The position numbers were made by a program, and so were the translations under genes. The notes beneath the pieces were generated by a model, which worked only from the letters and a program-made list of their open reading frames with translations, searched no databases and had not been told where the DNA came from. From positions 1-64,000 of the forward strand of contig JACPCX010000176.1 in assembly GCA_016184305.1 (NCBI GenBank): a DNA stretch of 64,000 nt, in the 5' to 3' direction. This stretch comes from Candidatus Rokuibacteriota bacterium (lineage in GTDB: Bacteria; Methylomirabilota; Methylomirabilia; Rokubacteriales; CSP1-6). Shown one piece after another: positions 1 to 64,000 of this stretch. The stretch's first letter is position 1. The number at the start of each line of letters is the position of its first letter.

Positions 1-2
1 AC

Positions 3-854
3 AACATCGCCCACATCCGCGACGGGCGCTTCCTCTTCATCAAGCACGACGTGACCAACTACATCGTGGTGGACGGGCCGCTGGACTACGTGCTCCACGC
101 CGCGAGCCCGGCCTCGCCCATCGACTACCTCGAGCTGCCCATCCAGACCCTCAAGGTCGGGGCGCTGGGCACTCACAAGGCGCTCGGGCTGGCCAAGGCA
201 CGGCAGGCGAAATTCCTCCTGGCGTCCACCTCGGAGGTCTACGGGGACCCGCTCGTGCACCCGCAGCGCGAGGACTACTGGGGGAACGTGAACCCGGTGG
301 GACCGCGGGGCGTCTACGACGAGGCGAAGCGCTTCGCCGAGGCCATGACCATGGCCTACCACCGCTTCCACGGCGTGGACACGCGCATCGTGCGCATCTT
401 CAACACCTATGGACCCCGCATGCGGCTCACCGACGGCCGGGCCGTCCCCACCTTCATCCGCCAGGCGCTGCGGAACGAGCCCCTCACGGTGAACGGCGAC
501 GGCTCCCAGACCCGATCCTTCACCTACGTCTCGGACCTGGTGGACGGGATCTGGCGGCTCATGGGGGCGCCCGTCAACGAGCCGGTCAATATCGGCAACC
601 CGAGGGAGATGACGCTCCTCGAGCTGGCCAAGGCCATTGTCCGGCTGTCCGGCTCCCGGAGCGAGATCGTCTTCACGCCCCTGCCGGTGGACGACCCGAA
701 GGTGCGGCAGCCGGACATCACCAGGGCGCGGCAGCTCTTGGGCTGGGAGCCGACCGTCGCGGTGGAGGACGGGCTCCGGGAGACCATCGAGTGGTACCGC
801 CGCCCCGGGCGCCAGACGTTGAAGATACAGCCTGCGGCGGCTCCAACGGTTTGA
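3..854 (+). CDS. UDP-glucuronate decarboxylase-like NAD-dependent epimerase/dehydratase (5' end outside window)
   Basis: Frame open from base 3; [35 protein letters not shown] motifs. Confidence 0.9.
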
Positions 855-1780
855 AGATCCTCGTCACGGGCGGCGCGGGGTTCATCGGCTCGCATGTGGT
901 GGATGCGTTCGTGCGGGCGGGGCACGCGGTGACGGTGTTGGACAATCTCGCCACCGGCAATCCGGCCTGGGTGAATCCCGGGGCGACCTTCCATCGTCTG
1001 GATCTCCGGAGCGCGCGCCTCGGCGATCTCTTCGAGGCCGAGCGCCCCGAGGTGGTCGCCCACCTGGCGGCCCAGGCGGCGGTGAGCCGCTCCGTCGCCG
1101 ATCCCATGTTCGACGCGAGCGTGAACATCCTCGGCGGCCTCAACCTGCTCGACAGCTGTCGCCGGTTCGGCGTCCGGCGCATCATCTACTCCTCCAGCGG
1201 GGGCGCGGGCTACGGGGACACCGAGGTGATCCCGACGCCCGAGGGCCACCCTCTCCTCCCCGCCTCGCCCTACGGGATCGCGAAGGTGGCCATGGAGCAT
1301 TACCTCGCCGCCTGGGGCAGCATCTACGGCATCAGCGGCCTCGCGCTCCGCTACGCCAATGTCTATGGGCCGCGCCAGAACCCCGTGGGCGAGGCGGGGG
1401 TCGTGGCGATCTTCAGCCACCGCTTCCTCACCGGACAGGCGCCGGTGATCAACGGCGACGGCGAGCAGACCCGCGACTACGTCTTCGTGGAAGACGTGGC
1501 GGACGCCAACCTGCGCGCGATCGAACACCCCGCGGTGACGGGCGCCGTCAACGTCGGCACGGGGCTCGAGACCTCCGTCAACGACCTCCATGCGCGGCTG
1601 GCGCGCGCGGCGGGCGTGACGGGCCCGCCCCCCCACGGCCCGGCGCGCCCCGGCGAGCAGCGCCGCAGCTGCCTCGATCCGGGCCGCGCCGCCCATGCGC
1701 TCGGCTGGCGGCCCACGGTGCCGCTGGACGAGGGCCTCGCTCGCACCTTCGAATTCTTCAAGAAGGAGTTTGGCCCATGA
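851..1780 (+). CDS. UDP-glucose 4-epimerase-like SDR
   Basis: TTG start overlapping upstream [28 protein letters not shown]. Confidence 0.9.
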
Positions 1781-1947
1781 TCGACGAAGAGCTCCGCTCC
1801 ATCCTGGCGTGCCCGGCCTGCAAGGGCGACCTCCTCTTCGAGGAGACGCGGATCATCTGCCCGGCGTGCAAGAAGGCCTACCCCATCCGCGACGGCATCC
1901 CGGTGATGCTCATCGGCGAGGCGGAGCCCTGGACCCCGGCAGCGTAA
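1777..1947 (+). CDS. Trm112/YcaR-family small zinc-ribbon protein (56 aa; not in ORF track)
   Basis: Own translation [19 protein letters not shown]...[30 protein letters not shown] overlap. Confidence 0.9.
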
Positions 1948-3008
1948 CCGCCGTCATCCTGGCAGGGGGCCAGGGCACCCGGCTCCGTCCGCTCACGTAC
2001 CACCGGCCCAAGCCCATCGTCCCGATGCTCAACGTCCCCTTCGTCGCCTATCAGCTCGCCCTGCTGCGCCAGCACGGGATCCACGACGTGGTCCTCTCCT
2101 GCTCCTACATGGTGGAGGAGGTGCGCGCGGCGATGGGAGACGGGCAGCGCCACGGCGTGGCGCTGCGCTACGCCGTGGAAGTCGAGCCGCTGGGCACCGC
2201 CGGCGGCGTGCGCAACGCCGTGGACCTCGTGGGCGGGCTCGTGGTGGTCCTGAACGGCGATGTCCTCACCGACGCCGATCTCGGCGCGATGCTGCGCTTC
2301 CACGCGGACCGGCGCTCGGCGGCCACCATCTACCTCACGCGCGTGCCCGACCCCACGGCCTACGGCCTGGTGGATCTCGGCGAGGGGGGACGCGTCCGGC
2401 ACTTCATCGAGAAGCCGGACCCCACGCAGATCACCACGGACACGATCAATGCCGGGGCCTATCTCCTGGAGCGGCGGCTCCTGGACCGCATCCCCGAGGG
2501 GCGCATGGTGTCCGTCGAGCGGGAGTTCTTCCCGGGGCTCCTCGCCGACCGGATCCCGTTCTTCGGCTGGGTCGGCGACCACTACTGGCTCGACATCGGC
2601 AGCCCCGCCAAGTACCGGCAGGGTCAACTGGACCTCCTGGCCGGGCGCGTGGCCACCACCGTGATGCCGGCCGGCGCCCTGACAGACGGGAGCTTCGCGG
2701 CCGAGGGCATCGCCATGGACGCCGGGGCCCGTGTCGCGAGGCCCTCGGTGATCGGCGCGGGCAGCCGGCTCGGAGCAGGCTGCCGCGTGGGGCCCTGCGC
2801 GGTGCTCGGGCCGGAATGCGCGGTGGGGACAGGCGCCGCGGTGGAGGGCGCCATCGTGTGGGATCGCGTCGTCATCGGCGCCCACGCGGAGCTCCGCGAC
2901 TGCATCGTCGCCAGCGGGGCCCGGATCGGCGCCGGCGCGCATGTCGGCGCGGGCGTGGTCCTGGAAGCCGGGGCGGAGGTGCCGGCGCAGGCGCGCCTCG
3001 GCGTGTGA
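1929..3008 (+). CDS. NDP-sugar pyrophosphorylase (mannose-1-phosphate guanylyltransferase-like) with hexapeptide C-terminus; start uncertain
   Basis: [36 protein letters not shown]; no canonical start next to the N-terminal motif. Confidence 0.85.
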
Positions 3009-3052
3009 GCGCCGGCGCCCCCGGCGCGCGCCGGCGTGTTATCCTTCATCAG

Positions 3053-4842
<1,790 letters not shown>

Positions 4843-4843
<1 letters not shown>

Positions 4844-5520
4844 TGCCCATGCGCGACAGCGAGACCCGTTCCGAGGCGCAGGCGGCGGTCACCGAGAAGG
4901 CGGCCGCGCCGCGCCGCAAGTCCCTCGTCCGGGAGTACGGCGAGGCCATCATCGTCGCGGTGCTGCTGGCGCTCGTGATCCGCGCCTTCGTGGTGCAGGC
5001 GTTCACGATCCCGTCGGGATCCATGATGGACACCCTGCTGGTGGGTGACTACATCCTGGTCAACAAGTTCCTCTTCGGCCCCGAGATCCCCTTCACGGAC
5101 ACGCACCTGCCAGGGCTGCGCGCCCCGGCCCGTGGCGACATCATCGTCTTCAAGTACCCCAACGACGAGTCCCGGGACTTCATCAAGCGCATCGTGGCCG
5201 TGGGGGGGGAGACCGTGCAGGTCCTGGACAACCGGGCGTTCGTCAACGGCCAGCCCCTGGAGGAGCCGTACGTGCGGCCCGGATCCATCCCGGCCGCGCC
5301 CTCCGGGCATTGCGGCTATCTGTACAGCTGCGAGCCGACCGTGGTGCCCCCGGGCGCCTATTTCGTCATGGGGGACAACCGCGACAACTCCCAGGACAGC
5401 CGGTACTGGGGGTTCGTCAAGCGCGAGAAGATCCGCGGCAAGGCCTTCCTCATCTACTGGTCGTGGAACGGGGACAGGCATTGGTTGCGCTGGCGCCGAC
5501 TCGGGAACTGGCTCCCGTAG
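4843..5520 (+). CDS. lepB: Signal peptidase I
   Basis: IPSGSM, FIKR, GDNRDNSQDSRYWG; follows lepA. Confidence 0.97.
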
Positions 5521-5646
5521 CAGGCCGCTGAAAAAGGCCCATCTGCGGCGTTGGCGCCCTCGGCCGCACGCTCAACGTACAGAAAGTACGCCTCGCGTGC
5601 GGCCGTCGGGCGCCGCCTTGCATCTGGACCTTTTTGAGCGGCCTGC
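5520..5646. repeat. MITE/REP-like ~127-bp imperfect palindrome, family A copy 1
   Basis: 5' GCAGGCCGCTGAAAAAGGCCCATCTGC vs reverse complement of 3' end GCAGGCCGCTCAAAAAGGTCCAGATGC; central CGTAC-agaaa-GTACG. Confidence 0.9.
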
Positions 5647-5652
5647 GGGGGG

Positions 5653-5831
5653 TGAAAAAGGCCCATCTGCGGCGTTGGCGCGCCCGGCCGCACGCTCAAC
5701 GTGGCTCGCTCACGCTCGCCCGGATCTCCGGGTCCGCTCACCTCGCCTCCGGCTCGGCTCGCCAAGCGAAGTACGCCTCGCGTGCGGCCGTCGGGCGCCG
5801 CCTTGCATCTGGACCTTTTTGAGCGGCCTGC
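5653..5831. repeat. Family A copy 2 (5'-truncated, ~65-bp module in the loop)
   Basis: Arms nearly identical to copy 1; extra GGCTCGCTCACGCTCGCCCGG... segment. Confidence 0.9.
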
Positions 5832-5844
5832 GGGGTGTGTGCGC

Positions 5845-6952
5845 ATGCTAGAGGGGAGCGGTCCCGCCACGCTGTGGGCGCCGCGGGGTCCGGCGCTCGG
5901 GGTCTACGTCCACGTCCCGTTCTGCGTCAAGCGCTGCGGCTACTGCTCCTTCACCACCGCGGTGTACCTGGACGCCGCCGTGCCGCGCTATCTGGCGGCG
6001 CTCGCCCGCGAGATTGACCTGGCGGCCGGCGCTCCGGGGGCGGCTGCCGTATCCGTCTCCACGATCTTCTTCGGCGGGGGCACGCCCTCCCTCCTGACGC
6101 CCGCTCAGCTCGGCTCCGTCCTCCACCGTCTCCGGGCGCGGCTCGCCGTCGCGCCCGATGCGGAGATCACGGTCACGCATCAGCCTGGGAGTCCAGAGCC
6201 TCGACGACCGGGTCCTGGCCTCGCTCGACCGGGCGCATTCGGCATCCGGCGCCCTGGCCGCCTTCGAGGCGGCGCGACGGGCCGGCTTCGACAACGTCAG
6301 CGCGGACCTGATCTACGGGCTCCCTGGCCTCGACGTCGGCACCTGGGAGACAACCGTCCGAGGCCTGCTCGACTGGGGACCCGATCATCTCTCGGCCTAC
6401 GCGCTGGCGCTTGACGAGGGCAGCCGCTGGCACGCGACGGGGATCACCGGGCTTCCGGCCGAGGACACCGTCACCGAGCAGTACCGGGTCCTGGCACGGC
6501 GCGCCGCCGCGGCCGGCTTCGAGCACTACGAGATCTCCAACTACGCCCGCCCGGGACGACGCTCCGCGCACAACCAGATCTACTGGCGCGCCGAGGAGTA
6601 CCTCGCGCTGGGCCCGGGCGCCTGCGGCTTCCTGGGCGACATCCGCTACGGGAACGTCAAGGCCACCGAGCGCTACTGCGCCATGCTCGAGGCCGGCACG
6701 CTCCCCATCGCCACGCACGAGACGCTCACGGCACGCCAGCGTCTGGCCGAGCGGCTCCTCCTCGGCCTCCGGCTCTCGGACGGCGTTCCCGACGCCTGGC
6801 TCGCTGAGCGCGTGGCTCTCGAGCCCGGACGCCTTCCCGCGCTGCTCGACTCCTGGCGGGAGCGGAGCCTGCTGGTGAGCGGGGGCGGCCGCAGCCATCT
6901 CACCGAGGCTGGCTTCCTGCTGTCCGACGCGCTGTTCGTGGAGCTGCTGTAG
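5845..6952 (+). pseudogene. hemW: Radical-SAM heme chaperone HemW, frameshift/deletion at ~6175 (real or assembly error)
   Basis: YVHVPFCVKRCGYCSF and FFGGGTPS in one frame; RISLGVQS and HYEISNY in another; lepA-hemW-hrcA context. Confidence 0.85.
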
Positions 6953-6979
6953 GGAGTCGTGTAGGATACGAGTGGAGCC

Positions 6980-8029
6980 ATGATGGATTCGAGCCTCAAC
7001 GAGCGCCACCGCCAGGTCCTCCTGGCCGTGATCGCCGAGTATGTGGAGAGCGCCGAGCCCGTGGGGTCTCGCTCCATCGCGCGGCGGCACATGCGCGGCC
7101 TGTCCCCGGCCACGATCCGCAATGTGATGGCGGACCTGGAGGAGATGGGCTACCTCACCCATCCTCACCCCTCAGCCGGCCGGGTCCCCACCGACAAGGC
7201 CTATCGCTTCTATGTGGACGCGATGCGGCGCGTGCCCTGGGTGGGCGCCACGTCGTCCCCGGCGCGCGAAGAGCCGCCCGCGGGGCCGCCGAGCGGCGCC
7301 GAGCGGCTCATGGCCGAGACCCCGGCACAGCTGTCCATGGGCACGCACATGACGGGAATCCTCCTCGCCCCGCCGCTCAAGCAGACGGCGCTCGACCGCA
7401 TCGAAGTGTTGCGGCTGGGCGACGGCCGCGCGCTGGCGGTGGTCGTGACGGACACCGGCTGGGTCACGACCCGGGCGATCACGGTGGACTCCCCGCTGGT
7501 GCCGGACGAGCTGCGCGAGATCGGCCGCGCCCTGTCGCGCCGCTACCGCGGCAAGACCTTCCAGGAGATCGTGGACGACCTGACCGCGCCGGCCGACCCG
7601 CTGGATCCGCTCTGGACGCGCGGCCGCCCGATCCTCGACCAGATCGTCTCGCTCCTCCGCGCCCGCACGCTGTACATCAGCGGGGCCATCAACATGCTGG
7701 ATCACCCGGATCTGTCCGACGTGACCACCATGCGGGGGCTCCTCCGTGCCTTCGAGGAGAAGGCGCGTCTGATCGACCTCCTCTCCCGCCTGGCGCACGA
7801 GCGCGGGATCCAGGTTCTCATCGGTGGCGAGAACCCGGTGGAGGAGATGCGCGAGTGCAGTCTGATCACCTCCACCTACACCTACCGCGATCAGGTCCTC
7901 GGCGTGCTGGGCGTGCTCGGGCCGCGCCGCATGCCCTACTCGGACGTCATCTCGCTGGTGGACGAGACGGCCCGGCTCGTGTCGAGCTCGCTGTCGCGTG
8001 TCCGGCGCGAGCTGTACCTCCCGCTTTGA
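6980..8029 (+). CDS. hrcA: Heat-inducible transcription repressor
   Basis: EPVGS, SPATIRNVMADLEEMGYL, SAGRVPTDKAYR, GPRRMPY. Confidence 0.97.
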   Translation: MMDSSLNERHRQVLLAVIAEYVESAEPVGSRSIARRHMRGLSPATIRNVMADLEEMGYLTHPHPSAGRVPTDKAYRFYVDAMRRVPWVGATSSPAREEPPAGPPSGAERLMAETPAQLSMGTHMTGILLAPPLKQTALDRIEVLRLGDGRALAVVVTDTGWVTTRAITVDSPLVPDELREIGRALSRRYRGKTFQEIVDDLTAPADPLDPLWTRGRPILDQIVSLLRARTLYISGAINMLDHPDLSDVTTMRGLLRAFEEKARLIDLLSRLAHERGIQVLIGGENPVEEMRECSLITSTYTYRDQVLGVLGVLGPRRMPYSDVISLVDETARLVSSSLSRVRRELYLPL

Positions 8030-8075
8030 CGCTCGGGCCCGCCGGGGCGGCGGGCCCGCAGCCTCCGAAACGCTC

Positions 8076-8084
8076 TGCTATAAT
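8076..8084 (+). promoter_or_regulatory. Extended -10 promoter element upstream of grpE
   Basis: TGCTATAAT, 11 nt before the ATG. Confidence 0.65.
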
Positions 8085-8095
8085 CAGGGCTTGTC

Positions 8096-8677
8096 ATGAG
8101 CGAACACGAGACCGATCCTGACGACGCGCTCCTCCCCCGCGATCTCCCCACCGATGCCGCGGCCGATCCCGAGACCGAGCTCCGCCAGCTCCGCGAGGCG
8201 CTTGAGGCCAAGACGCGGGAGGCGGAGGTCAACTGGGAGCGCTACGTCCGCACGGTGGCCGAGTACGACAACGCGCGGAAGCGCGCCGCGCGGGATCGCG
8301 AGGAGTACGTCCGCACGGCCAACGAGGCCTTGCTCCGCGAGCTCCTCCCCGTCCTCGACAACTTCGAGCGGGCGCTCCAGGCCGCCAGAGGCGACGCGGG
8401 GGCGGCGGCGGTGACGGCCGGCGTCGAGCTGATCCAGCGCGAGATCCTGCGGGTGCTGGAGAAGTCCGGCGTCACGCCCTTCTCGTCCCTCGGCGCTCTC
8501 TTCGATCCCGAGCGCCACGATGCCATCGCCCGTGTCCCGGCCTCGGGTGAGCCGGAGATGACGGTGGTCGGCGAGACGGCGCGCGGCTACCTGCTGCACG
8601 GCCGCGTGCTCCGCCCGGCCCTGGTGATGGTGGCCATGGCGCCCGAGCCCGACGCTCCGGTCGGCGACAGCTCCTAA
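8096..8677 (+). CDS. grpE: Nucleotide exchange factor GrpE
   Basis: AEYDNARKR, LLPVLDNFERAL, FDPERHDA, GYLLHGRVLRPA. Confidence 0.96.
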   Translation: MSEHETDPDDALLPRDLPTDAAADPETELRQLREALEAKTREAEVNWERYVRTVAEYDNARKRAARDREEYVRTANEALLRELLPVLDNFERALQAARGDAGAAAVTAGVELIQREILRVLEKSGVTPFSSLGALFDPERHDAIARVPASGEPEMTVVGETARGYLLHGRVLRPALVMVAMAPEPDAPVGDSS

Positions 8678-8680
8678 TCG

Positions 8681-9784
8681 GTGGCCGCCAAGAACTTCTA
8701 CGGCGTCCTGGGCGTCTCCCGGCAGGCCGACGACGCCGAGCTGAAGAAGGCCTACCGCAAGCTCGCGCGGATGTACCACCCCGACAAGAACCCCGGCGAC
8801 CAGGCCTCCGAGGAGCGCTTCAAGGAGATCAGCGAGGCCTACGCCGTCCTCTCGGACCCGGACAAGCGCGCCCAGTACGATCGCTTCGGGACCGTCTCCG
8901 GAGCCGCCAGCGCGAGCGGCCAGGCCGACACGGGCTTCGGCAGCATCTTCGAGGACCTCTTCGAAGGCTTCTTCGGCCAGGCGGAGCGCGGCCGCCGCAC
9001 GCGGGCGCGACGCGGCGAGCACCTGCGCTACGACCTCGAGATCTCGCTGGAGGAGGCCGCCGAGGGGCTGGAGAGCAAGCTCCAGATCCCGCGGCACGAG
9101 ACCTGCGAGACGTGTCGGGGCTCGGGCCAGCAGGCCGGGACGTCGCCCGAGGTCTGCGGCGCATGCCGCGGCCAGGGGCAGGTGCGCTTCTCCCAGGGCT
9201 TCCTCACGGTGGCCCGCCCGTGTCCCCAGTGCGGCGGCGAGGGGCGCATCAACCGATCGCCCTGCCGGGAGTGCCAGGGCCAGGGCCGGCAGCGCAAGGA
9301 GCGACTGCTCAAGATCACGATCCCCGCCGGGGTCGAGGACGGCAACCAGCTGCGGCTGTCCGGGGAGGGCGAGGGCGGGCTCTTCGGCGGGCCCCCCGGG
9401 GACCTGTTCGTGGTGCTCCACGTGAAGCCCCACGAGATCTTCGTCCGGCACGGCGCCGATCTCCTCTGCGAGCTGCCGCTCAGCTTCCCGCAGGCCGCGC
9501 TCGGCGACCAGGTGGAGGTGCCGGTGCTCGGCGGCAAGGCCACGCTCACCGTGCCCCCGGGCACACAGCCCGGCCAGCAGGTGCACCTCAAGAGCAAGGG
9601 CATGCCGCACCTGCGCGGGCGCGGGCGCGGGGACGCGGTGTACCAGGTCGTGATCGAGGTCCCCACGCGCCTCTCGGCCCGGCAGCGGGAGCTCCTCGAG
9701 GAGCTCAAGCAGGCCTCGCAGACCGAGTCGGGACCGCTCCTGTCGTCCTTCGTCGAACGGATGAAGAAGCTCTTCGGCTCCTGA
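8681..9784 (+). CDS. dnaJ: Chaperone DnaJ (class A)
   Basis: J-domain with HPD; four CxxCxGxG repeats. Confidence 0.96.
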
Positions 9785-9811
9785 TGTCGTTCTGGGAGCC
9801 CTGAGTCCCCG

Positions 9812-10561
9812 GTGCCGAGGTTCTACCTTCGCGCCGAGGCGGTGAGCGGGCCGCGCGTCACCTTCGACGCGCAGGAGACGCGTCACCTGGCCCGTGTCCT
9901 CCGCCTCCGGCCGGGCGATGTGGTCCACGCCGTGGACGGCCAGGGGCAGGAGCTCACCGTGAGGCTCACGCAGGTGAGCACGCGGTCGGCCGAGGGCCTG
10001 ATCCTGGGCCGGAAGGCGGGCCGAACCGAGTCGCCGCTGCTCCTCACCCTCGTCCAGGGCCTCCCCAAGGGAGACAAGATGGAGGCGATCATCCGCATGG
10101 CCACGGAGCTGGGCGTGGCGCGCGTGGTGCCCGTCATCACGGAGCGTACCGTGGTGCGGGCGGACGCGACGCGCGGGGCGGGGCGGCTCCTCCGCTGGCA
10201 GCGTGTCGCAAGGGAAGCGGCCAAGCAATGCGGCCGCACCGTGATTCCGGAGGTGACTGCGTCGCGCGCCCTCGCCGAGTGGCTGGGCGACGGAAGCCCG
10301 GAGGGACTTCTGCTCTGCCTCTGGGAAGACGAGCGCGCATGCCTCGCGGACCGGCTTCCGCCCGCGCCCGTCGCCGCGGCCACGCTCGTGGTGGGGCCCG
10401 AGGGCGGGCTGGCCGCCGACGAGGTCGAGCGCCTCGCAGAGGCGGGCGCGGTGGTGGCCAGCCTCGGTCCCCGGTTGCTCAGGACCGAGACGGCCGGGCC
10501 CGTTGGGCTGGCGCTGCTCCAGGCGCGTTACGGCGACCTCGTCGCCGCTCCCCGGGGGTGA
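9812..10561 (+). CDS. rsmE: 16S rRNA m3U1498 methyltransferase
   Basis: HLARVLR, ATELGV, EAAKQCGR, GPEGG, LRTETA. Confidence 0.95.
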   Translation: MPRFYLRAEAVSGPRVTFDAQETRHLARVLRLRPGDVVHAVDGQGQELTVRLTQVSTRSAEGLILGRKAGRTESPLLLTLVQGLPKGDKMEAIIRMATELGVARVVPVITERTVVRADATRGAGRLLRWQRVAREAAKQCGRTVIPEVTASRALAEWLGDGSPEGLLLCLWEDERACLADRLPPAPVAAATLVVGPEGGLAADEVERLAEAGAVVASLGPRLLRTETAGPVGLALLQARYGDLVAAPRG

Positions 10562-10603
10562 CCGGCTCCCCGGCGACAGCGCCATCTGACCCCTAAGACC
10601 TGC

Positions 10604-10621
10604 TGTCACGGAAATGAGACA
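10604..10621. promoter_or_regulatory. Putative enhancer-binding-protein site (palindrome)
   Basis: TGTCACGGAAATGAGACA (TGTC-N10-GACA) ~110 bp upstream of a sigma-54 motif. Confidence 0.5.
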
Positions 10622-10729
10622 CGTGGGACTGAGTTGCGTGTCTTGGATACCACAGGGAGCCCCCAGAGGGGAACGCCGCAGGCCTCGCCTTGCCAATGAC
10701 ATCAGGCCTTTCCGCCACATGACGCCCCG

Positions 10730-10745
10730 TGGCAGCGTGATTGCA
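10730..10745 (+). promoter_or_regulatory. Putative sigma-54 (-24/-12) promoter of lpxC
   Basis: TGGCAGCGTGATTGCA with exact GG-N10-GC spacing. Confidence 0.7.
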
Positions 10746-10762
10746 AGCCTGGGCTCCGGGTC

Positions 10763-11692
10763 ATGGAATCGCAGCGAACGATCCGGAGGAAAGTCAGCAT
10801 AGAGGGCGTCGGGCTCCACACCGGCGAGCCGGTCACCCTCACCCTCTCTCCCGCAGCCTCCGACACCGGCATCCTCTTCCGCGCGGCCGACGGCACGCTG
10901 ATCCCGGCGAACACCGACCACGTGGTGAACTCCCACTTTGCCACGACCATCGGCGCCTTCGGCGTGAGAGTGCGGACCGTCGAGCACCTGATGGCGGCCG
11001 CCCACGGCCTGGGGATCGACAACCTGCTGGTCGACGTGAGCGCCGGCGAGCTCCCCGCCATGGACGGCAGCGCCAAGGGCTTCGTGGAGATGCTCGAGCG
11101 GGCCGGGCGGGTATCGTTGCCCGCGCCGCGCAAGGCCCTCATGATCGGCGAGCCAATCCGCGTCGAGGACGGGGATCGGTTCATCCAGGTGGTCCCCTCG
11201 GACACCTTCCGCATCAGCTACACGCTCGACCACGATCACCCGGTCATCGGGCTCCAGGTCGCGTCGCTGGAGATCACGGAGACCACCTTCGTGGACGAGG
11301 TGGCTCCGGCCCGCACCTACGGGTTCCTGCGTGACGTGGGGGCGATGCGGCGGAACGGCCTCGCCCGCGGCGGCTCCCTCGACAACGCGATCGTGGTGGG
11401 CAAGCGCTCGGTGCTCAACGACAGCCTCCGCTTCGCGGACGAGTTCGTGCGCCACAAGATCCTGGACCTCGTGGGCGATCTCTTCCTCCTCGGCCGTCCC
11501 CTGGTGGGTCACGTGGTGGCGCGAAACGCCGGGCATGCGCTGAACTACCAGATCCTCGTGGCCATCCAGAAGGCCATGACAGCGGACCGGCGCAGGGCCC
11601 GGATGCGGGCCGTGACTCCGCTCGCGCTTACCGCGATGGCGCCAGCCTTCGAGAGCGCCTGCCCCGTCGCTCCCGGCACCGCCGCCCGCTAG
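10763..11692 (+). CDS. lpxC: UDP-3-O-acyl-GlcNAc deacetylase
   Basis: QRTI, GVGLHTG, TVEHLMAA, DGSA, ARTYGF, RHKILDLVGDL. Confidence 0.97.
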   Translation: MESQRTIRRKVSIEGVGLHTGEPVTLTLSPAASDTGILFRAADGTLIPANTDHVVNSHFATTIGAFGVRVRTVEHLMAAAHGLGIDNLLVDVSAGELPAMDGSAKGFVEMLERAGRVSLPAPRKALMIGEPIRVEDGDRFIQVVPSDTFRISYTLDHDHPVIGLQVASLEITETTFVDEVAPARTYGFLRDVGAMRRNGLARGGSLDNAIVVGKRSVLNDSLRFADEFVRHKILDLVGDLFLLGRPLVGHVVARNAGHALNYQILVAIQKAMTADRRRARMRAVTPLALTAMAPAFESACPVAPGTAAR

Positions 11693-11811
11693 CCGACCCT
11701 CCCGACCCCCCGCCCGGCCGGCGCGACTTCCTCCGCCTGCCCGGAAGCCGGACGCTATAATGGGGCGTGTGTTTCCGGGCTCGAGCGTCCACCACCTGCG
11801 GGGGCCCAGAG

Positions 11812-12411
11812 ATGGCGCCCGCACTTCCCCTCCCCGCGCGGCAGCTGCTGATCGGGCCGATCACGGCCGTTCTCGTGGTGGCATGCCTGCTGACCCTGCC
11901 GGCAGCGGCCGACGCCGAGATCAGGATCAGCAACCTGTCCGTTTTCCTGAACGACCTCGACGTCACGGTCCAGGTGGTGCTCCTCGGGGCCATTCCGCCG
12001 TCCCTGCACGAGAGCCTGCACAGCGGCGTCGCCACTCACGTGCGCTTCCACGTCGAGCTCTGGCAGTACAGCCGGTTCTGGGTGGAGCGGCGGGTCCAGG
12101 TCCGCGTCGTGGAGCGGCAGCTCACCTACAACGTGCTGACCAAGGAGTACAAGGTCGCGTCGCTTGGCGGGGAGCCGCGGGAGGCCTATCTGACCAAGAA
12201 CCTGCGTGAGGCGCAGCGGGTGGCCTCCGACCTGAGGGTCGCGCGGCTGGCGCCGGTCTCTTCCCTGGACGCCCAGGAGCTTTATTACGTGCGCGTGCGG
12301 GCGGACGTGTCCCTGGGCGGCGTCAACTCGTGGGTGGCGCGCATCGCAGGGGACGCCGCCGAGACCCCGTGGGTGCAGTCGAGCCTGCTCACCATGAACC
12401 GGAGCCAGTAA
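11812..12411 (+). CDS. DUF4390-like exported protein (alternative GTG start 11767)
   Basis: Signal-peptide-like N-terminus; LTYNVLTKEY; position directly before an NtrY-like kinase. Confidence 0.7.
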   Translation: MAPALPLPARQLLIGPITAVLVVACLLTLPAAADAEIRISNLSVFLNDLDVTVQVVLLGAIPPSLHESLHSGVATHVRFHVELWQYSRFWVERRVQVRVVERQLTYNVLTKEYKVASLGGEPREAYLTKNLREAQRVASDLRVARLAPVSSLDAQELYYVRVRADVSLGGVNSWVARIAGDAAETPWVQSSLLTMNRSQ

Positions 12412-14648
12412 TGCCGCTGCTCCAGGATCGGCCGGCTGAGCAGAGCAAGCGCAAGCGCAATCTCCTGATCATCAGCGGTATCCTCATCCTGCTGGTGGTC
12501 GGCACCGTGTTCGAGGTGGGGATCCGGACGCCCCAGATCCCGCTCGCCTCCAACCTGCTGGTGCTGGCCCTCCTCAACCTCAACCTGGTCGTCTTCCTGC
12601 TGCTGCTGATCCTCCTCTTCCGCAACCTGGTCAAGCTCTCCTTCGAGCGCCGCCACAAGGTGCTCGGCGCGCGCTTCAAGGCAAAGCTGGTCCTGGCCTT
12701 CCTCTCGCTGGCCCTGGCACCGGGCATCCTGATCTTCATCATCGCCTCCAATTTCATCACGACCTCCATCGAGGGATGGTTCAAGCCCCAGGTCGAGCGG
12801 CCGCTGGACCAGGCGCTGCAGGTGGCGCAGACCTACTACCAGACGCTGGAGGGCACGGCGCTCAGGCATGCTCGGTACATGGCCCGGGTGGCAGAGCGCG
12901 AGGGGCTCCTGGGCGAGGAGCGGCGCGAGCCCCTGGCCGCGTACCTCGACGAGCAGCGGGAGCGCCTCGGGCTGTCGGCCATCACGGTCTTCGACCGGCG
13001 CGGGCAGGAGCAGTTCCACGCCAAGGACCCGGCGCTCGCCACCGTCGCCACGCGCTCCATGCACAAGGACAAGGTCGCCCAGGGGCTCGGCGGCCAGGAG
13101 GTCACCACGGTCCACGAGCTCGACCGGGGCGACATGATCCAGGCCGTGGTCCCGATCCGCAACTCGAGCCGCCAGGTGGAGGGCGTGCTCGTGGTGTCGA
13201 GCCACGTGAGCCAGCGGCTCGAGAACCGCCTTCGTGGGATCAGTCAGGCCTTCCAGGAGTACAAGCAGCTCAAGCTCCTCAAGAACCCCATCAAGGCCAT
13301 CTACATCCTGCTGTTCCTGCTCATGACCCTGATCATCGTGTTCTCGGCGACGTGGTTCGGTCTCTACCTGGCCCGGGGCATCACCGACCCGATCCAGATG
13401 CTGGCCGAGGGCACGCGCGAGGTCGCGGCCGGGAATCTCGGCTATCAGGTGCAGGTGCGCGCCGACGACGAGATCGGGATCCTCGTGGACTCCTTCAACC
13501 GGATGACCCGCGACCTGGCGTCCTCGAGGACCAGGCTCGAGGAGGCCTACCTCGACCTGCAGGCCAAGCACGGCGAGATGGAGATGCGGCGCCGCTACAC
13601 GGAGACCGTGCTGGAGGCGGTGGCGACCGGCGTGGTCTCCCTCGATCCCGAGGGGCGCGTGACCACCATCAACGGGGCAGCCGAGCGCATGCTGGGCATC
13701 CCCGCGCAGGCGGCGCTCGGACAGCCCGACTCCGCCGTCTTCCGGCGGCCCGATTTCGGCGAGATCGCGGCCCTGATCAAGCGCATGACACGGCTCAAGG
13801 AGGGCACGGTCGAGCACGAGGTGCACCTGAGGCGCGACGGGCAGGCGATCACCCTCCTGTCCTCGGCCACGGCGCTCCGGGGTCCCGACGGGGCCGACAT
13901 GGGGCTCGTCCTCGTGTTCGACGACCTCACCGAGCTCCTGAAGGCCCAGCGGCTGGCCGCGTGGCGGGAGGTCGCCCAGCGCATCGCCCATGAGATCAAG
14001 AACCCGCTCACGCCGATCCAGCTCTCCGCCCAGCGCCTGAGGCGCCGGCTCGCGGGAGACCGGAGCCCCGAGGAGAAGCAGCTGCTCGAGGAGGCCACCT
14101 CCACCATCATCCAGGAGGTCGACGGGCTCAAGCAGCTCGTGGACGAGTTCTCGCGCTTCGCGCGCATGCCGGCCCTGTCGCTCCGGCCGACGGATCTGGC
14201 CCGTCTCCTCGACGGGGTGATCGTCCTGTACCGCGAGTCGCACCCGGCGCTCGCCATCACGTCGGCGTTCTCGCCCGACCTGCCCCAGATCGAGGTGGAT
14301 CCCAACCAGATCAAGCGCGCCGTCCTGAACCTGGTGGACAACGCCGTGGAGGCGGTGGGCCAGGCCGGGGAGGTGACCGTCGAGACCGTGTGGCTTCCGG
14401 AGGCGCGGCGGGCGCGGATCGTCGTGGCCGACACCGGGCCCGGCATCGCCCAGGAGGACCGCGAGCGGCTCTTTCTCCCGTACTTCTCCACGAAGGCCAC
14501 GGGCATGGGCCTCGGGCTCCCCATCGTCCACCAGATCGTCATCGACCACGGCGGCACCATCTGGCTCGAGGACAACCTGCCGCAGGGCAGCCGCTTCGTC
14601 CTCGAGCTGCCGGCTGGCCGTCTCGCGCCGGCCCCCGTGCAGGCCTGA
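12411..14648 (+). CDS. ntrY: NtrY-like sensor histidine kinase (TM-HAMP-PAS-HisKA-HATPase)
   Basis: AWREVAQRIAHEIKNPLTPIQLSAQRL, PYFSTK, GMGLGL. Confidence 0.88.
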   Translation: MPLLQDRPAEQSKRKRNLLIISGILILLVVGTVFEVGIRTPQIPLASNLLVLALLNLNLVVFLLLLILLFRNLVKLSFERRHKVLGARFKAKLVLAFLSLALAPGILIFIIASNFITTSIEGWFKPQVERPLDQALQVAQTYYQTLEGTALRHARYMARVAEREGLLGEERREPLAAYLDEQRERLGLSAITVFDRRGQEQFHAKDPALATVATRSMHKDKVAQGLGGQEVTTVHELDRGDMIQAVVPIRNSSRQVEGVLVVSSHVSQRLENRLRGISQAFQEYKQLKLLKNPIKAIYILLFLLMTLIIVFSATWFGLYLARGITDPIQMLAEGTREVAAGNLGYQVQVRADDEIGILVDSFNRMTRDLASSRTRLEEAYLDLQAKHGEMEMRRRYTETVLEAVATGVVSLDPEGRVTTINGAAERMLGIPAQAALGQPDSAVFRRPDFGEIAALIKRMTRLKEGTVEHEVHLRRDGQAITLLSSATALRGPDGADMGLVLVFDDLTELLKAQRLAAWREVAQRIAHEIKNPLTPIQLSAQRLRRRLAGDRSPEEKQLLEEATSTIIQEVDGLKQLVDEFSRFARMPALSLRPTDLARLLDGVIVLYRESHPALAITSAFSPDLPQIEVDPNQIKRAVLNLVDNAVEAVGQAGEVTVETVWLPEARRARIVVADTGPGIAQEDRERLFLPYFSTKATGMGLGLPIVHQIVIDHGGTIWLEDNLPQGSRFVLELPAGRLAPAPVQA

Positions 14649-14667
14649 CAGGAGAGCCGGAGAGCCC

Positions 14668-16035
14668 ATGGCCGGCGAGCACATCCTCATCGTCGACGAC
14701 GAGCGCGCCATCCAGACCACGCTGCGGGGCGTGCTCGAGGACGAGGGCTACCACGTCTCGGCGGTGGGCTCCGGGCAGGACGCCATCGGCCGGCTGGCGG
14801 AGGAGTCCCCTGATCTGATCTTCCTGGACATCTGGATGCCAGGCATGGATGGGCTCGATGCATTGGCCGAGATCATGCGACTCCGGCCCGAGGTCGCCGT
14901 GGTGATGATCTCGGGCCACGCCACAATCGAGACGGCCGTCAAGGCCACCAAGCTGGGCGCCTACGACTTCATCGAGAAGCCGCTCTCGCTGGAGAAGACG
15001 CTGCTGGCCGCGGCCCGCGCGCTGGAGCACTCGCGGCTCGAGCGGGAGAACCGCGCGCTCCGCGAGCAGATCCAGCGCGGCCAGGAGATCGTCGGCAGGA
15101 GCCCGCTCATCGAGGAGCTGCGGCAGCAGATCGCCACCGCGGCGCCCACCAACGGGCGGGTGCTCGTCCACGGGGAGAACGGCTCGGGCAAGGAGCTGGT
15201 GGCCCGGGCCATCCACACACTCTCCACGAGGCGCGAGGGGCCGTTTGTCGAGGTGAACTGCGCCGCGATCCCCGAGGAGCTGATCGAGTCGGAGCTGTTC
15301 GGCCACGAGCGGGGCGCCTTCACCGGCGCGGTGGCGCGCCACCGCGGGAAGTTCGAGGTCGCCGACGGCGGCACCCTCTTCCTCGACGAGATCGCAGACA
15401 TGAGCCTCAAGACGCAGGCCAAGGTGCTGCGCGTCCTCGAGGAGCAGGCCTTCGAGCGGGTGGGCGGCAAGGACACCATCCGCGTGGACGTCCGCGTCCT
15501 CGCCGCGTCCAACCAGGACCTGAAGGAACAGATCGCCCAGGGGCGCTTCCGCGAGGACCTCTACTACCGGCTGAACGTCATCCCCATCGAGGTGCCGCCG
15601 CTGCGCCGGCGCAAGGAGGACATCCCCGCGCTGGTCGAGCACTTCATCCGGCTGTTCTCCGCCGAGAACGGCAAGCGCCCGAAGACCGTCTCGGTCGAGG
15701 CCCTCGCCTACTTCCTCTCGTACGACTGGCCGGGGAACGTGCGGGAGCTCCGGAACATGGTCGAGCGGCTCGTCATCATGGCGCCGCGGGACGTGATCGG
15801 CCCGGAGAACCTGCCGCCACCGCTGCGCCCCAAGGAGGCCCCCGCGGGAGCCGAGGAGGTCCAGCGGGAAAAGACCCTCAAGGAGGCCCGAGAGGCGTTC
15901 GAGCGCGCCTACATCCTGGCGGAGCTGCGCGCCCACGACAGCAACGTGACGCGCACCGCCGAGAAGCTCGGCGTCGAGCGCAGCCACCTGTACCGCAAGC
16001 TCAAGGGATACGGCATCACGCCATCCAAGGGCTGA
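14668..16035 (+). CDS. ntrX: NtrX-like sigma-54-dependent response regulator
   Basis: REC domain (DIWMP), GENGSGKE, GAFTGA, WPGNVREL, Fis-type HTH. Confidence 0.88.
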   Translation: MAGEHILIVDDERAIQTTLRGVLEDEGYHVSAVGSGQDAIGRLAEESPDLIFLDIWMPGMDGLDALAEIMRLRPEVAVVMISGHATIETAVKATKLGAYDFIEKPLSLEKTLLAAARALEHSRLERENRALREQIQRGQEIVGRSPLIEELRQQIATAAPTNGRVLVHGENGSGKELVARAIHTLSTRREGPFVEVNCAAIPEELIESELFGHERGAFTGAVARHRGKFEVADGGTLFLDEIADMSLKTQAKVLRVLEEQAFERVGGKDTIRVDVRVLAASNQDLKEQIAQGRFREDLYYRLNVIPIEVPPLRRRKEDIPALVEHFIRLFSAENGKRPKTVSVEALAYFLSYDWPGNVRELRNMVERLVIMAPRDVIGPENLPPPLRPKEAPAGAEEVQREKTLKEAREAFERAYILAELRAHDSNVTRTAEKLGVERSHLYRKLKGYGITPSKG

Positions 16036-16048
16036 GCGCCTCGGCGGG

Positions 16049-18019
16049 TCACTGCCGCGGCTCGCCCTGGGGGGCGCGGCCGCCGGCCTCGGCTCGGAAC
16101 GCGGCGATCTGCTCGGGCAGCCCGAAGATGCGCATCCGGTCGCCGGCGCGGACGATGGTGTCCGGGTCGGGGTTGAGGAGGACCTCCCCGCCGGCGCGGG
16201 TCACGGCCACCACCGTGACGCCGAGCCGCTCCCGGATCCGCGCCTCACGAAGCGACTGGTCGGCCAGCACGCCCTGGCCCACCGCCAGGTCCTCCACCTG
16301 AGGCAGGAGGTCCATCGCGTCCCGGCGCACCCCTTCGCCCATCTCCATGGCGCTGCGGAAGCGCTCAAGGTAGGCGAGCACCCGGTCCTGGGGCAGCGCC
16401 AGCCGGCGCAGGGCGTGCCGGATGAGGGTCGCGGCCGCTTCCAGTTCTGGCTGGATGACCTCCGTCGCGCCGGCGCGGGCCAGCGCCTCCATTCCCGACG
16501 CGTGATGGGCCCGGACCAGGACGGGCGCCGCCGGGTTCATGGCGCGCACGTAGCGGACCACGAGGTGGGCGCGGTCGATCTCGGGCAGCGCCACCACCAC
16601 GAGGGCGGCCTGCGCGGCGCCCGCGCGCTCGAGGGTGCGCCGATTGGCGGCATCCCCGAACAGGCATGGCACGCGCCGGGCCCGGAGCCCCTGGACGATG
16701 TCCGGGTCGAGCTCGATGACGAGGAAGCGGATGGCGAAGGTCTCGAGCGCCTCGCCGATGGCGCTTCCCACCCGACCGAACCCGCAGAGGATCACGGGCT
16801 CAGCCGGTTCGTGGCCCTCCGGGGGGAGCGCCCACAGGGCCCCGCGGCGCGGGGCGCGCGGCGCGCCGAGCCAGACCGGGATCCAGCGGAACAGCGCAGC
16901 GTTGACGAGCAGCGTGATCAGCGAGGCGGCCAGGATGGCGTTGTACACGTCGGCCGTCACGTGCCCCGCGCTCCGCGCCGCCTGGATCATCACGAACGAG
17001 AACTCGCCGATCTGGGCGAGCCCGACCCCCACCACCACCGCGGTGCGGAGCGGCTGGCCGAACAGCCATACCACGAGCGTCCGCACCACGAACTTGCCGG
17101 GCACGATCAGGAGCACCATGACCCCGAGCAGGGGCAGGTTGGCCAGGATCGCGCGGGGGTCGATGAGCGCTCCCACCGTCACGAAGAAGAGGGCGCCGAA
17201 CGTGTCGCGGAGGGGCAGGAGGCGAGCGAGGGTCTCGTGGGCGTAATCGGACTCGCTGATCATCAGACCGGCGAGGAAGGCCCCGAGTGCCAGCGACAGC
17301 CCGACGGCCTGGGTCAGCGCCGCCATGCCGAGGCCGATGGCCAGCCCCACGAGCAGGAACAGCTCCTGGTTGTGCATCCGCGCCACCCGGGTCATGACGG
17401 GCGGGACGACCTTCCAGACCAGCACGGTGAACGGCACGAGCACCAGCGCCGCTTTCCCGAGCGCCGCCCCGATCGTCACCAGGCGTCCCGGCTCCAGCGC
17501 TCCCAGCGCCGGGATCAGGACGATCAGGACGACAACGGCCAGGTCCTCGACGAGGAGGGTCCCCATCATGATCCGTCCGTGACGCGAGTGCATCTCGCCC
17601 CGGTCCAGGAGCAGCCGCACCAGCACCATGGTGCTGGCGACCGAGATGACGATGCCGACCACCGCGCCCTGCAAGGCGGTCCAGCCCAGGAGGGCGCCGG
17701 CGCCGACGCCGAGCCCGACGCAGAGCACGAGGCCCACCGGCCCGCCGAGGAGCGCCACCCACCGCACGCGCAGGAGGTCCTTGAGGGAGAACTCGATGCC
17801 GACGGAGAACAGGAGGAGCACGACGCCGATCTCGGCGAAGAAATCGAAGGTGTGCACGTCGGTCACGGACGGCCCGGGGGTGAGCGGGCTGACCAGGATG
17901 CCGCCGAGGATGTAGCCCAGGATCAGGGGCTGGCGCGCCCACCAGGCGAGGGCGCCCCCCACCACCGCGGCGGCGATGATGAAGGCGAGGTCCCTGAAGA
18001 CGGCAGGGTCGGTGGTCAT
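16049..18019 (-). CDS. CPA2 cation:proton antiporter with TrkA-N/TrkA-C domains
   Basis: Many TM segments, LGAFLAG, QIGEFSF, CGFGRVG, FGDA. Confidence 0.9.
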   Translation of the reverse strand: MTTDPAVFRDLAFIIAAAVVGGALAWWARQPLILGYILGGILVSPLTPGPSVTDVHTFDFFAEIGVVLLLFSVGIEFSLKDLLRVRWVALLGGPVGLVLCVGLGVGAGALLGWTALQGAVVGIVISVASTMVLVRLLLDRGEMHSRHGRIMMGTLLVEDLAVVVLIVLIPALGALEPGRLVTIGAALGKAALVLVPFTVLVWKVVPPVMTRVARMHNQELFLLVGLAIGLGMAALTQAVGLSLALGAFLAGLMISESDYAHETLARLLPLRDTFGALFFVTVGALIDPRAILANLPLLGVMVLLIVPGKFVVRTLVVWLFGQPLRTAVVVGVGLAQIGEFSFVMIQAARSAGHVTADVYNAILAASLITLLVNAALFRWIPVWLGAPRAPRRGALWALPPEGHEPAEPVILCGFGRVGSAIGEALETFAIRFLVIELDPDIVQGLRARRVPCLFGDAANRRTLERAGAAQAALVVVALPEIDRAHLVVRYVRAMNPAAPVLVRAHHASGMEALARAGATEVIQPELEAAATLIRHALRRLALPQDRVLAYLERFRSAMEMGEGVRRDAMDLLPQVEDLAVGQGVLADQSLREARIRERLGVTVVAVTRAGGEVLLNPDPDTIVRAGDRMRIFGLPEQIAAFRAEAGGRAPQGEPRQ

Positions 18020-18155
18020 CGGTTTTCCGAGTGTACCGGAGTCGCGGGACGAAGCCTCGAGGAACCCCGGGGCCCCGCGGCCGCCACGATCCCCACGTTC
18101 GTGGCCAGGCGCCTGCGCATCTCCATGCCGCGGGATTAGGGCGTCCGCCGTGGCC

Positions 18156-18184
18156 TTGACACGGTGGGGGTCCGAGGGTAGGGT
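18156..18184 (+). promoter_or_regulatory. Sigma-70 promoter of the pyr operon
   Basis: TTGACA-N17-TAGGGT. Confidence 0.7.
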
Positions 18185-18186
18185 GA

Positions 18187-19076
<890 letters not shown>

Positions 19077-19101
19077 GCGCGCGGGCCAGAGGAGCCGAGG
19101 C

Positions 19102-20028
19102 ATGGGCTGGAAGCGGAAAGACCTCCTGAGCTTGCAGGACCTCGAGGCCGCGGAGATCCGGGACGTGCTGGACACGGCCGGCTCCATGAAGGAGATCGCC
19201 ACCCGCGAGATCAAGAAGGTGCCGACCCTCCGGGGCAAGACGGTGGTGAACCTCTTCTTCGAGGCCTCGACGCGCACGCGCACCTCGTTCGAGATCGCGG
19301 GCAAGTGGCTCTCGGCCGACGTCGTCAACTTCTCGGCCTCCGGCTCCAGCGCCGAGAAGGGGGAGAGCCTGCTCGACACCGCGAAGAACATCGAGGCCAT
19401 GAGCCCGGACGTGGTCGTGGTCCGCCACAAGGCCTCGGGGGGGCCCGCGCTCCTCGCCCGGCATCTGCGCTGCGCCGTGGTGAACGCCGGTGACGGCGCC
19501 CACGAGCACCCCACGCAGGGACTGCTCGATCTCCTGACGATCCGGGAGAAGAAGGGGCATCTCGAGGGCCTCAGCGTCGCCATCGTCGGGGACATCACCC
19601 ACAGCCGGGTGGCGCGCTCGGACATCCACGGGATGAAGAAGATGGGCATCACCGTGACGGTGGCGGGGCCGCCCACGCTCATCCCGCCCGCGTGCCAGGA
19701 GCTCGGCGTCAAGGTGAGTCACCGGCTGGAGGAGGCCATCGCGCATGCCGACGTCATCGTGATGCTGCGGCTCCAGCACGAGCGGATGGAGAGTGGTCTC
19801 ATCCCCTCGCTCCGGGAGTACTCGCGCGTCTGGGGGCTGTCGCTCGACAGGCTCAAGCACTGCCGGCCGGACGTGCTCATCATGCACCCGGGACCGGTGA
19901 ACCGCGGCGTCGAGCTGTCCCCGGAGGTGGCCGACAGCCGGTACTCGGTGATCCTGGACCAGGTGACCAACGGCGTGGCGGTGCGCATGGCCGTCCTCTA
20001 CCTGCTGGCGGGGAGTCAGCCAGCATGA
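19102..20028 (+). CDS. pyrB: Aspartate carbamoyltransferase
   Basis: [33 protein letters not shown]. Confidence 0.97.
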
Positions 20029-21299
20029 GCCTCCTCATCAGGCAGGGGCGGGTCGTGGATCCCGCCAGCGGCATCGACGGCGTCCAGGACGTCCTGGTGG
20101 TCGACGGGCGCATCGGGAAGGTGGGCCCAGGGCTCCGGGCCCCGCAGGGGACGCAGGTCATCGACGCGGCGGGCAAGGTCGTCTGCCCCGGCTTCATCGA
20201 CATCCACGTCCACCTGCGCGAGCCGGGCTTCGAGTACAAGGAGACAGTGGCCAGCGGCACGCGCGCGGCGGCGGCCGGCGGTTTCACCGCCGTCGCCTGC
20301 ATGGCCAACACCGTCCCCGTCAATGACAATCGCGCGGTCACCGACTACATCCTCGCCAAGGCCCGCGTGGAAGGCGTCGTGCGTGTCTACGCCATCGGCG
20401 CCGTCACGCGGGGGCTTCGGGGCGAGCATCTCTCCGAGATGGCGGAGCAGGCGGAGGCCGGCTGCGTGGCCTTCTCCGACGACGGCAGGTGCGTGATGAA
20501 CGCCGCCCTCTACCGGCGGGCCATGGAGTACGCGCTCCCCTTCGGGACGCCGCTCATCAGCCACGCCGAGGACTGCCACCTGGCGCATGGCGGCGTCATG
20601 CACGAGGGGTTCGTCTCCACGGACCTCGGCCTGACGGGGCAGCCCGCCGCGGCGGAGGACGTGATGGTGGCGCGGGACATCGTGCTGGCCGAGCTGACCG
20701 GCGCGCACGTGCACATCGCGCACCTCTCCACGGCCGGGGCCGCGCGCCTGGTGCGCGACGGCAAGGCCCGCGGCGTCCGGGTGACCGCCGAGGTGACGCC
20801 GCATCACCTCCTGCTCACCGACGAGGCGGTGCGCGACTACGATCCCAACACCAAGATGCAGCCGCCGCTGCGCTCCACGCGGGACGTGGAGGCGGTGCTC
20901 GAGGGGCTCCTGGACGGGACCATCGACTGCGTCGCCACCGACCACGCCCCGCATGCCCTGTCCGAGAAGGAGGGCGAGTTCGCGGAGGCCGCCAGCGGCG
21001 TCGTGGGGCTCGAGACGGCTGTCCCGCTCCTGCTCGACCGGCTCGTGCGGCCGGGGCGCCTCGACCTCTCCACCTTCGTGGCGCGCATGTCCTCTGGCCC
21101 CGCCCGCGTCCTCGGCCTGCCGGGCGGGAGCCTCGCGCCCGGAGCCGCCGCGGACATCACCATCCTGGACCTCGAGCGGCCCTTCACCGTGGACCCGGCC
21201 GCGTTCCACTCGCGCAGCCGCAACACCCCCTTCCGGGGTGTCACGGGCACCGGCGCCCCGATCATGACCATCGTCGGCGGCACCGTGGTGACGCCATGA
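20025..21299 (+). CDS. pyrC: Dihydroorotase
   Basis: [27 protein letters not shown]. Confidence 0.96.
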
Positions 21300-22423
21300 C
21301 ACAGGCGCTGCTGGCGCTGGCCGACGGACGGGTCTTCCGGGGCGAGCCTTGCGGGGCCACCGGTGAAGCTCCGGGAGAAGTCGTCTTCAACACCGCCATG
21401 ACGGGCTACCAGGAGATCATGACCGATCCCTCCTACCGGGGGCAGCTCGTCTGCATGACCTACCCGCTCATCGGCAACTACGGCATCAATCCAGAGGATA
21501 TGGAGTCGAGTCGGCCCTGGCTCAGCGGCTTCATCGTCAAGGAAGCGTGCCCCTACCCGTCCTCCTGGCGCCGGCGGACCTCGCTCGACGCGTACATGAA
21601 GGAACACGGGATCGTCGGCATCCAGGGCATCGACACGCGCGCGCTGACGCGCCATCTCCGCGACCAGGGTGCCCAGGCGGGCATCATCTCGTCGGTGGAA
21701 GGCGACGTGGCGCGGCTGGTGGAGCGGGTGCGAGCCGTCCCGAGCCTGGTGGGCCGTGACCTGGTGCGGGAGGTGACGGCGGAGGCGACCTACGGGTGGG
21801 CCGAGGGCACGTGGGATCTCCGCCGCGGCTACACCGAGCCGGCGGCGCCGCGGTTCCGGGTGGTCGCCTTCGACGCGGGGATCAAGCGGAACATCCTGCG
21901 CCGCCTCGCCTCGCTGGGCTGCGCGCTCCAGGTGCTGCCGGCCGGCACCCCCGCCGAGGCGATCCTCGAGATGAAGCCCCACGGGATCTTCCTCTCCAAC
22001 GGCCCGGGCGATCCGGAGCCCGTGGAGTACCTGATCCGGACCGTGCGGGCCCTCGTCGGCCGGGTGCCGATCTTCGGCATCTGCCTCGGCCACCAGATCC
22101 TGGGACTCGCTCTCGGCGGGACGACGTACAAGCTCAAGTTCGGCCACCATGGCGCCAACCACCCGGTGAAGAACCTCCTGACCGGCGGCGTGGAGATCAC
22201 GGCGCAGAACCACGGCTTCGCCGTGGACCCGGGCTCGCTGGAGCGGGTCGGGGTCGAGCCGACACACGTGAGCCTCAACGACGGCACCTGCGAGGGGATG
22301 CGGCACCGGGAGCTTCCGGTCTTCTCCGTGCAGTACCACCCCGAGGCCTCTCCCGGCCCGCACGATGCGGACTACCTGTTCCAGGCCTTCATCGCCCTGA
22401 TGGAAGGCGAGAAAGGAGGGTGA
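21296..22423 (+). CDS. carA: Carbamoyl-phosphate synthase small subunit
   Basis: GEVVFNT, TDPSY, SNGPGDP, GICLGHQ, QYHPE. Confidence 0.97.
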
Positions 22424-22430
22424 CCTCTCC

Positions 22431-22697
22431 ATGTCGAAGTACCTGATCTCGTACCGCAAGACCGAGGAAGTCGGTCAGAAGCCCGAGTGGGCCAGCTTCA
22501 CCACCGAGAGCGAGCTGGCGCTCGAGGCGCACGCCGTCAAGGAACGCGTCGAGAAGCGCATGAGCGTGCTCGGCGAGAAGCTCTGGGGCAAGGGGGACGT
22601 CGTGTGGGTCGGCTCGGGCCGCCTGGACGACGTGCTCTACAAGCGGGAAGAGGCCGCCCCGGAGGCGTCGATAATCTATGGGCTCGTCGCGGAGTAG
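22431..22697 (+). CDS. Hypothetical protein (88 aa)
   Basis: AGGAGG SD; host-like codon usage; fills the gap after carA. Confidence 0.75.
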   Translation: MSKYLISYRKTEEVGQKPEWASFTTESELALEAHAVKERVEKRMSVLGEKLWGKGDVVWVGSGRLDDVLYKREEAAPEASIIYGLVAE

Positions 22698-22749
22698 ACG
22701 GCGCGCCCGCGCACCGCTCGCGGTGCACCTTACATCGAAGGGAGCCGAG

Positions 22750-22917
22750 ATGCTCGTGAAGGCGGAGGCGTACTACGATGGCAAGTTCTGGTGCGCCCGC
22801 GGCATCGGTGCCGACTTCTTTACCCAGGGCAGGACGCTGGACGAGCTCCTGCGCAATGCGAAAGAAGCGGCTGGACTGCATTTCGCCGGCTCGCGGCCGC
22901 CAACGCCGAACTGGTGA
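22750..22917 (+). CDS. HicB-like antitoxin-domain protein (55 aa, possibly truncated)
   Basis: [21 protein letters not shown] resembles the HicB N-domain; GGAG SD. Confidence 0.7.
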
Positions 22918-22939
22918 AGGAGCTCGGCGGGTAGCGGCC

Positions 22940-26138
<3,199 letters not shown>

Positions 26139-26152
<14 letters not shown>

Positions 26153-26861
26153 CCCCCGGGACCGGCTCATCGTGGCCCTCGACGTGGACACGCTCAGTGC
26201 CGCCGAGGTCCTCATGGACCGGCTGGATGGGCTCGTGAGGCGATTCAAGATCGGCTCGCAGCTCTTCACCGCCTGCGGTCCGGCGGCGGTGGAGGCCGTC
26301 CACACGCGCGGCGCCGAGGTCTTCCTCGACCTCAAGTTCCACGACATCCCGCACACGGCGGCGGGGGCGGCGCGGGAAGCGGCGCGCATGGGTGTCTTCA
26401 TGTTCACCGTCCACGCCGCGGGAGGCCGCACCATGATGGCGGCGGCGTCCGAGGCCGCGGCGGCGGCACCGTCGCCCGGGGCGCGGCGCCCCCTCGTGAT
26501 CGCGGTGACGGTGCTCACGAGCCTGGACCGGCCGGCGCTGCACCGGGAGGTCGGGGTGCCCTCCTCGGTGCAGGGGCATGTGCTCCACCTGGCCGGGCTC
26601 GCCCGCGCGGCGGGGCTCGACGGCTGCGTCGCCTCGCCCAACGAGATCGCCCCGCTCCGGAACCAGCTCGGCGACGCCTGGGTGATCGTGACGCCCGGGG
26701 TGCGCCCGGCGGGCAGCGCCCTCGACGACCAGTCCCGCGTGGCCACTGCCGCGGCGGCCGCGCGGGCGGGCGCCGACTACCTGGTCGTGGGACGGCCGAT
26801 CACCGCCGCGTCCGATCCCGCCGCCGCCGCCCGCGCCATCCTGGAAGAGATCCGCGCGTGA
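26139..26861 (+). CDS. pyrF: OMP decarboxylase
   Basis: [25 protein letters not shown]. Confidence 0.96.
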
Positions 26862-27472
26862 CCACACCCCCCGACCACGGCGCGCTGATCCGGCGGCTCT
26901 TCGAGATCGGCGCGCTGCGGTTCGGCGAGTTCACGCTCAAGTCCGGGATCACGTCGCCCTTCTACATCGACCTCCGCGTCGTGATTTCGCACCCGGACGT
27001 GCTCGCGCGGATCGGCGCCCTCATGGCGCGGGCGGTGTCGCGCTGCCGCGCCGACCGCATCGCCGGCATCCCCTATGCCGGGCTGCCGCTCGCCGTGGCC
27101 ACGAGCCTGGCCGGCAACCTCCCGCTGATCTACCCTCGGCGGGAGGAGAAGGCCTACGGCACGAAGAAGCGGATCGAGGGGCTCTACACGCCCGGCGAGC
27201 AGGTCGTCGTCATCGACGACATCATCACCGACGGGGCGAGCAAGTTCGAGGCGATCCAGCCGCTGGAGGAGGCGGGCCTCGTGGTCAAGGACCTCGTGAT
27301 CCTCATCGACCGCGAGCAAGGCGGGCGCGAGCGGCTGGCCGCCAAGGGGTACACGCTCCACGCGGTGCTCACGATCTCGCAGTGCCTGGACGAGCTGGAG
27401 CGCGCGGGCCTCGTCCCGGCCGGGCTCGCCGGGACGGCCCGAGCGTTCGTCCGGGCCACCCGGTTCGCCTGA
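26858..27472 (+). CDS. pyrE: Orotate phosphoribosyltransferase
   Basis: [27 protein letters not shown]. Confidence 0.95.
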
Positions 27473-28002
27473 TGCTCCGCGCGCCGGAGGGCGTCGGGGA
27501 GATCCTGGTGGACGAGGCCACGATCCGCGCCGAGGTGGCCCGCCTGGGCGCGCAGATCTCCGCGGACTACGCCGGCCGCCCGCCCCACCTGATCGGCGTC
27601 CTCAAGGGGGCCGCCGTCTTCATCGCCGACCTCGCGCGCGCGCTCACGGTGCCCGCCACCCTGGACTTCATCTCGATCGTCCCCTACGGCCAGGAGGTGA
27701 CCTCGTCGGGCGTGGTCCGCATCCGCAAGGACCTGGACGATCCCATCGAGGGGAAGGACGTCATCGTGGTCGAGGGCATCTGCGCCAGCGGGCTCTCCCT
27801 CTCCTACCTCCTGCGCAACTTCGAGACACGGCACCCCGCCTCGCTCCGGGTCTGCGCCTTCGTCGCCAGGCAGCGCCCGCGCCCCGACGACGTGGTCCTG
27901 CACTACGTCGGACGCGAGATCCCCGACACCTTTGTGGTCGGCTACGGCCTCGACTCCCAGGAGCGCTACCGCCACCTGCCCTATATCGCCCGCCTCGCCT
28001 GA
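27472..28002 (+). CDS. HPRT-like phosphoribosyltransferase with degenerate PRPP loop
   Basis: VLKG, FVVGYGLD, YRHLPYI, but VEGICASG instead of VEDIxD(S/T)G. Confidence 0.85.
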   Translation: MLRAPEGVGEILVDEATIRAEVARLGAQISADYAGRPPHLIGVLKGAAVFIADLARALTVPATLDFISIVPYGQEVTSSGVVRIRKDLDDPIEGKDVIVVEGICASGLSLSYLLRNFETRHPASLRVCAFVARQRPRPDDVVLHYVGREIPDTFVVGYGLDSQERYRHLPYIARLA

Positions 28003-28015
28003 AGGGCGGGGCCCT

Positions 28016-28803
28016 TCAGCGCTTCTGGTACTCCGGGCGCCAGCGCAGGAGCCGGCTCTCCACCTGCTTGATCCCCAGCGCCATCACGATGCCGATGACG
28101 CCGAGGACGAGGAGGTGCCGAGCGACTGGATGATCAGGTAGCCGAGCCCGCCGCCGGACTCCCCCCCGATGAACTCGCCCACCACCACCCCGATCAGCGC
28201 GAAGGAGATGGACGGCGTCAGCGACGCGAAGGTCCAGGCCAGCGCCGAGGGAATCACGACGGTGCGCATGATCTGCCCCTCGCTCGCCCCGAGGAAGCGC
28301 GCCGAGTGGATCAGGTCCGCGTCCACGCTGCGGGCCCCCTGGAAGGTGTTGAAGAACACGATGAAGAAGACGATGGTCCAGGCGAGCACGATCTTCGCGA
28401 GGAGCCCGAATCCGAAGATCATGGTGATGAGCGGCACCAGCGCGATGCGCGGCAGGGAGTTGAAGGCGATGATGTAGGGCTCGAAGATCCGCGCCAGCCG
28501 GTCGTTCCGCCCCAGCACGAGCCCCGCCACGAAGCCGGTGGAGATGCCCACCAGGAAGCCCCACACCGTGGATTGCACGGTGGAGAGCGCCATGGCCCAG
28601 ATGGTGAGCCGCACCTCGGCCGAGGCCAGGTAGAGGAAGCGCCGGGCGATGGCCGACGGCCGGCTGATGAAGAAGGGGTCGATCCAGTAGAGGCCCGGCG
28701 TCTTCGAGATGGCCTTGATCCCGGTGAGATACTCCCAGGCGCCCAGGACCGCGACGAGGATGGCCAGTCGCCAGCACAGGACCTCCCAGCGGTCGCGCGT
28801 CAT
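28016..28803 (-). pseudogene. NitT/TauT-family ABC permease, frameshift near 28113 (real or assembly error)
   Basis: SLPRIAL and GVVVGEF in one frame; last TM helix and ESRLLRWR in another. Confidence 0.8.
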
Positions 28804-29591
28804 GCCGTCCTCTCGGCGAACTCCTCGCCCAGCGCGTGCCAGATCTCGCCGTACTCCCGCAGATACTCGTCGCTCTCGCGGAGCGTGATCACGTCGCGAG
28901 GACGCCGCAGCCGCACCTCGTAGATCAGCTTGATCTTCCCGGGACGCCGGGTCAGCACCACGACCCGATCGGCGAGCGTGATGGCCTCGGAGAGATCGTG
29001 GGTGACGAACACCACCGTCTGGTGCTTGGCCTCCCAGAGCCCGAGCAGCTCGGCGTGCAGGGTGAGCTTGGTGTGGGTGTCGAGCGCGCCGAAGGGCTCG
29101 TCCATCAGCAGGATCTCGGGGTCCACGATCAGCGACCGCATGAGCGCCACCCGCTGCCGCATGCCGCCCGAGAGTGTGGCCGGAAAGGCGTCCTCGAAGC
29201 CCTGGAGCCCGGCCAGGGTGATGGCCTCGCGGACGCGGCGCTCGCGCTCGGCCGCCGGGATGCCGTGGTACTCCAGCCCCAGCGCGATGTTGCGCTCCAC
29301 GGTCCGCCAGGGAAAGACCGTGTCCTTCTGGAAGACGTAGCCCACCTGGGGGGCGGGGCGTCCCGCGACGGGCTGGCCGTCCACCAGGATCTGGCCGCCC
29401 GACGGCGCCACGAGAGCGCCGATCATGTTGAGGATGGTGGACTTGCCGCAGCCGGAGGGGCCGACGACGGCCACGAACTCCTTGTCGCGCACGTCGAAGG
29501 AGACCCGGTCCACCGCGGCGACCTCTCGTGCCCCCTGGGCGAAGGTCTTCGAGAGGTCACGGATGGCGATGCGCACGCGGGGCGCGGCCAC
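28800..29591 (-). CDS. NitT/TauT-family ABC ATPase
   Basis: GPSGCGKST, LSGGMRQR, MDEPFGALD. Confidence 0.93.
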   Translation of the reverse strand: MAAPRVRIAIRDLSKTFAQGAREVAAVDRVSFDVRDKEFVAVVGPSGCGKSTILNMIGALVAPSGGQILVDGQPVAGRPAPQVGYVFQKDTVFPWRTVERNIALGLEYHGIPAAERERRVREAITLAGLQGFEDAFPATLSGGMRQRVALMRSLIVDPEILLMDEPFGALDTHTKLTLHAELLGLWEAKHQTVVFVTHDLSEAITLADRVVVLTRRPGKIKLIYEVRLRRPRDVITLRESDEYLREYGEIWHALGEEFAERTA

Positions 29592-29593
29592 GC

Positions 29594-30691
29594 CTACGAC
29601 TTGTACTTGGCCTGCGCCTTCTTGACGAAGCTCATGTCCACCGCCCGGGCATAGGGGATCGGCTTGTCCAGCGCGGTGGGCACCCACACCTTGATCCCGC
29701 GCTCGTAGTCCTTCTCCTCGATGAGGAAGTCCCAGTCGAAGATGGTCTTGTAGTACCGGACCGACTCCAGGACGACCTCGCGCTTGAACGTGTCCATGTA
29801 GGGCTTGTGGAGGAGGTCCACGACCTCCTCGTCCTTCGCCTTCCGGATCCACTGCTGGGCCCGGTAGCAGGCGTTGACATAGGCCTGGACGAGGTCCGGG
29901 GACTTCTCGATGGTCTCCTTGAGGACGTATCCCACGGTGACGGGGATGGGGCCGCCGAAGACGCGGTTCCAGGACTTCTCGTCGGCGATGTCGTAGATGG
30001 CCCGGCCGAACCCTTCCTCGACGGCCGCCGACTGCCACTCGGTCACGGCCATGATGGCGTCGAACTTGCCAGCCTTGAGGCCGCCGAGGATGGTGGTGGA
30101 GGCGCCCCCGCCCACCCACTCGACGTGGTCGTTGACCGTCTTGCCGTCGGCGGCCTTGGTGTTCTTCAGCACGTAGACCCCGTAGACGTAGGTGCCGGAG
30201 CCGATGGCCGTGGCGGCGATGACGGCCTTGCGCCCCACGAGCTTCTGGTCCGCGAGGGCCTCGACGCTCTTCACGCCGCGGTCGAACAGCTCCTTGCGGA
30301 CGACGATGTTGGCGTAGGAGCAGCGCGTGTCGGTCGCGAAGATCATGAGGGCATCCTTGCCCTTCTCGGTGATCTTGAGCGGGTGGTTCGAGTCGCCCAG
30401 CGCGAACATCACCTGTCCAGCCGCGAGTGCCTGCACCACCTTGGCGCCGCCGCCGGGCACGATGAAGTCCGGGGTCTTGACGCCCTCCTCCTCGAAGAGC
30501 TTCTTCTGGGCCGCGACGAGGTGCTGCCCGTAGACGAAGGTCGAGACGCTGTGGGAAGCGCTGATGGGCCGGAGGCCCTGGGCAAGGCCGACGGCCGGCA
30601 GCCCGCCGGCTGCGGAGGCCACGCCCGCGAGGGCGGCGGCTTCGAGGAACCGGCGGCGCGTGAGGGGCTGGGCGTGAGAGGCGCGTGTCAT
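29594..30691 (-). CDS. NitT/TauT-family ABC substrate-binding protein with Tat signal
   Basis: TRRRFL motif; first gene of the ABC operon; GGAG SD. Confidence 0.88.
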   Translation of the reverse strand: MTRASHAQPLTRRRFLEAAALAGVASAAGGLPAVGLAQGLRPISASHSVSTFVYGQHLVAAQKKLFEEEGVKTPDFIVPGGGAKVVQALAAGQVMFALGDSNHPLKITEKGKDALMIFATDTRCSYANIVVRKELFDRGVKSVEALADQKLVGRKAVIAATAIGSGTYVYGVYVLKNTKAADGKTVNDHVEWVGGGASTTILGGLKAGKFDAIMAVTEWQSAAVEEGFGRAIYDIADEKSWNRVFGGPIPVTVGYVLKETIEKSPDLVQAYVNACYRAQQWIRKAKDEEVVDLLHKPYMDTFKREVVLESVRYYKTIFDWDFLIEEKDYERGIKVWVPTALDKPIPYARAVDMSFVKKAQAKYKS

Positions 30692-30761
30692 GGATTGTCT
30701 CCAAGTCTCCCGCCGGGGTCCCGGGGGTCGGGTGGTCACTGCAGTGCTGCGTCCGGGCTGA

Positions 30762-30790
30762 ACTCTACACGCGGCCGGGGTCGCTGTCAA
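30762..30790 (-). promoter_or_regulatory. Sigma-70 promoter of the ABC operon (divergent pair)
   Basis: TTGACA-N17-TAGAGT on the minus strand. Confidence 0.7.
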
Positions 30791-30811
30791 CGGCCCGCCG
30801 CGTCGAACATA

Positions 30812-30840
30812 TTGACAGAAAAGGTCTTTCGGGCTAACCT
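30812..30840 (+). promoter_or_regulatory. Sigma-70 promoter of the yicC-gmk operon
   Basis: TTGACA-N17-TAACCT. Confidence 0.75.
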
Positions 30841-30893
30841 CCACTAATGACAGCGCCCGATGCAGTTCCCACTCCGGACGCCCAGAGGCCCTC

Positions 30894-31778
30894 ATGATTC
30901 GCAGCATGACAGGATACGGCCGGGCGGAGGTGTCCGGGGCCCGGCTGGCGGTGTCGGTCGAGTGCAAGTCGGTCAACCATCGGCATCTCGACATCGCGCT
31001 CAAGCTCCCCCGTCTCCTTGCCCCCTTCGAGCCTGAGGCCCGCCGGCTGATCCAGGCCGCCGCGCAGCGCGGGCGGGTGGACGTGAGCGTGACGGCGACC
31101 CCGGCGGCCGGCACCGCGTCGAACCCGTTGACGCTCAACACGGAGCAGGCTCGGGAGTACATGACGGCGGCCAAGCATCTGGCGGATGACCTGAAGCTGC
31201 CGGGCGGGCCTCGGCTCGAGTGGCTGCTCGGCCAGCCGGGCGTGCTCGCCCGCGAAGAGCAGACGATCGCGTCGCCAGAGGAGGCCTCCGGGCTCCTGGA
31301 ACAGGCGCTCTCCCAGGCGCTCGCCGACCTGGTCGCCCGGCGCGAGACCGAGGGCAAGGCGCTGTGCCAGGAGATGTTCGCGCTCCACGAGGCCCTCGCC
31401 GCCCAGGTCGCCCTCGTCGCCGCGCGGGCGCCCATGGCGGTCGAGCGCCGGAGCGCGCGCCTCCGCGAGCGCATGGACTCGCTCCTCGGGGAGGCGCAAC
31501 TCGACGAGGCGCGCCTGGCCATGGAGGTGGCTGTCTGGGCCGAGCGCTCGGACATCAGCGAGGAGCTGGTGCGGCTGCGCGCGCACCTCGATCAGTTCAG
31601 CGCGCTGCTCGACGCGGGCGGGGCGGTGGGGCGGACGCTCGACTTCTTGATCCAGGAGATCAACCGGGAGGTGAACACGGTCGGATCCAAGGCCGACGAT
31701 CTGCAGATCTCCCAGGCGGTGATCGCCGCCAAGTCCACCCTGGAGAAGCTCAGGGAGCAGGTGCAGAACCTCGAGTGA
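30894..31778 (+). CDS. yicC: YicC/YloC-family endoribonuclease
   Basis: MIRSMTGYG, SVNHR, QEINREVNTVGSK, EQVQNLE. Confidence 0.95.
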   Translation: MIRSMTGYGRAEVSGARLAVSVECKSVNHRHLDIALKLPRLLAPFEPEARRLIQAAAQRGRVDVSVTATPAAGTASNPLTLNTEQAREYMTAAKHLADDLKLPGGPRLEWLLGQPGVLAREEQTIASPEEASGLLEQALSQALADLVARRETEGKALCQEMFALHEALAAQVALVAARAPMAVERRSARLRERMDSLLGEAQLDEARLAMEVAVWAERSDISEELVRLRAHLDQFSALLDAGGAVGRTLDFLIQEINREVNTVGSKADDLQISQAVIAAKSTLEKLREQVQNLE

Positions 31779-32398
31779 TGGAGCTGATCAAGCGGCGCGG
31801 GACCCTCGTGGTCGTCTCGGCCCCATCGGGAGCGGGCAAGACCACCCTGTGCCACGAGGTGCGATCCATCGTGCCCGACCTGTTCTACTCGGTGTCGTAC
31901 ACGACGCGGGCCCCGCGCTCGGGAGAACGGACCGGCCGCGACTTCCACTTCGTCACGGAGCGGGAGTTCACGGCCATGCGGGAGCGCGACGAGTTCGCCG
32001 AGTGGGCGCAGGTCCACGGCCATCTGTACGCCACGCCAGCCCGGGCGCTGGAGGGCGCGCTGTCGCGGGGACTCGACGTGCTGCTGGACATCGATACCCA
32101 CGGGGCCCGGCAGCTGTGCCAGCGGTTTCCGGCGGCGGTGTCCGTGTTCATCATGGCGCCGTCCCTGGCCGAGCTGGACGCGCGGCTGCGTGAGCGGAAG
32201 AGCGATGCGCCGGGCGAGATCGCCCGGCGCCTGGTGCGGGCACGCGAGGAGATCGCGGCCTGGCGCGAGTACCATTACCTGATCATCAACCGGGACGTGA
32301 AGGACGCCGTGGACCAGCTCGCCACGATCATCCAGGCCGAGCGTTGTCGCACGAGCCGACTCACGCTCAGATTCCCGGACGTGGAGGTACCCGAGTGA
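31778..32398 (+). CDS. gmk: Guanylate kinase
   Basis: SAPSGAGKTT, SVSYTTRAPR, EWAQVHG. Confidence 0.96.
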   Translation: MELIKRRGTLVVVSAPSGAGKTTLCHEVRSIVPDLFYSVSYTTRAPRSGERTGRDFHFVTEREFTAMRERDEFAEWAQVHGHLYATPARALEGALSRGLDVLLDIDTHGARQLCQRFPAAVSVFIMAPSLAELDARLRERKSDAPGEIARRLVRAREEIAAWREYHYLIINRDVKDAVDQLATIIQAERCRTSRLTLRFPDVEVPE

Positions 32399-32610
32399 TG
32401 CCGTTCCCATCCCTGGAGAAGTCCCTCAACAAGGTCTCGAACCGCTACCTGCTGGTCGTCCTGGCCGCCAAGCGCGCCCGCCAGCTGAACCGCGGCGCCG
32501 CGCCCCAGGTCGAAACCAAGCACAAGAAGCCCACCAGCATTGCGCTGGAGGAGGTCGCCGAGGGGAAGGTGGGCTACCGCCTGAAGGAAGAGGACGGGAG
32601 CAAGGCCTGA
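32398..32610 (+). CDS. rpoZ: RNA polymerase omega subunit
   Basis: NRYLLVVLAAKRARQL, IALEEV. Confidence 0.95.
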   Translation: MPFPSLEKSLNKVSNRYLLVVLAAKRARQLNRGAAPQVETKHKKPTSIALEEVAEGKVGYRLKEEDGSKA

Positions 32611-32656
32611 CGCCGACGCGTCGAAGGCTCGCGGAGGCCCCCGAGTGATCACAGGA

Positions 32657-32777
32657 CCCGATGAGCGCTTGCGCGAAGAGGCCCGACCGCCAGACCGACG
32701 TGAGCGACGTTCAAGCGACCAAGAAGTCAGTCACATTCAAGCGACCAAGACGTGAGTCACATTCACGCGACCAAGAC
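32657..32777 (+). repeat. Family B element head plus three tandem 26-bp units
   Basis: CCCGATGAGCGC..GCGCGAAGAGGCC shared with 38055; units GTGAGTCACATTCAAGCGACCAAGAC at 32700, 32726, 32752. Confidence 0.85.
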
Positions 32778-34025
32778 ATGCTCGCCGGTTCGGAGCTGAT
32801 CCTCGGCGTGACGGGCAGCATCGCCGCCTACAAGGCGGCGTACCTGCTCCGGGAGCTCAGGCGCGCCGGCGCCCTGGTCACGGTGGTCACCACCGCCCAC
32901 GCCGAGCGGTTCGTGGGCGCCCTCACGTGGCGGACCCTGTCCGGCCGGCCGGTGCTCTCCGATCTGTTCGATCCCCGGAGCGAGGAGGCGGTGGAGCATG
33001 TGGCGCTGGCCGAGCGCGCGCATGCCGTCATCGTGGCGCCGGCCACCGCCAACATCCTGGCCAAGGCCGCTCACGGGCTGGCCGACGATTTCCTCTCGAC
33101 GCTGCTCCTGGCGGCGCGCGGCCCCGTGCTCATGGTCCCCGCCATGGACGGCGGCATGTGGTCCCACCCCGCCACCTCGGCCAACGTGGCCACGCTGCGT
33201 GCCCGTGGCGTCACCGTGCTGGACCCGGACTCGGGTGAGCTCGCCTCCGGGCTCGCGGGCAAGGGACGCTTGCCCGAGGTGGACAGCATCCTCGAGGCTG
33301 TCGAGCGCCTCCTGACCCCGGTACGCGATCTGGCCGGCGAGCGCATCCTCGTCACCGCCGGGCCCACGCGTGAGCCCATCGATCCGGTGCGCTACCTCTC
33401 GAACCGCTCGTCGGGGAAGATGGGCCATGCCCTCGCGACGGCGGCCCTCCGCCGCGGGGCCGAGGTCGTCCTGATCTCCGGGCCCACGTCCCTCACGCCG
33501 CCATCCGGCGCGGTGTACGTGCCGGTGCAGACGGCGGAAGAGATGCGCGAGGCCGCGCTCCAGCACATCGAGTCGGCCACGATCGTGATCAAGGCGGCCG
33601 CCGTGGCCGACTACCGTGTGAGGGATCCGCACGCCCGCAAGATCAAGTCCTCGAAGGCGGAAGGGCTCACGCTCGAGCTGCTGCCCACCCCCGATATCCT
33701 CAAGGAGCTGGCAGCCCGACGGGGCCGCGCCTTCATCGTGGGATTCGCCGCCGAGACCCACGACGTGCGTGCCTCCGGAACGGAGAAGCTCCGCTCGAAG
33801 GGGATCGACCTGCTCGTGGCGAACGACGTGAGCCGGCAGGGCATCGGCTTCGAGTCGGACGACAACGAGGTGCTGCTGCTGGACCGATGGGGCGGCGCGA
33901 TCGAGCTGCCTCGCATGCGCAAGCTCGCGGTGGCCGGCGCCATCCTCGACCGCGCTCTGGCACTTCGCGCCGCGGCGGCCGCCTCACCCGACCACGCCGC
34001 TCCTCACCCCCGACCGCTCCCCTGA
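32778..34025 (+). CDS. coaBC: Phosphopantothenoylcysteine decarboxylase/ligase
   Basis: GVTGSIAAYK, APATAN, DPVRYLSNRSSGKMG, GFAAET. Confidence 0.96.
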   Translation: MLAGSELILGVTGSIAAYKAAYLLRELRRAGALVTVVTTAHAERFVGALTWRTLSGRPVLSDLFDPRSEEAVEHVALAERAHAVIVAPATANILAKAAHGLADDFLSTLLLAARGPVLMVPAMDGGMWSHPATSANVATLRARGVTVLDPDSGELASGLAGKGRLPEVDSILEAVERLLTPVRDLAGERILVTAGPTREPIDPVRYLSNRSSGKMGHALATAALRRGAEVVLISGPTSLTPPSGAVYVPVQTAEEMREAALQHIESATIVIKAAAVADYRVRDPHARKIKSSKAEGLTLELLPTPDILKELAARRGRAFIVGFAAETHDVRASGTEKLRSKGIDLLVANDVSRQGIGFESDDNEVLLLDRWGGAIELPRMRKLAVAGAILDRALALRAAAAASPDHAAPHPRPLP

Positions 34026-34048
34026 CGGGAGCGGGAGAGAGCACGATC

Positions 34049-34729
34049 ATGGATGAGCGGGAGATCCTCGCCGGCGTGCTGCGCGACCTCGCCCAGACGC
34101 TCCGGCATCACCAGGACCTCGGCGTGACGGAGATCTCCCTCGCCCAGGCCCCCGTCGTCGATCCGCGAGAGGCGCTGCGGACCCAGGAGGCGGCGCTCCA
34201 GGGCTGCCCGCGCTGCAAGCTCTCCACGAGCCGGACCACCGTCGTCTTCGGCTCGGGCAACCCGCGGGCCCGGCTGCTCGTGGTCGGAGAGGGGCCCGGC
34301 GAGGAGGAGGACCGGCAGGGCAAGCCGTTCGTGGGACGCGCGGGGCAGCTCCTGACCAAGATGCTCGCGGCGGTGGGATTCGATCGCGAGCGCGACTGCT
34401 ACATCGCCAACGTGGTCAAATGCCGCCCGGAGCGTAACCGGAACCCGGAGCCGGACGAGGTGGCGGCGTGCACCCCATTCCTGATGGCCCAGGTGGACAC
34501 CCTCCAGCCGGCGGTGATCCTGGCCCTCGGTAACTTCGCGGCGCAGACGCTCCTCGCCACGAGGGAAGGGATCACGAAGCTCCGCGGCCGCACCTACGAG
34601 TACCGGTCGAGCGTGCTGGTGCCCACCTTCCATCCAGCCTTCCTCCTGAGAAATCCCGGCCAGGAGTTCAAGCGCATGGCGTGGGACGATCTCAAGCTGG
34701 CCCGCCGGGAATACGACCGCTTCACGTGA
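34049..34729 (+). CDS. Uracil-DNA glycosylase family 4
   Basis: CPRCKL, GEGPG, PFVGRAG, VKCRP, TFHPA. Confidence 0.93.
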   Translation: MDEREILAGVLRDLAQTLRHHQDLGVTEISLAQAPVVDPREALRTQEAALQGCPRCKLSTSRTTVVFGSGNPRARLLVVGEGPGEEEDRQGKPFVGRAGQLLTKMLAAVGFDRERDCYIANVVKCRPERNRNPEPDEVAACTPFLMAQVDTLQPAVILALGNFAAQTLLATREGITKLRGRTYEYRSSVLVPTFHPAFLLRNPGQEFKRMAWDDLKLARREYDRFT

Positions 34730-36507
34730 TCGCGGACGTCGTCTTCGATCTCCCCCTCCGGCATCCCCTCTCCTACCGCGTGCCCGATGGGCTGGCGCTC
34801 GTGCCCGGGCAGCGTGTGAGGGCGCCGCTCGGCGGGCGGACCCGCGTGGGGATCGTGGTGGGTGTCCGTCAGGACGCGGCCGACGGCCTCAAACCTCTCG
34901 ACTCAGCGGTCGAGCCGGTCCCCGTCCTGTCCGCCGCCATGATCGAGATCGGCCGGTGGGCGGCCGAGGAGAGCCTCTCCTCGCTGGGCGGGACGCTCGC
35001 GGCTATGCTGCCACCCTTGCCCCGAGGCGACACTCGCGAAAGCCTGGCGCCGCCGCCTGAGCCCTCCCGGGCGGCCGGGACGCCGTCCGAGCTCTGGGTG
35101 GACACCCGCCGCGAGGCGAGACTGGCCGAGCGCCTCGGGAGCGAGAAGGGCACGAGCCTCGTCATCGCTCCGGACATCGAGGCGGCCGCGCGCTGGGCCG
35201 AGCGGCTCGACGCCGCCAGGCTGGACAGCGGGGCGCCCGAGGTGGCGCGGCGGGCGGCCTGGTTCGGCGCCTCGCGCGGCCGCGCCCGCATCGTCGTGGG
35301 CACGCGCTCGGCGCTCCTCGTCCCGCTGCCGCCGCCGGCGACACTCGTGCTCCTGGACGAGCACGATCCCGCCCACAAGCCCCCCGGAGCGCCGCGCATG
35401 CACTCCCGCGAGATGCTCGTGGAGCGGGCCCGCCGCGAGGGCAGCCGGCTCGTCATGCTCTCGCCAACGCCGTCGGTCGAGACCTGGTGGCGCGCCGACA
35501 ACCGCCACGTCCACCGGCAGGACGCCGCGCCTGTCCCGTGGCCCGAGGTCGTCACCGCCGACACGCGCGGCATCCTGAGGAATCACCCGCTGACGCTCCC
35601 GCTGACTCGCGCCATCGAGGAGATGGCGCGCCGCGACCGTCCCACGGCGCTCGTGGTCACGCGGGAGGCCGCCGCGCTGGGGTGCGACGAGTGCGGCGCG
35701 GCGTTCAGGTGTCCGGACTGCGGGGTGGCGCTGGCCCTGTCCCGGAGCGAGCGGCGCCTCAGTTGCCGCCTCTGCTCGCGCACCGATCCCCTGCCCACCG
35801 TCTGTCCCGACTGCGGAGGACACCGCCTGTCCCCCTTCGGCTGGGGCGCCGAACGCGTCGAGTCCTCGCTGCGCAAGCGGTTCCCGCGGCTGTCGATCTC
35901 CCGCGCCCCGGACGCCCGGCTCGATCCGCATGTCCAGGTCCTCATCGGCACCGCGGGGCTGCTTCGCGGGGCTCCGCCGGGACGCTTCGGCTGCGTCGGA
36001 TTCGTGGCGCTCGACGCGCTCCTGCGCGTGCCGGACTTCCGCGCTGGCGAGCGGGCCTTCGTTGCCCTGTGGGCTGCGGCCGAGGCGGTGGGACCCGGCG
36101 GCCGCGTCATCGTGCAGACCCTGCACCCCGAGCACTACGCCATCCGCGCCATCAGGGAGCAGTCCCGCGCGACGTTCTATGCGAGCGAGCTCACGTTCCG
36201 GGCCGAGCTGGGTTACCCGCCCTTTTGCCGTCTCTGCCTGCTCTCCATCCGGGGGCGGGACGAAGCGGGCGCGCGCGCGCTCGTGACCGAGTCCGAGGGC
36301 ATCCTCCGCGGCATCCCCGGTCTCACCGTCTATTCGGCGGCAGCCCGCGGGGCCGCGGGCGCCCGCCGCCCGCTCTGGCGCTTCGCCATCAAGGGACCGG
36401 CCGAGCTCCCCCGGCTCGTCGCCGAGCCGCTCCGGCGGCTGCTCGAGCGGCGACGCCGCGCGAGCGGTGTGGTAGAAATAGAGATGGATCCGCTCTCGCT
36501 CGCGTGA
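34726..36507 (+). CDS. priA: Primosomal protein N' with degenerate helicase motifs
   Basis: VVGTRSA, four CxxC pairs, PDFRAGER, YPPF; coaBC-priA-def-fmt context; no Walker A. Confidence 0.88.
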   Translation: MIADVVFDLPLRHPLSYRVPDGLALVPGQRVRAPLGGRTRVGIVVGVRQDAADGLKPLDSAVEPVPVLSAAMIEIGRWAAEESLSSLGGTLAAMLPPLPRGDTRESLAPPPEPSRAAGTPSELWVDTRREARLAERLGSEKGTSLVIAPDIEAAARWAERLDAARLDSGAPEVARRAAWFGASRGRARIVVGTRSALLVPLPPPATLVLLDEHDPAHKPPGAPRMHSREMLVERARREGSRLVMLSPTPSVETWWRADNRHVHRQDAAPVPWPEVVTADTRGILRNHPLTLPLTRAIEEMARRDRPTALVVTREAAALGCDECGAAFRCPDCGVALALSRSERRLSCRLCSRTDPLPTVCPDCGGHRLSPFGWGAERVESSLRKRFPRLSISRAPDARLDPHVQVLIGTAGLLRGAPPGRFGCVGFVALDALLRVPDFRAGERAFVALWAAAEAVGPGGRVIVQTLHPEHYAIRAIREQSRATFYASELTFRAELGYPPFCRLCLLSIRGRDEAGARALVTESEGILRGIPGLTVYSAAARGAAGARRPLWRFAIKGPAELPRLVAEPLRRLLERRRRASGVVEIEMDPLSLA

Positions 36508-36541
36508 GGGCGGAGCGAGCGAGAGAGGAGAGCCCCCGCGC

Positions 36542-37063
36542 GTGGCGATATTGTCGGTGAGGCGCTATGGCGACCCCATCCTCAGGCAGAAGGCCACACC
36601 GGTCGCGTCCCTGACGCCCGCCATCACGACGATCCTCGAGGACATGGTGGAGACCATGTTCCAGCAGGTCGGGATCGGTTTGGCGGCGCCGCAGGTGGGC
36701 ATCCCGCTCCGCCTGATCGTCATGGACGATGGCAAGCGGGGCGCCCGGGCGCTGGTGAACCCGGTCATCATCGAACGGCGCGGGGCGGTGCGCGCGGAAG
36801 AGGGGTGCCTGTCCCTGCCGGGGATCTTCGCCGAGGTGGAGCGGAGCGAATCGGTGCGGGTCGAAGCGCTGGACGGCGACGGCGCGCCCGTCTCCTTCGA
36901 GGCCCGCGACCTGCACGCTCGCGTGATTCAGCACGAGGTGGACCACCTGGACGGAATCCTCTTCATCGACCATCTGCCTCCCGTCACGCGGGACCGGATC
37001 AAGAAGCGGATCCAGAAGGACGGGCTGCCCGAGGCGGCCCCCCACCACGCCTTCGCGCTCTAG
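36542..37063 (+). CDS. def: Peptide deformylase
   Basis: GIGLAAPQVG, EGCLS, QHEVDHLDG. Confidence 0.97.
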   Translation: MAILSVRRYGDPILRQKATPVASLTPAITTILEDMVETMFQQVGIGLAAPQVGIPLRLIVMDDGKRGARALVNPVIIERRGAVRAEEGCLSLPGIFAEVERSESVRVEALDGDGAPVSFEARDLHARVIQHEVDHLDGILFIDHLPPVTRDRIKKRIQKDGLPEAAPHHAFAL

Positions 37064-37094
37064 CCGGTTGCTGAAAAACTCGCAGGCTGCTCAA
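37060..37094. repeat. Family A terminal fragment
   Basis: CTAGCCGGTTGCTGAAAAACTCGCAGGCTGCTCAA nearly identical to 18864-18898. Confidence 0.85.
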
Positions 37095-37096
37095 TA

Positions 37097-38047
37097 ATGT
37101 CCGCTAGGCCGCGCGTGCGCGTTCTCTTCTACGGGACGCCCGACTTCGCCCTGCCCACGCTCGAGGCCCTCCTCGCGGGGCACGAGGTGGTGGGCGTGGT
37201 CACCCAGCCCGACCGGCCCGCGGGTCGCGGACAGCGGTTGCAGCCCTCGCCTGTGAAGCGGCGGGCGGAGGCAGCCGGAGTGCCCGTGCTGCAGCCGGCG
37301 AGGCTTCGCGATCCCGGATGGCCCGAGCGCCTGGCAGCCCTCGGGGCCGAGGTCGCGGTGGTGGTGGCCTTCGGCCAGATCCTCCCCAGGCCCGTGCTCG
37401 ACGTCCCCCGGCGCGGCTCGATCAACGTGCACGCCTCGCTCCTGCCGCGTTACCGGGGTGCCGCGCCCATCGCGTGGGCTATCATCCGCGGGGAGACCGA
37501 GACGGGTATCACCACCTTCCAGATGGACCCGGGCATGGACACGGGTCAGATCCTCCTCCAGGCGCGCACCCCGATCGCGAGTGAGGAAACAGCCGGCGAG
37601 CTGGCGGCGCGGCTGTCTCGTCTGGGTGCGACGGTCCTCCTGGGAACCCTCGAGCGCCTCGGCTGGCTCACCCCGACCCCTCAGGATCACGCGGCGGCCA
37701 CGCTCGCGCCTCGACTCAAGAAGGAGGACGGCTGGCTCCGGCTGGACGAGCCTGCACGGAACCTCGTCAACCGGATCCGCGGCTGCAACCCGTGGCCCGG
37801 CGGGGCAGTGATGGCCCCGGGGGGCCGCCTCCTCATCTGGCGCGCGATCGTCGTGCCGGACCCGGCCGCGACCGAGCCCGGCACGCTCATGTCCGCCGGC
37901 CCCGGGACCATCGCCGTCGCCACCGGCACTGGCCTCCTGCTCCCGATCGAAGTGCAGCCCGAGAACCGCAGGGCCATGCCGTGGGACGATTTCCTCCGCG
38001 GCGCCCGTCTCGCCCCCGGCGCCCGCTTCAGCGACATCGGTCCATGA
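37097..38047 (+). CDS. fmt: Methionyl-tRNA formyltransferase
   Basis: GTPDFA, VVTQPDRP, INVHASLLPRYRGAAP. Confidence 0.97.
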   Translation: MSARPRVRVLFYGTPDFALPTLEALLAGHEVVGVVTQPDRPAGRGQRLQPSPVKRRAEAAGVPVLQPARLRDPGWPERLAALGAEVAVVVAFGQILPRPVLDVPRRGSINVHASLLPRYRGAAPIAWAIIRGETETGITTFQMDPGMDTGQILLQARTPIASEETAGELAARLSRLGATVLLGTLERLGWLTPTPQDHAAATLAPRLKKEDGWLRLDEPARNLVNRIRGCNPWPGGAVMAPGGRLLIWRAIVVPDPAATEPGTLMSAGPGTIAVATGTGLLLPIEVQPENRRAMPWDDFLRGARLAPGARFSDIGP

Positions 38048-38193
38048 ACGCCGCCCCGATGAGCGCCGCAGGCGCGAAGAGGCCGAACCGCAACCCGGGA
38101 TCCTCCACATTCAAGCGACCCGAACAGAGCGCCGCAGGCGCGAAGAGGCCGAACCGCAACCCGAAATCATCCACATTCAGGCGACCTGAATGA
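38044..38193 (+). repeat. Family B tandem repeat (2 x ~65 bp) reading as a 49-aa ORF
   Basis: GAGCGCCGCAGGCGCGAAGAGGCCGAACCGCAACCCG at 38061 and 38127; ATGA overlaps at both ends. Confidence 0.85.
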
Positions 38194-39548
38194 CCCCCAT
38201 TCTCCGGGCTGGCCCGGTGTCCCAGGCGCGCTTCGAGGCGCTGGGGATCCTGGTCCGGGTGGAGGCGGACCGGGCCTTCGCCGACATCGCGCTCGAGACC
38301 GCCCTCGAGAAGGCTGCGCTCGAGCCGAGGGATGCCGCGCTGTGCACCGAGATCGTCTACGGTGCCCTGCGCTGGCAGCGGCACCTGGACTGGCGCCTCG
38401 GGCCTCACCTGCACCGCCCCTTGACCAAGCTCGATCCGTGGGTGCGCGCCCTCCTGCGCCTGACCGCATACCAGATCCTCTTCCTCGACCGCGTCCCGCG
38501 CTGGGCGGCCGTGGACGAGGCGGTGAGCCTCGCCAAGCTCAAGGCGCGCAACCCGGGGCCGGCCGAATTCGTCAACGCCGTGCTCCGCTCGCTCACGCGG
38601 ACGCCGGCGCCGCCGCCAGCCCCGGACTCGCCCGTGGCCGCCGTCGGGGTCCGCTGGTCCTTCCCCGACTGGCTGGTCGCGCGCTGGTTCGCCCGCTACG
38701 GCCGCCCGGAAGCGGAAGCCCTGATGGCAGCCCTCTGCGAGCGCCCGCCGCTCACCGTGCGCGCCAATACACTGCGCTGCTCCCGCGACATCGTGGCCGC
38801 GCGGCTGCGCGAGGAGGAGATGGCGGAGGCGCGGCCCACGGCGCTCGCCCCCGAGGGGCTCGTCGTCGAGCGCGGCATCCCGGGGGGCTGGAAGGCCTTC
38901 GCCGACGGGGCCTGCACCGTGCAGGACGAGGCCTCCATGCTCGTCGCCCGCCTCCTGGCCCCCCGGCCCGGCGAGGTCGTGGCCGACACCTGCGCGGCCC
39001 CCGGGACCAAGGCCACCCACCTGGCCCAGCTCATGGAGAACCGCGGCACGATCATCGCCATCGACCCCCAGGCAGCCAGGCTCCGACTCGTGGCCAAGGC
39101 GGCGGCCCGGCTCGGTGTGACCATCATCGAATGTCACACCGGCCCGGTGGAGACATTCGCCAGGCACTGGAAGGAGCGCTGCGACCGCGTGCTCGTTGAC
39201 GCGCCCTGCTCCAACCTGGGCGTCCTCCGCCGGAATCCCGAGGTCAAGTGGCGCCGCACGGAGGAGGACCTGCGGCGCCTCCAGCAGAAACAGCGCGCGA
39301 TCCTCGCCGCGGCCGCGTTGCTCGTCAGGCCGGGCGGGCGACTCGTCTATGCCACGTGCTCGCTCGAGCCCGACGAGAACGAGGACGTGGTGTTGCCGTT
39401 CCTCGAGTCACACCGAGACTGGCGCGTGGATCCGCCCGCGGAGTTCCCCGTGGCCCCCGATGCTGCGGGCATTGTCCGGCTCCTCCCGCATGTCCACGGC
39501 ACCGACGGCTTCAGCGCCATCCGCCTGCGCCGCCGGCCTGCCCCGTAG
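38190..39548 (+). CDS. rsmB: 16S rRNA m5C967 methyltransferase
   Basis: NusB-like N-domain (FVNAVLR), VQDEAS, CAAPGTK, DAPCS, YATCS. Confidence 0.96.
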   Translation: MTPILRAGPVSQARFEALGILVRVEADRAFADIALETALEKAALEPRDAALCTEIVYGALRWQRHLDWRLGPHLHRPLTKLDPWVRALLRLTAYQILFLDRVPRWAAVDEAVSLAKLKARNPGPAEFVNAVLRSLTRTPAPPPAPDSPVAAVGVRWSFPDWLVARWFARYGRPEAEALMAALCERPPLTVRANTLRCSRDIVAARLREEEMAEARPTALAPEGLVVERGIPGGWKAFADGACTVQDEASMLVARLLAPRPGEVVADTCAAPGTKATHLAQLMENRGTIIAIDPQAARLRLVAKAAARLGVTIIECHTGPVETFARHWKERCDRVLVDAPCSNLGVLRRNPEVKWRRTEEDLRRLQQKQRAILAAAALLVRPGGRLVYATCSLEPDENEDVVLPFLESHRDWRVDPPAEFPVAPDAAGIVRLLPHVHGTDGFSAIRLRRRPAP

Positions 39549-39612
39549 CCCCCGCCCGCCCGGGATCGTGGGGAGTTTGCGGGCATACCGGCGGGTCGAG
39601 TATGGTGGTGGC

Positions 39613-40275
39613 ATGATCAAGATCGCGCCCAGCATCCTCTCGGCCGACTTCGCCGCGCTGGGCGAGGCCATCGCGCGCGTCGAGGCCGGGGGGGCCGATC
39701 TGCTCCACGTGGACGTGATGGACGGCCACTTCGTTCCCAACCTCACGATCGGCCCACCCGTCATCGAGTCTATCCGCAAGCGGACCCGGCTCCCGCTGGA
39801 CGTCCACCTCATGATCGAGGAACCCGAGCGGTGGGTGGAGACCTATGTGAGGGCTGGCGCGGATCTCCTGACCGTCCATGCCGAAGCATGTCCCCATCTG
39901 CAGCGCTGCCTGTCCCAGATCCGGGAGGCGGGAGCCCGGGCGGGGATGGCCCTCAATCCCGGGACGCCGCCAGGGGTCCTGGACTATCTCCTCGACGATG
40001 TGGACCTCATCCTGGTCATGTCGGTCAACCCCGGGTTCGCAGGCCAATCCTTCATCCCGTCGGCATACGCAAAGGTCAGACAATTAAGGACTTTGATCGG
40101 CCGACGGGCCACCGAGCTGTCTGTGGATGGGGGGATCAAGCGGGAGCATGCCGCTCCCCTGGCTCAGGCGGGAGCGACCGTGCTAGTGGCGGGTTCGGCC
40201 ATCTTCGGCTCGGCAGAGCCGGGCGAGGCCGTCCGGGAGATGAGGAGTGCCTCGGAAGTAGTGAAATTGGCTTGA
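39613..40275 (+). CDS. rpe: Ribulose-phosphate 3-epimerase
   Basis: IAPSILSADF, HVDVMDGHFVPN, VDGG. Confidence 0.97.
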   Translation: MIKIAPSILSADFAALGEAIARVEAGGADLLHVDVMDGHFVPNLTIGPPVIESIRKRTRLPLDVHLMIEEPERWVETYVRAGADLLTVHAEACPHLQRCLSQIREAGARAGMALNPGTPPGVLDYLLDDVDLILVMSVNPGFAGQSFIPSAYAKVRQLRTLIGRRATELSVDGGIKREHAAPLAQAGATVLVAGSAIFGSAEPGEAVREMRSASEVVKLA

Positions 40276-40300
40276 CTTTCCCTTTCTCCGCACTTACCCT
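40272..40300 (+). promoter_or_regulatory. Sigma-70 promoter of the ffh operon
   Basis: TTGACT-N17-TACCCT in an AT-richer tract. Confidence 0.6.
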
Positions 40301-40333
40301 CTGACTTTCCACGACTAAATTTCCGGAGCGGCA

Positions 40334-41677
40334 ATGTTCGATAGCCTCACCACTCGTCTGACCGGGATATTCGATCGGCTCCGCGGATTCGGCCGGCTGA
40401 CGGAGGAGAATATCCAGGAGGCCCTCCGCGAAGTGCGGGTGGCCCTCCTCGAGGCCGACGTCAATTTCAAGGTCGTCAAGGCGTTCGTCGAGCGCGTCAG
40501 GGAAAAGGCCCAAGGGCAGGACGTTCTCAAGTCGCTGACCCCGGGCCAGCAGGTGGTCAAGGTGGTGCGCGATGAGTTGGTGGAGCTGCTGGGTGGCTCT
40601 GGCCATCGGCTCGCCATGGCCCCCCACCCGCCCACGGTGATCATGCTCGTGGGCCTGCAGGGATCGGGCAAGACGACGAGCGCGGCCAAGCTCGGCCGTC
40701 ACTTCCAGAAGCAGGGGTTGCACCCGATCCTGGCCTCGGCGGACATCTACCGCCCCGCGGCCGTCGACCAGCTCAAGACGCTGGGGGCCCAGCTCGGCAT
40801 CCCCGTGCTCGGGGACGCGGCGCAGAAGCCCGTGGCCATCTGCCGCCAGGCGCGGGACGAGGCTGCACAGCGGGGGCTGTCGCCGCTGATCCTGGACACG
40901 GCGGGCCGCCTCCACATCGACGAGGGGATGCTGGAGGAGCTGCGGGCGATCAAGCGGGAGGTCGGTCCGCATCACGTCCTCCTGGTGGTGGACGCCATGA
41001 CGGGCCAGGACGCCGTCACCGTGGCGGACCGGTTCAATCAGGCCGTCGGCGTGGACGCCATCGTGCTCACGAAGATGGACGGCGACGCGCGCGGCGGGGC
41101 GGCCCTGTCGGTGCGCGAGGTGACGGGACGCCCCATCGCCTTCGTGGGCGTGGGCGAGAAGACCGAGGCCCTCGAGCCGTTTCACCCGGATCGGCTGGCG
41201 CAGCGCATCCTCGGCATGGGCGATGTGCTCTCGCTCGTGGAGCGAGCCCAGGCCGCGGTGGACCAGACCCAGGCCGAGAACCTGGCGCGGAAGATCCGCG
41301 AGGAGAGCTTCACCCTCGAGGACTTCGCCCAGCAGCTCAAGCAACTGCGCTCCATGGGGCCGCTGGACCAGCTCATGGACATGGTGCCGTTCTTCAAGGG
41401 CGGCAAGGGCATGCCCCGGGAGCTCCAGGGCGAGGAGCACGAGCTCCAGCGGTTCGAGGCGATCATCGCCTCCATGACGCCGAGGGAGCGGACCACGCCG
41501 GCGATCATCAACGGCGGCCGGCGCGCCCGCATCGCCAGGGGCAGCGGCACGTCAGTGTCGGACGTGAACCGGCTGCTCAAGCAGCACGCGCAGCTCAAGA
41601 AGATGATGAAGGGGCTCAAGCAGATGGAAGGGCGGATGGGCAAGCTCAAGGGCGCGCTCCCGTTCCTCCCGCGATGA
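40334..41677 (+). CDS. ffh: Signal recognition particle protein
   Basis: LLEADV, GLQGSGKTT, DTAGR, TKMDG, M-domain. Confidence 0.98.
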   Translation: MFDSLTTRLTGIFDRLRGFGRLTEENIQEALREVRVALLEADVNFKVVKAFVERVREKAQGQDVLKSLTPGQQVVKVVRDELVELLGGSGHRLAMAPHPPTVIMLVGLQGSGKTTSAAKLGRHFQKQGLHPILASADIYRPAAVDQLKTLGAQLGIPVLGDAAQKPVAICRQARDEAAQRGLSPLILDTAGRLHIDEGMLEELRAIKREVGPHHVLLVVDAMTGQDAVTVADRFNQAVGVDAIVLTKMDGDARGGAALSVREVTGRPIAFVGVGEKTEALEPFHPDRLAQRILGMGDVLSLVERAQAAVDQTQAENLARKIREESFTLEDFAQQLKQLRSMGPLDQLMDMVPFFKGGKGMPRELQGEEHELQRFEAIIASMTPRERTTPAIINGGRRARIARGSGTSVSDVNRLLKQHAQLKKMMKGLKQMEGRMGKLKGALPFLPR

Positions 41678-41701
41678 CCACATCGAGAGCGAGGTGATCC
41701 A

Positions 41702-41950
41702 GTGGCAGTCCACATTCGACTGAGACGTACGGGGACGACGAAGAAGCCGGCGTATCGCGTGGTGGTGGCCGACTCCCGGGCGGCACGGGACGGGCGGTTC
41801 ATCGAGGTGATCGGGCACTACAACCCGCTCACCAACCCGCCGACCCTCAAGATCGAGACGGAGAAGGCCTCGGCGTGGATCAAGAAGGGCGCGCAGCCGT
41901 CCAACACCGTGAAGAACCTCCTCGTCCGGGCCGGCGTGAAGAACGGGTAG
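41702..41950 (+). CDS. rpsP: 30S ribosomal protein S16
   Basis: [28 protein letters not shown]. Confidence 0.98.
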
Positions 41951-41956
41951 ACGGCA

Positions 41957-42108
41957 GGGCGAGCTGAGCCGCGCCCCGCGGCGAGGCGAGCGGACATGGG
42001 AATCCCCCGAGCGGAGCGAGGCGGGCGAGCTGAGCCGCGCCCCGCGGCGAGGCGAGCGGATATGGGAATCCCCCGAGCGGAGCGAGGCGGGCGAGCGTGA
42101 GCGAGCCA
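41957..42108. repeat. Tandem 66-bp repeat (~2.3 copies) related to the module inside family A
   Basis: GGGCGAGC units at 41957, 42023, 42089; reverse complement contains TGGCTCGCTCACGCTCGCCCG as at 5702. Confidence 0.9.
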
Positions 42109-42633
42109 GGCGCGGCTCCGCCGCTGGTGGCGGTCGGGGAGATTCTGCGGCCCCACGGGATCAAGGGCGATGTGAGGGTCCGGCCGCTGACGGATCACCC
42201 GCAGGAGCGCTTCGACAGGCTTCGCGAGTGCTTCCTCTGGGATCCCGCGACCGATCGGCGCGAGCGGTGCCGGATCGCCTCGCATCGCTTCGACGGGGAC
42301 GGCGTGCTGGTGCGCCTGGAGGGGGTGGAGTCGCCCGAAGCGGCTCGCTCACTCAGCGGGCGGCTCATGGCCGTCCCGAGGGCCGAGGCCCTGCCGCCGG
42401 CGCCGGGGCGGTTCTACCCCTGGCAGCTCGAAGGCGCCGCCGTGGAGACGCCGCAGGGACGACAGCTGGGGACGTTCCTCCGGGTGGAGGGCTCGTCGGG
42501 GCAGCCGCTGTGGGTGATCGGCGACGGCGAGCGGGAGTGGCTGCTGCCGGCGGTGCCGGAGCTCGTGATCGAGGTGGACGTGGCGGGGCGCCGCATTGTG
42601 GCGGATCCGCCGGAGGGGCTGGTGGAGCTGTGA
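42097..42633 (+). CDS. rimM: Ribosome maturation factor RimM
   Basis: VGEILRPHGIKG, DPPEGL; operon position. Confidence 0.93.
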   Translation: MSEPGAAPPLVAVGEILRPHGIKGDVRVRPLTDHPQERFDRLRECFLWDPATDRRERCRIASHRFDGDGVLVRLEGVESPEAARSLSGRLMAVPRAEALPPAPGRFYPWQLEGAAVETPQGRQLGTFLRVEGSSGQPLWVIGDGEREWLLPAVPELVIEVDVAGRRIVADPPEGLVEL

Positions 42634-43376
42634 GGATCGACATCGTCACGCTGTTCCCGGGGATGCTCGAAGGCGCCCTCGGCGAGTCGATCATGGGCCG
42701 CGCGCGGGCGCGGGGGCTCGTGGACGTCAGGGTCCGCAACCTGCGGGCGCACGCGCAGGGCACGCATCACGTGACGGACGATGCCCCCTTTGGCGGGGGC
42801 GGCGGCATGATCCTGAAACCCGAGCCGCTTGCGGCCTGCATCGGGACGCTCCGGGCACCCGGCTCGTGGGTGATCCTGCTGGACCCGGCGGGACGGCGCT
42901 TCACGCAGGAGATCGCGCGGGAGCTGGCGCGGCGTCCCCACCTGGTGCTGGTGTGCGGGCGGTACGAGGGCGTGGACGAGCGGGTGCGGGTGCACGTGGT
43001 GGACGAGGATCTGTCCATCGGAGACTACGTGCTCTCGGGCGGCGAGCCGGCGGCCCTCGTGGTGACGGACGCGGTGGTGCGGCTCTGTCCGGGCGTGCTC
43101 GGCCAGGAGTCGGCGCCGGAGCGGGACTCGTTCTCGCGCGGCCTGCTCGAGCACCCGCAGTACACGCGGCCGGAGCGGTTCGGTGACTGGGCGGTGCCGC
43201 CCGTGCTCCTCTCGGGCGACCACGGGCGGATCGACGCGTGGCGACGGGTCATGTCGGTGTGGCAGACGTGGCAGCGCAGGCGGGACCTCCTGGAGACCGC
43301 CGATCTCTCACCGGAAGAGCAGAAGTGGGTGGATGGTTTCAGCCAGGGCCGAACGCCCTCGGACTACATCACGTAA
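42630..43376 (+). CDS. trmD: tRNA m1G37 methyltransferase
   Basis: TLFP, FGGGGGM, CGRYEGVDER, SIGDYVLSGGE, YTRP. Confidence 0.97.
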   Translation: MRIDIVTLFPGMLEGALGESIMGRARARGLVDVRVRNLRAHAQGTHHVTDDAPFGGGGGMILKPEPLAACIGTLRAPGSWVILLDPAGRRFTQEIARELARRPHLVLVCGRYEGVDERVRVHVVDEDLSIGDYVLSGGEPAALVVTDAVVRLCPGVLGQESAPERDSFSRGLLEHPQYTRPERFGDWAVPPVLLSGDHGRIDAWRRVMSVWQTWQRRRDLLETADLSPEEQKWVDGFSQGRTPSDYIT

Positions 43377-43391
43377 GGAGTAGAGAGGGAC

Positions 43392-43781
43392 ATGGAAGCG
43401 ATTCGACTCATCGACGCGGCACAGCTGAAGAAGGACCGCGGGGGGTTCGCGCCCGGTGACACGGTGAAGGTGGCCGTGAAGGTGGTGGAAGGGGAGAAGG
43501 AGCGGCTGCAGGCCTTCGAGGGCGTGGTCATCCGGAAGCGGGGCGGCGGCGCCAGCGCCTCGTTCACCGTGCGGCGGATCTCGTACGGCGTGGGCGTGGA
43601 GCGCACCTTCCCGCTGCACTCGCCTCGGATCGACAAGATCCAGGTCATGAAGCGCGCGGTGGTCCGCCGCGCCAAGCTCTACTACCTCCGCCAGCTGGCC
43701 GGCAAGGCCGCCCGGCTCAAGGAGAAGCGCTTCGTCCACGTGCCGGCCTCGGGCGCCTCGGGGGAGACGCCCTCGAGCTGA
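43392..43781 (+). CDS. rplS: 50S ribosomal protein L19
   Basis: [31 protein letters not shown]. Confidence 0.98.
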
Positions 43782-43797
43782 GGGCGGACCCACGGCC

Positions 43798-44418
43798 GCG
43801 CCGTATCGGTTCGAGCGAGAGGCCTGGCGCCGAGGCCTGACCCGGGTCGCGGGGGTGGACGAGGCCGGGCGAGGCCCGCTGGCGGGACCGGTGGTGGCCG
43901 CCGCGGTGATCCTGGCGCCGGGGAGTCCCATCGAGGGGCTGGACGACTCGAAGCGAGTGGCGCCCGCCGAACGGGAGCGGCTCTTCGACCTGATCCGGGA
44001 GCGGGCCGTGGCGGTCGGCGTGGGGACGGCGGATGTGGCGACCATCGACCGCGTCAACATCCTCGAGGCCACGCGGCTCGCCATGGGCGAGGCGCTCGCG
44101 GGGCTCGGCGTGACGCCCGAGCTGGTCCTGACCGACCACGTCGCGCTGCGGGGCCTCGGGTGCCCGCAGCGGAATCTGGTGCGGGGCGATCAGCGGTCGG
44201 CGACCGTGGCGGCGGCCTCGATCATCGCCAAGGTGACGCGCGACCGGATCATGGAGGCGCTGGACCGTGAGTTTCCCGCGTACGGCTTCGGCCGGCACAG
44301 GGGCTACCCGACTCCCGCTCATCAGCGGGCGATCCTGGAGCACGGGCCCTGTCCCGTGCACCGCATGAGCTTTCGCGGGGTGGGGCGACAGGGCAAGCTG
44401 TTCGGGGAACCGACGTGA
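43798..44418 (+). CDS. rnhB: Ribonuclease HII (true start unclear; homology appears to extend upstream of GTG 43855)
   Basis: VAGVDEAGRGPLAGPV, DSK, AAASIIAKVTRD. Confidence 0.93.
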   Translation, partial: APYRFEREAWRRGLTRVAGVDEAGRGPLAGPVVAAAVILAPGSPIEGLDDSKRVAPAERERLFDLIRERAVAVGVGTADVATIDRVNILEATRLAMGEALAGLGVTPELVLTDHVALRGLGCPQRNLVRGDQRSATVAAASIIAKVTRDRIMEALDREFPAYGFGRHRGYPTPAHQRAILEHGPCPVHRMSFRGVGRQGKLFGEPT

Positions 44419-44450
44419 TGGTCGATCGCGTGTCGATCAAGGAGTGACGC

Positions 44451-44831
44451 GTGCCTACTGACACTCGCAGGGCCACAGGGATCAGGGGGGAGGAGGAAGC
44501 GGCGCGCTTCCTGGCGCGCTGCGGCTACGCCATCCTGGACAAGAACGTCCGGACGAGGGCCGGCGAGATCGACCTCGTCGCCAAGGAGGGCAAGACCCTC
44601 GTCTTCGTCGAGGTCAAGACGCGCAGGGACCTCGCGGGCGATCCGCCCCAGGCGGCCGTGAACACGCGCAAGCAGAACCGGCTGGGGAAGCTGGCGCACG
44701 GCTACCTGAAGCTCCGCCGGTTGCGGGAGATGCCGTGCCGCTTCGACGTCGTGGCGGTGATCGTGAACGAGGAGGGCGGCGTCAAGGCGATCCGCCACAT
44801 CCCCAATGCCTTTTCCGTCGCCGCCTGGTAG
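44451..44831 (+). CDS. yraN: YraN/UPF0102 family protein
   Basis: GEIDLV, FVEVKTR, RFDVV. Confidence 0.93.
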   Translation: MPTDTRRATGIRGEEEAARFLARCGYAILDKNVRTRAGEIDLVAKEGKTLVFVEVKTRRDLAGDPPQAAVNTRKQNRLGKLAHGYLKLRRLREMPCRFDVVAVIVNEEGGVKAIRHIPNAFSVAAW

Positions 44832-44876
44832 GCTCGCGCCGATCGACCGGCAGGCCGAGCGCATGGGAGAACACGG

Positions 44877-45806
44877 ATGACGAACGACTTCCGTTTCCAG
44901 GGCTGCATGCCCGCCAACCTGCTGCCCTTCCGCGCCGACCTCGAGATCGACGAGGCCGCCTACCGCAAGCACCTGCGCTGGCTCGCCGACGCTCGCGGCG
45001 TCACCGCCATCGTCGCCAATGGTCACGCGGCCGAGGTCTCCTCCCTCTCGCGGGAAGAGCGGAGGCGGACACTGGCGCTCGCGCTCGACGAGGTGGCGGG
45101 CAAGGTCCCGATCATCGCGGGCGTCTATGCCGACGGCACGCAGGAGGCTCTCGAGCTCGCGCGGGACGCGCGGGCTGCGGGCGCCGCCGGCCTCCTGGTC
45201 TTCCCCCCGACCATCTTCATGTGGGGGGCCCAGGTGAAGCCCGACATGGTGCTCCGCCACTTCTCGGAGCTGGCCGACCGGGTGGATCTCCCCCTGATCG
45301 TCTTCGAGTACCCGCCCGCCTCCGGCATCGGCTACAGCCCCGAGACGCTCGGCGCCCTCTGCAAGATCCCCTCCGTGGTGGGCGTCAAGGACTGGTCCAA
45401 CGACATCGTCGCCTACGAGAAGAATCTCCGCGCGCTGCGCGCCTCGGGGCGGCCCGTGGCCATGCTCTCGTCGTTCACGATGTCGCTCATGGCCACGTTC
45501 CTCGTGGGCGCCGACGGCTGCATCTCCGGCATGGGGAGCGTGGCGGCCGATCTGCAGGCCGAGCTCTTCGCCGCCGTCCAGGCAGGAGACCTGGCGGGGG
45601 CCCGCCGGGTGAACGAGCGGCTGGCTCCGCTGGTGGCGGTGTTCTACGCGCCGCCCTTCGTGGACATGCACAACCGAATGAAAGAAGCGCTCGCCATCCT
45701 GGGGCGCATCCCGGCCGCGCATGTGCGTCCCCCGCTCACGCCGGTCTCCGAGGAGGAGCGCCACCGCATCCGCCTCGCGCTACGGGAGGCGCGGCTCCTC
45801 ACCTGA
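44877..45806 (+). CDS. DapA/NanA-family aldolase
   Basis: NGHAAE, GVKD Schiff-base Lys, VRPPL. Confidence 0.88.
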   Translation: MTNDFRFQGCMPANLLPFRADLEIDEAAYRKHLRWLADARGVTAIVANGHAAEVSSLSREERRRTLALALDEVAGKVPIIAGVYADGTQEALELARDARAAGAAGLLVFPPTIFMWGAQVKPDMVLRHFSELADRVDLPLIVFEYPPASGIGYSPETLGALCKIPSVVGVKDWSNDIVAYEKNLRALRASGRPVAMLSSFTMSLMATFLVGADGCISGMGSVAADLQAELFAAVQAGDLAGARRVNERLAPLVAVFYAPPFVDMHNRMKEALAILGRIPAAHVRPPLTPVSEEERHRIRLALREARLLT

Positions 45807-45890
45807 TCACGCGAGCAGGGAGTCGACCTGGCCATGTCCGCCCACTGGCGCGCTTGAATCCCGACGCCTCGGACCATTAGAATCGCCAAT

Positions 45891-46127
45891 ATGAAGACTA
45901 TTGCGGTCACCATCGACGAGAGTACCCTGCAGCGCCTCGACGAGCTGGCCGCGGCCTCCCCACGTCACCGCAGCCGCTCCGTCCTGGTGCGCGCCGCGGT
46001 CAGGGACTTCGTCGAGCGGGAGCGGCAGCGTGCCATCGAGGAGCGCGAGAGCGCCATCCTCCGCAGGCACAAGCTCCGCCTCGCGCGCCAGGCGAAGGCC
46101 TTGCTCGCCCAGCAAGCGCGCACGTGA
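45891..46127 (+). CDS. Ribbon-helix-helix (CopG-like) antitoxin
   Basis: MKTIAVTID...SRSVLVRAAV; GTGA overlap with the toxin gene. Confidence 0.85.
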   Translation: MKTIAVTIDESTLQRLDELAAASPRHRSRSVLVRAAVRDFVERERQRAIEERESAILRRHKLRLARQAKALLAQQART

Positions 46128-46462
46128 GACGCGGGGAGATCTATCGCACTCGCGAACGGATCCCCGAGCGCGGCGGCAAGCCCGGCTTCTACGTGGTCGT
46201 CTCCCGAACGTTCATCGCCGACCACGAAGACGTGTCCACCGTCATCTGCGCGCCCATCTACAGCGAGATCCTGGGCCTGACCACGGAGGTCGTCCTCGGG
46301 CCGGGCGATGGACTCCCGCGGACCTGTGCCGTGCGCTGCGACTTCCTCACCTTGATGTTCAAGACCAAGCTGACCCAGTTCGTGGCCGACATCTCCCCCG
46401 CGAAGCTGAACGAACTGAATCGGGCGTTGGCGGCGGCGCTCGAGCTTCCGGCGGCGCGGTGA
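46124..46462 (+). CDS. PemK/MazF-family toxin
   Basis: RRGEIY, VVVSR, VICAPI, LNRALAAAL. Confidence 0.85.
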   Translation: MRRGEIYRTRERIPERGGKPGFYVVVSRTFIADHEDVSTVICAPIYSEILGLTTEVVLGPGDGLPRTCAVRCDFLTLMFKTKLTQFVADISPAKLNELNRALAAALELPAAR

Positions 46463-46530
46463 CGCCCGCGGATCGAACCAAGCTCGCAAAGGAACGAGCA
46501 TCACCAGAGCCGGGAAGGCGGTAGCGCAGG

Positions 46531-48180
46531 ATGCCGGCGAGATCGGGCAGGACCAAGCGGAAGTCCAAGACGCCCAAGCCGAATGGCGGTGGCCACGCGG
46601 ACCTGATCCGCCAGCTCTGGGAAGCCGCCGTCCATCTCCGCGGCTCCATCGAGCCCGCCGACTACAAGCGGTATGTCCTGCCCATCATCTTCCTGCGCTT
46701 CCTCTCCCTCCGGTACGAGCGCCGCCGCCACGAGCTGGAGCGGATGACCCGGGAGCCGCGCTCCGGGTACTACACGAAGAATGCAAAGCAGGCCGCCGCC
46801 ATCCTGGAAGACCCGGACGAGTACCGGTCGGTGGGCGCCTTCATCGTGCCCAAGGCGGCCCGCTGGGAGGAAATCGTCAAGCACGCCCAGGCCGACGACA
46901 TCAAGGTGCGGCTGGACCACGCCCTCGAGGCGCTCGAGAAGGCCTACCCTGACAAGCTCCGGGGCCTCCTGCCGCGGACCTACGCCGGCTCCAACCTGGA
47001 GCGCGAGGGCGTCACCGGGCTCATCAACCTCTTCGCCAAGGACGTGTTCAAGGAAGACCATGGCGGCGAGGACCTCATCGGCAGGGTTTACGAGTACTTC
47101 ATCGGCGAGTTCGCCTCCTCCGAGGGCAAGCGGGGCGGCGAGTACTTCACCCCGGTGAGCATCGTCCGCACCCTGGTGGCCATGCTGGCGCCCGAGGAGG
47201 GCATCGTCCTCGATCCCTGCTGCGGCTCGGGCGGCATGTTCGTCCAGTCTGACCTCTTCACCCGGCACAGCCATCGCCTCTCCTTCGTGGGCCAGGAGTC
47301 CAAGGACTTCACCTACCGGCTCTGCCGGATGAACCTCTTCATCCACGGGCTGGACGGCAATATCCAGCTTGGCAACTCCTTCATCGACGACAGGCACGCG
47401 ACGGTCAAGGCCGACTACGTGCTGGCCAATCCGCCCTTCAACGACGGCTCCAAGAGCGAGAACGGCTGGGGCGCCGACCGCCTCCCCGACACGGACCTCC
47501 GCCTCGTCGTGAGTGGGCAGCGGATGCCGCTCTCCCCACGCAACGCCAACACCATGTGGATCCTCCACTTCCTCCATCACCTCAGGGAAGGCGGCACGGC
47601 GGGCTTCGTGATGGCGACGGGGGAGCTGAGCAACGGCGAGACCGCCCGCCTCGAGGTGCGCAAGGCCCTGGTGGAGCAGGGACACGTGGACTGCATCGTC
47701 CAGCTCACCGGCCAGCTCTTCGCCAACACCCAGATCCCCTGCGCGCTCTGGTTCCTGGCGAAGAATCGGGACGGTCAGGGTGGCTTCCGCCCCCGCCAGG
47801 GCGAGATCCTTTTCATCGACGGCCGCAGGCTCGGCTCGCTCATCCCCGGCTCCCGCAAGCAGAAACAGCTCGCGGACGAGGAGATCCGGCGCATCGCCTC
47901 CGTCTACCGCGCCTACTGCGCCGAGGCCCGCCCTCCGGACGTCCCCGGCTTCTGCCGGGTGGCCCCCCTCGACGAGGTGCGCGGCCACACCTACGCCCTC
48001 GCCCCCGGCCGCTACGTGGGCGCCGAAGACGGCTCCGACGACGACGAGCCCCTCGAGGACAAGCTCCCGCGGCTGGTCAAGCAGCTCGAGGAGCAGTTCG
48101 CGCGGTCGGCGGAGCTGGAGCGTGCCATCCGGCGAAACCTCCAGGCCCTCATCTGCGACGGAGTGGAGCGCCAGGCTTGA
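46531..48180 (+). CDS. hsdM: Type I R-M N6-adenine methyltransferase
   Basis: GEYFTP, DPCCGSGGMF, GQE, ANPPFN, PGRYVG. Confidence 0.95.
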   Translation: MPARSGRTKRKSKTPKPNGGGHADLIRQLWEAAVHLRGSIEPADYKRYVLPIIFLRFLSLRYERRRHELERMTREPRSGYYTKNAKQAAAILEDPDEYRSVGAFIVPKAARWEEIVKHAQADDIKVRLDHALEALEKAYPDKLRGLLPRTYAGSNLEREGVTGLINLFAKDVFKEDHGGEDLIGRVYEYFIGEFASSEGKRGGEYFTPVSIVRTLVAMLAPEEGIVLDPCCGSGGMFVQSDLFTRHSHRLSFVGQESKDFTYRLCRMNLFIHGLDGNIQLGNSFIDDRHATVKADYVLANPPFNDGSKSENGWGADRLPDTDLRLVVSGQRMPLSPRNANTMWILHFLHHLREGGTAGFVMATGELSNGETARLEVRKALVEQGHVDCIVQLTGQLFANTQIPCALWFLAKNRDGQGGFRPRQGEILFIDGRRLGSLIPGSRKQKQLADEEIRRIASVYRAYCAEARPPDVPGFCRVAPLDEVRGHTYALAPGRYVGAEDGSDDDEPLEDKLPRLVKQLEEQFARSAELERAIRRNLQALICDGVERQA

Positions 48181-48238
48181 GATCACGATCCCGTGACCTC
48201 AGAGCGAACTTCGAGGTCGCACACACTGCGGCGGGACG

Positions 48239-49603
48239 GTGATGGACGTGAGCCCATCCCCGCAGTTCTGGCAGGCGACAGCCGTGGAGGCTGAGTGGCC
48301 CACCTTCCCGGTCGAGGAGCTGCAGCGTCGAGGGTGGCTGTTCGTGGAGGATGGCAATCACGGGGAGTCCCGACCCCTGCCCCACGAGTTCGGCTCGGGC
48401 TCCACCGCGTTCATCCGAGCCGCCGACATTGACTACGGTCGCGTCCTCTTCGAGACGGCGGAGTGCATCAACGACACCGCCCTGGCCAGGATCCGCAAGG
48501 GGGTGGGGCGCGGCGGCGACGTCCTCTTCTCTCACAAGGGAACCGTCGGCAAGCTGGCGTTGGTCCCGCTCGATGCCCCCCCGTTCGTCTGTTCCCCGCA
48601 GACGACGTTCTGGCGGACTCTCGACCCGACTCGACTGGACCGTCAGTTCCTCTTCTCGTTCATGCGCTCGAAACCCTTCGCGGACCAGTGGTTCTCTCGC
48701 AAGGGCGAGACCGACATGGCCGACTACGTGAGCCTCACCGCCCAGCGAGGGTGTTCCGTCCCGGTCCCTCCGATCGAGCAGCAGCACGCCATCGGCCGCG
48801 TCCTCGGTGCGCTCGACGACAAGATCGAGCTGAATCGCCAGATGAACCGGACGTTGGAGGCGATGGCCCAGGCGATCTTCAGGTCCTGGTTCGTGGACTG
48901 TGATCCGGTCGCCGCCAAGACCGCCGGCCGCCAGCCCTTCGGCATGGACAGCGAGATTGCGGGCCTCTTCCCTGATCGCGTCCGTGACTCCCACATGGGC
49001 CCGCTCCCGGACGGTTGGATCCCAACGACCATCGCCGGGATCGCCGGCTACGTGAATGGCCGTAACTTCACGGCTGGCGCAACGGGGCGAGGACGGATGG
49101 TCATACGGATCGCCGAGTTGAACTCGGGTCCGGGTCCGTCAACGGTCTACACGGAAGCGGATGCACCACCCGCCCACATCGCCCAACCGGGTGACCTGCT
49201 CTTCGCATGGTCCGGGTCCCTGGGGATCTATCGTTGGTGGCGTGACGATGCATTGATTAACCAACACGTCTTCAAGGTGGTGTGCGAACGATTGCCTCAA
49301 TGGTTCGTCCATTGGCACTTGAGGGAGGCGCTTCCGTTCTTCCAGAGCATTGCAGCCGAGAAGGCAACAACCATGGGGCACATCAAGCGGGAACACCTGG
49401 CCCAGTGGGATCTCGCCATCCCATCACGCGGCATGCTTCAGGCCGCCGACCGCATCCTGGGTCCCCGATACAACCGCATCTTCGAGAACGAAAGAGAGTC
49501 TCTGGTGCTGGCTGATCTCGGGGTGTTGCTCCTGGCTGGACTGCTCTCCGGTGAGATCCGGGTCCGGGAGGCGGAGAAGCTGGTGGTTCAGGCGGGTGCC
49601 TGA
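48239..49603 (+). CDS. hsdS: Type I R-M specificity subunit
   Basis: PPIEQQHAI..LDDKIELNRQMNRTLEAMAQAIFRSWF; two TRDs; LLSGEIRV. Confidence 0.92.
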   Translation: MMDVSPSPQFWQATAVEAEWPTFPVEELQRRGWLFVEDGNHGESRPLPHEFGSGSTAFIRAADIDYGRVLFETAECINDTALARIRKGVGRGGDVLFSHKGTVGKLALVPLDAPPFVCSPQTTFWRTLDPTRLDRQFLFSFMRSKPFADQWFSRKGETDMADYVSLTAQRGCSVPVPPIEQQHAIGRVLGALDDKIELNRQMNRTLEAMAQAIFRSWFVDCDPVAAKTAGRQPFGMDSEIAGLFPDRVRDSHMGPLPDGWIPTTIAGIAGYVNGRNFTAGATGRGRMVIRIAELNSGPGPSTVYTEADAPPAHIAQPGDLLFAWSGSLGIYRWWRDDALINQHVFKVVCERLPQWFVHWHLREALPFFQSIAAEKATTMGHIKREHLAQWDLAIPSRGMLQAADRILGPRYNRIFENERESLVLADLGVLLLAGLLSGEIRVREAEKLVVQAGA

Positions 49604-49705
49604 GATCAGCCGGTTCTGTCGAGGACGCCCCCAACCAGATCGCGCATGACCGCCACGACCGATGTCGGGTTGCACGGGCGCGGGCGGTAGCGTATAGATG
49701 GCGCC

Positions 49706-50215
49706 ATGACACCAGGCGAGCGGGCCCGACTGATAGACCAGTACGCCGCGGGGCCCGCGCGCCTGCGCGCGGCGCTCGCCACGGTCCCCGCGGAGGCGAT
49801 GACATGGCGTCCGGCGCTGGGCGAGTGGTCGGCCCACGAGGTCATCCTCCACTGCGCCGACAGCGAGACGACCTCCTGCGTGCGGCTGCGCTTCCTCCTC
49901 GCCGAGCCCGAGCCCGTGCTGGTCGGGTATGATCAGGAGCGCTGGGCCGTGGCGCTCGACTACCACCGCCTTCCCGTCGAGCCCGCGCTGGCCGCGGTCG
50001 AGGCCGTGCGCGCGAACACAATGCCGCTGCTCCGCCGGCTCCCCGAGGAGGCCTGGCAGCGCGCGGGGCGCCACACCGACTCGGGCGCCTATGGCATGCT
50101 GGACTGGCTGCGGATCTACGCCGAGCACCTCGAGGGCCATAGCCGGCAGATCGAACAGAACCTCGCGGCGTGGCGCTCGCGCGAGCTGGTGCCAGGACCC
50201 TTGCGCCAGACCTGA
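49706..50215 (+). CDS. DinB/YfiT-superfamily protein
   Basis: EWSAHEVILH, YDQERWA, HLEGHSRQI. Confidence 0.85.
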   Translation: MTPGERARLIDQYAAGPARLRAALATVPAEAMTWRPALGEWSAHEVILHCADSETTSCVRLRFLLAEPEPVLVGYDQERWAVALDYHRLPVEPALAAVEAVRANTMPLLRRLPEEAWQRAGRHTDSGAYGMLDWLRIYAEHLEGHSRQIEQNLAAWRSRELVPGPLRQT

Positions 50216-50262
50216 CGCCTAAGGTATAAGGGTCCCACGTCTTCACCCTTCAACGAGGCCCG

Positions 50263-51594
50263 ATGCCACAACGCGCAGGCCGCAGTCCCGAAGAAGACGC
50301 GCTCCTCGAGAAGGCCGCCCGGCTCCTGCCCGGCGGGGTGCTGGGCGGCTACTCCGTCCCGCGTGAACTGTCGTTCATCGTGCGGGAGGGGCGGGGCCCG
50401 CGCCTCTACGACGTCTCCGGACGGGAGTACGTCGACTACATCCTGGGCTCGGGCCCCCTCGTGCTCGGCCACGCGCATCCCGCCGTCATGGCCGCGGTGG
50501 AGCGGCAGCTCAGCCGGGGCACGACCTACTTCCAGCTCAGCGAGCCCACGCTCGAGCTCGCCGAGGAGATCTGCCGCGCCGTGCCCTGCGCCGAGCAGGT
50601 CCGCTTCACCTCCTCGGGCAGCGAGGCCACGTTCTTCGCCCTCCGCATCGCCCGCGCCTTCATGAAGAAGGACAAGATCCTGAAGTTCGAGGGCGGCTTC
50701 CACGGCACTCACGACTACTCGCTGATGAGCGTCGGCCCACGGTCGCCCAAGGCCTTCCCCGCCCCGACGCCCGACTCGGCCGGCATTCCCCACGCCATCC
50801 AGGACAACGTCCTCGTCGCCCCGTTCAACGATCTCGCCGAGACGGAGGCGATCCTCGCCGCCCACCACCAGGATCTGGCCGCGGTGATCATGGAGCCCTT
50901 CCAGCGGCTCATCGCGCCGCAGCGGGAGTTCCTCCGCGGCGTGCGCGAGATCACGCGCCGTCACGGCATCCCCCTCATCTTCGACGAGATCGTCACGGGC
51001 TTCCGTTTCGCCTACGGCGGGGCTCAGGAGTACTACGGCGTGGTCCCCGATCTGGTCGCTCTCGGCAAGATCGTCGGCGGCGGCTTCGCCCTGGCCGCCG
51101 TCGCCGGCCGCCGGGACATCATGCGCCACCTGGCGCCGGACCTCGACGGAACGCCCGAGTTCGTCGCCCAGGCCGGCACGCTGAACGGCAATCCCGTGGC
51201 GGCGGCGGCGGGGCTCGCCACGCTCACGGAGCTGCGGAAGCCCGGGACCTACGCGCGGCTCTTCGCCACGGGGGCCCGGGTCAAGGCCGCGCTGGAAGAG
51301 GCCGCCCGCGCGGTGGGGGTCCCCGCCCAGGTGGCCGGCGAGGCGCCGGTGTTCGAGATCTACTTCACCGACCGGCCCATCACCGACTATCGGGCGACGC
51401 TCACGGCCGACCGGCAGCGCCACGCGGTCTTCACCCGCGCGCTGCTCGAGTGGGGTATCGTCAAGGCGAGCCAGAAGTTTTACGTCTCCCTCGCCCACGG
51501 CGAGGAGGATGTCCGGCAGACCACGGCAGCATTCGCCGCGGCGCTGCACGCCGTGGCCGAACAACGACCCGCCAACAGGAGGACGCCCTCATGA
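50263..51594 (+). CDS. Class III PLP aminotransferase (HemL-like)
   Basis: SGSEA, FEGGFHG, FDEIVTGFR, LGKIVGGG, GTLNGNP. Confidence 0.9.
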   Translation: MPQRAGRSPEEDALLEKAARLLPGGVLGGYSVPRELSFIVREGRGPRLYDVSGREYVDYILGSGPLVLGHAHPAVMAAVERQLSRGTTYFQLSEPTLELAEEICRAVPCAEQVRFTSSGSEATFFALRIARAFMKKDKILKFEGGFHGTHDYSLMSVGPRSPKAFPAPTPDSAGIPHAIQDNVLVAPFNDLAETEAILAAHHQDLAAVIMEPFQRLIAPQREFLRGVREITRRHGIPLIFDEIVTGFRFAYGGAQEYYGVVPDLVALGKIVGGGFALAAVAGRRDIMRHLAPDLDGTPEFVAQAGTLNGNPVAAAAGLATLTELRKPGTYARLFATGARVKAALEEAARAVGVPAQVAGEAPVFEIYFTDRPITDYRATLTADRQRHAVFTRALLEWGIVKASQKFYVSLAHGEEDVRQTTAAFAAALHAVAEQRPANRRTPS

Positions 51595-52901
51595 GCGAGC
51601 GCTGGATGGATGAACCTTGGGCCGAGTCCGAGGAGGTCTGGTATAGCGGCAAGGTCACGCGGCGAACGTTGCTCGGCCTCGGCGCCACCGCGGCGGGCGC
51701 CCTCGGCGCGACCATGCTCGTGCCGGCGCCCTGGCGGCACGCCTTCGGCCAGGCCAAGGCCTACAGGGTCGGGACGCTCCAGCCGCTCTCGGGAGCAGCG
51801 GCGGCCGGGGGCAAGACGGCGCTGGTCGGGGTGGAGATGGCGGTGGACCGCGCCAACAAGTCTGGCGGGATCGGCGGCCGACCTGTCGAGCTGATCGTCG
51901 CCGACTACGAGTCCAAGCCCGACGTCGGCCGGCGCAAGGCCGAGAAGCTCGCCCTCGAGGACAAGATCGACGCCCACGTGGGCGGCTACCTGTCCAACGT
52001 GTGCCTGGCCTGCATGCCGGTGTGGGAGGAGCACAAGATCGTCAACATGATCACGGTGTGCCTCGACACGACCATCACGACCACCAAGTGCAGCCGCTAC
52101 ACCTTCCGGCCCTTCGACTACGCCCCCGCCCAGGCGGTGGCCTTCGCGCCGTACCTGGTGGGGAAGATGGGCAAGAAGTGGCACATCGTCTACGCCGACT
52201 ACGCCTGGGGGCAGTCCACCCGTGACGCCTTCGCCGCGGAGATCAAGAAGAACGGCGGCGAGATGGTCGGCAGCACGGGCATCCCCCTCGGCACGGCCGA
52301 CATGACGCCCTTCCTGTCGAAGATCAGCGGCGGCTTCGACGGGCTCTTCGGCATCTTCTTCGGCGGCCAGGGCATCTCGTTCGTGACCCAGACCTTCGAC
52401 CTCGGCATGTCGAAGAAGTACAAGATCGCCGGCGACGGGGCCATGACGCCCTCGGTGAGCCTCCCTGCCATCGGCACCAAGGGCGACGGCTTCACCGGCA
52501 TCGACCGGTACATTCCGGTGCTGGAGGGGCCGCTCAACACGCCCTCCCACAAGAAGTTCTTCGACGACGCGGTGGCGCGACTCAAGGCCATCGACCCGTC
52601 GGGCCCGCTGCCGGACCGCTTCGTGCAGTCCAACTTCGAGGTCTTCAACTTCCTCAAGCTCGGGATCCAGAAGTCGGGCTTCCGCGGACGCGAGGACACG
52701 ATGAAGCTCATCGCGGCCCTCGAGGGCATGGAGGTCAAGGAGAGCGACGACTTCCCGCAGGGCGACAAGACGCTGCGCAAGGAGGACCACCAGGCCTTCC
52801 TGCGCGAGTTCATCTACGGCCTGAAGAACGTCAAGCACCGGCTGCTGGAGATCGTGCCGAAGGACAAGACCCTCGTCCCGCCGGCCTGCAAGTTCGCGTA
52901 G
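51591..52901 (+). CDS. Liv-type ABC substrate-binding protein with Tat-like signal
   Basis: TRRTLL; PLSG, GGIGGRPVEL, DYAWG; AGGAGG SD; ATGA overlap. Confidence 0.88.
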   Translation: MSERWMDEPWAESEEVWYSGKVTRRTLLGLGATAAGALGATMLVPAPWRHAFGQAKAYRVGTLQPLSGAAAAGGKTALVGVEMAVDRANKSGGIGGRPVELIVADYESKPDVGRRKAEKLALEDKIDAHVGGYLSNVCLACMPVWEEHKIVNMITVCLDTTITTTKCSRYTFRPFDYAPAQAVAFAPYLVGKMGKKWHIVYADYAWGQSTRDAFAAEIKKNGGEMVGSTGIPLGTADMTPFLSKISGGFDGLFGIFFGGQGISFVTQTFDLGMSKKYKIAGDGAMTPSVSLPAIGTKGDGFTGIDRYIPVLEGPLNTPSHKKFFDDAVARLKAIDPSGPLPDRFVQSNFEVFNFLKLGIQKSGFRGREDTMKLIAALEGMEVKESDDFPQGDKTLRKEDHQAFLREFIYGLKNVKHRLLEIVPKDKTLVPPACKFA

Positions 52902-52902
52902 C

Positions 52903-53697
52903 GTGACGGTGGACCAATCCCGATGGGGCTCGCCGGCGGAGCACGGCCGGAGCGCCTCCTCGGGTCCCATTCTGCGCACCGAGGGGCTCACGATGCGGTT
53001 TGGCGGCCTCGCGGCCGTCAACAACGTGAGCCTCTCGGTCCCGCGAGGCGAGATCCGCGCCATCATCGGTCCCAACGGCGCGGGCAAGAGCACCTTCTTC
53101 AACTGCCTGACCGGCGTCCTCCGGCCCACCGGCGGGCGCGTCCTCCTCGACGGCGAGGATGTGACCGGGCTGCCGCCGAACCGGATTTCCCGCAAGGGCA
53201 TCGCCCGCTCGTACCAGCTCACCAACATCATGCCCGGCGCCACCGTGCTCGAGAACGTCCGCATCGCCGCCCAGTCGCGGCAGCATGGCTGGAGCCTGCT
53301 GAGCCACCACCGCGCCTTCGGCGACCTGATCGCCCGGGCGCAGAGCGTGCTGGAGGCGGTGGCGCTCCGCGAGAAGGCGGGCGAGCTGGCGGCCAACCTC
53401 TCGCACGGCGAGCAGCGCAACCTGGAGATCGGCATCGCGCTGGCCACCGAGCCCCGGCTCCTGTGCCTCGACGAGCCGACGGCCGGCATGAGCGTCACCG
53501 AGACCCACGCGACGGTGGAGCTCATCCGCCACATCGCGCGTGACCTGACCATCCTCATCGTGGAGCACGACATGGAGGTGGTGATGGGGCTGGCCCAGAC
53601 CATCACCGTGCTCCACTACGGCGAGGTGCTCGCCGAGGGAACGCCCGCCGAGATCCAGGACAACCCGCGGGTGCAGGAGGTCTACCTCAAGACCTGA
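52903..53697 (+). CDS. Liv-type ABC ATPase (LivG-like)
   Basis: FGGLAAV, GPNGAGKST, LDEPTAG, VEHDM. Confidence 0.92.
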   Translation: MTVDQSRWGSPAEHGRSASSGPILRTEGLTMRFGGLAAVNNVSLSVPRGEIRAIIGPNGAGKSTFFNCLTGVLRPTGGRVLLDGEDVTGLPPNRISRKGIARSYQLTNIMPGATVLENVRIAAQSRQHGWSLLSHHRAFGDLIARAQSVLEAVALREKAGELAANLSHGEQRNLEIGIALATEPRLLCLDEPTAGMSVTETHATVELIRHIARDLTILIVEHDMEVVMGLAQTITVLHYGEVLAEGTPAEIQDNPRVQEVYLKT

Positions 53698-54404
53698 TGC
53701 TGACCCTCACGGAGGTTCACACCTACTACGGCAAGAGCCACATCCTGCTCGGCGTCTCCCTCGAGGTGCAGCCGGGCGAGGTGGTCGGTCTCCTCGGTCG
53801 GAACGGCGTCGGCAAGAGCACCACGCTCAAGACCATCATGGGGCTCGTGCGGCCGTCGGGGGGACACGTGCGCTTCGACGGGCGCGAGATCGCCGGCACG
53901 GCGCCCCACCGCCTCGCTCACGCGGGGCTCGCCTGGGTCCCGGAGGACCGCCGCATCTTCCGCCTCCTCTCGGTCATGGAGAACCTGCGAACGGGGCTCG
54001 ACCGGCCGGGAATGACCGAGGCCAGGCGGCGCGAGCTGCTCGACAAGGTGTACGCCCACTTCCCGGTGCTGGCGGAGCGGCGGAGCCAGGCGGGGGGCAC
54101 GCTGTCCGGCGGTGAGCAGCAGATGCTGGCCATCGCCCGCGCCATGATGCTCGAGCCCAAGATCATCCTCCTCGACGAGCCGACGGAGGGGCTCATGCCG
54201 CGCATGGTCGGCCAGATCCGCGAGATCATCAGGCTGCTCCACCAGGACAGCGTGGCGATCCTGCTGGTCGAGCAGAACGTCCCGCTCACCCTGGACGTCA
54301 GCGATCGCGTCTACATCATGGAGAAGGGTCTGGTCCGCCACCACGCCACGGCCGCCGAGCTGCGGGCCGACCACGCCGTGATCCACCAGTACCTGGGGGT
54401 GTAG
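53697..54404 (+). CDS. Liv-type ABC ATPase (LivF-like)
   Basis: GRNGVGKST, LSGGEQQMLAIAR, VEQN. Confidence 0.92.
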   Translation: MLTLTEVHTYYGKSHILLGVSLEVQPGEVVGLLGRNGVGKSTTLKTIMGLVRPSGGHVRFDGREIAGTAPHRLAHAGLAWVPEDRRIFRLLSVMENLRTGLDRPGMTEARRRELLDKVYAHFPVLAERRSQAGGTLSGGEQQMLAIARAMMLEPKIILLDEPTEGLMPRMVGQIREIIRLLHQDSVAILLVEQNVPLTLDVSDRVYIMEKGLVRHHATAAELRADHAVIHQYLGV

Positions 54405-54406
54405 GC

Positions 54407-55279
54407 GTGAGCATTCCCCTCGACCAGATCCTCATCCAGACGGTCAACGGGCTCGTCAACGGGATGATCCTCGCGCTCGTCGCCTCAGGGCTGACGCTCA
54501 TCTTCGGGATCATGGACGTGGTCAACTTCGCCCACGGAGACCTCGTGATGCTCGGCGGATTCACGGGCGCGGTGACCATCGCGGCCACGGGAAATTTCTG
54601 GCTCGCCCTCCTCGTCGCCGTGCTCATCATCGCGGTGTTCGGCGCCGTGCTCCAGGCGACGACGCTGCGCCCGCTGCTGGGCCGCGATCCCCTCACCACC
54701 ATCCTCGCCACCTTCGGCATCTCGCTCGTGCTCCAGAAGTACGCGCTCTGGCAGTGGGGACCGTCGGCGCGCAGGATCCAGGAGCCCCTCACCGGCCAGT
54801 TCCAGCTCTTCTACCTGCAGTACCCGTGGTACCGGGTGCTCACCGCCGTCCTCTCGGCGGCGATCATCGGCGGCTTCTGGCTCTTCCTCAGGCATGGCAA
54901 GTACGGCATCTGGATCCGCGCCACCATGCAGGACCGCATCATGGCCTCGGCCATGGGCATCCCGGTGCCGTGGGTCCACACCGGCGTCTTCGCCATCGGC
55001 GCCGGCATGGCCGCCGCCAGCGGGGTGCTCTTCGGCCCGCTCGGCGGAGTCACGCAGAACATGGGGCTGGACTTCACGCTGCGGGCCTTCATCGTGGTGG
55101 TGGTGGGCGGGATGGGCAATCTCGGCGGCTCCATCTTCGCCGCGATCTTCATCAGCCTGCTCGAGGCCTACGCCTCCCTGGTCGTGAGCCCGGCCCAGGC
55201 GGTGATCGTCTCCTTCGTGGCCCTGATCCTCACGCTCCTGTTCCGGCCCACGGGCCTCTTCGTCCCGACGCCGAAGTGA
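54407..55279 (+). CDS. Liv-type ABC permease (LivH-like)
   Basis: GLTLIFG..VVNFAHG, VVVGGMG, FRPTGL. Confidence 0.92.
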   Translation: MSIPLDQILIQTVNGLVNGMILALVASGLTLIFGIMDVVNFAHGDLVMLGGFTGAVTIAATGNFWLALLVAVLIIAVFGAVLQATTLRPLLGRDPLTTILATFGISLVLQKYALWQWGPSARRIQEPLTGQFQLFYLQYPWYRVLTAVLSAAIIGGFWLFLRHGKYGIWIRATMQDRIMASAMGIPVPWVHTGVFAIGAGMAAASGVLFGPLGGVTQNMGLDFTLRAFIVVVVGGMGNLGGSIFAAIFISLLEAYASLVVSPAQAVIVSFVALILTLLFRPTGLFVPTPK

Positions 55280-55346
55280 GGACCCCGAAGTGAGGCCCCC
55301 GAAGTGAGGACCCCGAAGTGAGGACCCCGAAGTGAAGACCCAATGA
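55271..55346 (+). repeat. Tandem 14-bp repeat (CCGAAGTGAGGACC, ~5 copies)
   Basis: GTGA at 55276, 55290, 55304, 55318, 55332. Confidence 0.95.
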
Positions 55347-56299
55347 TCGCCCGCCGTTCGCCCGCCGCCTACTGGACCGGCTTCGCCGTCGTGCTGGCCC
55401 TGCTGGCCATCGCCCCTCTCGTGTTGCCTGAGTTCTGGCGACGCTTCGTCACCGAGATCCTGATCTGGGGCCTGCTGGCCATGTCCTCGGACATCCTGAT
55501 CGGCTACACGGGCATGATCTCCTTCGGCCACTCGGTCTTCTTCGGGCTGGGCATATACGGGGCGGCCGCCGCCCTCCTTTCCGTCACGCCACCCAACCTG
55601 TGGCTGGCGCTCCTCTACGGGCTGACGGCTGCCGGTACGGCCGCCGTCTTCGTGGCCTACTTCTCCACGCGGCTGCGCGACATCTACTTCGCCATCACGA
55701 CGCTCGTCTTCTCCCAGATCTTCTACGTCATCATCTTCACGTGGACCGCGGTCACGGGCGGCGAGAATGGGCTGACCTTCGCCCAGCCGTCGCTCTCTCT
55801 CCCCGGCCTCGGGGCGGCGCGCTTCACCCCGGAGACCCTTCACTGGTTCGTGCTCGGGGTCGTGACCCTCTCGTACCTGCTCCTCAGGCGCATCACCCAG
55901 TCGCCGTTCGGGATGGTGCTGCAGTCCATCCGCGAGAACGAGCCGCGGACCCGGGCCATCGGCTACGCCGTGGAGCGCTACAAGATCGTGGCGGTCATGC
56001 TCTCGGGGCTCTTCGCGGGCCTGGCTGGCGTCCTCTATGCGGTCCAGAACAAGTTCGCGGCGCCCGACTTCGTCTTCTTCCTCGTCTCGGGCGAGGTCGT
56101 GATCTTCAACGTCATGGGCGGCATGGGCACGCTGGTGGGGCCGGTGGCGGGCGCGGCCTTCTTCCTGCTGCTGCGCGAGGGCATCTCCCGCTACTGGACC
56201 GAGTACTACCTCATCCCCGTGGGCATCATTTTCACCGCGATGGTGATCTTCATGCCCCAGGGCCTCCTCGGCTTCGCCAGGCGCCGGCTGAACGAGTAG
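55343..56299 (+). CDS. Liv-type ABC permease (LivM-like)
   Basis: GYTGMISFGH, TGGENG, SPFG..IRENE, PQGLLG. Confidence 0.92.
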   Translation: MIARRSPAAYWTGFAVVLALLAIAPLVLPEFWRRFVTEILIWGLLAMSSDILIGYTGMISFGHSVFFGLGIYGAAAALLSVTPPNLWLALLYGLTAAGTAAVFVAYFSTRLRDIYFAITTLVFSQIFYVIIFTWTAVTGGENGLTFAQPSLSLPGLGAARFTPETLHWFVLGVVTLSYLLLRRITQSPFGMVLQSIRENEPRTRAIGYAVERYKIVAVMLSGLFAGLAGVLYAVQNKFAAPDFVFFLVSGEVVIFNVMGGMGTLVGPVAGAAFFLLLREGISRYWTEYYLIPVGIIFTAMVIFMPQGLLGFARRRLNE

Positions 56300-56321
56300 C
56301 GCCGGGCCGACTCGCTTTGCC

Positions 56322-56343
56322 CTGGCTCGCTCACCCTCGCCCG
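56322..56343. repeat. Free-standing fragment of the GGCTCGCTCAC(G/C)CTCGCCCG module
   Basis: Matches 5702-5722 and the reverse complements of ~18996-19016 and ~42088-42108. Confidence 0.7.
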
Positions 56344-56432
56344 AGTCCGGATATTCACGAGCAGGCCTCACCCCGAGGGTGTATCACTTCCGAGGCGTTG
56401 ACCCCTCCCGGTGCGCGCCCGACACTGACCCC

Positions 56433-57950
56433 GTGCTCGCGCGCGTAACCTCCGCGTCACTTCAGGGGATCCAGGCCGTCGTCGTCTCGGTGGAGGTCGA
56501 CGTCGCCTCGGGTCTGCCGTCCTTCACGACGGTGGGGCTGCCGGATTCCACCGTGCGCGAGAGCCGCGACCGCATCCGCGCGGCCATCCACAATGCGGGC
56601 TTCAGCTTCCCCGTGGACCGCATCACGGTGAGCCTGGCGCCCGCCGATCTGCGCAAGGAGGGCCCGGCCTTCGACCTGCCGATGGCGGTGGCCATCCTCG
56701 CCGCCACGGGAGTCGTGAAGCCGGACCTGCTCGAGCGCGCCGCGCTCCTCGGGGAGCTGTCCCTCGACGGGCGCGTCCGTCCCGTGCGCGGCGTCCTGCC
56801 CGTGGCGCTCCTCTGCCGCCAGGAAAGGATCCCGCTCTTGATGGTGCCCGCCGAGAACGCGCGGGAGGCCGCAGTGGTCGCGGGACTCCACGTCATCCCG
56901 GTGCACTCCATCCACGACACGGTGGAGTATCTCAACGGGGAACGGCCACTCGAGCGGGTGGAGGCGACCGCAGCGGGGGGCATCGAGCCCGCGCCCGAGA
57001 CGATCGACTTCGCCGAGGTGCGCGGTCAGGCCCACGCCAAGCGCGCGCTCGAGATCGCCGCTGCGGGCGGCCACAACGTCCTGATGATCGGCCCGCCCGG
57101 GGCTGGCAAGACCATGCTCGCCCAGCGCCTCGCCACCATCCTCCCGCCGCTGTCGCTGGACGAGGCCATCGAGGTGTCGGTGGTCTGGAGCGTGGCGGGG
57201 CTCCTGTCGGCCGAGCGCGGACTCGTGGACAGCCGCCCGTTCCGGGCGCCGCACCACACGGTGTCCGGGTCGGGGCTCATCGGCGGCGGCGGCGCTCCCC
57301 ATCCGGGCGAGGCGAGCCTGGCGCACCTGGGCGTGCTTTTCCTGGACGAGCTGCCCGAGTTCTCCCGGCGCGTGCTCGAGTCCCTGCGCCAGCCCCTGGA
57401 GGACGGGGTGGTCACGGTCACCCGCGCGGCGGGGAGCGCGTCCTTCCCCGCGCGCTTCCAGCTCGTGGGCGCGGCGAACCCGTGCCGGCGCGGCTGCCGC
57501 TCGGTGGAGACCTGCGCGTGCACGCCCGCCGAGCGCGAGCAGTACCTGGGGCGTCTCTCGGGGCCGCTCCTGGACCGCATCGACCTCCATGTCGAGCTGC
57601 CGGCGGTGACCTACGCCGAGCTCGACGCCGACGCCGCCGGCGAGCCGTCGGCGGCCATCCGGCGACGCGTGGTCGCCGCGCGGGACCGCCAGGCCGCGCG
57701 CTTCGCGGGCACCGACGTGCGCGTCAACGCGCGCATGAGCGGGCGACAGACGCGCCTCTTCTGCCGTGTGCCGGCGGAGGCAGGCCGCTTGCTCGGGCGC
57801 GCCGTCTCCCGGCTCGGCCTCTCGGCGCGCGCCTATCACCGCGTCCTCAAGGTCGCGCGGACGGTTGCGGACCTTGCAAGATGTGAGACGATAGCCGCGG
57901 AGCACGTGTCCGAGGCCCTGCAGTATCGGGCGTTCGACCGCTGCCTCTGA
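56433..57950 (+). CDS. comM: ComM/YifB Mg-chelatase-like AAA+ ATPase
   Basis: VGLPD, GPPGAGKT, FRAPHH, LDELPEF, SGPLLDRID. Confidence 0.93.
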   Translation: MLARVTSASLQGIQAVVVSVEVDVASGLPSFTTVGLPDSTVRESRDRIRAAIHNAGFSFPVDRITVSLAPADLRKEGPAFDLPMAVAILAATGVVKPDLLERAALLGELSLDGRVRPVRGVLPVALLCRQERIPLLMVPAENAREAAVVAGLHVIPVHSIHDTVEYLNGERPLERVEATAAGGIEPAPETIDFAEVRGQAHAKRALEIAAAGGHNVLMIGPPGAGKTMLAQRLATILPPLSLDEAIEVSVVWSVAGLLSAERGLVDSRPFRAPHHTVSGSGLIGGGGAPHPGEASLAHLGVLFLDELPEFSRRVLESLRQPLEDGVVTVTRAAGSASFPARFQLVGAANPCRRGCRSVETCACTPAEREQYLGRLSGPLLDRIDLHVELPAVTYAELDADAAGEPSAAIRRRVVAARDRQAARFAGTDVRVNARMSGRQTRLFCRVPAEAGRLLGRAVSRLGLSARAYHRVLKVARTVADLARCETIAAEHVSEALQYRAFDRCL

Positions 57951-57971
57951 TCTTCTCTCCGGGAGGCCGTC

Positions 57972-58550
57972 ATGACGAGCGCGCAGAGCCCCCATCCGAT
58001 GCGGTTCAGCCGGGAGGGCGCGACCCTCCTCGTGGTGGACGTCCAGGAGCGCCTCTTTCCCGCCATGGACGCCGACCATCGCGAGGAAGTCATGCGCAAC
58101 ATCAAGGTCCTGGCCACGGCGGCGCGGCGGGTCGGGCTTCCGGTGATCGTGACGGAGCAGTACCCGAAGGGGCTGGGCCACACGCTGCCGGAGCTCCGGG
58201 AGACGCTCCCGCCCGACGTCGAGCCCGTCTCGAAGGTGGCCTTCTCGTGCGCGGCGGTGGAGGGGGTGCGCGCGCGCCTCCGGGCAGCGGGCACGCGGCA
58301 GGTCATCCTGGTGGGCATCGAGGCCCATGTGTGCGTGCTGCTCTCGGCGCTGGATCTCCTGGCCGAGGGGTACGGGGTCCACGTCGCCGCCGATGCCGTC
58401 ACCTCGCGCACCCAGGCGAACTGGCGCCTGGCGATGGATCAGCTGCGCCAGGCGGGCGCCGTCGTGACGAGCAGCGAGACCGTGCTGTTCCAGCTGATGG
58501 GCCAGGGTGACACGGACGAGTTTCGCGAGCTGGCCCGGCTGATTCGCTGA
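57972..58550 (+). CDS. Isochorismatase-family cysteine hydrolase
   Basis: VVDVQER, TEQYPKGLG, GIEAHVCV. Confidence 0.92.
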   Translation: MTSAQSPHPMRFSREGATLLVVDVQERLFPAMDADHREEVMRNIKVLATAARRVGLPVIVTEQYPKGLGHTLPELRETLPPDVEPVSKVAFSCAAVEGVRARLRAAGTRQVILVGIEAHVCVLLSALDLLAEGYGVHVAADAVTSRTQANWRLAMDQLRQAGAVVTSSETVLFQLMGQGDTDEFRELARLIR

Positions 58551-58981
58551 TGCCGCGCTACTTCGACGTCCGCTCCACCGTGCTCATCGTGGTGGGGTAC
58601 GGGATCCTTCCCGAGGAGGAGGACCGGCCCATCGCCTACGAGCTCAAGCGCATCATCGACTCGCGGGGCGAGGGCACGGAGAGCCGGATCGCCGTGGTGG
58701 TCACCGACATGTGGGTGCTGAACCAGGAGATGGCCGACCTCTTCCCCGCCATCGCCGTCGGGGGGCCCGGCGTCAACGCCTTCGCGGCCCAGATCTACGA
58801 GGACCTGCCCGTGGCCTTCACCCGCGATCAGCGGCTCTTCATCCAGATGAACTCGGACGCCGGCAAGCGGGTGGCGCTCTGGGGCATGGACCAGCCGGCC
58901 ACCCGCGAGGCCGCGGACCTGTTCGTCAAGGACGGCTTCCTCGACCGCTTCCTCGACCTCGTCTGGCACCGCGACCGCTGA
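58550..58981 (+). CDS. Hypothetical protein (143 aa)
   Basis: TGATG coupling to the upstream gene; strong host codon bias. Confidence 0.8.
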   Translation: MPRYFDVRSTVLIVVGYGILPEEEDRPIAYELKRIIDSRGEGTESRIAVVVTDMWVLNQEMADLFPAIAVGGPGVNAFAAQIYEDLPVAFTRDQRLFIQMNSDAGKRVALWGMDQPATREAADLFVKDGFLDRFLDLVWHRDR

Positions 58982-59019
58982 GCCCCCCGCGCCAGCTGAC
59001 GTGCCCAGTGGAAGTTGGG

Positions 59020-59691
59020 CTAGCGGAGCCTCAGGCCCGTGGGCGGGCGGATATTCGTGTAGGTGACGGTGCCATCGGGAGCCTCGTGACGGTAGATGAC
59101 CTGGGAGGCCTCGCCGCCGGCGTGGATCTCGAGGATCCTCCTCACGTACTGCTGCGTCTCCGGGTACGGTGGGATCCCCCGGTAGTGGGTGACCGCATTT
59201 TCGCCCGCATTGTAGGCCGCCAGCGCCAGCGGCAGATTCCCCGGGAAGCGATCCATCAGATGGCGGAGGTGGCGCACACCCCCCTCGATGTTCTGGCGGG
59301 GGTCGAACGCATCGCGCACGCCGAGCGACGAGGCCGTCTGCGGCATGAGCTGCATCAGTCCCTGGGCCCCCTTCCGGGACACGGCCGACGGGTTGAAGGC
59401 CGACTCCACGCGGATCACGGATTCCACCAGTGCGGAGTCGAGACCGTAGCGAGAGGAGATCTCGCGGATGTCCTCCGCGTACTTCCCGGTGGCCCCCTCG
59501 GGGAGCCGGAGCCAGCCGGCCAGAGTGCCCGACAAGCCTGGAATGCGCCGGTAGCGTGGGTCCGTGGGGGCATTGGTGAAGTGGGTCACGCCATCCGGGT
59601 CGGTGAGCCGATAGGACGCCGCTGCCGCCACGGACGGCAGCTCGGCTGCGATCAAAAGGACGACCACGCCCCAGACGAGTGATGTGAGCAC
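59020..59691 (-). CDS. Exported lytic transglycosylase (SLT) with DUF4124-like segments
   Basis: VESAFNP, GLMQLMP, AAYNAG, PPYPETQQYV; GGAGG SD. Confidence 0.92.
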   Translation of the reverse strand: MLTSLVWGVVVLLIAAELPSVAAAASYRLTDPDGVTHFTNAPTDPRYRRIPGLSGTLAGWLRLPEGATGKYAEDIREISSRYGLDSALVESVIRVESAFNPSAVSRKGAQGLMQLMPQTASSLGVRDAFDPRQNIEGGVRHLRHLMDRFPGNLPLALAAYNAGENAVTHYRGIPPYPETQQYVRRILEIHAGGEASQVIYRHEAPDGTVTYTNIRPPTGLRLR

Positions 59692-59792
59692 GCCGCCTCC
59701 ATACTAAGCGAACCCGCCGGTGACCGCCCACCAAGAAAACGGGCACGGGTCGCCGGCAGGAATTTTCGCCTTGTACTGCACGGAGTTGCGGG

Positions 59793-62222
59793 CTAGTTGT
59801 GCGAGGCGAGCAGCTCCCTGTGGACAGGCTCGGCCGGGACCGGCGCCGGGTCGAGCGCCAGGGCCAGCACCTGGTCCACGGAGTCCACCAGGTGGAACGT
59901 CATGCCTGCCCGCGCCTGGGCCGGCACGTCCTCCACGAGGTTCTTCTCGTTGCGGCTCGGCAGGATCAGCGTTGTCACCCCGGCGCGCCGTGCGGCGAGG
60001 ACCTTCTCCTTGATCCCCCCCACCGGCAACACGCGCCCCGACAGCGTCACCTCGCCGGTCATGGCCAGGCGGGGCCGAAGCGGACGCCGCGTGAGCAGGG
60101 ACACCAGCGCGGTCAGCAGGGTGACGCCGGCCGACGGTCCGTCCTTCGGGATCGCCCCCGCCGGGATGTGAACGTGGATGTCCGAGTGCTCCCAGAAATC
60201 CGGGCGGATTCCGATCTCGGTGGCGTGGGAGCGAACCCAGGAGAGCGCGGCCTGCGCGGACTCCTTCATCACGTCGCCCAGCTGCCCCGTGAGCGTCAAC
60301 GCCTTGCTGCCCCGCATGCGCGTCGCCTCGATGAACAGGATGTCGCCGCCCGCCGCCGTCCAGGCGAGCCCGACGGCCACGCCGGGGACGCGGGTGCGCT
60401 CCTCGAGCTCCTCGAACAGGAACCTGGGCGCGCCCAGCAGCTCGCCGACAAGCGCTTCCGTCACCTCCACGGCGGCGCTGTGCCCCTCCACCCGCCGCTT
60501 GGCAACCTTGCGGGTGATGGCCGCGATCTCGCGCTCGAGGTTGCGCAAGCCTGCCTCGCGGGTATAGCCGCGGATCAGGAGGCGCAGGGCCTCGTCCGTC
60601 CACCGGATGTGCTCGCCCTCGACGAGGCCATGGTCGGCCGTCTGCTTGGGGATCAGGTGCTTCCGCGCGATGTGGACCTTTTCCTCCTCCGTGTAGCCGG
60701 CGATCTCGATGACCTCCATGCGGTCGCGGAGGGCCGGCGGCACCGGGTCCAGGATATTCGCCGTCGTGATGAAGAGCGCCTTGGTCAGGTCGAAGGCCAC
60801 GTCAATGTAGTGGTCGCGGAAGGCGACGTTCTGCTCGGGATCGAGCACCTCGAGGAGCGCCGAGGCCGGGTCGCCCCGGAAGTCCATCCCGAGCTTGTCG
60901 ATCTCGTCGAGCATGAAGACCGGGTTCCGGGACTCGGCCCGGCGCAGTCCCTGGATGATCTGGCCGGGAAGCGCGCCGATGTAGGTGCGCCGGTGGCCGC
61001 GGATCTCCGCCTCGTCACGCATGCCGCCGAGCGAGATGCGGTGGAACTTCCTGCCGAGGGCCCGCGCGATGGAACGCCCCAGCGAGGTCTTGCCCACGCC
61101 GGGCGGGCCGACGAAGCAGAGGATGGGGTCCTTGCCCGCCGGGCGCATGCTCTTGACCGCCAGGTACTCCAGGATGCGTTCCTTGACCTTCTCGAGCGCC
61201 CAGTGGTCCTCGTCCAGGATGGCCCGGGCCGTGGTGAGGTCCCGATTGTCCTCGGTCTCCTTGGCCCACGGCAGCGCGACCAGCCACTCCAGGTAGGTCC
61301 GCGCCACGGTGTACTCGGCGGCGGCCGGGGGCATCTTGGCGAGGCGGTCCAGCTCCCGGAGCGCCTCCTTCCTTGCCTCCTCGGTCATGCCGGCGGCCTC
61401 GATCTTCTGGCGCAGCTCGCCGATCTCCTGGCTGCGCTCGTCGGTCTCGCCGAGCTCCTTCTGGATCGCCTTCATCTGCTCTCGCAGGTAGTACTCCCGC
61501 TGGGTCTTGCCCACCTCGGACTCCACCTGCGACTGGATCTTGGACCCGAGCGTCAGGACCTCGACCTCCTTCGTGAGGCAGGCCGCCAGCCGGCCGAGCC
61601 GCGCCTTGACGGCCTCCGTCTCCAGAAGCTCTTGCTTGACCTGCGTGCTCAGCGCCGGCAGCGAGGCCGCGATGATATCCGCCACCCGGCCGGGCTCGGA
61701 GACATGCTGGACGGCTCCCGTCATCTCATCGGGCAGGAAAGGCGACAGCTCGACGATCTGGCGGAAGAGCGTCACCGCGTTCCGCATGAGGGCCTCGGTC
61801 TCGAGGTCTCCGGCGGCCGGCAACGTCTCCTCCACCACCTCCACGCGGGCCGTGAGGAAGGGACGCGTCTGCACCATCTCGACGATCCGGACCCGCGCGA
61901 TCCCCTGGACGACGAGCCGCACGATCCCGTCGGGCTGCTTGACCACCTTGAGAATCGTCGCGGCCGTTCCCACTCGGTGGAGATCTCCCTGCTGGGGATC
62001 CTCCACGGAGGGGTCGCGCTGTCCGAAGACGCCGATGAGCCGTCCCCCCCGCGCGGCATCCTCGATGAGGCGGACGGAGGTCTCGCGCCCTGCCGCCAGG
62101 GGAACCACCGCCTGGGGGAAGAGGACCGTGTCGCGTAGCGGCAGGATGGACAGCACCTCGGGGACGGTCCCACCCGCTTCCAGCTCTGCGGCTGCTCCAC
62201 TGCCGATCGTTGTCTTCGCCAT
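59793..62222 (-). CDS. lon: Lon protease
   Basis: [40 protein letters not shown] before ATG 62222. Confidence 0.97.
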
Positions 62223-62250
62223 GCTCCTCAATCCTTTCCTGGGCTCTGCC

Positions 62251-62637
62251 CTAGAACAGGTCCACCGGCGACAGGTGAGCCGAGGCGGCCCGCACCAGAG
62301 CCTCGCTCGTCCCGCGCGCGGCCGGGTCCCGGGACTGCGCCGTTTCCGCCCGCACATATCCCAGCAGCTCCTCGATCTGCTGCTGCATGCCGAACATCCG
62401 CCGCCTCATTTTTATGATGATCTCCACGCCCGCCAGATTCACGCCCAGATCCCGCGTGAGCCGGACCAGGCGCGCGATCTCCTCCACGTCCTCGGCGGAA
62501 TACAGGCGCGTCTTGCCCACGGTGCGGCTCGGCCGGATGAGCCCCTTCTTCTCGTACATTCGGAGCGTCTGGGGGTGAAGCTTGAGCATCTCGGCCACCA
62601 CGCCGATCATGTAGAGGGGCTTGCCCTTGTCGGTCAT
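62251..62637 (-). CDS. hspR: HspR-like MerR-family heat-shock repressor
   Basis: LHPQTLRMYE, LGVNLAGV; downstream of dnaK-dnaJ. Confidence 0.88.
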   Translation of the reverse strand: MTDKGKPLYMIGVVAEMLKLHPQTLRMYEKKGLIRPSRTVGKTRLYSAEDVEEIARLVRLTRDLGVNLAGVEIIIKMRRRMFGMQQQIEELLGYVRAETAQSRDPAARGTSEALVRAASAHLSPVDLF

Positions 62638-63647
62638 GTGCGCACCGCGCTCCGGGACTCATCGTGGGGGACCTCCGGCAGAAGCCGGCCGATCTCGCGG
62701 AACAGCTCCTGGGTACGCGCGTCGAGCCCGCGGGGGATCTCGATCCGCACCGTCACGTAGAGGTCGCCCCGGCCCTCGGCCGCGAGCCGCGGCATGCCCC
62801 GGCTCCGGATCCGGAAGACCTGGCCGCTCTGCGAGCCGGGAGGGATCACCAGGTCCACGTCGCCGTGGAGCGTGTGGACCGGGATCCTCGCGCCCAGCAC
62901 GGCCTCGACGATCGTGAGCGGCAGCTCGCTGTAGAGGTTGTCGCCCTTCCGGGTGAAGACCGGATCGTCGTGCACCCGCGTGATCACGATGAGGTCGCCG
63001 CGGGGGCCGCCGAAGGGGCCGGCGTGGCCCTCGCCCGGGATGCGAAGCTGGGCCCCCGTGTCCATGCCCGGCGGAATCACGACGCGAGCCACCGCGCGCG
63101 TCCGGCTCACACCTCGCCCCCGGCAGGCGGGGCAGGGCTCGGCCACTCGCTCCCCGGACCCGTCGCACGCGGGACAGCGCTCGGCGCGCGCCGTCGTCTC
63201 GCCCAACCACACCAGCCCGGCTCCGCCGCAGTGACCACAGCGCACAGGGACGGCACCGGGGGGAGCCCCGGTGGCGCCGCAGGCCTGGCAGTCAGACAGC
63301 CGCTCCACGCTCAGGTCAACGCTGATCCCGGTGACGGCGTGCTGGAAGGCGAGCGCCACCGGGACATGCAGGTCCTCGCCCCGGCGGCCCCCCCGGTGGG
63401 ACTCCTCACCGGCTCCCACCGGCGCAGTGCCACCGGCCACCGCCCCTTGGCGGTCGTAGAGCGTCCGCGCCGACGGATCGCTGAGAACACGATAGGCCTC
63501 GGAGATCTCCTCGAACAGCGCCTGGGCCTCGCGATCCCACAGGTTGACGTCCGGGGAATACCGCCGCGCGAGCCGCTGATACGCCCGGCGGATCTGCGCC
63601 GGCGTCGTGTCGACGCTGATGCCCAGCACCGCGTAGTAGTCACGCAT
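62634..63647 (-). CDS. DnaJ paralog with SPD in place of HPD
   Basis: MRDYYAVLG, YSPDVN, four CxxCxGxG, DnaJ C-terminal domain. Confidence 0.9.
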   Translation of the reverse strand: MRDYYAVLGISVDTTPAQIRRAYQRLARRYSPDVNLWDREAQALFEEISEAYRVLSDPSARTLYDRQGAVAGGTAPVGAGEESHRGGRRGEDLHVPVALAFQHAVTGISVDLSVERLSDCQACGATGAPPGAVPVRCGHCGGAGLVWLGETTARAERCPACDGSGERVAEPCPACRGRGVSRTRAVARVVIPPGMDTGAQLRIPGEGHAGPFGGPRGDLIVITRVHDDPVFTRKGDNLYSELPLTIVEAVLGARIPVHTLHGDVDLVIPPGSQSGQVFRIRSRGMPRLAAEGRGDLYVTVRIEIPRGLDARTQELFREIGRLLPEVPHDESRSAVRT

Positions 63648-63757
63648 ATGGTCGCGGTCGCCCGCCGCCGGCTGCGGGGCCGGTGATGCCCTCGGAGCCC
63701 CCTGTTGCATGGCGGGCGAGGAGGGCGCGCTGGCCCCGCAGCCGGATGGTTGGCGAC

Positions 63758-64000
63758 CTACTTCTTCTCTCCCAGGTCCTTGAACTCGGCGTCGATGACG
63801 TCGCCCTTGGCTGAGCCGCCCTCCGGCTCGCCGCCGGCCGGACTCTCGCCGGGAGCGCCAGGGGTCGCCGCCTGGGCCTCGCGGTACATCACCTCCGCGA
63901 GCCTGTGCGAGACCTTGGTCAGCGCCTCCTGCGCGCGCTTGATGCGCTCGAGGTCATCGCCCTTGAGCGCCTCGCGAGCCTCCCCGAGCGCTCCCTCGAT
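63758..64000 (-). CDS. dnaK: DnaK C-terminus (gene runs off the window; not in ORF track)
   Basis: Own translation ...EALKGDDLERIKRAQEALTKVSHRLAEVMY...GDVIDAEFKDLGEKK*. Confidence 0.9.
   Translation of the reverse strand: MEGALGEAREALKGDDLERIKRAQEALTKVSHRLAEVMYREAQAATPGAPGESPAGGEPEGGSAKGDVIDAEFKDLGEKK

Follow-up and report, generated by a model that had tools for sequence, protein, structure and literature searches.

A slippage-variable array of stop-start-coupled mini-ORFs between livH and livM in Candidatus Rokubacteria, probably translated as a ribosome relay

In one operon of a Candidatus Rokubacteria genome, two permease genes are linked by a chain of five mini-ORFs. This raises the question of how the chain arose, why it stays in phase and whether ribosomes pass along it from one gene to the next. 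The operon was found in the window, which is the whole stretch of 64,000 nucleotides that was analyzed. The features of the operon are listed below.

51591..54404, plus strand: upstream operon genes, a periplasmic binding protein and two ABC ATPases
54407..55279, plus strand: livH-type permease of 290 aa (PF02653, E 1.3e-40)
55276..55293, plus strand: mini-ORF 1, MRTPK, which sits at the ancestral livM start
55290..55307, plus strand: mini-ORF 2, MRPPK, a unit variant with one substitution
55304..55321, plus strand: mini-ORF 3, MRTPK
55318..55335, plus strand: mini-ORF 4, MRTPK
55332..55346, plus strand: mini-ORF 5, MKTQ, an 11-nt terminal unit present in all chain alleles of the clade
55343..56299, plus strand: livM-type permease of 318 aa, the final gene of the transporter operon (PF02653, E 8.7e-42)

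The livH-type and livM-type products are branched-chain amino acid permease subunits, both matching PF02653. The gene names livH and livM were assigned from gene order and are taken here as an assumption. Neighboring genes in the upstream part of the operon overlap or sit 1-2 nt apart. The livH stop is the TGA at 55277-55279, inside GTGA at 55276-55279. Mini-ORFs 1 to 4 have five codons each (starts GTG 55276, 55290, 55304 and 55318) and mini-ORF 5 (GTG 55332) has four. Each GTG start overlaps the preceding stop, and the stop of mini-ORF 5 overlaps the livM ATGA at 55343, giving six RTGA overlaps at -4 nt from livH through the array to livM. ATG 55343 is the sole in-frame livM start downstream of an in-frame stop within the array. 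Tandem Repeats Finder placed the repeat at 55267-55341 with a period of 14, 5.4 copies, 93% matches and a score of 129.

The five-ORF stop-start chain at 55276-55346 was thus exactly as the original prediction had claimed, with the stop now placed more precisely. The chain exceeds chance expectation, which was assessed by shuffling the 63-nt spacer 100,000 times. Any chain appeared in 5.8% of the shuffles and none exceeded two steps. When all RTGA sites were scanned, the array was the only chain in the genome with at least four steps of 10 codons or fewer. A consensus scan of the operon region (51300-56500) found no sigma-70-like promoter and no intrinsic terminator. The array RNA formed no stable hairpin and folded worse than shuffles (z +1.37). 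A 628-aa minus-strand ORF across the array was not chosen by the hexamer gene model and was treated as an antisense shadow. Six RNA runs contained only 7-13% of the words sampled. Elsewhere in the window, two ORFs at 46531-49603 resemble, as we judge from their translations, the M and S subunits of a type I restriction-modification system. No R subunit was seen downstream of them.

Named records that were 95-98% alike at the livH end were Candidatus Rokubacteria MAGs. The junction was compared in 24 loci, drawn from four genomes, 16 metagenome contigs and four named MAG contigs, some of them probably duplicate data. The chain of the clade was present in 12 of the 24 with two, three, four or five mini-ORFs, and all 12 were in phase and reached livM. 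The remaining loci were eight direct overlaps, two other bridges, one case in genome G049 (described below) and the window's own locus. Among strains 97-100% identical at the livH end the number of mini-ORFs ranged from one to five. Contigs from four sequencing runs were also aligned to the junction. In one run two joints skip 42 and 56 nt, which are whole units, leaving two mini-ORFs and one, respectively. Two alleles of the junction coexist within one sample. Another run contained a diverged relative in which the first unit has other letters, is apparently still 14 nt long and has an 11-nt unit after it. In one sister genome a unit of 15 nt is read through (10 + 4 codons), and another has 0-mod-3 copies only, which form an N-terminal extension of LivM. 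Every observed copy number leaves livH, the chain and livM intact. One option in the original prediction was a VNTR at the junction that is tolerated only as long as coupling persists, and copy number in related MAGs was named there as a check. The check came out in favor of that reading, as copy number in related MAGs and contigs is polymorphic, shifts by whole units and keeps the phase in all alleles of the clade.

An assembly stutter is an unlikely origin of the array, and next to no weight is given to it. No Logan contig piece spans the entire array, which fits a stutter. Against this, the array is 75 nt long and heterogeneous. A separately assembled metagenome contig (L090), possibly from the same source material, has an identical five-unit junction, and other metagenome contigs carry two, three and four mini-ORFs.

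The source of the unit was found at the end of livH itself. Array 14-mers ending in GTGA are identical to the final 14 nt of livH at 11-12 of 14 positions. Unit words of 11-14 nt match only inside the array in the 3.2-Mb genome (89% complete). This makes the unit a local copy of the livH end, duplicated at a junction that was ancestrally coupled by a 4-nt RTGA overlap. With a Lys codon followed by TGA at the end of livH, the copied unit joins a stop with a GTG start. A mobile source for the 14-nt unit was rejected, as the genome has no second locus. A 65-nt element found at this junction in relatives was likewise rejected as the source, with 0 nhmmer hits in the window's genome.

The livH-livM junction was then compared across the order. 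A livH-end pattern matched 117 of 183 genomes (Candidatus Rokubacteria); 116 were classified and G049 was treated apart. The two genes overlapped directly in 80 of the 116, in 79 by 4 nt and in one by TAATG. In 13 the livH stop was TAA or TAG and the distance to the first livM start was 0-24 nt; by eye one of these (L114) has a four-codon bridge opened by TAATG. Mini-ORF bridges were present in 18, comprising 13 one-step bridges, three two-step bridges, one three-step bridge and the five-step bridge of the window. In L177, one of the two-step bridges, an N gap keeps the bridge from being traced as far as livM. The chain was broken in one genome (L141). Four junctions (L009, L013, L129 and L166) lose the frame and offer livM no alternative start, and these frame breaks were judged to be assembly indels. 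At least five kinds of bridge were seen, namely the 14-nt duplication, two-codon steps, three-codon steps, a 15-codon step and a 65-nt element present once or twice. None of the 18 bridged junctions had a clean 1-mod-3 spacer to livM. A rough junction tree was built from 114 rows and 291 columns, with 56 of its 111 inner branches open. Five bridged rows had a supported unbridged sister and three more formed groups of their own, so that about eight or more separate origins of bridges are indicated.

The element of about 65 nt was observed at the junction in nine relatives (L014, L105, L107, L135, L141, L175, L176, L177 and L183). It forms a 22-codon bridge, occurs as in-phase pairs (e.g., 66 + 65 nt) or lies in frame with livM. 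In G049 an exported-looking 446-aa gene lies between livH and livM (L025, G049:C154, 953-2412, minus strand), which may resemble vanadium haloperoxidase/PAP2 proteins. A 10-nt step, which is out of phase, leads from livH to this gene, and the stop of the gene in turn opens a 41-codon ORF ending on the livM start. L095 was considered as an out-of-phase allele with a 10-nt step and was rejected because an inserted gene rather than livM comes next. The livH-livM junction looks like an insertion hotspot.

A step of 2 mod 3 makes a mini-ORF end on the next start, and a step of 0 mod 3 reads through. The phase of such steps was examined in the whole genome using our own hexamer gene caller, which gave 3,206 genes and 2,254 co-oriented pairs. 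An RTGA stop was present in 891 of these pairs. It was directly coupled in 546 and unlinked in 236, and bridges had one step in 91, two in 12, three in four, four in one and five in one. Where an RTGA start lay 5-40 nt away, the step from an RTGA stop was in the bridging phase in 42 cases and out of phase in nine, compared to 65 and 39 for other stops (odds ratio 2.8, Fisher p 0.016), a control that is itself biased toward the bridging phase. For this test 20 RTGA pairs and four control pairs with a possible overlap start were dropped and TTGA was set aside. Spacers of 41-100 nt showed no phase excess (19 vs. 14; control 24 vs. 19). A second copy of the junction within 150 nt was found for 15 of 1,032 RTGA-stop genes, nine at 2 mod 3, two at 1 mod 3 and four at 0.

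All 183 genomes of the order were also scanned for four RTGA at a fixed period, with overlapping rows merged. Fifty-seven arrays had a period of 2 mod 3 and 19 a period of 1 mod 3. The counts at periods 11, 14 and 17 were 11, 32 and 14, respectively, and those at periods 10, 13 and 16 were 4, 3 and 12, respectively; the raw counts at periods 17 and 16 are thus 14 vs. 12. Anchoring on a gene, where the first stop ends or the last start opens a coding ORF, was judged for 52 of the 57 arrays and for all 19. It was seen in 29/52 vs. 4/19 (p 0.015), and arrays joining coding ORFs on both sides numbered 10/52 vs. 0/19 (p 0.053), although all p values, including that of the single-genome test, overstate the difference because the genomes are kin. 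Only two of the 11 period-11 arrays touch a gene. The order-wide phase signal rests mostly on period 14, and some of the arrays are homologous. Statistically, junction spacers and gene-end RTGA arrays survive mainly at steps of 2 mod 3 or 0 mod 3. The enrichment of 2-mod-3 periods at junctions for which the original prediction had proposed a scan was therefore found, in the 5-40 nt steps of one genome and in the arrays of the order, and was absent at 41-100 nt. It also agrees with a VNTR that is tolerated only with coupling.

Several other arrays were observed in the order-wide scan. One group (L033, L043, L196, L208-L210, L215, L220 and L222) is G-rich, has periods of 14-17 and begins where a palindromic repeat ends. 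These arrays come mostly from one genus, form no gene-junction chains and make up half of the period-16 matches. Period-14 and period-17 arrays ending on a gene start (L032, L034, L040, L041, L054, L197 and L199) consist of SD plus start units repeated before a gene, with no coding gene directly coupled upstream. At G060:C55:449383-449567 the stop/start word itself is repeated as a long, pure 4-nt microsatellite, possibly a long-read artefact.

These phase data bear on whether the array is a neutral duplication scar, with unused mini-ORFs and a phase that is an accident of one founding duplication copied by slippage. Since a single event gave rise to all units of the clade, the five steps cannot be counted as five independent coincidences. 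By arithmetic, a random duplication over an RTGA overlap keeps coupling in two of three length classes, and 13 relatives do without RTGA coupling. A scar is nevertheless considered quite improbable. The separate origins at the livH-livM junction are all in phase, the diverged unit lost its letters and kept its length, and the order-wide bias is independent of the livH-livM locus.

Our preferred reading is that the array is a VNTR which slippage produced at a junction coupled since ancestral times, that it persists only in the phase which allows coupling, and that it is probably translated as a relay. Of the mechanisms that the sequence suggests, a translational relay is the likeliest, and we consider it fairly probable that ribosomes are passed along this variable tandem repeat of local origin. 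In the clade the livH end, comprising the stop and the old livM start, was duplicated, and livM acquired a new start, the ATGA that lies 11 nt past the final copy. Slippage now adds or removes whole 14-nt units. A ribosome terminating on livH would re-initiate on the overlapping GTG, make a peptide of 4-5 residues and repeat this unit by unit until it lands on livM. The SD-like pairing of each unit may help the next start. The mini-ORF peptides would have no function of their own and copy number would be close to neutral. In E. coli a 38-nt gap lowered re-initiation by 80-100%, as reported in PMC10666635, which also cites studies with long-range coupling. On the E. coli figure an unbridged gap of 63 nt would probably uncouple livM.

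The SD pairing of the starts was calculated with the standard anti-SD letters, which were checked in the 16S gene tail of a genome of the same order (G046), the 16S gene being unassembled in the window's genome. Pairing before the first GTG was nil (0.1 kcal/mol), and mini-ORF 1 should therefore be reached mainly by ribosomes finishing livH. At each of the next four mini-ORF starts the unit before it offers SD-like pairing of -7.2 kcal/mol; for livM the value is a weak -5.2 kcal/mol. Across the genome the downstream starts of bridged junctions pair more strongly than directly coupled starts (median -7.0, n = 73, vs. -6.1, n = 394). A GAGG SD-like motif had been predicted in every full unit. 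It was found in the units preceding the last. The last unit has none here or in one sister genome, so the livM start is without the motif, and in the diverged relative both units are without it. GAGG is thus not a conserved part of the array.

Some observations count against the relay. De novo initiation may be enough for livM, given its own weak SD and the 13 of 116 relatives that do without an RTGA overlap. The chain in L141 is broken, and the frame is lost at four junctions. Five serial steps would also cost output unless each is nearly loss-free. The rival explanation is that the mini-ORFs are translated with no hand-over of a single ribosome, and that livM starts de novo at the nearest SD-like site. 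Phase would then be kept for one of two reasons: an out-of-phase orphan start would carry ribosomes across the livM start in the wrong frame, or ribosomes translating the spacer would hold the RNA open and protected. We hold this unlikely, though a serious contender. It predicts the same phase bias, and the SD pairing given by units 1-4, that of livM and the stronger pairing at bridged starts are all in line with it. The review PMC12548453 leaves both RNA unfolding and re-initiation possible. A two-codon minigene is described as raising txe translation in cis, possibly via mRNA stability (PMC8708949). Against de novo initiation, the first GTG has no SD and was the livM start in most relatives, and coupling must therefore have fed the junction before the array existed. 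If livM relied on de novo initiation alone, a weakening of its SD should also be resisted, and such a weakening is seen in the window and in one sister genome. Both the relay and this rival require translation of the units.

The original prediction had also suggested a copy-number rheostat for permease stoichiometry, which was not supported. Under this explanation copy number is a selected, evolvable dial for LivM output or the LivH:LivM ratio, in the style of a contingency locus. Copy number is indeed polymorphic, even in one sample, and output would have to scale with it if steps lose or gain ribosomes. A selected dial is still very improbable. There is no preferred number, with one to five copies among strains 97-100% alike at the livH end, 80 of the 116 genomes have no mini-ORFs, and similar arrays occur at unrelated genes. 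Partner permease subunits work 1:1, and LivH and LivM are partner subunits of one permease.

A broader proposal follows from the relay and is put forward tentatively, as we think it rather doubtful. Serial re-initiation via ORFs of 2-5 codons may be nearly loss-free in Rokubacteria. Coupled junctions may be safe harbors for slippage copies, mobile repeats and whole genes as long as an in-phase mini-ORF spans them, and short arrays at junctions may tune the downstream gene in a graded and heritable way. If this is true, the livH-livM series with 0-5 steps would be a natural ruler for the efficiency of one re-initiation step. Apart from this proposal, the repeated, separate in-phase insertions at one junction in 116 genomes are comparative evidence for translation of unannotated ORFs of 2-44 codons that lie between the genes of an operon. 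With its natural range of 0-5 steps the junction lends itself to a simple measurement of the yield of termination-reinitiation per step, and could separate hand-over of the same ribosome from de novo starts. This per-step yield is still to be quantified according to PMC6728339.

In a literature collection with few subscription journals, no paper turned up that deals with Rokubacteria or with chains of several steps arising from duplication of a local junction. The array was compared with known systems of variable repeats and short coupled ORFs. In phase-variable contingency repeats a change in copy number switches a reading frame or promoter on and off. The array is unlike these, as its copy changes keep livH, the chain and livM intact and the region has no promoter-like site. 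It is like termination-reinitiation at ATGA/GTGA overlaps (PMC6728339, PMC10666635) in having a -4 RTGA overlap at each step and flanking genes that encode subunits of one complex. In such coupling an SD before the downstream start is usual but not obligatory; in the array, SD-like pairing precedes most starts and is absent before the first GTG. Strict coupling is reported for 13 of 14 gene pairs, with a variable role of the SD (PMC6728339). The pairs described in these two sources are single overlaps, whereas the array has five serial overlaps via peptides of 4-5 residues. Upstream ORFs, the bicistronic design (PMC12548453) and the axe-txe minigene (PMC8708949) share with the array a short ORF with no useful product that promotes the next gene in cis, and a dependence on frame and distance. 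As described, those are single ORFs in a leader or within a gene, whereas the array is a variable chain fed by an upstream stop.

The closest parallels considered were the mycobacterial MIRUs. These are described as repeats of 40-100 bp at 41 loci with small ORFs and variable copy number (PMC5056196), the ORF of which couples at -4 so that insertion does little harm (PMC12548453). MIRUs already exemplify this principle and ABC transporters are commonplace loci, so that the array is in itself a modest discovery. Dispersed repeats of a comparable kind were also observed in the window's genome. A repeat of about 62-69 nt gave 60 nhmmer hits, usually beginning at ATGA, in the window (38059-38193 and 32661-32720), on other contigs (C215:70316-70505, C3:3695-3763, C71, C85, C173 and C239) and elsewhere. 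Several copies are in-phase bridges, including three tandem 62-nt units on C215, and periods of 63 and 43 nt occur too. The MIRU-like mobile family of this genome is this repeat and not the 14-nt unit. A 66-nt unit at 41957-42102 of the window (2.2 copies), with similar letters bridging junctions on C18, C126 and C5, is probably a further dispersed family. Like MIRU-VNTR, the array is an intergenic direct tandem repeat in an operon, oriented with transcription, with a small ORF per unit coupled at -4 and a copy number that is polymorphic between strains (1-5 here). The proposed logic is also the same, in that the insert is tolerated since coupling is kept. Unlike MIRUs (PMC5056196), which are dispersed and apparently mobile, at 41 loci with units of 40-100 bp, the array has a 14-bp unit that is a local copy of a gene end at one locus. 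Its ORFs have only 4-5 codons and its host is Candidatus Rokubacteria, a distinction drawn from the hosts and the published descriptions rather than from sequence comparison.
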